Origin: Eubacteriales bacterium
Lineage (GTDB): Bacteria; Bacillota; Clostridia; Oscillospirales; CAG-272
DNA: 40,251 bases
Assembly (NCBI GenBank): GCA_045660565.1
Contig: JAZRDX010000089.1
Span: 1-40,251, forward strand
Direction of reading: 5' to 3'
Positions within the stretch are counted from its first letter, which is position 1; each line of letters starts with the position of its first letter. The position numbers were made by a program, and so were the translations under genes. Under the pieces are notes generated by a model. The model did not search any database, was not told where the DNA came from, and worked only from the letters and a program-made list of their open reading frames with translations. Below are positions 1 through 40,251 of this stretch, one piece after another.

Positions 1-78
1 CCGTTGACGACTGCATCGTAACCTTTGAGGTTATTGAGGAATGCAGAAGAAAATCTATGTTTTTGGAAACGGAGTAAA

Positions 79-1830
79 ATGAAAAAGAATAAGAAAAATA
101 TTGAATGCAAGACCGTTACAGATTACTTACGACCTTTTAAGCTTTACGTAGTACTCACCGTAACGGTTAAATTTATAGCTACCTTTGCCGAGCTTTTCCT
201 GCCCTCCACCCTTTCCTATATGGTGGACACGCTCGCTCCTGCAAAGGACGTTAAAAAGATGATTGTTTTCGGTCTTATAATGGTCTTTTGCTCACTTGTC
301 GCGCTTATAGGAAATATAACCGCGAACAGAATGGCGGCGAAAACGGCAAGTAAGATAACGCAGAAGCTAAGGCACGACGTGTACGTAAAGACTCTTTCGC
401 TTTCCTGCCAAAAGACCGACGAATTTACCGTTCCCACCCTTATTTCGAGACTTACCAGCGATACGTATAACCTACATAATATGCTCAGAATGGTACAGCA
501 GGGCGGCATAAGAGGACCTATAATCGTAATAGGCGGTATAATTATAACGTCCTTCCTTGACAAAGCCTTAACGCTTATTCTTGTCGCGCTTATGCCTGTC
601 GTTTTTACCATAATTTTCTTTATATCAAGAAAGGGTGTAAAGATATACGGAAACGTCCAGAAAACCTCGGATGAGATGGTTTCGGTGCTTCGTGAAAACA
701 TGGAGGGTGTACGCGTTATAAAGGCACTTTCCAAAACCGAATATGAGAGAGCTCGTTTTGCGGACGTAAACGAAAGAATATACAGAAACGACAGAAAAGC
801 GGGTATAACCACAGGTCTTTCCGGCCCCGTTATGAACGTCTTTTTAAACCTCGGCTTCTGCGCGGTTATACTTGCGGGTGCGTTCAGAGTTAATGCCGGA
901 AAAACTCAGCCGGGCGTCATTATTGCCTTTTTAAGCTATTTTACCCTTATACTTATGGCTATGATGATGATAAACAGAATTTTTATGCTTATAAGTAAGG
1001 GTGTTGCCTCGGGAAAAAGACTTAACGAGGTTCTTGCCGCTCCGTCCGATGATGATTTTACACCCGTAAGCGACGGAGAAGAGAATATCGCTTCCCCGTA
1101 TCACGTTTCCTTTGAAAACGTTACCTTTTCCTATCTGAAGAAAAGAAATAACCTTGAAAATCTTTCCTTTACTCTTAAAAAGGGAGAGACGCTCGGAATT
1201 ATCGGCTCGACCGGTTCGGGTAAAACAACAATAATCAATCTCCTGTTAAGATTTTATAAAGCCGACAGCGGTGAGATAAAAATAAACGGTAAAAGCGTTA
1301 ATGAGATACCGAGAAAAGAGCTTTATAAAATGTTTGGCTCAGCGCTTCAGACCGATTTTCTTATGTCGGATACCATAAAGGAAAATATACGCTTTGAAAG
1401 AGAAATTTCCGACGAGGAGATAACCTACGCCGCGGTAAATGCGCTTGCCGACGGATTTATAAAGGATAAGACCGATGGGTATGAGCATCTTCTTGACGTT
1501 AAAGCAGCTAATCTCAGCGGAGGACAGAAGCAGCGGCTTCTTATCGCGAGAGCTATTGCAGGAAAGCCCGATATACTGATACTTGACGACTCCTGTAGCG
1601 CGCTTGACTATAAGACCGACTCGCTTTTACGCGGAAATCTCGGAAAGGATTACGCGGAGAGCACTAAGATTTTGATTGCTCAGAGAGTAAGTACGGTTAT
1701 GAATGCCGATCTTATAATCGTAATGGACGACGGCGACGTTGTCGGTATAGGTAAGCACACCGCTCTTATGGAGAGCTGCGAGCTTTACCGTGAAACTGCA
1801 AACGCGCAGATGTCTGAGGGAAATAAGTAA
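79..1830 (+). CDS. ABC exporter half-transporter (TMD-NBD fusion); the partner carrying degenerate catalytic residues
   Basis: ORF 25..1830. I prefer the ATG at 79 (GGAG at 71-74) over the TTG at 25. Hydrophobic N-terminal half. Walker A GSTGSGKTT, signature LSGGQKQR. Walker B ILILDD is followed by S instead of the catalytic E. Switch loop reads IAQRVST (Q in place of H). Confidence 0.9.
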   Translation: MKKNKKNIECKTVTDYLRPFKLYVVLTVTVKFIATFAELFLPSTLSYMVDTLAPAKDVKKMIVFGLIMVFCSLVALIGNITANRMAAKTASKITQKLRHDVYVKTLSLSCQKTDEFTVPTLISRLTSDTYNLHNMLRMVQQGGIRGPIIVIGGIIITSFLDKALTLILVALMPVVFTIIFFISRKGVKIYGNVQKTSDEMVSVLRENMEGVRVIKALSKTEYERARFADVNERIYRNDRKAGITTGLSGPVMNVFLNLGFCAVILAGAFRVNAGKTQPGVIIAFLSYFTLILMAMMMINRIFMLISKGVASGKRLNEVLAAPSDDDFTPVSDGEENIASPYHVSFENVTFSYLKKRNNLENLSFTLKKGETLGIIGSTGSGKTTIINLLLRFYKADSGEIKINGKSVNEIPRKELYKMFGSALQTDFLMSDTIKENIRFEREISDEEITYAAVNALADGFIKDKTDGYEHLLDVKAANLSGGQKQRLLIARAIAGKPDILILDDSCSALDYKTDSLLRGNLGKDYAESTKILIAQRVSTVMNADLIIVMDDGDVVGIGKHTALMESCELYRETANAQMSEGNK

Positions 1831-1850
1831 AAAAGAAAGGAGAGGCGCCG

Positions 1851-3653
1851 ATGAATAAAGCAAATAACGTGCCGGACCGTTCCGGTAGAGGAGCATCTAT
1901 GGAAAAGCTCAGCTCCGAAAGAAAAAAGGCAGTTGTTTTCCGTCTATGGAAATATCTTAGCCAAATGCGTCTGCCCTTAATCATAATAGGCATAGTGGTT
2001 ATTACGAGTAACCTCTTTGCGCTTATCGGGCCGAAGCTTTCCGAGCCTGCGATAAACGCGATAAAGCCTGGAGCGGTTGATTTTGATACCGTTTTCTACT
2101 ACGTAAGTCTTATGGTTATCTTTTACGTTGCCTCTGCGGGACTTTCGTTTTTACAGTCCTTTCTTATGACGACGGTAAGTAAAAGAATCACCTTTAACAT
2201 ACGGCGCGACCTTTTTGAAAAGCTTTCGCGCCTGCCTGTAAAATTCTTCGACACGCATCAATCGGGTGAAATCATAAGCACAATGTCATACGACGTTGAT
2301 ACCGTAAGCGCATCTCTTTCGGCAGACCTTATAGCTATATGTACCGCGCTTATAACGGTTACGGGTTCGTTTATTATGATGCTCACCATTTCGAGAATCC
2401 TCGTTCTGGTGTTCGTTGTAACGATACCGATGTCGATTATATTTTCCCGTTACAGAGCAAAAAAGGGTAGACCGCTCTTCAGAGAGCGCTCGGGTAAGCT
2501 TGGGGCAATGAACGGCTTTGCCGAGGAATCTATAGGCGGATTTCGTACTATAAAGGCATACAACAAGGAAGCGGAGTTTACCGCGCGCTTTGACGTCAAA
2601 AACGACGCGGCAAGCGACGCATACCACCGCTCCGACAGACATTCCTGCATCGCGGGTCCGTCGGTTAACTTTATAAACAACCTCTCCCTTGCGTTCATCT
2701 CCTTTTTCGGCGCGCTTCTTTACCTTTATTCTCCCGAAACGCTGACGCTCGGAGCAATATCGTCATTCGTTCTTTATTCGAGAAAATTTTCGGGCCCGAT
2801 AAATGAGATCACTAATATATACAGTGAAATACAGTCAGCTCTTGCGGCGGGAGAGCGCGTTTTCCGTCTTATGGACGAAAAGGAGGACACCCCCGATAGA
2901 GAGAACGCGACCGACGCGCCTATAACCAAAGGAGAGATTGAGTTTCAGAACGTTAAATTCGGTTACACCGAGGATAAGGTTATAATCAAGGATTTCAGTT
3001 TAAAGGTATCACCGGGCAGCGTTATAGCGATAGTAGGGCATACGGGTGCCGGCAAAACCACGATAGTTAATCTGCTTATGAGATTTTACGACGTAAACGG
3101 CGGACGGATACTTATTGACGGGATTGACCTACGCGACAGAAAAAGAGATGAAATGCGAAAAGCGTTTACTATGGTGCTTCAGGACACCTGGCTCTTTAAC
3201 GGAAGCGTGTACGATAATATAGCTTACGGCAGTGAAAACGTAACAGAGGATGCGGTAAGAGCTGTTGCGGAAAGAGCGAAGATAAACGGGTTTATCGAGG
3301 CGCTTCCAAACGGCTATCATACCGAAATAACCGATAACGGAACAAATATCTCAAAGGGACAAAAGCAGCTGCTTACCATAGCGAGAGCGATGCTACCCAA
3401 AAGCGTAATACTGATACTTGACGAGGCAACCTCAAACGTAGACACGAGAACCGAGGCAAAGATAAGCGAGGCGATGTGTAAGCTTATGGAGGGTAAGACA
3501 TGCTTTGTTATCGCGCACAGGCTTTCTACGATACAGAATGCGGACCTTATTGTTGTAATGAAGGACGGAGAGGTGGCGGAAAGCGGAAAACACGAGGAGC
3601 TGCTAAGCAGAAACGGTGTTTACGCAGAGCTTTATTATTCGCAGTATAAATAA
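1851..3653 (+). CDS. ABC exporter half-transporter (TMD-NBD fusion); the partner with canonical catalytic residues and a non-canonical signature
   Basis: ATG at 1851 lies about 5 nt after AAGGAGAGG (1837-1845). Walker A GHTGAGKTT, Walker B ILILDEATS, switch IAHRLST. The signature reads ISKGQKQL instead of LSGGQ. Starts 20 nt after the previous gene, so probably co-transcribed. Confidence 0.9.
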   Translation: MNKANNVPDRSGRGASMEKLSSERKKAVVFRLWKYLSQMRLPLIIIGIVVITSNLFALIGPKLSEPAINAIKPGAVDFDTVFYYVSLMVIFYVASAGLSFLQSFLMTTVSKRITFNIRRDLFEKLSRLPVKFFDTHQSGEIISTMSYDVDTVSASLSADLIAICTALITVTGSFIMMLTISRILVLVFVVTIPMSIIFSRYRAKKGRPLFRERSGKLGAMNGFAEESIGGFRTIKAYNKEAEFTARFDVKNDAASDAYHRSDRHSCIAGPSVNFINNLSLAFISFFGALLYLYSPETLTLGAISSFVLYSRKFSGPINEITNIYSEIQSALAAGERVFRLMDEKEDTPDRENATDAPITKGEIEFQNVKFGYTEDKVIIKDFSLKVSPGSVIAIVGHTGAGKTTIVNLLMRFYDVNGGRILIDGIDLRDRKRDEMRKAFTMVLQDTWLFNGSVYDNIAYGSENVTEDAVRAVAERAKINGFIEALPNGYHTEITDNGTNISKGQKQLLTIARAMLPKSVILILDEATSNVDTRTEAKISEAMCKLMEGKTCFVIAHRLSTIQNADLIVVMKDGEVAESGKHEELLSRNGVYAELYYSQYK

Positions 3654-3656
3654 CAA

Positions 3657-3683
3657 AAACGGCGACATCGGTCGCCGTTTTTG
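3657..3683. terminator. Bidirectional intrinsic terminator between the convergent ABC operon and mazG
   Basis: Stem CGGCGAC (3660-3666) / GTCGCCG (3671-3677), loop ATCG. A-run on the left, TTTTT on the right. Confidence 0.8.
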
Positions 3684-3804
3684 TATTTCTGATTTCAAAC
3701 AAGTTATTCTGTACGCTCTCGCCACGCATCACAGTATGGCTACGGAGGCACTCCGGCGGTTATAGCCGCGTGTTACCTGCCGCGTGCTACCTGCCGTCTC
3801 CGCT

Positions 3805-4479
3805 TCACTCCGGGCGGTTGTCCGTACCGCGCACCTGTTCAATAAACGCATCGGAAAGATGACGCAGCACCGTCTCCGCGTTAACGTCAAGCTCCTCGCA
3901 CTTGTAGATAGCAGTGAGAAGCGCGTTTGCCGCTTCGCCCTCCGCTCCGCTTAAAAGGTTTTCGCTCGGTCTTACGTTTTCCTTTGCCGCCTTGTGTATA
4001 AGCTTCTGCGCTCTCATAAGAGCGGGGAGCGGCTTTGCTACGGAACTAAGCTTTTCGGAAAGACCGCTCTGAGATTTGGTCTCCGCCTTTATTTTGTCCC
4101 AGTTCTTTAAAACCTCAGCTGAATTTTTAACATTAACGTCTCCGAAAACGTGAGGGTGGCGTACTATCATTTTCCGGCATACTCCGGTTACTACGTCTCC
4201 GTAGTCAAACTCGCATGCATCGGATGAAATATCGGAATGAAAAACTATCTGAAGCAGCACGTCGCCAAGCTCCTCGCAGAGCATTTCGGGACTGTTCATT
4301 TCGATAGCCTCTACCGTTTCGTAGGTTTCTTCTATAAGACCGGGGATAATGCTTTCGTGTGTCTGCTCGGCATCCCACGGACAGCCGTCCTTTCCGCGGA
4401 GGATTTTTATAATAAGGAGAAGGTCCTCCGTGGTGAAACGTTCCTTAGCCTTTAACAGTTCTTTTTCATTTTCGTACAT
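3805..4479 (-). CDS. mazG: MazG-family nucleoside triphosphate pyrophosphohydrolase
   Basis: 224-aa ORF with MazG-type EExxE motifs (LIEETYETVEAIE, ELGDVLLQIVFH) and RHPHVFG. Confidence 0.8.
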   Translation of the reverse strand: MYENEKELLKAKERFTTEDLLLIIKILRGKDGCPWDAEQTHESIIPGLIEETYETVEAIEMNSPEMLCEELGDVLLQIVFHSDISSDACEFDYGDVVTGVCRKMIVRHPHVFGDVNVKNSAEVLKNWDKIKAETKSQSGLSEKLSSVAKPLPALMRAQKLIHKAAKENVRPSENLLSGAEGEAANALLTAIYKCEELDVNAETVLRHLSDAFIEQVRGTDNRPE

Positions 4480-4514
4480 AGTAATTTTTCCTTTTTATAT
4501 AGATTGATACAGTA

Positions 4515-4546
4515 AAGCGGATATGCTGAACATATCCGCTTTTTTC
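4515..4546. terminator. Hairpin plus T-run; canonical only when read on the plus strand
   Basis: 11-bp stem AAGCGGATATG (4515-4525) / CATATCCGCTT (4531-4541), then TTTT on the plus strand. On the minus strand, the direction of both flanking genes, the stem is followed only by UUUACUG. Confidence 0.5.
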
Positions 4547-4567
4547 TGCTTTTGTCTTTACAGTGAA

Positions 4568-5710
4568 TTAAAACGTTCCTCTGAATTCGGGCTTTAAAAC
4601 TCCGTTTTCATCAAGCTTTTCGACAAGCTTGTGGATCTTATCTACCTGATTTAAGAGCGGGCTTATGCTCTTGTTGGTGTGGAGAGTGCCGATAAGGAGG
4701 GCAACGTACTTGGACATATCAACGTCGGTGTACCATTCTCTTGCTCTCAGCTCGGGAGTTCTGTATATAAGGTTGGTGGTGAATATCTGGTCGATAGCTC
4801 CGTCTCTGTATGCCTTGTCAAGCTTCTTAAGTCCGTTACAGAAAAGTCCGAAGGATGCAAATACGAATACTCGTCTTGCGCCTCTGGATTTGAGCTGTCT
4901 TGCAACGTCGAGAATGGATTCTCCGGAGGAAATGATGTCGTCAACAATTATAACGTCCTTGTCTCTTACGCTCTTACCGAGGTACTGATGAGCCTTTATC
5001 GGGTTTTTACCGTCTTTAACAACCGTGTAGTCGCGACGCTTGTAGAATGTTCCAAGCTCGAGCTTTAAAACGGAGGAATAGTACATACAACGGTTCATTC
5101 CGCCCTCGTCGGGGGAAATCATCATAAGCTGTTCCTTGTTTATCGCAATGTCGGGATACTTCTTAAGAAGTGCCTTTATCATCTGATAGGTAGGGTGAAC
5201 GTTATCAAAGCTGCACATCGGGATAGCGTTCTGAATACCTATATTATGTATATCGAAGGAAATTATATTTTCAACGCCCATATTTGAGAGCTCCTGAAGG
5301 GAGATGGCGGCGTCAAGGGATTCACGAAGGGTGCGCTTATCCTGTCTGCCCTCGTAAATCATAGGCATAATTACGTTAATTCTGCGGCCTTTTCCCGCAA
5401 CAGAACAGATGACTCTCTTTAAGTCCTGGAAGTGGTCGTCAGGGCTCATCGGGTATTCTTTTTCGTACATTTTGAACTTTTCACCGTGGTTAAATACGTC
5501 TGCATATACGAAAATGTCGTGGTTACGCATAGAATCGTTTATAACGACCTTTGCCTCACCCGTACCGAAACGGATATACTGAGGATGAATTAAAGATGTT
5601 TCATCGCTTTCAGCCCACGTCTTAAGCCAACCGTCTACTTTGTTTAGAAATTCGTCGCAGCCTCTTGTTCCGATAATGCTGAGCTTGCCGCAAATTTGTT
5701 CCATTTCCAT
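4568..5710 (-). CDS. prs: Ribose-phosphate pyrophosphokinase-like protein (divergent, long form)
   Basis: 380 aa. Prs-like motifs are present but altered: EGRQDKR (canonical YARQDRK), FDIHNIGIQ (DLHAxQIQ), ISPDEGG, PRPP loop IIVDDIISSGES. GGAGG precedes the ATG. Confidence 0.75.
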   Translation of the reverse strand: MEMEQICGKLSIIGTRGCDEFLNKVDGWLKTWAESDETSLIHPQYIRFGTGEAKVVINDSMRNHDIFVYADVFNHGEKFKMYEKEYPMSPDDHFQDLKRVICSVAGKGRRINVIMPMIYEGRQDKRTLRESLDAAISLQELSNMGVENIISFDIHNIGIQNAIPMCSFDNVHPTYQMIKALLKKYPDIAINKEQLMMISPDEGGMNRCMYYSSVLKLELGTFYKRRDYTVVKDGKNPIKAHQYLGKSVRDKDVIIVDDIISSGESILDVARQLKSRGARRVFVFASFGLFCNGLKKLDKAYRDGAIDQIFTTNLIYRTPELRAREWYTDVDMSKYVALLIGTLHTNKSISPLLNQVDKIHKLVEKLDENGVLKPEFRGTF

Positions 5711-5754
5711 TGTTTTTTTCCTCCGAAAGATAGCAGAAAATATTTATATATTTT

Positions 5755-5783
5755 ATTATAACAAAAATAACAATATTTTTCAA
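5755..5783 (-). promoter_or_regulatory. SigA-type promoter for prs
   Basis: Minus strand reads TTGAAA, 17 nt, TATAAT, with TGT immediately upstream of the -10 (extended -10). About 45 nt upstream of the start codon. Confidence 0.7.
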
Positions 5784-5884
5784 CACTATTATAAATTTTT
5801 TAGAATAAAATTTTGTCGAAAAAAATACCTTGTTTTTGTGTATTTTTTATATTGACATTCAAAAAACAGCGTTTATAAACGGAA

Positions 5885-5934
5885 ATAAGCTGTCTTAGCG
5901 GCGGGCATAAACCGAAACCGCTAAAACAGCTTAT
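5885..5934 (-). terminator. Long hairpin downstream of rhaB (possible terminator)
   Basis: 17-bp stem 5885-5901 / 5918-5934 with one mismatch and a 16-nt loop. The trailing U-run on the minus strand is weak. Confidence 0.45.
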
Positions 5935-5942
5935 TATAAAAA

Positions 5943-7415
5943 TTATTTTGTAAGGGTAAGGAATTTTTCGTAGCCTGCGTCCCAAATTTCCTTGGTCTTT
6001 AAATTGGGCTCGAAGCACTTAACGTCAAAGGAGTCCTTAACCATCTGTCTTGCCTCGGTAAGGCTGCCGAGCTCTCCGAGCGCTATCGACTGAGATACGA
6101 GGTTTCCTATTGCGGTAGCCTCGCTCGGACCTGCGTAAACCGGTATTCCGCACGCGTCGGCGGTGTACTGACAGAGAAGAGTTTCTTTAGAACCGCCGCC
6201 GATAATGTTAATGAAGGGTGTTTTGATGCCCGACATATCCTCAATCTTTTTAAGCGTATTTCTGTAACGGAGCGCAAGGCTGTCGAATACGCAACGAACG
6301 AACTGTCCCTTGGTTTCGGGAACAGGCTGACCGGTCTTTTTGCAGTAGTCCGCAATACGTCCCGTCATATTTCCGGGGGGAGTAAAGATAACGTCGTCCG
6401 GATCGATTATGGAACGCATAGGCTCAGATGCGGCACCCATAGCGGCAAGATCGTCGTAAGAGGTCTTGTAGCCGTCCTGCTTTGCGAAATCTCTTCTGCA
6501 TTCGGTCTGTATCCAAAGTCCCATTATGTTCTTAAGGAAGCAGATTTTGCCCTCTGCGCCGCCCTCGTTAGTAAAGGTGTATTCAAGAGACTTGTCGGAA
6601 ATAACGGGGGAAGAAAGCTCGGTTCCCATAAGCGACCACGTTCCGGAGCTTATGTATACGAAATCCTTTTCGGTGGAGGGAACCGCCATTATAGCGGAAG
6701 CGGTGTCGTGAGACGCGACGGTGAATACGTCAGCGTCGGTACCGCCTACCTCTGCCTTAACGGAAGCGCTGAGCTTTCCTACCTTTGTTCCGGGGAGAAC
6801 GATGTCTCCGAAGATATGGGAGGGGATACCGAACTTTTCAAGAACGTCATACGCCCACTTGCCTGTTTTAGCATTAACAAGTGCGCCCGTTGTAGCGTTT
6901 GTGTATTCGTTTAACTTTACTCCGGTGAGGAAGTAGTTAAGAAGGTCGGGGATCATAAGCATTCTGTCCGCGGCGTCGAGAAGCCTCGGATTTGCCTTCA
7001 TTTCGGCAAGAAGCTGGTATACGGTATTGAAATTCATAAACTGAATTCCGGTTACCTTATACAGATCCTCCTTGCTCATATATTTTTCGGCGTACTCGAT
7101 CATACCGTCGGTACGGCTGTCGCGGTAGTTTATCGGACTTCCGATAAGGCGGCCGCTCTTGTCTATAAGACCGTAGTCGACACCCCAGGTATCTATTCCT
7201 ATACTTCTTATGTCTTGACCTGCGGCCTTAATGGAGGTTTTGATATTTTCGTAAATATCCATTATGTTCCACTGAAGTGTTCCGGCAATATAGGAGGAGT
7301 TGTCGTCAAAACGGTGATTTTCTTCAAGAGTGAGCTTTTTACCGTCAAAGCTACCTATTATACCTCTTCCGCTTGTTGCGCCGAGGTCGATAGCTAACAT
7401 TTTAAGATCTGACAT
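5943..7415 (-). CDS. rhaB: Rhamnulokinase (FGGY carbohydrate kinase)
   Basis: 490 aa with RhaB-type blocks: DLGATSGR, IGIDTWGVDYGL, YRDSRT, GIQFMNFNTVYQL, NEYTNATT, VASHDTASA, SSGTWSLMG, TNEGGAEGK..LKNIMGLW, FDSLALRY, GGGSKETLL. Confidence 0.85.
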   Translation of the reverse strand: MSDLKMLAIDLGATSGRGIIGSFDGKKLTLEENHRFDDNSSYIAGTLQWNIMDIYENIKTSIKAAGQDIRSIGIDTWGVDYGLIDKSGRLIGSPINYRDSRTDGMIEYAEKYMSKEDLYKVTGIQFMNFNTVYQLLAEMKANPRLLDAADRMLMIPDLLNYFLTGVKLNEYTNATTGALVNAKTGKWAYDVLEKFGIPSHIFGDIVLPGTKVGKLSASVKAEVGGTDADVFTVASHDTASAIMAVPSTEKDFVYISSGTWSLMGTELSSPVISDKSLEYTFTNEGGAEGKICFLKNIMGLWIQTECRRDFAKQDGYKTSYDDLAAMGAASEPMRSIIDPDDVIFTPPGNMTGRIADYCKKTGQPVPETKGQFVRCVFDSLALRYRNTLKKIEDMSGIKTPFINIIGGGSKETLLCQYTADACGIPVYAGPSEATAIGNLVSQSIALGELGSLTEARQMVKDSFDVKCFEPNLKTKEIWDAGYEKFLTLTK

Positions 7416-7502
7416 ATCGGTTCGTTCCTTTTTAAATTTTATTTTCGTTGGTGATTTTAAATCTTCAAGGTGAAAATTAAGCTCGTTTTAACATTTACCG
7501 AA

Positions 7503-8351
7503 TTATATTAAAGCCTTAAGAGCGTCAACAGCCGCGGTAAATGCCGCCTCGCTGGTAGGATAGCTGTCAACGATTTCTGATTTATTGTCCTTGTTTTCAA
7601 GGTCGCTGAGACCTGCAAAGACACGGAGGTGAGGCTCTATGGTAAGAGTCATTGTGCCGGGAAGCTTCTTAAGCTCGTTAAGAATTTCCGGAACGTGTCC
7701 GATACCCTTTCCTGCGGGGCAAACGGTCTTTCCGTCATCAAGGCAGTCCTTGATGTGCATGTAGTATATGTAATCCTTAAGCTGATTAAACGCATCGGGG
7801 TAGGTGGTAACACCGGACTGAACGAAGTTAGCGGGGTCGAATATGCACTTATATCCGCCGTTAAAGTACTTCATTATGTCTACGCAGCCCTCGGTCTTTT
7901 CACCGTAGATTCCCTTCTCGTTCTCATGGCAAAGAATTGCTCCGCCGGCGTTAGCCGCGTCAAGCATTCTGCTCATGTAGTCAAGAACCTGAGTTCTGTA
8001 AGGAGCGATGTTGTTGGTGTCCGGTACGAAGAAGGAGAAAACTCTGATTCTCGGTGTGCCGAGAATGTTTGCAAGCTCGCATACGTGCTTGGTAAGCTCG
8101 ATATGAGCGTCTATATCGTCGGTAAGCTTGATCTTTCCGAGAGGAGAGCCTATCGACCAAACGCCGAGACCGCTATCATCAAGCTGCTTTTTAACCTCTT
8201 TAGCCTCGTCTACGGTAAGGGTGGAGATGTTCTTGCCGTTAACGCCTCTGATTTCGGTGTATTTAACTCCGTTTTTAAGCATACCCTCTATCTGCTTTGA
8301 GAAGTCCTTGTTGTATTCGTCGGTAAATGCGCTGAGTTCGAAATTTGCCAT
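7503..8351 (-). CDS. Sugar phosphate isomerase/epimerase (xylose-isomerase-like TIM barrel)
   Basis: 282 aa. The overall pattern is typical of this family (HENE metal-binding block, IKD, and a distal TIEPH). First gene of a two-gene unit with rhaB. Confidence 0.65.
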   Translation of the reverse strand: MANFELSAFTDEYNKDFSKQIEGMLKNGVKYTEIRGVNGKNISTLTVDEAKEVKKQLDDSGLGVWSIGSPLGKIKLTDDIDAHIELTKHVCELANILGTPRIRVFSFFVPDTNNIAPYRTQVLDYMSRMLDAANAGGAILCHENEKGIYGEKTEGCVDIMKYFNGGYKCIFDPANFVQSGVTTYPDAFNQLKDYIYYMHIKDCLDDGKTVCPAGKGIGHVPEILNELKKLPGTMTLTIEPHLRVFAGLSDLENKDNKSEIVDSYPTSEAAFTAAVDALKALI

Positions 8352-8407
8352 GATTTTTTTCCTTTCATATTTAAATCTTTTAAGTTATTTTATTTTAAAT
8401 TTATTTT

Positions 8408-8436
8408 ATTATAACAGTGTTTTCTTTTTTTGTCAA
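8408..8436 (-). promoter_or_regulatory. SigA-type promoter for the isomerase-rhaB unit
   Basis: Minus strand reads TTGACA, 17 nt, TATAAT, with TGT giving an extended -10. Confidence 0.7.
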
Positions 8437-8517
8437 GGGAGTAAGCCTTGTTTATCAGCCTTTTCTTGTTTTTATCGCGACAAAAAAAGAAAATGACAGC
8501 TTTTGTTGTCGCTTTTG

Positions 8518-8540
8518 AAAAAGCTACGCGAAAGCTTTTT
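8518..8540. terminator. Small bidirectional terminator downstream of mutS2
   Basis: Stem AAAAAGCT (8518-8525) / AGCTTTTT (8533-8540) with a 7-nt loop. A-runs and T-runs on either side. Confidence 0.5.
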
Positions 8541-8566
8541 ATATCGCTACGTGCAAAAACGCACCC

Positions 8567-10945
8567 TTATCGTTTAAGCTCTATTACGGTAACCCCGTAG
8601 TCGCCCTCGCCGTAGTTACCCGCTCTGAATGAAGCAACTCTCTTTTCCTTCTTTAACATATTCCAGAGAGCCGTACGGAGCGCACCCGTTCCTTTTCCGT
8701 GAAGAAGCGTTACCGAGTTTACTCCCGCGAGAAACGCGTCGTCGATGTATTTATCAACGGCAAACCACGCCTCGTCTCCCGTCATACCGCGGAGGTCTAT
8801 CTCCGCTTTAAAGGTGTTCGGCGCAAGAGTCTTACCTACCCCACCGCTCTTTTTCTTTTCGGGTGTCTTTTTGGTTTCGGTAAGACGTAGATTATCAAGC
8901 GTTGTTTTTGTGGTTACTATTCCGGCTCTTACGGTAACGTTTCCGTCTCTGTCCGGTGCCTTTATAACGGTACCCGTTCTGCCGACCGAGAGGATAAGCA
9001 CCTCGTCTCCGACCTTAAGAGGACGGGTTGGAACGATTCCCTCGTTTTCAGTTTTTCTGCCGGAAATAAAGCTATCCTCCGCACCGCGCAGGCTTCTGCG
9101 TATCTCCTCGCGCGCTTCCTCAAGAGTTGCCTTCGTTCTTTTTCCGTCCTCCTGCTTTTGCAGTCTTTCAAGCTTATCGAAAATGAAGGCGGAGGAAGCC
9201 TTCGCGCTTTCCATCATTCTTGTTGCCTGCTCGCGCAGATTCTGTGTGTCGCGGTAGGTCTTATCGGAAAGCTCGGATATATATTTTCTCTTTTCCTTTT
9301 CGTATCTTTCAAACTCCGCCTTTGAGTTTTCAAGCTCCGCTCTTGCCTTTTCAAGCTCTATACGTTGCTTGTCAAGCGAGGAAATAACGTCCTCAAGACG
9401 TCTGTTTTCGGTGCTTATAAAATGCTCGGCACGGCTTATAACGTTTTTCGAAAGACCGAGCTTTTCGGAGATCGCAAATGCATTTGAACGTCCGGGCGCG
9501 CCTATTATCAGTCGGTATGTGGGCTTCAAGGTTTCTATATCAAACTCACAGCCCGCGTTTGTTACCCCTTCGTTATTGGCGGCGTATTCCTTAAGCTCTG
9601 AGTAGTGTGTGGTTGCGGCACAAAGCGCTCCCTTATACGAGCGGACCTCCTCAAGTACTGAAATCGCTATCGCCGCACCCTCTATCGGATCGGTTCCCGC
9701 GCCAAGCTCGTCAAAGAGAACAAGGCTTTCTCGGCTTACCTTTTTCAGTATCTTTATTATATTGACCATGTGAGAGGAGAAGGTCGAAAGAGACTGCTCG
9801 ATGCTTTGCTCATCGCCTATATCGGCAAGTATCTCCTCGAAAACTCCGCATTCCGCGTTTTCGGCAGGGAGGTGAAGTCCCGACTGAGCCATAAGAGCGA
9901 AAAGACCGAGGGTTTTGAGGGTTACCGTTTTTCCTCCGGTGTTGGGACCGGTTATAACGAGCGTATCAAATTCCTCGCCGAGTGAAACGGTTATAGGAAC
10001 CACCGTTTTAACGTCAAGCAGAGGGTGTCTTGCTTTTACCAGCTTTAAAAGTCTTTTTTCGGTGATTGTCGGTTCTACCGCTCCGTATTTATCGGCAAAC
10101 TGCGCTTTTGCAAAAATAAAGGCAATTTGCGTTATATTCATATAGTTTAAAAGTATCGTTTCTCCGTAAAGCGCGCAGTCGGAGGAAAGAGAAAACAGTA
10201 TCCGTTCTATCTCTCTTGCTTCCTTCGTCTGAAGCTCGCGAAGCTCGTTGTTCGCCTCGACAACAGCATAAGGCTCTATGAAAACCGTAGCTCCCGTTGC
10301 TGATGTGTCATGAACCAGACCTTTTATTTCATTTTTATATTCCGCTTTTACCGGAACGACAAATCGGTCGTTTCTTACGGTAACGATATTTTCCTGAAGG
10401 TACTTTCCGTAAGCACCCGAAACGTACTTTTGCAGAGTTTCTCTTACCGAGCCCTGACTGTGGCGTATCTTTCTGCGAAGATCAGCGAGCGCGGGACTTG
10501 CCTCATCGGCAACGTAGTCCTCCGAGGGGAGCGCGCGGTATATCTTTTCCTCTAAAAAGCGGTTTGGAGTAAGGCGTCTGAAGATTACGTCTATGACCGT
10601 TTCGTCTGCCGAGCCGTTTTCGATATAATCTATAAGCGCTCTCGATGTTCGAAGAACGTTTGCCACCTCAAGAAGCTCGGACGGGGCGAGGGTGGATTTT
10701 TTTCTCGCCTTCTCAATAGAGTCTCCGACGTCCTTTACCGCAGAAAAAGACGGATATGATTTTTTTGATATAAGATACCTTGCGGCAGTTGTCTCCGCCT
10801 GCATACGCTTAATTCTTACAGCGTCGCTTTCGGGGGAAAGATGCATGGCTGCGTCTTTTGCTCCCTCTGTCGCGGCACATTCCGCAAGAAGCTCTTTTAT
10901 TTTATTAAATTCAAGTGTTTTAATTGCTTTTTTAAAATCTGACAT
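8567..10945 (-). CDS. mutS2: Endonuclease MutS2 (MutS domain plus C-terminal Smr domain)
   Basis: 792 aa. P-loop ITGPNTGGKT, DELGAGTDP, a coiled-coil linker, and a C-terminal Smr block (IDLRGMTGDEA ... LLHGKGTGALR). Confidence 0.9.
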   Translation of the reverse strand: MSDFKKAIKTLEFNKIKELLAECAATEGAKDAAMHLSPESDAVRIKRMQAETTAARYLISKKSYPSFSAVKDVGDSIEKARKKSTLAPSELLEVANVLRTSRALIDYIENGSADETVIDVIFRRLTPNRFLEEKIYRALPSEDYVADEASPALADLRRKIRHSQGSVRETLQKYVSGAYGKYLQENIVTVRNDRFVVPVKAEYKNEIKGLVHDTSATGATVFIEPYAVVEANNELRELQTKEAREIERILFSLSSDCALYGETILLNYMNITQIAFIFAKAQFADKYGAVEPTITEKRLLKLVKARHPLLDVKTVVPITVSLGEEFDTLVITGPNTGGKTVTLKTLGLFALMAQSGLHLPAENAECGVFEEILADIGDEQSIEQSLSTFSSHMVNIIKILKKVSRESLVLFDELGAGTDPIEGAAIAISVLEEVRSYKGALCAATTHYSELKEYAANNEGVTNAGCEFDIETLKPTYRLIIGAPGRSNAFAISEKLGLSKNVISRAEHFISTENRRLEDVISSLDKQRIELEKARAELENSKAEFERYEKEKRKYISELSDKTYRDTQNLREQATRMMESAKASSAFIFDKLERLQKQEDGKRTKATLEEAREEIRRSLRGAEDSFISGRKTENEGIVPTRPLKVGDEVLILSVGRTGTVIKAPDRDGNVTVRAGIVTTKTTLDNLRLTETKKTPEKKKSGGVGKTLAPNTFKAEIDLRGMTGDEAWFAVDKYIDDAFLAGVNSVTLLHGKGTGALRTALWNMLKKEKRVASFRAGNYGEGDYGVTVIELKR

Positions 10946-11017
10946 AGTAGTTTGATTAAAAACCTTTTACGTTTTCTTTAGCGCGCGGTAAGTTCGTTTT
11001 TTTCCGCGTTCAATAAA

Positions 11018-11389
11018 TTATTTAACGTCTCCGAAAGCGCTTTTTATGTGCCTTATCTCGGTTTTGCCGCTTAAAAAATAAACCTCGATAACGTCAATGC
11101 GGCATTTTTCTGCTTCCGGGTACAGTCTTTGATAAGCCTTTACCGCGGAGACAAAGTTTTTCCGTTTACGGTAATTTACCGCCGAGGACGGTCTGCCGTA
11201 TTTAGAGCCCACGTCAGCGGTACGCGCCTTGACCTCGACGAAAACCGTTCTGTCCCCGTCAAGCGCGATAATATCTATCTCGCCCGAAGCGGCTCGGTAG
11301 TTGCGTTCCTTTACGGTATATCCGAGAGAGACGAGATATTCTGCGGCGGCGCTTTCGCCTTTAGCACCTATATGTAAGTTGTTATTCAT
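11018..11389 (-). CDS. yraN: YraN-family (UPF0102) endonuclease-like protein
   Basis: 123 aa. GEIDIIA..VFVEVKAR motif. Overlaps the rnhB stop by 8 nt. Confidence 0.8.
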   Translation of the reverse strand: MNNNLHIGAKGESAAAEYLVSLGYTVKERNYRAASGEIDIIALDGDRTVFVEVKARTADVGSKYGRPSSAVNYRKRKNFVSAVKAYQRLYPEAEKCRIDVIEVYFLSGKTEIRHIKSAFGDVK

Positions 11390-12008
11390 CCTTGTTTAAA
11401 AAACCGAGGAAGGACAGTCTGTGTATCGGAGAGGGACCGTACTTTCGTACCGCGTCCATATGCTCCTTGGTCGGATACCCCTTGTGCTTTGCTATGTTGT
11501 ATTCGGGGTACATCTCGTGCAGCTGCTCACATAGACGGTCTCTCGTTACCTTTGCGAGAATGGACGCCGCCGCAATATTCGGGGATTTTCCGTCGCCCTT
11601 TATTACCGTTACCGCCTTGCAGGGGAAATCTCTTGCTACGTTTCCGTCTACAAGCGCAAGGTCGGGGGTGAGGGTAAGTCTTTCTATTGATTTACGCATT
11701 GCGAGCTGTGAGGCGTTAAGAATATTTATCTCGTCTATAACCTCGTTTGACACAAGCTCAATAGCGTATGAGACTGCGTTTTCTTTTATAATTTCGAAAA
11801 GCTCCTCGCGTTTTTTCTCGGAAAGCTTTTTCGAATCGTTAAGTCCGGGGAGAATAAAGCCTCTCGGTAAAATACACGCCGCGGCGGCAACCGGACCGCA
11901 AAGAGGCCCTCTGCCCGCTTCATCGGTTCCGCATATCACCTTGTATTCGCTCGCGAAATATTCTTCCTCAAGCTCCCAGGTTAAAGGATTTACGTTTTTT
12001 GTAGCCAT
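11382..12008 (-). CDS. rnhB: Ribonuclease HII
   Basis: 208 aa. GTDEAGRGPLCGPV, DSKKLS, ASILAK blocks. Confidence 0.9.
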   Translation of the reverse strand: MATKNVNPLTWELEEEYFASEYKVICGTDEAGRGPLCGPVAAAACILPRGFILPGLNDSKKLSEKKREELFEIIKENAVSYAIELVSNEVIDEINILNASQLAMRKSIERLTLTPDLALVDGNVARDFPCKAVTVIKGDGKSPNIAAASILAKVTRDRLCEQLHEMYPEYNIAKHKGYPTKEHMDAVRKYGPSPIHRLSFLGFLNKDE

Positions 12009-12118
12009 AGTTTATCACCTGAAACGTAGGGGGAGTGCAGTCATTTTCAAATGGTGCAGCTCCGCCGGATTTAATCTTGTTTGTAGCTGTTTTAAGGTTG
12101 TCTTTTGAAATAAGCGCG

Positions 12119-12982
12119 TTACGGCTTTTCAAGAGAAATTCTGCCTATCTTACCGCTTCGGTATTCCTCAAGCAGCATTATAGCCGCGCGCTCGGTGTTG
12201 ATTTCACCGCCGCTGACGAGAAAGCCTCTTTTTCTTCCGACGGTGGTCAGTACGTCGTAATCGTCGTATTCCTCGGAAAGGTCCTCTGCGGTCATTTTGT
12301 AGCGCTGACAAAATACGTCGGGAGCGAGAGCGCGAAGTCTTGAAACCAGCAGACACGCGATGGTTTCGGTGTCTAAAACGTCGTCCTTTATCGCGCCGGT
12401 TATTGCAAGGTTTTCTCCTACCGTATCGTCCTCGAATTTCGGCCAGAGAACACCGGGGGTATCAAGAAGGTCAAGACCGTGCTTTGTCGGTACCCACTGC
12501 TTGTCTCTTGTTACACCCGGACGGTTTTCCGCTTTAGCCTTAGCTGAACCCGCTATGCGGTTGATAAACGTGCTTTTTCCGGAGTTCGGTATACCTACGA
12601 CCAGAGCCTTAAGTGCTCTGCCGGACATACCCTTTTCACTGTATCTTGCGAGCTTTTCGGCAAGAAGCGTTCTTATTGCCGGCATTATTTCACCAAAGCC
12701 CTCACCCGTGTTGCAGTCGGTGAAAATACAGTCGGTGTTTGTTTTTTTGAAGTACGCCTTCCACTGCTGACTTACCGACGGGTTGGCGAGAGAGGCTTTG
12801 TTAAGCAGTATAATTCTCGGCTTGTTTTCGGCAAGCTTTTCTATATCGGGGTTGTGTGAGGAATAGGGAATCCTTGCGTCAAGTATCTCTATTACGAAAT
12901 CGACAAGCGTAAGACTTTCCTTTATCAGTCTTTTGGTTTTTGCCATGTGGCCCGGGAACCACTGTATCTGCCTTGATTGCAT
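12119..12982 (-). CDS. rbgA: Ribosome biogenesis GTPase A (YlqF/RbgA; circularly permuted GTPase)
   Basis: 287 aa. QWFPGHMAK start, permuted order LNKASL (G4) then GIPNSGKST (G1) then DTPG (G3). Confidence 0.9.
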   Translation of the reverse strand: MQSRQIQWFPGHMAKTKRLIKESLTLVDFVIEILDARIPYSSHNPDIEKLAENKPRIILLNKASLANPSVSQQWKAYFKKTNTDCIFTDCNTGEGFGEIMPAIRTLLAEKLARYSEKGMSGRALKALVVGIPNSGKSTFINRIAGSAKAKAENRPGVTRDKQWVPTKHGLDLLDTPGVLWPKFEDDTVGENLAITGAIKDDVLDTETIACLLVSRLRALAPDVFCQRYKMTAEDLSEEYDDYDVLTTVGRKRGFLVSGGEINTERAAIMLLEEYRSGKIGRISLEKP

Positions 12983-13078
12983 CTTTTTTCTCCTGTGTTT
13001 TTATAACTGTGCTCGCACAGACTGCGGCAGTGCTTTAAAACGGAATGCTCGCGTCCGAAATTCCGCATCGGGAGTGAT

Positions 13079-13690
13079 TTAAAAGAACTTAAATTCCGAA
13101 AGAGGGGCAAAACGCAGGCTTACCTTTCCGAGAATATATCTTTCGTCGATAAATCCTATCCTCGCGTCCCTGCTGTCGGTTGAACCGTTTCTGTTATCTC
13201 CCATTACGAAAACGTGATTTTCGGGAACGGTAAAGGTTTCGGGGAGATGGTTTGACGGATTCATAGGTACGGAGAGTTTGTTGATGTAATCTTCGCTTAG
13301 CTCCGCTCCGTCGACGGTAACAGTCCAGCTTTCGTAGTCTATGGTAACCGTCTGTCCCTCGGTCGCTATTATCCGTTTTACAAGCGGTGTGTCAAGTCCG
13401 TAGCTTTCCGACTGACAAACTATAATATCGTTTGCCTTTGGAGTATAGTTAAAGGTGGATACTATCAGGACGTCGCCCTCCCTTAACGTCGGGTACATTG
13501 AGCTTCCTACAACGGGGCTGTGCTTAAAAAACATAGTAAGCAACAGTATTCCCGCCGCAAAGCAAATGGTAAACATCTCCACCCACTCGAAAATACGACT
13601 GAAGCGGCAGGGTCTATTCGGCTCGTTTTCGGGGCTTTCCGAAAGCGGAGCACTGTTTAAATTATTGTCCATTTTAATCCGTTCCGCCAT
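13079..13690 (-). CDS. lepB: Signal peptidase I
   Basis: 203 aa. N-terminal TM segment, GSSMYPTL (catalytic Ser box), KRIIA (Lys box), GDNRNGSTDSR. Confidence 0.9.
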   Translation of the reverse strand: MAERIKMDNNLNSAPLSESPENEPNRPCRFSRIFEWVEMFTICFAAGILLLTMFFKHSPVVGSSMYPTLREGDVLIVSTFNYTPKANDIIVCQSESYGLDTPLVKRIIATEGQTVTIDYESWTVTVDGAELSEDYINKLSVPMNPSNHLPETFTVPENHVFVMGDNRNGSTDSRDARIGFIDERYILGKVSLRFAPLSEFKFF

Positions 13691-13775
13691 TTACGGCTTT
13701 TTTGAAATTTTGTAAGAGCGCTAAGCTAAAAGTGATACGCGAAAATATCACCTTGCTTAACCGCTTTCGTTAGGC

Positions 13776-14996
13776 TTATTCGGAAATCTTACCTCCGACA
13801 AGAAGCTCCATAAGCTTTTCGCCGCGCGAGAGGTAAAGACCGGTATTTCTTGTGTTTTCCTCGTTGAACGATTCTATTCCGTCCGCGGCTTTTCCACTGT
13901 CGTATATCATAAAAGGAACGGCGTCCATGGTATGAGTACGCTTACAGATAGGAGTCGGGTGGTCGGGAAGTATCATTATCTTAAAGCCTTCGCCGCTTTC
14001 CTTTAAATATTCGTATACTGGCTTTAAAATTTCCGCGTCTATCTTTTCTATTGAAAGAATTTTGTTATCAAGCTCGGCGCGGTGTCCGCACTCATCGGGT
14101 GCTTCAACGTGGAGGTAAACCAGCTCGGCGCCGTTTTTAAATTCCTCAATAGCCGCCGCTCCCTTGCCCTTAAAGTTGGTGCTTATGTTTCCCGTTGCGC
14201 CTTCAACGTCAACCGATTTCATGCCTGCGCAGATAGCGATTCCCTTTATAAGGTCAACAGCGGAAATTACCGAAGCGTCAAGGTTCCATTTTTCCTTAAA
14301 CGAAGGAAGCGCGGGCTTTTTACCGGGAGACCAGAACCACGCGGAGTTCGCGGGACGGAGACCTCTTTTTATTCTGTCAAGGTTTACGGGGTGGTCCTTA
14401 AGTATTTCGTAGCTCTTTTTCTGGATAGAGAGGAAGGGCTCCTCGGGAAGATAGCCGGAAATTGACTGGCCGAGAATGTCGTGGGGACGCATAAAAGCGG
14501 TAAAGCTCGGCGCATTGTTCCATATAAGGCAGTGGCGGTAGCTTACACCGGTGTAGAAATGCTTAAGCTCATCTCCCATTTCCGCCTGTAAAGCTTTTAT
14601 AAGCTTATCGGCTTCGGGAGTGGTTATTTCGTCGGCACCGTGGTCTACCATTATTTTTTCCTCATAAGGAACCTCGGTGTCTCCGGGGTTGCCGAGTGTA
14701 ACAACGTTACAGCGGTAGGCGGTATCGTCCGGCTTCATATCAAGGCCGAGAGACATAGCCTCAAGAGGGGAGCGTCCCTTTGAAAAAACTTCGGGGTTGT
14801 AGGAAAGAACGGCAAGATTTGCGGTGTCGGATTCGGGAACCATTCCGACGGGGACGTTTGATACCGTTCCCGCTACGGATGCCTTTGCAAGCTTGTCCAT
14901 TATCGGCTTATCGGCCTTTGAAAGCGGAGTTCCGCCGTTTAACGCTTCAATCGGGTAATCTGCTGCGCCATCGCAGAGTAAAACGAAGTATTTCAT
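13776..14996 (-). CDS. apgM: Cofactor-independent phosphoglycerate mutase, archaeal (ApgM) type / alkaline-phosphatase superfamily
   Basis: 406 aa. N-terminal LLCDGAAD metal-binding block, HVEAPDECGH, and LPDHPTP near the C-terminus. Confidence 0.7.
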   Translation of the reverse strand: MKYFVLLCDGAADYPIEALNGGTPLSKADKPIMDKLAKASVAGTVSNVPVGMVPESDTANLAVLSYNPEVFSKGRSPLEAMSLGLDMKPDDTAYRCNVVTLGNPGDTEVPYEEKIMVDHGADEITTPEADKLIKALQAEMGDELKHFYTGVSYRHCLIWNNAPSFTAFMRPHDILGQSISGYLPEEPFLSIQKKSYEILKDHPVNLDRIKRGLRPANSAWFWSPGKKPALPSFKEKWNLDASVISAVDLIKGIAICAGMKSVDVEGATGNISTNFKGKGAAAIEEFKNGAELVYLHVEAPDECGHRAELDNKILSIEKIDAEILKPVYEYLKESGEGFKIMILPDHPTPICKRTHTMDAVPFMIYDSGKAADGIESFNEENTRNTGLYLSRGEKLMELLVGGKISE

Positions 14997-15043
14997 TTTT
15001 TAGTCTTCCTTTGCAGTTATTTATATATTTTAAAATTAAAGTT

Positions 15044-15072
15044 ATTATATCATATTTATTGTTAATTATCAA
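15044..15072 (-). promoter_or_regulatory. SigA-type promoter for apgM
   Basis: Minus strand reads TTGATA, 17 nt, TATAAT, with TGA giving an extended -10. Confidence 0.65.
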
Positions 15073-15190
15073 GTAAGTTTTTAAAATATTAACAATATGC
15101 GCGTAAATATTTTTAAGTAACAGCCAAAACATACATGAAAACATAAGAAACGAGTATTTGTAAACTTTTTGTGAAAGAGTTAAAAAGCAC

Positions 15191-15219
15191 TTGAAAAAAG
15201 AAATTGGTTATGATATAAT
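15191..15219 (+). promoter_or_regulatory. SigA-type promoter for rplS
   Basis: TTGAAA (15191-15196), 17 nt, TATAAT (15214-15219), TG at 15211-15212. Leaves a leader of about 65 nt before the ATG. Confidence 0.75.
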
Positions 15220-15291
15220 TACTCTGTTAAATTACGGACGGTCCGCTGCGAAGCTCTGCATGAACGTCTAGGATATAAGGAGGAAGCCAAA

Positions 15292-15633
15292 ATGGATTTA
15301 ATTCAGGCTTTTGCAAACGAGCAGATAAACGAAAACGCACCCGTCGTTAACATCGGTGAGACCGTTAAGGTTCACTGCAAGATTAAGGACGGAGCCAACG
15401 AAAGAATTCAGATTTTCGAAGGCACTGTAATCGGTAAGAAGGGCGGCGGAGTTTCCGAGACCTTTACCGTAAGAAAGATTTCTTACGGCGTAGGCGTTGA
15501 GAAGATATTCCCCGTTCACTCCCCCAACATCGCAAAGGTTGAGGTAGTAAGAAAAGGTAAGGTCAGACGCGCGAAGCTTAACTATCTTCGTAACAGAGTC
15601 GGTAAGAGCTCTAAGGTTAAAGAACTTATATAA
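15292..15633 (+). CDS. rplS: 50S ribosomal protein L19
   Basis: 113 aa. Typical L19 sequence (FxxGDTVxVhxKIxEG..RIQxFEGxVI..G...[18 protein letters not shown]). AGGAGG RBS. Confidence 0.95.
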
Positions 15634-15642
15634 CTTTTCAAA

Positions 15643-15680
15643 AATAAATGCCGTCCGCTATGGGCGGCATTTATTTTTTT
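15643..15680. terminator. Intrinsic terminator after rplS (A-rich left flank, so potentially bidirectional)
   Basis: Stem AAATGCCGTCC / GGGCGGCATTT with one G:U pair, extended by A:T pairs. Followed by a T-run of 7. Confidence 0.85.
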
Positions 15681-15761
15681 GTTATCTTGGTTGCTGCTTA
15701 AATCAGTCTTGCTTGCAGTGAACGCGATACGGCTTTAGCCGAAATTTTATCCGATAGCGTT

Positions 15762-16913
15762 TTATCTTTCGGAGCGTAAAATCTTCTCCACCGCATTGCA
15801 TAGAGCGAGCGCGTCGCTTTCGGTGTTGAACGCACCGAGACTTACTCTTACCGCGCCGTCGCCCTCGGGAGTTCCGAACTTTTTGTGCGCAAGCGGAGAG
15901 CAGTGAAGTCCCGCTCTGACGCAAATTCCGTGATCGTCTAAACGTGCGGCAAGCTTTTCCGAGGTAAAGTCTTTTGCGGAAAACAGTAACAGGGTACCGC
16001 TTTTGTTTCCGTAAATTTTTATTCCCTTAATATCCGAAAGACGGTTTTGCATTAAAGCGCAAAGCCGTTTTTCTTTTTTCAGAAGCTCTCCGCTTGGAAA
16101 TGAGGTGATAAAATCTATCCCCTTGGAAAGTCCCGCAATCGAAATGAGAGGAAGCGTTCCCGCTTCAAGACGGTCGGGCAGAAAATCCGGCATAAAGGGC
16201 GAGAGAGAGCGAACTCCGTTTCCGCCCTCGGTGAAGGTATCGGGCAGGTCGTTTTCAAACCGTTCTCCGTAAATAACGAACCCCGCCCCCGGCGGACCGT
16301 AAAGCCCCTTGTGCCCCGGAGCGCAAAGAAGATCGATATAACCCTCTTTCATATTTATCGGTAAAATACCCGCGCTTTGCGAAGCGTCAACCAGAAAGAT
16401 AAGTCCGTTTTCACGGCAGAAGCATCCTATCCTTTCTATTGGGAGAATGAAATTGCAAACGTTAGAGTGGTGGCAGGCGCAAATCATTCTTGTGGACGGT
16501 CTCAGCCGTTTTTTAAGCTCACGTACCGTGGTTTCTCCGTCCTCAAAGCTCTCATAAACGTCGAAATCTATAAGCCCCTTTTCTTTAAGAGTTGCAACGG
16601 GACGCAGAACGGAGTTGTGTTCTATATCCGAGATAAGAACGTGATCGCCACGTCTTAAAGTGGTTTTTATCGCAAGGTTTAAAGCCGCCGTAGCATTTAA
16701 AGTGAAAACTACGCGCTCTGCTTCTCCGCCGAAAAGCTCGGATATCTTTTCACGGCATTCGTAAACCGTGTTCGCCGCGGCAAGCGAAAGACGGTGAGAG
16801 GAGCGTCCGGGGTTTCCGCATCCGGAGCGCAGTACGCTTATAACCTCGGCGGTAACCGACGGAGGCTTTGGAAAGGTTGTAGCCGCATTGTCGAGATAAA
16901 TTATGCGCTGCAT
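15762..16913 (-). CDS. Class V aminotransferase / cysteine desulfurase family protein
   Basis: 383 aa. YLDNAATT start, DASQSAG, a HK pyridoxal-lysine context (APGHKGLYGP), and a C-terminal R(A/S)G.HC block. Confidence 0.8.
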   Translation of the reverse strand: MQRIIYLDNAATTFPKPPSVTAEVISVLRSGCGNPGRSSHRLSLAAANTVYECREKISELFGGEAERVVFTLNATAALNLAIKTTLRRGDHVLISDIEHNSVLRPVATLKEKGLIDFDVYESFEDGETTVRELKKRLRPSTRMICACHHSNVCNFILPIERIGCFCRENGLIFLVDASQSAGILPINMKEGYIDLLCAPGHKGLYGPPGAGFVIYGERFENDLPDTFTEGGNGVRSLSPFMPDFLPDRLEAGTLPLISIAGLSKGIDFITSFPSGELLKKEKRLCALMQNRLSDIKGIKIYGNKSGTLLLFSAKDFTSEKLAARLDDHGICVRAGLHCSPLAHKKFGTPEGDGAVRVSLGAFNTESDALALCNAVEKILRSER

Positions 16914-16935
16914 AATGGTTTTTCAGCAGAAATCC

Positions 16936-17154
16936 TTAAAACCGTATTATTTTCACAATGCGGATTTTGTTTTTTTCAAGTATTTCCGCCGCGGCGTCGG
17001 CAAAGACGGTAGAGACAGAAAGACCGTATCCGCACCCCTCTTCGAGGTGAGAGGGTTTAACTATTACTGCACGTATACCGTTTTCGTAAAGCAGCTTTTT
17101 GCCCTTCATCGCGTGAGTTACCGAACGCAGAACAATAGTAATTTCGGTATTCAT
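16936..17154 (-). CDS. DUF3343-like small protein (commonly paired with cysteine desulfurases)
   Basis: 72 aa. Sits 22 nt upstream of the desulfurase gene. Pattern recalled from family members (F.S...A...E..L...GI......P......CG). Confidence 0.55.
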   Translation of the reverse strand: MNTEITIVLRSVTHAMKGKKLLYENGIRAVIVKPSHLEEGCGYGLSVSTVFADAAAEILEKNKIRIVKIIRF

Positions 17155-17279
17155 TTTTGCTGTTTCCTTCCTTGGTGTTATAGAGAAAATATATTTCTCT
17201 AATACATTATATGATAAATTATGCTAAACGTACATTTTGCGTCAGCTTAGGTTTTGTCCTGCTTAAAACGGTATGCGGA

Positions 17280-18386
17280 TTAAATTATCCCGAAAAGAAC
17301 AAGTACCGCACCAATAAAAGTACATATCGCCGCCTGCGTAAGCTTTGTTTTTAAATACGTTCTCGTGTTAAGTCCTACGGGGGTGGCGAAAGCGCAGTAC
17401 TGCATGTAAACGGAAAGACCGCCAAACGCTGAAAAGGTAAAGGTCAGTATTTTAGCCGCTGTCGTCCATAACGGAGACGGTAGCAGCGACAGCGCGTGTA
17501 AAGATTTTACTCCGCTGCTTATTTCGGTAAATGCGCAGATAAGACTTACCGTTAAGGTGCTTGCACCGACCGAAATAAGCACCTCGGAAAGTGCCGACAG
17601 CATAACCTCAAAAAAGACAACGAAGCCTATCACCTTGATAACCGAAAGCGTAGCCGAAGAAACAGCGGAGGAAAGCGCCCCCGAAAGAGTAAAATCCTTG
17701 TTACGGGTTACGTCATAACCGTCGTTTGCAGTGCTGCCGCTACGTCTTTTTTTAAAGCCGAAAAGCAGTACTCCCGTTAGAATCGCGGCGATTAGCTGCG
17801 ACAGATAAAGAAAAATGCCAAGCTCGGCGCACCCCCATATTCCCGCTCCGACTCCCGAAACGAGAAACCCAAGCCCCGCATTGTTGCTTATTCCCGAAAG
17901 TCTCTCTGCATCCTCTTTTGCAATATCTCCCGACGTATAAAGGGAAACGGCTGTTTTCGCACCTACGGGAAAGCCGCAGAATGCGCCGATAACAAACGCC
18001 GCGGCTCCCTTTCCGTCAAGCCCGAATATTCTGTGAAACGTTTTGCCGAGACACCTTTGCGCGGTGTCGGGAAAGCTGGAAAGAATCAAAAGCTCCCCCG
18101 CGATCATAAACGGAAAAAGAGACGGGATAAGCGTTTTAAAACAAAGCTTCAGCGCGCCTTCAACCGCGGTAAAAGAGGTACGGGGATGTGTTAAAAGATA
18201 TGCCGCAAAGATAAATACGCCGCTCCACACGGTGAATTTTAATATACCCGTTTTGCTTTTTGGTGATTCCTTTAGTCCGACGTGCTTTTGCGAATGAAGT
18301 GCTGTGTTTTTTACCGTACAGATATTCTTTTTCCGTATGCTTTCTTTTTGCAGGACGTCAGTCTTTTTTGTTATTAACGTATTCAA
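17280..18386 (-). CDS. ylbJ: Sporulation integral membrane protein YlbJ-like (nucleoside-recognition/Gate-type membrane protein)
   Basis: 368 aa polytopic. IPSLFPFMI block as in YlbJ. TTG start 6 nt after GGAGGA. The N-terminal ~45 aa basic extension is uncertain. Confidence 0.55.
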   Translation of the reverse strand: MNTLITKKTDVLQKESIRKKNICTVKNTALHSQKHVGLKESPKSKTGILKFTVWSGVFIFAAYLLTHPRTSFTAVEGALKLCFKTLIPSLFPFMIAGELLILSSFPDTAQRCLGKTFHRIFGLDGKGAAAFVIGAFCGFPVGAKTAVSLYTSGDIAKEDAERLSGISNNAGLGFLVSGVGAGIWGCAELGIFLYLSQLIAAILTGVLLFGFKKRRSGSTANDGYDVTRNKDFTLSGALSSAVSSATLSVIKVIGFVVFFEVMLSALSEVLISVGASTLTVSLICAFTEISSGVKSLHALSLLPSPLWTTAAKILTFTFSAFGGLSVYMQYCAFATPVGLNTRTYLKTKLTQAAICTFIGAVLVLFGII

Positions 18387-18530
18387 TGGCGATCCTCCGC
18401 ATATAGTAGTTTAAAGGCAGTGTTTTATTTTATGCTTTACGTTTTGGCAAAATGCAAGACGGTGCCGAAATACAGGTTTTAGCGGCTATTCGAGAGTGAT
18501 AATGAAAAATACTGCGGAGGAGGGACGGGT

Positions 18531-18791
18531 ATGGAAAAACGTAGCAAACCGAAACGGAAAAGAAGCGGCATATCGGTGTGCGAAAGCAGCGCCTTTTTGC
18601 GCTCATCGGGAGAAATAACGGTGTGTGGATGTAAAAAGGTGCTTCACTACGCACCCGATGCTGTAAGACTTTTGCTTTCCGACGGAGTAATGGAGATAAG
18701 CGGCGAGGGGATAACCGCGACTACATATTTCGGCAGAGAAATAAAGCTGTCGGGAAGAATAGATGCGATAAAGCTTCTTGAAAAAGAATGA
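18531..18791 (+). CDS. yqfC: YqfC/YabP-family sporulation protein
   Basis: 86 aa. Size and position directly upstream of yqfD-phoH-ybeY-era-recO match the conserved Firmicute block. GGAGGAGGG RBS. Confidence 0.7.
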   Translation: MEKRSKPKRKRSGISVCESSAFLRSSGEITVCGCKKVLHYAPDAVRLLLSDGVMEISGEGITATTYFGREIKLSGRIDAIKLLEKE

Positions 18792-18852
18792 CGGATGATT
18801 TTTAGCGGCACCGCGGCGATAAAGAATAGCTGCGTAAGGAAGGGGTAGCGGT

Positions 18853-20049
18853 ATGAATTTTTTTGCTTCTTTGATAAAATTCTTTGAAGGAAGGGTTAAA
18901 ATTTATGCTGATGAGGAAAACAAAAACGCACTCATCAGCTTCTTTGTTGAAAGCGGAATAAGCGCCACAGTGTCGGCGGATAATGAAAAAGGGGGGATTT
19001 ATACCGAAATTTCCCCCTCTTTATTAAAAAAAATCGCTCCCGCTCTTGACAAATTAAATATTATGGTATATATTAATAATATATATGGCTTTGGAAGATT
19101 GCGCTCAAGATACGGAAAAAGATACGGACTTTTGCTCGGAGCTCTCGTCTTTGCCGCGCTTTTATGGGTGTCAACGCTTTTCGTCTGGAGGGTTGACGTC
19201 AGCGGAACCGAGCTTTTATCAAAGGCTGAGGTTCGCGCGGAGCTTTCCGAGATGGGTGTTAAGGTCGGAGCAAAAATTTCAGACGTTGACCGCTCGGCGG
19301 TTTTGAACACCTTTCTGAAAGAACACCCCGAGCTTTCATGGGCGGCGCTTAACTTTAAAGGAACCACGGCAATTCTTATTCTTAAGGAAACGGAAGAAAA
19401 GCCAAGCGACGGTGGTAAAACCGAAAGCCGCATTATGGTTGCCGCCGAAAGCGGTGTCGTAAGAAGCGTAACCGTTTCCGAGGGCAAGGCGGCGGTTAAG
19501 GTGGGAACGGTGGTAAATAAGGGCGACGTTCTTATTTCCGGTCTTATTTCGGGAAGCGGAGGTCAGATAACGGATAATCCGCCACTGAGAGTAACAAATG
19601 CGTCGGGCTCGGTTAAAGCCGAGGTCGTAAGGCATGTCGAGGTAAACGTGCCGTTTGCCGAAGTGATTTCCCGAACCGAGGGTAGCGGTAAAAGGATTAA
19701 GGTCATATCGGTTTTCGGACACGATTTCTTCTTTGGCAGTACCGAAGGAGCGGTTTTGCTGGACGAAAGAAGCGTTACTTTTTTCGGGGCTGTTGAAATC
19801 CCGGTTACAGTCAAAACCTTTTCGGAAGAAATAACGGTAACCGATACGGTTTCAAGAGACGGAGACGCGGCAAGGCTTGAGGCTGAAAGACAGCTTTATA
19901 AAAAAATTACGGATGTGCTCGGCGACGGAGAGCTTACCTACGTTAAAACCGAGTACGTGGAAACGGAAAACGGAATCATCGGACGGGCTGAGATAGGCTG
20001 CGTTACGGAGATAGCCGTGCCGTATAGTGGAGTTTTGAAAGCAGAATAA
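18853..20049 (+). CDS. yqfD: Sporulation protein YqfD (stage IV)
   Basis: 398 aa, one central TM segment (LLLGALVFAALLWVSTLFVW). Conserved gene order. Confidence 0.75.
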   Translation: MNFFASLIKFFEGRVKIYADEENKNALISFFVESGISATVSADNEKGGIYTEISPSLLKKIAPALDKLNIMVYINNIYGFGRLRSRYGKRYGLLLGALVFAALLWVSTLFVWRVDVSGTELLSKAEVRAELSEMGVKVGAKISDVDRSAVLNTFLKEHPELSWAALNFKGTTAILILKETEEKPSDGGKTESRIMVAAESGVVRSVTVSEGKAAVKVGTVVNKGDVLISGLISGSGGQITDNPPLRVTNASGSVKAEVVRHVEVNVPFAEVISRTEGSGKRIKVISVFGHDFFFGSTEGAVLLDERSVTFFGAVEIPVTVKTFSEEITVTDTVSRDGDAARLEAERQLYKKITDVLGDGELTYVKTEYVETENGIIGRAEIGCVTEIAVPYSGVLKAE

Positions 20050-20096
20050 TTAGTTTAAGTTGCTTGTCTGCCCTATGGCAGCGGAACGGAGAAAAA

Positions 20097-21098
20097 ATGG
20101 CGGAAAGAAAAATTCAGCTGGAAAGCACGGAAAATATAAACGCGCTTTTCGGACCTCTTGATGAAAACGTAAAAATGCTCGAAAAGAAGTTTTCGGCGGA
20201 ATGTGTCAATCGCGAAAACGAATACGGGAACAGCATAATCATAACTGCCGATACCGAGGAAAACGCCGACGGAGCGGCAAAGGCACTTAAGATTTTAATG
20301 AAAACGGCAAGACTTCAAGGCTCCCTTTCGCTTCAGACGGTTGAATACGTTGCCGACACCGTTATTGAGGGAAAGGACGAGGAGCTTCTCGGGTACGACG
20401 AGGACTGTGTGTGCGTAACGGTGAAGGGAAAGCCGGTTAAACCGAAAACCCACGGTCAGCAGAAGTACGTCCGTCTCATAAAGAAAAACACGATAGTTTT
20501 CGGAATAGGCCCCGCCGGAACGGGAAAAACGTTCCTTGCGGTCGCAATGGCGGTTACAGCGCTCCGTTCAAAAGAGGTGTCGAGGATAATTCTTACCCGT
20601 CCCGCGGTTGAAGCTGGTGAAAAGCTCGGGTATCTTCCGGGTGATCTTCAGAATAAAATAGATCCGTATCTCCGTCCGCTTTACGACGCGCTTTTCGAAA
20701 TGCTCGGCCCCGAGGTGTATGCAAGACACCTTGAACGCGGAACGATAGAGATAGCGCCCCTTGCCTACATGAGAGGAAGAACGCTTGACGATGCGTTTAT
20801 AATCGTTGACGAGGCGCAGAACACGACGCGTGAGCAGATGAAGATGCTGCTTACACGTCTCGGCACACATTCAAAGATAGTCGTAACGGGGGATATAACG
20901 CAGATAGACCTTCCGCGCGGATCGGGCAGTGGTCTTATCGAGGCGTCCGAAATACTTGCGGACATAGACGATATTGCTATTCATAGGTTTACCGAAAAAG
21001 ACGTGGTAAGACATAGACTGGTAAGGGAAATTATAGCAGCCTACGAAAAAAAGGAAGAAAAAAAGAAGAAGGGAGCGGACGAAAAGGGAAATGAATAA
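20097..21098 (+). CDS. phoH: PhoH-family ATPase
   Basis: ORF 20064..21098. I prefer the ATG at 20097 (GGAG 7-8 nt upstream). GPAGTGKT Walker A, VDEAQN Walker B, GDITQIDLP. Ends in a Lys/Glu-rich tail. Confidence 0.9.
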   Translation: MAERKIQLESTENINALFGPLDENVKMLEKKFSAECVNRENEYGNSIIITADTEENADGAAKALKILMKTARLQGSLSLQTVEYVADTVIEGKDEELLGYDEDCVCVTVKGKPVKPKTHGQQKYVRLIKKNTIVFGIGPAGTGKTFLAVAMAVTALRSKEVSRIILTRPAVEAGEKLGYLPGDLQNKIDPYLRPLYDALFEMLGPEVYARHLERGTIEIAPLAYMRGRTLDDAFIIVDEAQNTTREQMKMLLTRLGTHSKIVVTGDITQIDLPRGSGSGLIEASEILADIDDIAIHRFTEKDVVRHRLVREIIAAYEKKEEKKKKGADEKGNE

Positions 21099-21570
21099 AA
21101 TTTATATCACCGACAGTCAGGATAAAGTAGAGGTAACGAGAGCGCTTGCGGGGTTGGTACGCCGCGCGGTAGGACAGGCTCTCAAATACGAAAAAGTGCC
21201 GTTTTCGGCAGAGCTTTCGGTTACCTTCGTTGATAACGCGGACATCAAAAGACTGAACGCGGAGTACAGAAACATCGACAGAGAGACGGATGTGCTTTCC
21301 TTCCCGCTTTACGAATCGGGAGAGATTGCTATGAGCGACGGAAAAAGAGCGGCGCTCGGAGATATAGTTATATCGCTTGAAAAGGCGGTAGCGCAGGCAA
21401 AGGAGTACGGTCATTCTCTTGAAAGAGAGGTAGCGTTCCTTACCGTTCATTCGGTCCTTCATCTTCTTGGATACGACCACGAAGCGGGAGAAGAGGACGA
21501 AAAGGAAATGTTTGCTATGCAAGAAGAAATACTTAAGAAAATGAAGCTTGGCAGAGCGGAAAACGCATAA
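21091..21570 (+). CDS. ybeY: rRNA maturation endoribonuclease YbeY
   Basis: 159 aa. HSVLHLLGYDH zinc motif. Overlaps the phoH stop by 8 nt. Confidence 0.9.
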   Translation: MNKIYITDSQDKVEVTRALAGLVRRAVGQALKYEKVPFSAELSVTFVDNADIKRLNAEYRNIDRETDVLSFPLYESGEIAMSDGKRAALGDIVISLEKAVAQAKEYGHSLEREVAFLTVHSVLHLLGYDHEAGEEDEKEMFAMQEEILKKMKLGRAENA

Positions 21571-21615
21571 GTCTTTGTCAGGATAAGCAGGAATAAAAAA
21601 GAAGTAGGATAGAAA

Positions 21616-22509
21616 ATGAAAAAAACAGGTTTTATAGCAATAGTGGGCAGACCGAACGTCGGTAAATCCACGCTTCTTAACGCTCTCGTCGGAGAAAAGC
21701 TGGCTATCGTTTCAAAAAAGCCGCAGACCACGAGAAATAAGATAACGGGTATACTTACAAAGGACGAGACGCAGTACGTATTTATGGATACCCCCGGTAT
21801 GCATACGCCGAAAACAAAGCTCGGCGACAGAATGGTATGGGAGACAAACAGTGTCTTTTCCGGTGTTGACGCCGTTATACTTATAGTAGAGCCGATAGCA
21901 AACGTCGGAGATATTGAGCGCGGTCTTATCGAAAAGATAAAGGGCAACGGGCTTCCGTCGATCCTTGTTATTAATAAGATTGACAGAACAAACCCCGAGG
22001 CGATAGGTAATACAATAAAGGCTTACGCCGATATGCATGACTTTGATGCGGTAATACCGATTTCAGCAATTAAAAATAAGGGTGTCGACGTCCTTCTTTC
22101 CGAGGTGGACAAGTTTACAACCGAGGGGCAGTGGTTCTTCCCCGAGGACGCGATAACCGATCAACCGGAACGCGTTATAGTTGCCGAAACGGTAAGAGAA
22201 AAGCTGCTCCGTACCTTAGAGGACGAGATTCCTCACGGAACCGCCGTAGTTATCGAGGAATTTAAGGAGGAGGGACGGCTCCTCAGAATACGTGCCGAGA
22301 TATTCTGCGAAAAGGCATCGCATAAGAGTATAATAATCGGTAAAAACGGAGCAACCTTAAAGCTTATAGGAAGCCGCGCAAGAGAGGATATTGAGAAATT
22401 CTTCGGAATAAAGGTATTTCTCGATCTCTGGGTTAAGGTTAAGGAAAATTGGCGCAACAGCGACGTTCTTTTGAATAACTTCGGCTTTAACAGTATGGAC
22501 GAGGAATAA
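21616..22509 (+). CDS. era: GTPase Era
   Basis: 297 aa. GRPNVGKST, DTPG, NKID, and a C-terminal KH domain (IIIGKNG). Confidence 0.95.
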   Translation: MKKTGFIAIVGRPNVGKSTLLNALVGEKLAIVSKKPQTTRNKITGILTKDETQYVFMDTPGMHTPKTKLGDRMVWETNSVFSGVDAVILIVEPIANVGDIERGLIEKIKGNGLPSILVINKIDRTNPEAIGNTIKAYADMHDFDAVIPISAIKNKGVDVLLSEVDKFTTEGQWFFPEDAITDQPERVIVAETVREKLLRTLEDEIPHGTAVVIEEFKEEGRLLRIRAEIFCEKASHKSIIIGKNGATLKLIGSRAREDIEKFFGIKVFLDLWVKVKENWRNSDVLLNNFGFNSMDEE

Positions 22510-22599
22510 GACGGACCGTCGGGGACGCCGGTCCCTACAAGATAACATCAGAGCGGCAACCTGCTGCCGCAAAAATATTAAAAATTGTGAATAAATACC

Positions 22600-23385
22600 A
22601 TGCTATCAAATTTTAAAGGACTTGTTCTGTCGGACGTTTCGTGGGGCGAAAACGACAAGATGCTCTCGGTGCTTACGGCGGAATACGGAAAAATATCGGT
22701 GCTTCTAAAGGGCGGTAACAGCCTGAAAAACAAGGCGGCGAGTGCTTCAATGCCGCTTTGCTACAGCGAATTTATCACCGCCGACAGAGGCGGGCGGCCT
22801 TGGATACGCGAGGCAAGAGAGCTTGAGGGCTTTACAAATATCAGAGGAAGCCTTGAGGACACGGCGACGGCGCTTTACATCTGCGAGGTGGCGTGTGAGG
22901 TCTGCGTTGAAAACGGAGACGAAAGCGAGATGCTTCAGCTTGTGCTGAACACCCTTTACGCGCTTGACAGAGCGCTAAAGCCGAGAGAACTTATAAAAGC
23001 GGCTTTTGAGCTGCGCGCGGCGGTGGTTTGCGGATTTACTCCCGACCTTGTAAGCTGCTCGGAATGCGGAAAGGACGAGGGCGAGGTTATGTACCTCGAC
23101 GTTATGGACGGCGTAATGCACTGTGCTGAATGTCATAAAAAGCACAATGCGGCAACCGAAGTCAGAGAGGGACATCGAATGCTTCTGATGCTGCTCGACA
23201 GAGAGCTGCTTGACGCTATGAGATACGTCTCATATTCCAATGCAAAAAAATATCTCTCCTTTGAGCTTAGCCCGGAGAGATACGGCGTTTTTTCTGATTA
23301 CTGCGAAAAATATCTTGTAAATCATATTGATAAAGAATTTCGGACGCTTGCGTTTTTAAAATCGCTTAGGCACCTGCCGAAATGA
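22600..23385 (+). CDS. recO: DNA repair protein RecO
   Basis: 261 aa. N-terminal OB region and a CxxC...CxxC zinc finger (CSECG ... CAEC). Conserved position after era. Confidence 0.85.
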   Translation: MLSNFKGLVLSDVSWGENDKMLSVLTAEYGKISVLLKGGNSLKNKAASASMPLCYSEFITADRGGRPWIREARELEGFTNIRGSLEDTATALYICEVACEVCVENGDESEMLQLVLNTLYALDRALKPRELIKAAFELRAAVVCGFTPDLVSCSECGKDEGEVMYLDVMDGVMHCAECHKKHNAATEVREGHRMLLMLLDRELLDAMRYVSYSNAKKYLSFELSPERYGVFSDYCEKYLVNHIDKEFRTLAFLKSLRHLPK

Positions 23386-23508
23386 CGAATGATAGAGCGG
23401 CAGGGGGAGACGGTAGCTTCGGCGCTCCGACTTACTCCCAATAAAGCGATTTGCTAAATGCCGAAAAATTATAGAAGATAATAAAACATAGAAAGGTTTG
23501 AAAATACA

Positions 23509-25002
23509 ATGAATTACATCAGCACAAGAGGATACGGAATTAAAGAAGGAGAGCCTACAACCGCGGCAGGCGCGATAAAACAGGGACTTGCACCCGACGG
23601 CGGTCTTTTTATGCCGGAGACTATTCCGAGCCTTGAAGCGGGAGAGCTTGAAGCACTTGCGAAAATGAGCTACCCCGAAAGAGCGGCTACCGTTCTCTCA
23701 AAGTTTTTAACCGACTATACCTACGACGAGCTTCTTTCCGACTGTTCCGAGGCGTACAGCGAAGCGCGTTTCCCCGGCGGAGCGGCACCTGTCTCCGCGC
23801 TCGGAAGCAAAATGAGAATTTTGGAGCTTTGGCACGGTCCTACGGCGGCGTTCAAGGATATGGCGCTCCAGATAATGCCGAGACTTTTTGTAAGAGCGTT
23901 AAAGAAAACAGGAGAAAAGAGAACGGCTCTTATTCTCGTTGCTACTTCGGGAGATACCGGTAAGGCGGCTCTTGAAGGTTATAAGGACGTAGACGGAGTT
24001 AAGATAGCGGTATTTTATCCCGTTGACGGAGTAAGCCGCGTACAGAAGCTCCAGATGGCTACGCAGGAGGGTAAAAACGTTGACGTTTTCGCTGTCAAGG
24101 GTAACTTTGACGACGCGCAGAACGGCGTTAAGAAGATTTTCTCCGACCTTGAAATGAAAAAAGCGCTTGACGAAAAGGGTTACTTCTTCTCGTCCGCAAA
24201 CTCTATAAACTGGGGCAGACTCGTTCCGCAGATAGTTTACTATATCTCCGCATATTGCGACCTCGTTGCGGGCGGCGATATTAAGCTCGGTGAAAAGATT
24301 GACGTTTGTGTTCCTACGGGTAACTTCGGTAACATTTTTGCCGCGTATATCGCAAAGAGAATGGGGCTTCCCGTCGGTAAATTCGTCTGCGCGTCAAACA
24401 AGAATAACATTCTTACCGATTTTCTGAGTACCGGTGTTTACGACAGAAACCGCGCGTTCCATACCACTATGTCTCCTTCAATGGATATACTTATTTCCTC
24501 TAACCTTGAGCGTCTCCTGTATCTCGTAGCGGGTAGCGAGGCGACCGCGGGCTATATGAAGGAGCTGAGCCTTACCGGTAAATATAAGGTAAGCGACGAG
24601 ATTTTAGCAAAGATTAAGAGTGAGTTTGCGGGCTACTACTGCGACGAAGACGGAACGGCAAAGACGATTAAGGAGCTTTACGAGGGCTACAACTATCTTT
24701 CCGATACCCACTCCGCGGTAGGTATAAACTGCGCATCTCAGTACCTTGCAGCGACGGGCGAAAACGCGTCTGAGCGTATAGTTATCGCGTCAACGGCAAG
24801 TCCGTATAAATTTGCGTCCTCCGTTTATGAGGCTCTTGAAAACAAGGCAGCACCCGAAGGAACGGCGGCGCTTGACGCTCTCACCGCTCTTACCGAGGTG
24901 CCGATTACCGCTCCTCTTGCGGGACTTGATAAAAAGACGGTACGCTTTACGAGAGTTATCGAAAGCGAAGAAATGCCGAAGGTGGCTATCGAGATACTTT
25001 AA
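23509..25002 (+). CDS. thrC: Threonine synthase (long form)
   Basis: 497 aa. YISTRG start, HGPTAAFKD (PLP lysine), TSGDTG, ANSINWGR. Confidence 0.9.
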   Translation: MNYISTRGYGIKEGEPTTAAGAIKQGLAPDGGLFMPETIPSLEAGELEALAKMSYPERAATVLSKFLTDYTYDELLSDCSEAYSEARFPGGAAPVSALGSKMRILELWHGPTAAFKDMALQIMPRLFVRALKKTGEKRTALILVATSGDTGKAALEGYKDVDGVKIAVFYPVDGVSRVQKLQMATQEGKNVDVFAVKGNFDDAQNGVKKIFSDLEMKKALDEKGYFFSSANSINWGRLVPQIVYYISAYCDLVAGGDIKLGEKIDVCVPTGNFGNIFAAYIAKRMGLPVGKFVCASNKNNILTDFLSTGVYDRNRAFHTTMSPSMDILISSNLERLLYLVAGSEATAGYMKELSLTGKYKVSDEILAKIKSEFAGYYCDEDGTAKTIKELYEGYNYLSDTHSAVGINCASQYLAATGENASERIVIASTASPYKFASSVYEALENKAAPEGTAALDALTALTEVPITAPLAGLDKKTVRFTRVIESEEMPKVAIEIL

Positions 25003-25072
25003 GCGAAAACGGCTTCTGACATACGAGAGGATTACGCGTAAACGGAAGCTTTTTGAGGACGTATAGCTGCGT

Positions 25073-25255
25073 TCAGTTGAATTTCACACGCGGCTTGAAG
25101 GTGGCGCAGACGGTATCACTGCAACAGCTTGCTTCTATCGGACCTATCGAAATCTGCTTTGCCGTGCAGTGTCCTATCCCGTCGTGATATTCACAGTAAA
25201 CGACGTCGCATACAACGTTTTTTATCGGTTTTTGCTGTTTTTTTCCGTTATCCAT
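25073..25255 (-). CDS. DUF1540-like small Cys-rich protein
   Basis: 60 aa. C-x-V-x-x-C-x-Y ... HC-x-A ... I motif, 7 Cys in total. AAGGAGAG RBS. Confidence 0.6.
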   Translation of the reverse strand: MDNGKKQQKPIKNVVCDVVYCEYHDGIGHCTAKQISIGPIEASCCSDTVCATFKPRVKFN

Positions 25256-25407
25256 TTTAAACTCTCCTTGGTAATATTTAAGATTTTCAGATTTTAAGAT
25301 TATTATTTCCGCGTGCTAAAGGATTTATCCCGAAGCAGTGAGATTTTTTGAAAAGACAGCGGCTTTGTTACCGCTTGGTTTTATCAAACTATAAAGAAAG
25401 GAAGCTT

Positions 25408-26112
25408 ATGTCTATTTTTGTACTGTCGGATACGCATCTGTCTGAAAGCGTATCAAAGCCTATGGATATTTTTGGCTTCCGCTGGAAAAACTGGACGGAA
25501 AAGCTTACCGAAAACTGGAAAAACACAGTTACCGAAAACGATACCGTTATAATTCCGGGCGACATATCGTGGGGAATGAGTATGGAGGAGGCAAGAGAGG
25601 ATCTTCTGCTTCTCGATAAGCTTCCGGGTAAGAAAATAATCGGTAAGGGAAACCACGACTATTGGTGGGGAACCGTTTCAAAAATAGAGGATTTCTTTGA
25701 AAAAAACGGAATAAGCAGTATAAAGGTGCTGTTTAATAATGCCTTTTTAGTGGAGGATACCGTTGTCGCGGGATGTCGCGGTTGGTACAGCGACGAGAAG
25801 AACGCACCCGATAACGCGGACTATGAAAAGATAGTTAAGAGGGAGGTCGGAAGGCTGAAAATGAGTCTTTCGGCAGCGGAAAAGCTTTCGGAAAGCGCGA
25901 GAAAGCTTGTGTTTTTCCATTTTCCGCCCGTGCTTGGCGATTTCCTATGCAGTGAAATAATAGACGTGCTAAAAGAGTATAATGCCACCGAATGCTTTTT
26001 CGGTCATATACACGGAAGGTACGATATACCGCTTACTACTGAATTTGAGGGAATAAGCTTTACAATAGTTTCAGCAGACTATCTTGATTTTAAACCGCTT
26101 AAAATTAACTGA
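25408..26112 (+). CDS. Metallophosphoesterase (calcineurin-like)
   Basis: ORF 25348..26112. I prefer the ATG at 25408 (AAAGGAAG RBS). SDTHL, PGDISW, GNHDYWW, GHIHG motifs. Confidence 0.8.
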   Translation: MSIFVLSDTHLSESVSKPMDIFGFRWKNWTEKLTENWKNTVTENDTVIIPGDISWGMSMEEAREDLLLLDKLPGKKIIGKGNHDYWWGTVSKIEDFFEKNGISSIKVLFNNAFLVEDTVVAGCRGWYSDEKNAPDNADYEKIVKREVGRLKMSLSAAEKLSESARKLVFFHFPPVLGDFLCSEIIDVLKEYNATECFFGHIHGRYDIPLTTEFEGISFTIVSADYLDFKPLKIN

Positions 26113-26191
26113 AATTAAACAGTTTTTATTTATTAGATAGGTAAAACTTTAAAAAAATTATTGACGAAGTATTAATTTTAGCGTTAAGTAG

Positions 26192-26220
26192 TTGACTTTT
26201 CCGCTTGATGCGTGTAAAAT
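26192..26220 (+). promoter_or_regulatory. SigA-type promoter for tig
   Basis: TTGACT (26192-26197), 17 nt, TAAAAT (26215-26220). Confidence 0.55.
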
Positions 26221-26311
26221 ATATAAGAATATAATAAACATATTATAAAGGAATTGCAAAACGAAAGGAGCGTCGCCGTTTAAATAAAACAGTCGGCGGC
26301 GAGGTAAAAAA

Positions 26312-27724
26312 ATGAGTCTTATCAAAACAGAAAAGCTTGAAAAAAACCGCGTTGAGCTTCAGATCGGTATCGACAGAGCAGCTCTTGACGCAGAAATTAA
26401 AAAGGTTTACAAAAAGGAAATCGGAAAAATGAATATACCCGGCTTCCGTAAGGGAAAGGCTCCTCTTGCAATGGTAGAGAAGCTTTACGGTAAGGGAATA
26501 TTCCTCGACGAGGCACTTAACAACCTTCTTCCCGATGCTTACGAGGCAGCGATAAAGGAAGCAGGTCTTTCCGTTGTTTCCCGTCCCGAGTTCGACATCG
26601 TTTCCATGGAAGACGGTGCGGACGTAGTACTTAAGGCACTTGTTGACGTAAAGCCCGAGGTTACTCTTAAAGAGTATAAAGGACTTAAGGCAGAGAAGGA
26701 TGCTATCGAGGTTACCGACGATATGGTTGACGCCGACATAAAGGCGGCTCAGCAGAGAGGCGCAAGAGAGGTTGAGGTTACCGACCGCGCTTCCGAGATG
26801 GGCGATACCGCAGATATAGATTTCGAAGGCTTTGTAGACGGAGTTCCGTTTGAGGGCGGAAAGGGCGAGCATCATAAGCTTAAGCTCGGCTCCGGTCAGT
26901 TTATCCCCGGCTTCGAGGAGCAGGTTGCAGGCAAGAACGTCGGCGATGAGTTCGACGTAAACGTAACCTTCCCCGAGGAGTACGGCGCATCCGAGCTTGC
27001 GGGCAAGGCGGCTGTATTTAAGTGCAAGCTTCACGGCATCACCAAGGAAGAGCTTCCCGAGCTTGACGACGAGTTCGCTAAGGATATGTCCTTTGATAGT
27101 CTTGATGCTTACAAGGCAGACGTACGCGCAAAGATAACCGAGAGAATGGAAAAGACCGCAGAGCAGGTAATCGAGAACAGAATTCTTGACGCGCTCCTTG
27201 AAAATATGGAAGCTGAGATTCCGGAATCCATGTACGTAAACGAGATTGAAAACCAGCTTCGCGAGTACGATATGCAGCTCCGTCAGAACGGACTTGATCT
27301 TAACACCTATTTCAAGTACACCGGTCAGAATCTTGATCAGCTCCGCGAGAACTTCCGTCCCCGCGCAGAGCGTTCCGTAAAGGTTCGCCTTGCTCTTGAG
27401 GCTGTTGTTAAGGCTGAGGGTATAAGCGCAACCGAAGAGGAGATAAACGCAGAGTACGACCGTATGGCAGCTATGTACTCCATGGAGGTTGAGAAGGTTA
27501 AGGAGGCAGTTGCAAGCGAGGATCTTGCGGCAGACCTTAACGTTCAGAACGCACTTAAGCTTGTAAAGGACAACGCAGTTGTAACCGAGAAGAAGGCAGA
27601 AAAGCCGAAGGCTACCAAGACCACCAAGGCAAAGGCAGAAAAAGCTGACGAGGAAAAGCCCGCTAAGCCGAAGACCACCAGAACCAAGAAGGCAGCAGCG
27701 GAAAAAACCGACAAGGCTGAATAA
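26312..27724 (+). CDS. tig: Trigger factor with a Lys/Ala/Glu-rich C-terminal tail
   Basis: 470 aa. N-terminal GFRKGKAP ribosome-binding signature, central FKBP-like domain (GSGQFIPGFEEQ), C-terminal arm domain, then a low-complexity tail of about 45 aa. Confidence 0.95.
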   Translation: MSLIKTEKLEKNRVELQIGIDRAALDAEIKKVYKKEIGKMNIPGFRKGKAPLAMVEKLYGKGIFLDEALNNLLPDAYEAAIKEAGLSVVSRPEFDIVSMEDGADVVLKALVDVKPEVTLKEYKGLKAEKDAIEVTDDMVDADIKAAQQRGAREVEVTDRASEMGDTADIDFEGFVDGVPFEGGKGEHHKLKLGSGQFIPGFEEQVAGKNVGDEFDVNVTFPEEYGASELAGKAAVFKCKLHGITKEELPELDDEFAKDMSFDSLDAYKADVRAKITERMEKTAEQVIENRILDALLENMEAEIPESMYVNEIENQLREYDMQLRQNGLDLNTYFKYTGQNLDQLRENFRPRAERSVKVRLALEAVVKAEGISATEEEINAEYDRMAAMYSMEVEKVKEAVASEDLAADLNVQNALKLVKDNAVVTEKKAEKPKATKTTKAKAEKADEEKPAKPKTTRTKKAAAEKTDKAE

Positions 27725-27752
27725 AAAATAAAATTTAAAGTTATAATTAGGG

Positions 27753-27778
27753 ACGGCGGTGAAGTTTTTTACCGCCGT
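27753..27778 (+). terminator. Hairpin after tig (weak terminator or processing site)
   Basis: 8-bp stem ACGGCGGT / ACCGCCGT. The T-run lies in the loop rather than after the stem. Confidence 0.3.
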
Positions 27779-27885
27779 TCAGTATCCTATAAACCTAAAA
27801 GCATACGCATAGTGAGCCGCTTTTCAGCGGTAAGCTAGGTCAAAGCCGAAAAACATAAAAAACAAGAAAGGAACGGTAAAAACAG

Positions 27886-28470
27886 ATGGCACTTGTACCA
27901 ACCGTAATACAGCAGACAAACCACGGCGAGCGCGCGTACGATATATATTCGCGTCTTCTCACCGACAGAATTATTTTCCTCTCCGACGAGGTAAACGACG
28001 TAACAGCATCTCTCGTAGTTGCACAGCTTTTATTCCTTGAATCGCAGGATGCCGACAAGGATATTTCCTTCTATATCAATAGCCCCGGCGGCTCTGTTTC
28101 CGCAGGTCTTGCCATTTACGATACCATGAACTTCATTAAGTGCGACGTATCGACTATTTGCGTCGGAATGGCGGCAAGCATGGGCGCGTTCCTGCTTTCT
28201 GCGGGAGCTAAGGGCAAGCGTTTTGCGCTCCCCAATAGCGAGATAATGATTCACCAGCCTCTCGGAGGATTCCAGGGCCAGGCGTCGGATATAAAAATAC
28301 ATTCCGACCACATTCTCCGCACAAAAGATAAGCTTAACAAAATTCTTGCGGCAAACACCGGAAAGCCTCTTTCCGTAATCGAGCAGGATACCGACAGAGA
28401 CAACTTCCTTACAGCAGAGGCTGCTATGGAGTACGGTCTTATAGATAAGGTTCTTGATAAGAGGATTTAA
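27886..28470 (+). CDS. clpP: ATP-dependent Clp protease proteolytic subunit
   Basis: 194 aa. Typical ClpP ([22 protein letters not shown] with the catalytic Ser, IMIHQP). Confidence 0.95.
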
Positions 28471-28557
28471 GCTGAGCGGACTTTAAAACCAATAAAGAAA
28501 AATATCTTTATCATTTAACCTTTAACGACCTTACTTAGAAAGGAAACACCGAAACCG

Positions 28558-29874
28558 ATGGCAAACAACCGTACCACCACTCATTCCGCAAGGCACTGTA
28601 TCTTTTGCGGAAAAAATGAAACTCAGGTAGATTTTCTTATACCGTCTCCGACGGGACTTTATATATGTAATCACTGTATCGAAACCTGTAATGAAATTAT
28701 CGGAGAGGTGGAGATAAGCGAAAACATTTCAGGTCTTACCTATGAGACGCTTCCGAAGCCGCAGACAATAAAAAAGATACTTGACGACTACGTAATAGGA
28801 CAGGACGACGCGAAGAAGGCGCTTTCCGTCGCGGTATACAATCACTATAAGAGAATTTTGCAGTCTCCCGCGCTCGGCAGCAGAAAACGTGGAGGGCAGA
28901 AGAAAAGCTCCGACGAGGTGGAGATACAAAAGAGTAACGTTCTTCTTCTCGGACCTACCGGTGTCGGAAAAACCTATCTTGCTCAGACACTTGCAAAAAC
29001 CCTTAAGGTTCCCTTTGCAATAGCCGATGCTACCACGCTTACCGAAGCGGGATATGTCGGTGAGGACGTTGAAAACATTCTTTTAAGACTTATTCAGGCG
29101 GCGGATTACAACGTAGAGCTTGCCGAAATGGGAATTATATATATTGATGAAATTGATAAGATTTCAAGACGCTCGGAAAACCGTTCTATAACACGAGACG
29201 TTTCGGGCGAGGGTGTTCAGCAGGCACTTCTTAAAATTCTTGAGGGAACGGTGGCAAACGTTCCTCCGCAGGGCGGAAGAAAGCACCCGAACCAGGAGTT
29301 TATAAGAATAAACACCGAAAATATACTGTTTATCTGCGGCGGTGCCTTCGATACCATACAGGATATAATTGAAAACCGTAAGGGAAATTCGGCTATTGGA
29401 TTTAACAGTACTATTATGACCAAATCCGAAAAGCTTTCGAATTCGCCGTATAAGGACGTAACACCGCATGACGTTGTAAAGTTCGGTCTTATTCCCGAGC
29501 TTGTGGGACGACTGCCGATAATCGTCAGCCTTGATAATCTCGATAACGAGGCTTTGGTGAGAATATTAAACGAGCCTAAAAACTCTCTTGTAAAGCAGTA
29601 TAAAAAGCTTTTCAGCCTTGACAGAGCCGAGCTTGAGTTTACCGACGGCGCACTTAAGGCTATTTCCGAAAAGGCTATTGACAGAAACACCGGTGCGAGA
29701 GGTCTCAGAGCAATTTTAGAGGAGACAATGCTTGACATTATGTATGAAATTCCGTCGAGAGACGACGTTGAAAAGGTTATTATTACCGAGGAGACGGTCA
29801 AAAGCAAAAATGCACCCGAGCTTGTTTTAAAGGCTGAAAAAAACGCATCTGAAAGCGAAGAAAAAATCGGATAA
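28558..29874 (+). CDS. clpX: ATP-dependent Clp protease ATP-binding subunit ClpX
   Basis: 438 aa. N-terminal C4 zinc finger (CIFCG ... CNHC), [22 protein letters not shown]. Confidence 0.95.
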
Positions 29875-29881
29875 CATTATA

Positions 29882-29914
29882 AAAGGACTAAACTGTAAAA
29901 GCTTAGTCCTTTTT
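29882..29914. terminator. Bidirectional terminator between the convergent clpX and membrane-protein genes
   Basis: 10-bp stem AAAGGACTAA (29882-29891) / TTAGTCCTTT (29903-29912) with an 11-nt loop. A-run on the left, T-run on the right. Confidence 0.8.
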
Positions 29915-29921
29915 GTTATAA

Positions 29922-30881
29922 TTAAATATTGTCGTTTTCCGATTCCGTATTATTTTTATCCTCGCTGAGGTCTGATAAATCCGTTTCCTCCTCTGAAGGC
30001 GTCTTGGAGTCGGTTAAACATTCTGTTTTTTCCGTTGACTGTGAAGCGCTTTCGGTTAAACCTTCTGCATTTTCGTCTCGTTCAATGAGAACCGGAATAA
30101 ACTGACTGGCAATCTTGCCTTTTCCTCTTTTTTTAATATAGAAATAGCCTATAATGCTGAAAACAACCGCTCCGACAAGGTTAACAAACATATCCTTCAT
30201 AGTGTCGATAAGACCGATGTCAAGGTATCCGTTTTCTATTACCACGGTTTTGCCGCCGGCGTATTCTATCGTCGTTTTGGTAATATCGGTAATGGGTGCT
30301 TTGTTTATCGGAGACATAACAGAGGTGAATGATTCTATTATTCTGTCCTTCTGCATATCGTTCATGAAAAGTATATCCGAGCTGAATTCCCAAAACTCCC
30401 AAAGGACTCCGATGGTCATTGAAAAGCAGAACGCGGTAATCGCGACGTATATCGGGGACATTGTGAATTTTATCTTAGGATTTTGGTTAATTATATCAAT
30501 GAGACAGAACCCGAACGCGGCGAATATAAAGCCGTTAGTGGTGTGGAGCATTGTATCCCAAAATGCGTATTTCTGATAAAAACCGCCTATTTCACCGAAT
30601 ATTTCAGCGCAGAAAATGAAAATAAAGGCAAGTGTTTCAAGAACCGTTGGAAGCTCAAGCTTAAAGTTCTTTTCAACAAACGGAGGTATGAGAAAAAGAA
30701 TAAGACAAAGTCCGGCAGTAAAAAGGCTTTCGTAACGTTTATCGACTATACACCGTATCATAACAAGGATTACGGCAATTCGCAGAATGATATAAACGGT
30801 AAAAGCAACCTTGTTTGTTTTTATCTGATCGATAAGCGAGGTGTAATATTTAATTGGAGAAGGGCTTTTCTTTTTTTTCAT
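29922..30881 (-). CDS. Polytopic membrane protein of unknown function with an acidic C-terminal tail
   Basis: ORF 29922..30935. I prefer the ATG at 30881 (AAAGGAGGAAAGG upstream). About 6 hydrophobic helices, WDTMLHTTNG and WEFWEF motifs. The C-terminal ~50 aa are rich in S/T/E/D. Confidence 0.6.
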   Translation of the reverse strand: MKKKKSPSPIKYYTSLIDQIKTNKVAFTVYIILRIAVILVMIRCIVDKRYESLFTAGLCLILFLIPPFVEKNFKLELPTVLETLAFIFIFCAEIFGEIGGFYQKYAFWDTMLHTTNGFIFAAFGFCLIDIINQNPKIKFTMSPIYVAITAFCFSMTIGVLWEFWEFSSDILFMNDMQKDRIIESFTSVMSPINKAPITDITKTTIEYAGGKTVVIENGYLDIGLIDTMKDMFVNLVGAVVFSIIGYFYIKKRGKGKIASQFIPVLIERDENAEGLTESASQSTEKTECLTDSKTPSEEETDLSDLSEDKNNTESENDNI

Positions 30882-30923
30882 GCTTTTTTCCTTTCCTCCT
30901 TTATTATTTTTGTTTATATCTTT

Positions 30924-30952
30924 ATTATACGCCAAGGGTATTTTTAAATCAA
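30924..30952 (-). promoter_or_regulatory. SigA-type promoter for the membrane-protein gene
   Basis: Minus strand reads TTGATT (30952-30947), 17 nt, TATAAT (30929-30924). About 40 nt upstream of the preferred start. Confidence 0.6.
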
Positions 30953-31020
30953 TAAACTTAATATGTCGAAAAAGAAAATTAATGCTCGTTTTTTACATAA
31001 CATTTCGTATTGATTCAACC

Positions 31021-31253
31021 GGCGGCGTACCAAGCTTTCCGGTGCTCCGAAGCTTTCAGGCGCCCTCGGTATCATTTCCAAAAAAGGAAATGATCCCGCC
31101 TTTAAAAAACGTAATTCCTATGGGAATTACCGAAAATATAAATATTTTCGCGGTAAAACCGTGTGTTTTTAAAAGCGGACGCGGTTAGCGAAAGGCTAAC
31201 CGCGTCCGAGGGCGCCTGAGGCAGCGGAGCTTCCACCGAACAATATCGCCGCC
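31021..31253. other. Unassigned structured non-coding element: interrupted GC-rich rod enclosing four perfect hairpins
   Basis: Arm pairings: 31021-27/31247-53, 31040-44/31234-38, 31045-49/31225-29, 31056-69/31206-19. Inner hairpins: 31071-79/31086-94, 31111-18/31123-30, 31131-39/31142-50, 31176-89/31195-208. There is no credible ORF and the strand is unresolved. Confidence 0.6.
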
Positions 31254-31274
31254 GAAGAAATACTAAGGTACAAA

Positions 31275-31320
31275 AAAGGGATGTATTTCCGTTAAGCGAA
31301 AATATATCCCTTTATTTTTT
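31275..31320. terminator. Bidirectional intrinsic terminator (ends the HPr-like gene on the minus strand; also follows the structured element on the plus strand)
   Basis: 12-bp core stem 31277-88 / 31300-11 with one G:U pair, plus two flanking A:T pairs (31275-76/31312-13). 11-nt loop. A6 on the left, T-run 31315-31320 on the right. Confidence 0.75.
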
Positions 31321-31348
31321 GCTTTGTAATTTAGATTTCAGGGTTAAA

Positions 31349-31567
31349 TTATACTATGAAGCGAACAAGCTTTCCGCTGATGTCATCGTCGGAAACACAG
31401 TATATTTCTTCCCACTCCATTTTAGCAAGAATAGCTCCGAGCTGGGATTTTGCACATATCTGCTGATGCTTGTCATCACTCAAAAATACCTGACCGGGAC
31501 AGGTGGAAACGATGGAAACGAAATCCGTAACGTCGGTCATTGTGTTAAGCTCTATACGTACTTTCAT
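31349..31567 (-). CDS. Small HPr-fold-like protein lacking the His15 motif
   Basis: 72 aa. Resembles the short HPr-family proteins of Clostridia. It has a KSQLG block where HPr has KS(I/V)MG (the Ser46 region) and no GIHARPA-type His15 motif. AAGGAGAAAAACAA precedes the ATG. Confidence 0.45.
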   Translation of the reverse strand: MKVRIELNTMTDVTDFVSIVSTCPGQVFLSDDKHQQICAKSQLGAILAKMEWEEIYCVSDDDISGKLVRFIV

Positions 31568-31659
31568 TTGTTTTTCTCCTTATATAAAGAAATTTTATGG
31601 TAAACTAATAAAGTGAAAATGTAAAATGTTAAGTGATTTTTGAGTTTTTACGTTGCTCC

Positions 31660-32427
31660 TTACTGAGCAGCCTCAACGATAACGGTGAAATCGGGAGCCT
31701 TAAGAGACGCGCCGCCGATAAGTCCGCCGTCAACGTTTACCTTGCTAAGAAGCTCAGCAGCATTCTTTGCGTTCATAGAGCCGCCGTACTGGATAACGGT
31801 TGCCTCTGCAACGTCCTCACCGTAAAGCTTTGCAAGAGTAGCTCTTATGGTTCCGCAGGTCTCGTCAGCCTGCTCGGGAGTTGCGGTAAGACCGGTTCCG
31901 ATAGCCCATACAGGCTCGTAAGCGATTATAACGTTCTTCATATCCTCAGCGCTGATGCCTGCAAGGTCGAGCTTTGTCTGCATGGAAACAACCTCGTCGG
32001 TAAGTCCTGCAAGCCTTTCCTCTTTAACCTCACCTACGCAGAGAATAACCTTAAGACCGGCGGCAAGAGCAGCCTTGGTACGAAGGTTAACCGTCTCGTC
32101 GGTCTCTGCAAAGTACTGACGGCGTTCGGAATGTCCTATTATTACGTATTCAACGCCACACTCGGTAAGCATTTTAGCGGAAATCTCTCCGGTGTATGCT
32201 CCGCTTTCCGCAAAGTGTACGTTCTCAGCTCCAACCTTAATGTTTGTGCCTTTAGTAGCCTCAACAGCTACGGAGATGTCAACGTAAGGAACACAGATAA
32301 CTATGTCGCAGCCGTTTTTGCCCGCAACCATGGGCTTAAGCTCCTCAATAAGCGCTTTAGCCTCAGCGGGAGTTTTATTCATTTTCCAGTTACCGGCTAT
32401 AACTACCGGTCTTTTTGCTTTATTCAT
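31660..32427 (-). CDS. tpiA: Triosephosphate isomerase
   Basis: ORF 31660..32439. I prefer the ATG at 32427, because the upstream TTG codon overlaps the GGAG that serves as its RBS. AGNWKMN, IIGHSERR, AYEPVWAIGTG, YGGS. Confidence 0.95.
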   Translation of the reverse strand: MNKAKRPVVIAGNWKMNKTPAEAKALIEELKPMVAGKNGCDIVICVPYVDISVAVEATKGTNIKVGAENVHFAESGAYTGEISAKMLTECGVEYVIIGHSERRQYFAETDETVNLRTKAALAAGLKVILCVGEVKEERLAGLTDEVVSMQTKLDLAGISAEDMKNVIIAYEPVWAIGTGLTATPEQADETCGTIRATLAKLYGEDVAEATVIQYGGSMNAKNAAELLSKVNVDGGLIGGASLKAPDFTVIVEAAQ

Positions 32428-32510
32428 TTTGTTCTCCAATCTGCTGCCTCGCGGACAGCAACTTTAATATTCAGCTTTTTTGTCGAAATAAATACCAAAT
32501 GGTTTAAAAA

Positions 32511-32553
32511 TTAAGGCGTGAAAACAGTTTTTATCAAAGCTTTCACGCCTTAA
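32511..32553 (-). terminator. Strong hairpin between pgk and tpiA (attenuator or processing/stabilising structure)
   Basis: 13-bp perfect stem 32511-23 / 32541-53 with a 17-nt loop. On the minus strand it is followed by AAUUUUUAAA. Confidence 0.4.
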
Positions 32554-32562
32554 GGTTAATAA

Positions 32563-33858
32563 TTACTTGTTGTTAAGGCAAGCAATACCGGGAAGCTCGA
32601 TTCCTTCAAGGAATTCAAGAGATGCTCCGCCACCGGTAGAGATGTGAGTCATCTTGTCAGCAAAGCCGAGCTTTTCAACCGCTGCCGCACTGTCTCCGCC
32701 GCCGATGATGGAGATAGCTCCGCTCTCAGCAACTGCGGAAGCAACAGCCTCGGTACCCGCTGCGAAGTTCTTCCACTCGGAAACGCCCATCGGTCCGTTC
32801 CATACAACGGTGCCTGCGCCCTTGATAGCGTTTGCAAAGAGCTCGCGGGTTGCAGGACCGATGTCAAGTCCCATCCAGCCGTCCGGAATGTCGTCGGAAT
32901 TTACTTCCATATATTCGGTGTTCTCGTCGTAACCCTTACCTACTCTGTTGTCAACGGGGAGAAGGAAGTTAACACCCTTAGCCTTAGCCTTAGCCATCAT
33001 CTCGTTTGCAAGATCAATCTTGTCAGTCTCGCAGAGAGAGGTTCCAACAGTGTGGCCCTGAGCCGCAAAGAAGGTGTATGCCATACCGCCGCCGATGATA
33101 AGGGTATCAACCTTTTCAAGAAGGTTGTTGATAACACCGATCTTATCGGAAACCTTAGCGCCTCCGAGGATTGCAACGAAGGGACGAGCCGGGTCGGCAA
33201 GAGCCTTACCCATTATCGAAATTTCTTTTCCGATAAGGTATCCGCAAACTGCGGGGAGGTAATCAGCAACTCCTGCGGTGGAAGCGTGTGCTCTGTGAGC
33301 GGAACCGAATGCGTCGTTTACGTAAACGTCTGCGTAGGAAGCAAGCTCCTTTGCAAAATCAGCGCCGTTCTTGGTCTCTCTTGCGTCAAAACGAACGTTC
33401 TCAATAAGAACAGCCTCGCCTTCCTTAAGAGCCGCAACCTTTGCCTTAGCATCGGGACCTATGATGTCCTCAGCGAAGGTTACCTTGTCGCCGAGAAGCT
33501 CGTTAAGTCTGTCAGCAACGGGCTTAAGGGGGAATTTTTTCTTGTCGTCGAGAGCCTTTGCAAGGAAGTCAGCCGTAGCTGCTGCCTGCTCAGCCTCGGG
33601 AAGAGCCTCAACCTTCTGCTTTTCCTTCTTTGTAAGACCGAAGCCCTCGGTAAGAATGCTGTGGGGCTTGCCCATGTGAGAGCAGAGGATAACCTTTGCA
33701 CCCTTGTCAAGGAGATACTTAATTGTGGGGAGTGCGCCTACAATTCTCTTGTCGGAGGTGATAACTCCGTCCTTAAGCGGTACGTTGAAATCGCAGCGGA
33801 CGAGAACCTTCTTGCCTGCAACGTCAATGTCTTCGATTGTTTTCTTGTTGTACATCAT
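32563..33858 (-). CDS. pgk: Phosphoglycerate kinase (with an internal insertion of about 35 aa)
   Basis: 431 aa. [54 protein letters not shown]. Confidence 0.95.
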
Positions 33859-33912
33859 AGTTTTGTTCCTTTCTTATTTTAACAGCATACGCCGATTAAT
33901 TATTCACTTATA

Positions 33913-33941
33913 ATATTATCATAAAAACAGAAAAATATCAA
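33913..33941 (-). promoter_or_regulatory. SigA-type promoter for pgk-tpiA
   Basis: Minus strand reads TTGATA, 17 nt, TAATAT, with TGA giving an extended -10. Confidence 0.6.
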
Positions 33942-34179
33942 GGGGTTTTTAATATTTTTTGGAAAAACTTTCATTTTATATAAGATTTAACGTTTAAAAA
34001 GTGCGGATTTTTATATAATTAACTAAAGATTTCCATATTAATCACATCGCTTTCACATTGAAGCGGTAAAATATATATGTTTCGCCGTTAAAAACGACGG
34101 GTGAAGAATAAATATCCTTTGCCGAGGAACGTACGGGACATATGACACGCATACGGTAAAACAAAAAATCGCTCATATT

Positions 34180-35235
34180 ATGGGGGCAGAAATGTATACA
34201 AAACTTGACGTGAACGGTCTTTATAAAAAAGATGTGTTTAAAAACATTGCTTTTTCGCTTGAGCGCGGAATTCTTTGTATTCTTTCAAAAAAATCCGAAA
34301 GAAGCTCGGCGCTTCTTGACTCGCTCTCCGGTGTAAAAAAAGCCGACGGAGGAGAGATTATCGGGAATGATAACGCGGCATATTTGTCAAAGGGCTCGCC
34401 GCTTCCGGGATATCTTACCGCAGGGGAATACCTTCGTTTTGTTTTAAAGATAAAAAAAGAAGCGGAGATTCCGGACAGCGCGATTGAGATCACCGAAGAT
34501 TTCAGTGAAAAATCAATAGTAACGCTCTCGCCGCTTGAAAAGCTTTCGCTCGGCATCGCGGCATCTCTTATAGGCAACCCTGACTTTATAGCCTTAGAAG
34601 AGCCATACAGCAATTTAACCTTTGATGAATATGGGGATTTTAAGCAGCTTATCATTTCCGCTTCCGAGCAAGTACCGATTATATTTTCATCATCTTCCGT
34701 TTTTGAGTGCAAGGAAATAAGTGATAAAACGCTTGTGCTTTCTACAGGAAATCAGATTTATTTCGGGGACACAAAAACGCTTTTTGAAACGGAAATCAAT
34801 GAAACGGACGTTTGTTGCCTTGTTAAAGGCGATAAAGAGACGGTAATTGCGGCTTTTGAGCGTTATAGCCCCGAAATTGAAGAAACCGTAAGAGAGAATG
34901 TTTTTTTGGTTACCGTGAAAAGCGTTCCGATGTTTCGTGCCGCGGAAACAAGAAGCAGAATCAAGAAGCTGCTTTCAAAAGCAAGACTTTCGCTGCTTGA
35001 AATAAAATCGGAAAAGGAAGCACTGCTTAATATAATAGGCGAGCTTTCCGAAAGCGATAGAAAAAAGCGCGCTGAGTTTGATGAAAAAAAAGCGGTACAA
35101 ACTATAAAACTGAACCGCTCCCTCGTTGCGTTCAATCATGACGAAGAGGATGAAGAGGAAGCCGACACCGTAGACGAGGACGGAGACGAAGGCTTCAAGT
35201 CTGAAGAAGATGAAAAGTTCTCTGAAAATGAATAA
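34180..35235 (+). CDS. ABC-type nucleotide-binding-domain homologue with all catalytic motifs degenerate (GldA-like position), plus a C-terminal domain and a polyacidic tail
   Basis: 351 aa. The start could be the ATG at 34180 or at 34192 (GGGGG lies between them). The NBD scaffold is recognisable, but it reads SKKSERSS at Walker A, LSPLEKLS at the signature, FIALEEP at Walker B and FSSSS at the switch. Confidence 0.65.
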   Translation: MGAEMYTKLDVNGLYKKDVFKNIAFSLERGILCILSKKSERSSALLDSLSGVKKADGGEIIGNDNAAYLSKGSPLPGYLTAGEYLRFVLKIKKEAEIPDSAIEITEDFSEKSIVTLSPLEKLSLGIAASLIGNPDFIALEEPYSNLTFDEYGDFKQLIISASEQVPIIFSSSSVFECKEISDKTLVLSTGNQIYFGDTKTLFETEINETDVCCLVKGDKETVIAAFERYSPEIEETVRENVFLVTVKSVPMFRAAETRSRIKKLLSKARLSLLEIKSEKEALLNIIGELSESDRKKRAEFDEKKAVQTIKLNRSLVAFNHDEEDEEEADTVDEDGDEGFKSEEDEKFSENE

Positions 35236-35293
35236 AATTATTTACTAATAGATTGATATTGCTATTTTTCTTATACAGAAAGGGCTTTGATAA

Positions 35294-36157
35294 ATGAAAC
35301 CTGTTTATTTTCTTACGCTTAAATCTTTTTTGCGTAACATAAAGACATATGTGTTTCTTGCGGTTATGTTTTTAGCGGAGGGTTTTTTCCTTACTTATAT
35401 TAATTTTAATAATCAGTACTCCGCTATAGAATATTCGCTTGAATTTATAGAAATAGTATTAATGCTTGCGCTTCCGCTCATAACGGCTGAGCTGTTCTCG
35501 GCAGATAGGGAAAGCGGGTTTGAAAAAACGCTTTTTGCTTTCGGTGTACCGAAAACGTCGTTTTATTTCGGAAAGGCTCTGGCTACTCTTACCGTCTTTG
35601 CCGTTCCGTATCTGCTTTTAGTTATCGCTCCGTTTATTTTCGACGTGTTTGGAGTTGTAAATTTTGCTGCGGCGTTTGCATCGGTTTTTGCATATTTTCT
35701 TGTGGGTACAGCTCTTATATCCGTGTGTATATTTATTTCCTTATCGGTAAAAAAGAGACTTCATTCCTATATTATATCCTACGCCGTTATGGTCATTGTT
35801 TATTTATTCGGAATTTTCGCCTCGGCAGTGCCTGTAACTCGCGGCTTTAGCTTGCTTCTCTTGACTGTCACCGCGGTACTTGTCGCGGTAGCGATTTATC
35901 TTTTTACAAAATCTTCCCTTATATTCGGCGGATTTTTCTGCCTTGTTGAAGCGCTGTTTATTATGTTTTATTTCATAACGCCAAAGGCGTTTGCCAAAGC
36001 TTTCCCGTTGCTTTTGGAGCTTCTTTCGCCCTGCTCATCTCTTAATACGCTTATATACGGTCCTTTTGATTTAGCGGAGATAGTACACCTTGTGCTTTTC
36101 ACCGCGGTGTTTGCACTTATTTCGTTTGTGCAGCTGTATAGAAGAAAGTATGAGTAA
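35294..36157 (+). CDS. ABC-2-type permease-like membrane protein (GldF-like position)
   Basis: 287 aa, about 6 TM helices. Second gene of the operon. Confidence 0.6.
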   Translation: MKPVYFLTLKSFLRNIKTYVFLAVMFLAEGFFLTYINFNNQYSAIEYSLEFIEIVLMLALPLITAELFSADRESGFEKTLFAFGVPKTSFYFGKALATLTVFAVPYLLLVIAPFIFDVFGVVNFAAAFASVFAYFLVGTALISVCIFISLSVKKRLHSYIISYAVMVIVYLFGIFASAVPVTRGFSLLLLTVTAVLVAVAIYLFTKSSLIFGGFFCLVEALFIMFYFITPKAFAKAFPLLLELLSPCSSLNTLIYGPFDLAEIVHLVLFTAVFALISFVQLYRRKYE

Positions 36158-36176
36158 AGGAAAGGGGGATAAAGAA

Positions 36177-37670
36177 ATGTTTTATGATAAGCTTTCCCGT
36201 AAAACGGGAGAAAAAAACGCGGCGCTTATAATTATTTTTTCGGTTGTTTTAATTGCGGCGCTCATACTTGTCGGAGTGAAACTTATTCCGACGGTTTATA
36301 CAAAGCTTGATCTTTCCGCAAATTCTATGTATACCCTTTCTCCCGAAACGGAAAATCTCATCGCCTCTGTTGATAAGGAGATTATAATTTACCTTATCGC
36401 TTCTCCCGGAGAGGAAAACGAGGGGGTAAAAACGTTTTTGGAAAGGTATGCCGGTAAAAGTAAGAATATAACGTTAAAAACGCTCGATCCGGTAGCCGAC
36501 GCCGAGGAGATTTACAAGTATTCGGGTTCAACGCCACCGTCAAACAGTATAGTGGTCAAGACCGAAAACCGTTACAAAATGATTCCGTACTACGATTTGT
36601 TCTACTACGGAGAGGACGCGTATAACTACGCATATATGATTTACGCGCAGTACCGTAACGCAGGTTATATAGATTCAAGCCTCAGCTTTGACAGCTATCT
36701 GAAAAAATACGCCGTATACGACGGCTGTTACTCAGGTTACGAATACGAGGAAAGTATAAACGCGGCTATAAGGTACGTTACCTCGGACAGCCTTAAAAAA
36801 ATTTATCTTCTTGCAGGACACGAGGAGGATTCCCCGTCCTTTGACGTCTATAATCACATTACAAATTTCGGTTTTGAGCTTACCAGGATCAACGCCGAAA
36901 AGATAGATATTCCGTCCGATGCCGACCTGCTTCTTCTTTTCCCGAATACCGATATCTCCACGACAGAAAAGAATAAGCTTTTGGAGTATATGAAAAACGG
37001 CGGAAAGATACTTCTCGTTACAGCGCAGGGTGGAGAATACGGAACCCTTAATACGTTACTTAAGGAATACGGCGTTGTGAGCGACGGTAAATACCTTTGC
37101 GAGGATAACGAAAATTATAATTTTGAAAAAATACCCGCGTATACCATTCCCGATGTTTCCGACGAGGGACTTGCCGAGCTTCTTGACGAGCGTGCCGCGA
37201 CCGTTCTTCTTGCGGGAACGACCGGAATAACGCTTACCGAGACACAGCCTGCCGGTATTACGGTTAAACCGCTTCTTACGACCTCGCCCGAAAGCTATAC
37301 CACGGACGATATTGTTGACTATAAATTCGATGCAGCAAAAGATGTTAGAAAGGTAAGATACACCGGTGTATCCGCTACGAACGAAAACGGAGGCGGATTT
37401 GTATGGATTTCGGCACCGAGCGTGCTTTACGAGGATTATACCGTTTATACGAACGGCGGCAACCTGCTTACCTTGACGTATTATATAAACTCACTTACCG
37501 AGAATACCTATCCTGAGCCTGTTCCGGCGGTAATGCTTACGTCTGCAAAGACAGATGTGCCTAAATGGTTTATATATACCTTTGCCTCGGTTTTCTGCGG
37601 AGCCGTGCCGCTTGGTCTTGTCGGCTTTGGCTTGTTACGGAAAAGACGCCTCTATTCTGAAACGGTATAA
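36177..37670 (+). CDS. GldG-like auxiliary component of an ABC-2 transport system (anchored at both ends)
   Basis: ORF 36090..37670. I prefer the ATG at 36177 (GGGGGA 7 nt upstream); the ATG at 36150, which overlaps the upstream stop, is an alternative. N-terminal TM (AALIIIFSVVLIAALILVGV), a large extracytoplasmic region, and a C-terminal TM (FASVFCGAVPLGLVGFGLL) followed by RKRR. Confidence 0.6.
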   Translation: MFYDKLSRKTGEKNAALIIIFSVVLIAALILVGVKLIPTVYTKLDLSANSMYTLSPETENLIASVDKEIIIYLIASPGEENEGVKTFLERYAGKSKNITLKTLDPVADAEEIYKYSGSTPPSNSIVVKTENRYKMIPYYDLFYYGEDAYNYAYMIYAQYRNAGYIDSSLSFDSYLKKYAVYDGCYSGYEYEESINAAIRYVTSDSLKKIYLLAGHEEDSPSFDVYNHITNFGFELTRINAEKIDIPSDADLLLLFPNTDISTTEKNKLLEYMKNGGKILLVTAQGGEYGTLNTLLKEYGVVSDGKYLCEDNENYNFEKIPAYTIPDVSDEGLAELLDERAATVLLAGTTGITLTETQPAGITVKPLLTTSPESYTTDDIVDYKFDAAKDVRKVRYTGVSATNENGGGFVWISAPSVLYEDYTVYTNGGNLLTLTYYINSLTENTYPEPVPAVMLTSAKTDVPKWFIYTFASVFCGAVPLGLVGFGLLRKRRLYSETV

Positions 37671-37676
37671 AAACAA

Positions 37677-37710
37677 AAGCGCGACTTCAAATGTTATAAG
37701 TCGCGTTTTT
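37677..37710 (+). terminator. Intrinsic terminator of the ABC-2 operon
   Basis: Stem GCGCGACTT (37679-87) / AAGTCGCGT (37698-706) with a terminal G:U pair, followed by TTTT. Confidence 0.75.
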
Positions 37711-37742
37711 GAAAGCAGAATTGATATATATATACGATAAGT

Positions 37743-37774
37743 AAAAAGACGAAGAAAAAATCTTCGTCTTTTTT
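37743..37774. terminator. Bidirectional terminator (serves the minus-strand ACT gene)
   Basis: 11-bp stem AAAGACGAAGA (37745-55) / TCTTCGTCTTT (37761-71), A5 loop. A-runs and T-runs flank it. Confidence 0.8.
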
Positions 37775-37785
37775 ATATTGTCCCG

Positions 37786-38151
37786 TCAGTTTTGAACCGT
37801 ATATCCGTTATTTTCAAGTACCGAGAGTGCGGAAGAAAAGCTTTCTTTCTTAACAAAAATATAGTCGGTGTTGTAGGTTGAGACGGCGAATATACCGATG
37901 CCGTTCTCGGCAAGCAGGGTGGAGATTTTTGACAGAATTCCGATAAGTGAAAAATCAAGCGTTCCGTCGATTCTGAATGCCTTCCAGCCGTCGCTGCGGC
38001 ATAAAACGTTGTTCGGTACGTTTTCGGTTATACAAACAAGAGAGCTTTCCTCGTCGGTTACCGCTGTGAAGGAAAACGGAGTTAACGCCGCCGAAGATAA
38101 GTCGGATACCTTGCATACCGAAAAGTCATACGGAAGTTTTTTTAATATCAT
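37786..38151 (-). CDS. ACT-domain-containing protein (small, stand-alone)
   Basis: 121 aa. Pattern typical of the stand-alone ACT family (VCK...., W.AFR..G.LDF.L.GIL..I...LA...I.IFA.STY.TDYI.V). Confidence 0.6.
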   Translation of the reverse strand: MILKKLPYDFSVCKVSDLSSAALTPFSFTAVTDEESSLVCITENVPNNVLCRSDGWKAFRIDGTLDFSLIGILSKISTLLAENGIGIFAVSTYNTDYIFVKKESFSSALSVLENNGYTVQN

Positions 38152-38174
38152 ATTTCAGGTGAAGCCGTCGGATT

Positions 38175-38849
38175 TTAAAGGAGCTTCATTAAGTCCTTAT
38201 AGATACGTTCCGCTATATTTTCCATTCCGAGGTCGCCGGGGTGATTCGCAACTCCGCTATGCTCGAAAAGAGCTAACGCCTTCATTTCGGGAAGCTCTCC
38301 GAGGTCGTTAAGCTCGGTAGGCTCTATTCCGTGTTTCTTGCATATATTACGAATTGCGACGTCAGCGACTTCGTGCTTCCAGAAGCAGGTGGTGAGCAGG
38401 AGCTTTGCCTTTCCACGACCTATAAATTCAAGAAATTTTTCGGCAGCCGCTTCAAAAGCCGCTTTGTCGGTGGTTCTGCTGACGTTTTCTCCAAGTCTGA
38501 AAACTATGATGTCAGGTTCAAAATCTCTGATATCGGAGTAGTCCTCAGGATATTCAACGTCATAGTTTCTTTCCCAGCTCGCAAACTGTCTTACGAAGAA
38601 GGAGATATTTTTTCCGCTGTTTGTAAGCTTGTTGAAAAGAAGATGAACGTAGTCGTGGTCCTTATCGCTTGCCGCCATACCGAAGTCGTGCTCCCAGCCT
38701 ATCGAGGGCTTAGGTCCGTGTCTCGTAATTGAGTTTCCGAGAACGGCGATCTTAACGCTGCCTTCAATATTTCCGAGTGTGTATGAGGTGCCGTTTTTCG
38801 TTACCTGGTTGTCCGCACTTACGGTGTTTGCATCTATTGCCATTTTCAT
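38175..38849 (-). CDS. SGNH/GDSL-family hydrolase
   Basis: 224 aa. Block I LGNSIT (Ser nucleophile), block III RLGEN. A GDxxH-like block sits near the C-terminus (HPGDLGM). Confidence 0.65.
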   Translation of the reverse strand: MKMAIDANTVSADNQVTKNGTSYTLGNIEGSVKIAVLGNSITRHGPKPSIGWEHDFGMAASDKDHDYVHLLFNKLTNSGKNISFFVRQFASWERNYDVEYPEDYSDIRDFEPDIIVFRLGENVSRTTDKAAFEAAAEKFLEFIGRGKAKLLLTTCFWKHEVADVAIRNICKKHGIEPTELNDLGELPEMKALALFEHSGVANHPGDLGMENIAERIYKDLMKLL

Positions 38850-38885
38850 TGTTCTTTACCGTGCCTTTCCTTGGTTTTTATTTAA

Positions 38886-39734
38886 TTATCCCGCCGGTGT
38901 AAAGCCTTCCGGAAGCTTAAAATCTGTTATGAGCTTAAAATAGCGCTTGTTTTCTTCCCATAGTGCGGCAGTTTTCTCCTTAGAGCTTGCCGAGATGCGC
39001 TTTACACATATAAGCGTATCGACGGGGAAAACGTTAAGCGCAGTATAAAATTTTGCAACGTCAAGTGAGTTTAAATAAAGAGAGCATTCGTCGTAGCGTG
39101 TACCCGTCGTTATTCCCATTTCGTCAAGCGGTATGAATACTCCGTTATCGTGGAGATTTTTGTAATAATCGGCGTCAATGAGGAAGATAACGTATTCGCC
39201 TGCCATAGCGTTTACCGAAAGCGTCTCCTGATTGTCCTTTATGATTGAGGGATTTAAAAAGTAGTCGCTTACGCCTTTTTCGTACATCGCCTTAAGCTCG
39301 TCGTTGTTCATAAGGATAATATCGAAAAGCTCGGCGCTTACCTTGCCGTCTCCGTTGTAGTCTGCGTCTATCTGCTGTGAAAAAGCGTCGGTTACGGCAT
39401 CTCTCTGCGCGTCGGTTAAGACCGCGGGACCTGCGTAAAGAATACGCACGTCGTATTTTTCCTTTGTAACCGACTGAACGATGAGGACTGTGAAAATTGT
39501 TACGAAGAAAAGCACGATAAGAATGTGCCATTTATAATAAAACCAGATGTCCTTCGGGGAAAGCGTACGTTTTGCCGACGTCTCCGAAGATACGGATGCG
39601 GCGACGGCTTCGGGAGAGGCGGCAGCTCTTATTGCAAGCTTTCTTGCCTCGGAAGAAAGCTCGATTTCGCTGTTCTCCGCCGATACGGATTCTCCTTTTT
39701 CTGAAAAATCATTAAATTCGTTGTTTTCGGGCAT
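38886..39734 (-). CDS. Single-pass membrane protein of unknown function
   Basis: 282 aa. Acidic and Ser-rich N-terminal ~65 aa, one TM (WHILIVLFFVTIFTVLIV), and an extracytoplasmic domain of about 195 aa with no motif I recognise. GGAGA RBS. Confidence 0.5.
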   Translation of the reverse strand: MPENNEFNDFSEKGESVSAENSEIELSSEARKLAIRAAASPEAVAASVSSETSAKRTLSPKDIWFYYKWHILIVLFFVTIFTVLIVQSVTKEKYDVRILYAGPAVLTDAQRDAVTDAFSQQIDADYNGDGKVSAELFDIILMNNDELKAMYEKGVSDYFLNPSIIKDNQETLSVNAMAGEYVIFLIDADYYKNLHDNGVFIPLDEMGITTGTRYDECSLYLNSLDVAKFYTALNVFPVDTLICVKRISASSKEKTAALWEENKRYFKLITDFKLPEGFTPAG

Positions 39735-39774
39735 TTTAAGTCTCCGTTTCTTGGGTTTTTAAAGACGTGTTTTT

Positions 39775-40251
39775 TTAAATCAGTGAAAATACAAGTATCA
39801 CGATAATTCCGAGCGCTATGCGGTAGTAGCCGAAAAGCTTGAAGTCATGCCGTTTTACAAAGCTCATTAAAAACTTTATGGCAAGAACCGATACGGTGAA
39901 TGCGACCGCTGAGCCGAGAAGAATCGTTAACATCTCCGCTTTGGTAAAGTTAAAGCCGAATTTTATAAGCTTGAGCGCGCTTGCACCGAGCATGGTGGGA
40001 AGCGCAAGGAAAAAGGTAAACTCCGCGGCGGCAACACGTGAGACGCCGATTATAAGCGCGCCGATTATCGTTGCTCCCGAACGCGAGGTTCCGGGTATCA
40101 TGGAAAGCACCTGGAAAAGACCTATGATAATTGCGGTTTTGTATCCAATGTCGCTGATGCTGTCGATTTTGGGAGTTTTGTCTCTGTTTAAGCGCTCGAT
40201 AACAATGAAAAGTATACCGTAGAATATAAGCATTACGGCTATGGAAATGGC
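39775..40251 (-). CDS. uppP: Undecaprenyl-diphosphate phosphatase (UppP/BacA); the N-terminal part lies beyond the window edge
   Basis: C-terminal ~158 aa. [12 protein letters not shown] motif. The reading frame stays open to the window end. Confidence 0.85.

What the first reader, a model, noticed from the sequence alone, without database searches (positions are those of the whole stretch)
34180..35235. ABC nucleotide-binding-domain homologue with every catalytic motif replaced but the ORF intact (candidate pseudo-ATPase)
The first gene of a three-gene operon aligns along its N-terminal ~205 aa with ABC-2/GldA-type NBDs. The functional residues are gone at every motif. The Walker A position reads SKKSERSS (expected GxxGxGK[ST]; no Gly, no Lys). 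The Q-loop region reads YLSKGSP (no Gln). The signature reads LSPLEKLS (expected LSGGxxQR). Walker B reads FIALEEP (Asp replaced by Glu). The switch region reads FSSSSVF (no His). The spacing of hydrophobic core segments is preserved and there is no frameshift or stop. This suggests a retained non-catalytic NBD rather than a decaying gene. The NBD is followed by a C-terminal domain of roughly 115 aa and a polyacidic tail (DEEDEEEADTVDEDGDEGFKSEEDEKFSENE). No other NBD gene is present in the operon.
Basis: seen in the sequence. Interest (0 to 1): 0.6.

Follow-up and report, generated by a model that had tools for sequence, protein, structure and literature searches.

The report
Non-catalytic ABC transporter ATPase subunit
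In one genus of uncultured gut Clostridia, the ATP-burning subunit of a three-gene membrane transporter has lost every residue needed to bind or split ATP, yet selection has kept it intact in many species, so it probably now serves as a structural part rather than a motor.

Summary
ORF 34180-35235 is a true homologue of ABC nucleotide-binding domains (profile-profile E 3.7e-38). The A-loop, Walker A, Q-loop, signature, Walker B Asp, D-loop and H-loop are all replaced, and Pfam ABC_tran does not detect it.

It is the first gene of a NBD / GldF-like permease / GldG-like auxiliary operon that is common in this bacterial family. All 20 orthologues examined from other genera carry near-invariant canonical motifs. 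All 11 operon-bearing genomes of the window's genus are degenerate.

Trees show a nested series:
- canonical forms;
- one intermediate;
- a sister clade that keeps Walker A but has a natural Walker B Glu-to-Gln change and no signature or H-loop;
- the window's clade, with everything lost.

At least 27 clusters (50% identity) of such proteins exist in public data. dN/dS is about 0.15, the frames are intact, the fold-determining residues are kept, and the NBD fold is predicted confidently. This is a retained pseudo-ATPase, not a decaying gene.

Its role as a scaffold or adaptor of the membrane complex is inferred. It is a new variant of a known kind and moderately interesting.

The parts
34180..35235 (+). 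Gene for the degenerate (type II) ABC NBD homologue, 351 aa. The likely true start is the ATG at 34192 (347 aa).
   Evidence: ORF. Start context. Homology to canonical NBD orthologues by hhalign, E 3.7e-38. No Pfam ABC_tran.
34219..34239 (+). Former A-loop region (LYKKDVF). The aromatic A-loop Tyr and about 4-5 residues are deleted relative to the canonical KKYGxxxAV.
   Evidence: Alignments. The Tyr is kept in 0 of 8 type II representatives.
34285..34308 (+). Former Walker A (SKKSERSS in place of GPNGAGKS). It has no Gly and no Lys in register.
   Evidence: In both models the following helix starts at residue 39, which leaves a 2-residue loop.
34381..34401 (+). Former Q-loop strand (YLSKGSP in place of GYLPExPP). 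Tyr68 and the downstream EYL helix are conserved.
34525..34548 (+). Former signature motif (LSPLEKLS in place of LSKGYRQR). Only Leu-Ser is kept.
34585..34605 (+). Former Walker B (FIALEEP in place of IILDEP; Asp became Glu). The D-loop that follows reads SNLT, with its Asp lost.
34684..34704 (+). Former H-loop/switch (FSSSSVF in place of SSHIL; His became Ser).
34801..35097 (+). C-terminal alpha/beta domain (residues 208-306). It is homologous to the C-terminal domain of TM_1403 and to the regulatory domain of ABCA transporters.
   Evidence: AlphaFold secondary structure and pLDDT. Profile hits to 4yer (positions 2-312) and to ABCA7, ABCA3 and ABCA1 through position about 320. Pfam DrrA1-3_C in 2 family members.
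35098..35235 (+). Disordered acidic tail. It holds two short conserved motifs: VAFNHD at its start and EKFSENE at its end (ESTLFS in other members of the clade).
   Evidence: pLDDT below 50. Motif conservation.
35294..36157 (+). GldF-like ABC-2 permease, 287 aa, the presumed docking partner.
   Evidence: PF12698 E 3.4e-6 (below the Pfam cut-off) and TIGR03518 E 1.4e-4. Syntenic in all orthologous loci. dN/dS 0.17-0.19.
36174..37670 (+). GldG-like auxiliary protein (ABC_transp_aux plus DUF7088), anchored at both ends. A TTG at 36090 is an alternative start.
   Evidence: PF09822 49 bits (cut-off 34.7), PF23357 38.5 bits, TIGR03521 E 4.8e-11. ORF.
37743..37773 (+). Intrinsic-terminator-like hairpin (13-bp stem followed by a T run) that closes the three-gene operon.

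Best explanation
The gene encodes a retained, non-catalytic and most likely nucleotide-free descendant of the ATPase subunit of a conserved three-gene envelope system (NBD, GldF-like ABC-2 permease, GldG-like auxiliary protein).

In the ancestor of this genus the subunit first lost hydrolysis: the signature motif, the Q-loop Glu, the catalytic Glu and the H-loop His went. In the window's clade it then also lost the Walker A P-loop and the A-loop.

The clade keeps four things:
- the RecA-like and helical-subdomain fold;
- the Q-loop strand and EYL helix, which in solved ABC transporters line the groove for the permease's coupling helix;
- the ABCA/TM_1403-type C-terminal domain;
- an acidic tail with a short conserved motif.

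I therefore propose that it still docks on the permease dimer as a structural or adaptor subunit. It would hold the GldF/GldG-like complex together, or link it to a cytoplasmic partner through the tail, while the complex no longer runs an ATP-driven cycle.

Shown here: homology, motif loss and its order, retention across the clade, purifying selection, and the predicted fold. Inferred: absence of ATP binding, docking on the permease, and the scaffold or adaptor role.
For: Homology and register: hhalign E 3.7e-38. The family profile hits ABCA and TM_1403 NBDs.

Motif loss:
- Pfam ABC_tran matches 21 of 38 family members, and none of the 17 fully degenerate ones.
- None of 8 type II representatives keeps the A-loop Tyr, the three central Walker A residues (Gly-Ala-Gly) or its Thr, the Q-loop Glu, the signature K, G, Q and R, or the H-loop His. 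The Walker A Lys letter recurs in 1 of 8.
- The fold residues F22, G56, L133, P159, I185 and L300 are kept in 8 of 8.

Lineage pattern:
- 20 of 20 orthologues outside the genus are canonical; 11 of 11 operon-bearing genomes of the genus are degenerate.
- In 401 family genomes from 97 genera, only this genus scores E <= 1e-93 against the degenerate profile; the next best is 2e-52.
- Trees give canonical forms, then P0061, then sister clades type I and type II, each with SH-aLRT 99.

Selection:
- dN/dS against the G005 orthologue is 0.14-0.18, and 0.13-0.15 for the core, compared with pgk at 0.03 and the permease at 0.17-0.19.
- The frames are intact in 11 genomes that are only 17-35% identical to one another.
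- At least 27 degenerate representatives at 50% identity exist.

Fold:
- AlphaFold pLDDT is 85.5 with all rows and 80.2 with degenerate rows only.
- The Foldseek top hits are NBDs: NosF, TM_1403, MalK, LptB and ABCA.

Operon:
- The NBD, permease and GldG-like genes are syntenic in the related loci examined (in 9 of the 11 for which all three genes were sought; two short stretches did not show the third gene).
- A terminator follows the third gene.

Tail motif: it is conserved from the canonical orthologues (Y[KT]P[LM]F in 15 of 19) to the degenerate clades (ESTLFS).
Against: - There is no biochemical or expression data.
- dN/dS rests on one pair with dS near 1.
- The operon evolves fast in this genus. 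NBD identity within the genus is 27% at the median, against 52% between canonical orthologues of different genera. The permease has kept only 45% of the columns that are near-invariant in canonical orthologues.
- Two congeners (93% and 95% complete) show no operon. The system is therefore under weaker constraint and can be dispensed with.
- In the window's own subclade the replaced P-loop (S-K-K-x-E-R-S-S) is basic and conserved, so binding of some anionic ligand cannot be excluded.
- An ATPase encoded elsewhere could serve the permease. The genome is 91.6% complete and several NBD fragments lie at contig ends.
Confidence: 0.7

Rival explanations
1. Heteromeric rescue. The permease is still an ATP-driven transporter. 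It is energised by a canonical NBD encoded elsewhere, for example the paralogous GldA-like NBD on contig C21. The degenerate protein pairs with that NBD or regulates it, as the degenerate half does in asymmetric ABC exporters.
For: - The genome carries a complete paralogous system with a canonical NBD: NBD, ABC-2 permease, GldG-like protein and a DUF4340 protein.
- It also has 34 places that pass the ABC_tran cut-off.
- Degenerate sites that regulate an active site are well documented in heterodimeric exporters (PMC7756269, PMC12038006).
Against: - The paralogous NBD sits in its own operon with its own permease. It is also present in the two congeners that lack the degenerate operon, so it is not dedicated to this system.
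- In a mixed dimer both composite sites would be crippled. One lacks Walker A, and the other lacks the signature contributed by the dead partner.
- No orphan canonical NBD was evident among complete contigs.
Confidence: 0.12
2. Ligand-sensing domain. The former nucleotide pocket now binds a different small molecule or anion, and the protein gates or regulates the permease in response to it.
For: - In the window's subclade the replaced P-loop S-[KR]-[KN]-x-E-R-S-[SA] and the segment IFSSSSVFECKEIS are strongly conserved.
- The sister clade (type I) keeps Walker A and the A-loop together with a natural Walker B Glu-to-Gln change. This suggests a stage that binds nucleotide but does not hydrolyse it.
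Against: - Across type II as a whole, the P-loop replacement is not conserved and is often acidic (SPADKDKN, SNREEDIR, SERENDAL, GADEKVIN).
- That argues against a common anion-binding site.
- The conservation within the subclade may simply reflect its low divergence (54-82% identity).
Confidence: 0.12
3. Decaying relic. The gene is a pseudogene in the making, still open by chance, and the operon is on its way out.
For: - Evolution of the whole operon is accelerated.
- The operon was not found in two congeners.
Against: - dN/dS of 0.14-0.18 is far below 1.
- Frames of about 340-415 codons are intact in 11 genomes that have diverged to 17-35% identity, and in at least 27 clusters at 50% identity.
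- Hydrophobic core residues, structural Gly and Pro residues and the tail motif are conserved.
- The fold is predicted confidently from degenerate sequences alone.
Confidence: 0.03

Closest known systems
Canonical orthologues of the same three-gene operon in other genera of the same family of Clostridia (uncharacterised)
   Same: - Same gene order: NBD, GldF-like permease, GldG-like protein.
- Same C-terminal domain.
- Same acidic tail with a short aromatic motif.
   Different: They carry near-invariant GPNGAGKST, YLPE, LSKGYRQR, ILDEP and SSH and match Pfam ABC_tran. The window protein has none of these motifs.
GldA/GldF/GldG gliding-motility ABC transporter of Bacteroidota (TIGR03522, TIGR03518, TIGR03521)
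   Same: - The best NCBIfam match for each of the three proteins.
- Same three-component architecture: an ABC-2 permease plus a doubly anchored ABC_transp_aux protein.
   Different: - The scores are far below the equivalog cut-offs (35.9 against 402.6; 21.9 against 288.5; 42 against 389.9).
- The host is a Gram-positive-type Clostridium with no gliding or type IX secretion context.
- GldA is a canonical ATPase.
Degenerate nucleotide-binding sites of heterodimeric ABC exporters (TM287/288, BmrCD, TAP1/2, CFTR, MRP1, MsRv1273c/72c; PMC7756269, PMC12038006)
   Same: Natural loss of the catalytic Glu, the H-loop His and signature residues in an NBD that is kept for a non-hydrolytic role. The type I sister clade, with LDQP, resembles such sites.
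   Different: - Those systems keep one fully active site, and the degenerate site still binds ATP.
- Here the single NBD gene of the operon is degenerate, so both sites of the expected homodimer are dead.
- In type II even Walker A is gone.
TM_1403 (PDB 4yer) and ABCA1/3/4/7 NBDs with their C-terminal regulatory domains
   Same: They are the closest solved relatives of the family by profile (ABCA4 E 1.9e-83; 4yer E 6.8e-56) and by fold. They share the NBD plus an alpha/beta C-terminal domain.
   Different: They are all canonical ATPases, and they lack the acidic tail motif.
ABCB5-beta, a half-transporter whose N-terminal NBD remnant lacks Walker A (PMC10828454, PMC3029322)
   Same: An ABC protein that retains an NBD piece without a P-loop.
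   Different: It is a truncated isoform of a eukaryotic gene, and it still has a complete second NBD. It is not a full-length NBD that has been remodelled across a whole lineage.
SbmA/BacA-type transporters (my own knowledge, not tested here)
   Same: An ABC-type membrane domain that works without ATP hydrolysis.
   Different: They have lost the NBD altogether. They belong to a different transmembrane-domain fold class (type IV-like) and have no auxiliary protein.

Membership tests
ABC transporter nucleotide-binding domain (Pfam PF00005 ABC_tran) | Score at or above the Pfam gathering threshold (25 bits) | tested here: not met
   No Pfam hit at E <= 1. The whole-genome PF00005 scan does not hit the ORF. 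None of the 17 fully degenerate relatives matches.
ABC transporter nucleotide-binding domain (Pfam PF00005 ABC_tran) | Walker A GxxGxGK[ST] | tested here: not met
   SKKSERSS is in register with GPNGAGKS.
ABC transporter nucleotide-binding domain (Pfam PF00005 ABC_tran) | Signature LSGGQ (LSKGxxQR in this subfamily) | tested here: not met
   LSPLEKLS; only Leu-Ser is kept.
ABC transporter nucleotide-binding domain (Pfam PF00005 ABC_tran) | Walker B hhhhDE, D-loop Asp and H-loop His | tested here: not met
   IALEEP (Asp became Glu), SNLT (no Asp), SSS (no His).
ABC transporter nucleotide-binding domain (Pfam PF00005 ABC_tran) | RecA-like core plus helical subdomain fold, and common descent with canonical NBDs | tested here: met
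   hhalign E 3.7e-38 to canonical orthologues. Foldseek E about 2e-15 to NosF, TM_1403, MalK and LptB, also with a model built from degenerate rows only. The fold is predicted, not solved.
GldA (TIGR03522 equivalog) of the GldAFG system | Score at or above the equivalog cut-off (402.6 bits) | tested here: not met
   35.9 bits, E 5.5e-9, residues 65-289 only.
GldA (TIGR03522 equivalog) of the GldAFG system | Operon partners: a GldF-type ABC-2 permease and a GldG-type ABC_transp_aux protein | tested here: met
   At the domain level only. PF09822 scores 49 bits and PF23357 38.5 bits, both above their cut-offs. PF12698 scores 26.8 bits, below its cut-off. The TIGR equivalog scores are far below their cut-offs.
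Pseudoenzyme (pseudo-ATPase) | Clear homology to an active enzyme family, with the catalytic residues missing | tested here: met
Pseudoenzyme (pseudo-ATPase) | Maintained by selection (conserved across species, dN/dS well below 1) | tested here: met
   dN/dS 0.14-0.18. Eleven genomes of the genus and at least 27 clusters at 50% identity.
Pseudoenzyme (pseudo-ATPase) | Measured lack of ATP binding and hydrolysis | not testable with these tools
   This needs purified protein.

The most novel reading that the evidence does not exclude
This genus preserves a complete natural series within one orthologous ABC-2 system: an ATPase, then an ATP binder that cannot hydrolyse (natural Walker B Glu-to-Gln, no signature, no H-loop), then a nucleotide-free NBD. 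The GldF/GldG-like membrane complex continues to function with a homodimer of dead NBDs. That would make it the first complete prokaryotic ABC transporter assembly whose only NBD is nucleotide-free. The NBD would have been turned into a cytoplasmic scaffold or adaptor that acts through its regulatory domain and the conserved acidic-tail motif.
Probability: 0.4. Interest if true: 0.75.

Novelty: new variant of a known kind. Interest (0 to 1): 0.6.

Why it matters
ABC transporters are defined by ATP-driven NBD dimerisation. The known degenerate sites always sit beside an active one. This lineage differs: the sole NBD of a conserved transporter operon has lost hydrolysis and then nucleotide binding, yet it stays under selection together with its permease and auxiliary protein.

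That offers a natural experiment on what an NBD contributes besides energy, such as assembly, conformational locking or partner recruitment.

It also gives a handle on the unknown function of the widespread GldF/GldG-like systems outside Bacteroidota. The stepwise intermediates (P0061-like, type I, type II) are ready-made constructs for comparative biochemistry.

On the practical side, these proteins escape Pfam ABC_tran, so automated annotation is likely to mislabel them and leave the permease looking like an orphan.

Tried and rejected
- **Misalignment.** Joint MAFFT alignments, hmmalign and hhalign of two separately built alignments all reject this.
- **Strain-specific decay.** The genus-wide and metagenome-wide survey rejects it.
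- **Fold prediction as an artefact of canonical rows in the alignment.** A second model built from degenerate rows only rejects this.
- **Second NBD in the operon or the window.** There is none in the operon. The two other NBDs of the window (79-1827 and 1851-3650) are fused TMD-NBD exporter genes 30 kb away.
- **Orphan canonical NBD in the genome.** None is evident on complete contigs. Fragments at contig ends leave this open.
- **The search for related loci with the degenerate alignment.** It failed because no stretch was conserved enough. The single-protein scan returned one close relative, a MAG named Eubacteriales bacterium.
- **The listing of cluster members.** It gave no source names.
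- **Literature searches.** They found only single degenerate sites in heterodimeric exporters and ABCB5-beta. They found nothing on GldAFG-like systems in Firmicutes or on fully dead NBD homodimers. The library does not hold all journals, so this is not proof of novelty.
- **pgk as a clock.** Identity to the window's pgk is 64-74% for most genomes of the genus (96% for the closest) and 66-86% across the family, so it does not separate the two levels. The rate comparisons are therefore only semi-quantitative.
Full report
**Observation**

The window has an uninterrupted ORF at 34180..35235 (+, 351 aa). Two more ORFs follow closely on the same strand, at 35294..36157 and about 36174..37670. A strong terminator-like hairpin lies at 37743-37773. 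Upstream, pgk is divergently oriented.

The likely true start is the second ATG at 34192. It has a GGGGG ribosome-binding site 5 nt upstream, and the database version of the protein is 347 aa.

**Is it an ABC NBD, and is the register right?**

Pfam finds nothing in the protein even at E <= 1. A whole-genome scan with PF00005 finds 34 places over the cut-off in this genome, but not this ORF. NCBIfam gives only weak hits, the best being GldA (E 5.5e-9, 35.9 bits against a cut-off of 402.6).

The downstream proteins are:
- a GldF-like ABC-2 permease (PF12698 just below its cut-off; TIGR03518 weak);
- a GldG-like auxiliary protein (PF09822 and DUF7088 above their cut-offs).

I collected orthologues by synteny: 10 further genomes of the same genus and 20 genomes of other genera. 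I then built separate alignments of 15 fully degenerate sequences (A4) and 19 canonical ones (A3).
- GPNGAGKS with SKKSERSS
- GYLPE with AYLSK
- LSKGYRQR with LSPLEKLS
- ILDEP with ALEEP
- SSH with SSS

The A-loop Tyr (deleted) and the D-loop Asp are also gone.

**Distribution and order of events**

The operon is common in the family. A GldG-like gene was found in 70 of 121 sampled genomes.

All 20 orthologues examined outside the genus carry near-invariant canonical motifs. All 11 operon-bearing genomes of the genus are degenerate. Two of them (G003, G008; "type I") keep the A-loop Tyr and Walker A (GDDGAGKTT). They have LDQP or LDGA in place of LDEP, and no signature, Q-loop Glu or H-loop His. 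The other nine ("type II", which includes the window) have lost everything.

Pfam ABC_tran matches 21 of the 38 aligned proteins, a count that equals the 19 canonical plus the two type I proteins.

A profile of the degenerate clade was searched against 1.84 billion representatives. This recovered at least 27 further clusters at 50% identity: 8 of type I, 18 of type II and one intermediate. The intermediate, P0061, has intact Walker A and Walker B, the signature LSESYKKR and no His.

A maximum-likelihood tree of 46 sequences places P0061 as sister to all the degenerate forms. Type I (10 rows) and type II (23 rows) come out as sister clades, each with SH-aLRT 99. By parsimony, hydrolysis residues were lost first, on the common stem. 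Walker A and the A-loop were lost once, on the type II stem.

A scan of 401 family genomes from 97 genera with the degenerate profile shows a clean gap. Only genomes of this genus score E <= 1e-93, and the next best score is 2e-52. Two congeners (93% and 95% complete) show no operon, either next to pgk or anywhere else with the GldG-like query.

The only named close relative is a gut MAG labelled "Eubacteriales bacterium".

**Is it maintained by selection?**

Against the G005 orthologue (71% identity), the values are:

| Gene or region | dN/dS |
|---|---|
| Whole NBD gene | 0.14-0.18 |
| Dead core, residues 1-205 | 0.13-0.15 |
| C-terminal domain | 0.10-0.13 |
| GldF-like permease | 0.17-0.19 |
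| pgk | 0.03 |

dS is about 1.

The frames of about 340-415 codons are open in all 11 genomes, although these have diverged to 17-35% identity.

Of 93 columns that are near-invariant in the canonical orthologues, the catalytic ones are kept in 0 of 8 type II representatives, apart from chance recurrence of single letters. Fold-determining residues (F22, G56, L133, P159, I185, L300 in canonical numbering) are kept in 8 of 8, and Y78, E93 and P151 in 6 of 8.

AlphaFold2 gives a confident NBD plus C-terminal alpha/beta domain, with pLDDT 85.5 when all rows are used. As a control, a model from type II rows only gives pLDDT 80.2 with the same secondary-structure elements. Foldseek returns ABC NBDs for both models: TM_1403/4yer, NosF, MalK, LptB and ABCA1/4/7, all at E about 2e-15. 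In both models the helix after the first core strand starts at residue 39, so only two residues remain where the eight-residue P-loop should be. This is an inference from a model.

A decaying pseudogene is therefore rejected.

**Signs of a wider functional shift**

Evolution of the whole operon has sped up in this genus.
- Median pairwise identity within the genus is 27% for the NBD and 29.5% for the permease.
- Between canonical orthologues of different genera it is 52% and 45%.
- pgk identities are similar at the two levels, so this comparison is only semi-quantitative.
- The permease keeps on average only 45% of the 25 columns that are near-invariant in canonical orthologues.

**C-terminal tail**

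The tail is informative. In 15 of 19 canonical orthologues it is an acidic run that ends in Y[KTRH][PS][LMIQ]F. The degenerate clades carry ESTLFS at the equivalent place, and the window's subclade carries x-F-S-E-[ND]-[ED]. A further motif specific to the genus, hydrophobic-x-F-[SN]-H-[DE], sits at the start of the tail.

The paralogous NBD elsewhere in this genome has a basic tail and no such motif. The tail is thus an ancestral feature of this orthologue group, and it outlived the ATPase.

**Other ATPases**

The genome holds a complete paralogous system on contig C21: a canonical 323-aa NBD, an ABC-2 permease, a GldG-like protein and a DUF4340 protein. That NBD has its own permease. A similar canonical NBD frame also turned up in the other genomes of the genus, including the two that lack the degenerate operon.

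No orphan canonical NBD is evident on complete contigs. Several NBD fragments lie at contig ends, and the assembly is 91.6% complete.

**Mechanism**

Best explanation (confidence 0.7): the protein is a retained, non-catalytic and most likely nucleotide-free NBD. It still docks on the GldF-like permease dimer. Through its ABCA/TM_1403-type C-terminal domain and the tail motif, it scaffolds the cytoplasmic side of the GldF/GldG-like complex or connects it to a partner.

Shown: homology, motif loss and its order, clade-wide retention, purifying selection, predicted fold. Inferred: no ATP binding, docking on the permease, and the scaffold or adaptor role.

Rivals:
- rescue by an unlinked canonical NBD (0.12);
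- a re-purposed ligand pocket (0.12), suggested by the conserved basic SKKxERSS loop of the window's subclade but not supported across type II, where the loop is variable and often acidic;
- a decaying relic (0.03).

**Comparison with what is known**

The closest characterised system by name is GldA/GldF/GldG of Bacteroidota, but all three equivalog cut-offs are missed by a wide margin. The closest solved relatives are TM_1403 and the ABCA NBDs.

The closest concept is the degenerate nucleotide-binding site of heterodimeric exporters (PMC7756269, PMC12038006). In those, an active site always remains and the degenerate site still binds ATP. ABCB5-beta lacks Walker A in a truncated NBD remnant (PMC10828454).

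I found no description of a lineage-wide, fully degenerate sole NBD of an ABC-2 system in the library searched. That library is incomplete.

**Verdict**

The protein fails every defining sequence feature of ABC_tran, yet it is an NBD by descent and by predicted fold. I therefore file it as a pseudo-ATPase derived from an ABC NBD: a new variant of a known kind. Interest is 0.6.

Noticed in passing
window 35098-35235; L009-L032 (NBD C-termini): The canonical orthologues of this NBD end in an acidic run followed by a short motif Y[KTRH][PS][LMIQ]F (15 of 19). The degenerate clades keep ESTLFS at the same place, plus a motif specific to the genus (hydrophobic-x-F-[SN]-H-[DE]). It looks like a partner-binding short linear motif whose partner is unknown.
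   Followed up: partly
L033 (G000 contig C21) 1239-6890: A paralogous, apparently complete system lies in the same genome: a canonical 323-aa NBD, a 242-aa ABC-2 permease, a 520-aa GldG-like protein (ABC_transp_aux plus DUF7088) and a 621-aa DUF4340 protein.
   Followed up: partly
L015 (G008) 1728-2750; L016 (G003) 1856-3100; P0029, P0034, P0035, P0038, P0041, P0042, P0044: The sister clade (type I) keeps the A-loop Tyr and Walker A but has a conserved natural Walker B Glu-to-Gln change (LVLDQP). It has no signature and no H-loop His. It may be an NBD that binds ATP without hydrolysing it.
   Followed up: partly
P0061 (representative library): A single intermediate representative branches below all the degenerate forms. 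Walker A (GPLGAGKST) and Walker B (LDEP) are intact, the signature is weakened (LSESYKKR), and the H-loop His is missing.
   Followed up: partly
L037 (G011 C11) and L038 (G007 C11): Two species of the same genus have other genes (including Na/Pi-cotransporter-like genes) beside pgk where the operon lies in the window and five congeners. No GldG-like gene was found anywhere in these two genomes with this query, so the operon may have been lost there.
   Followed up: partly
window 35294-36157 and orthologues: The GldF-like permease of this genus has lost several residues that are invariant in canonical orthologues; six columns are kept in none of the 9 representatives. Glu46 and Pro61 are kept in all. 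The shift in constraints therefore affects the whole operon.
   Followed up: partly
window 32563-33858 (pgk): In the family scan, many pgk orthologues align to the window's Pgk only from residue about 107 onward, while others align over the full length. This fits an insertion or a variable segment in the N-domain of this Pgk.
   Followed up: no
ESM Atlas clusters: Two of the nearest Atlas clusters are Bacillota 'putative ABC transporter ATP-binding protein' clusters (75 and 50 members, about 280 aa) in which no Pfam family is common. They may be further families of degenerate NBDs.
   Followed up: no
L009, L011, L017, L021-L026, L030-L032 (NBD starts): Many canonical orthologues appear to start at a TTG codon (reading L-IEVKNL, that is M-IEVKNL) rather than at an ATG.
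   Followed up: no
window 79-1827 and 1851-3650: Two adjacent fused TMD-NBD ABC exporter genes (583 and 600 aa) form a likely heterodimeric exporter pair. They are unrelated to the finding.
   Followed up: no
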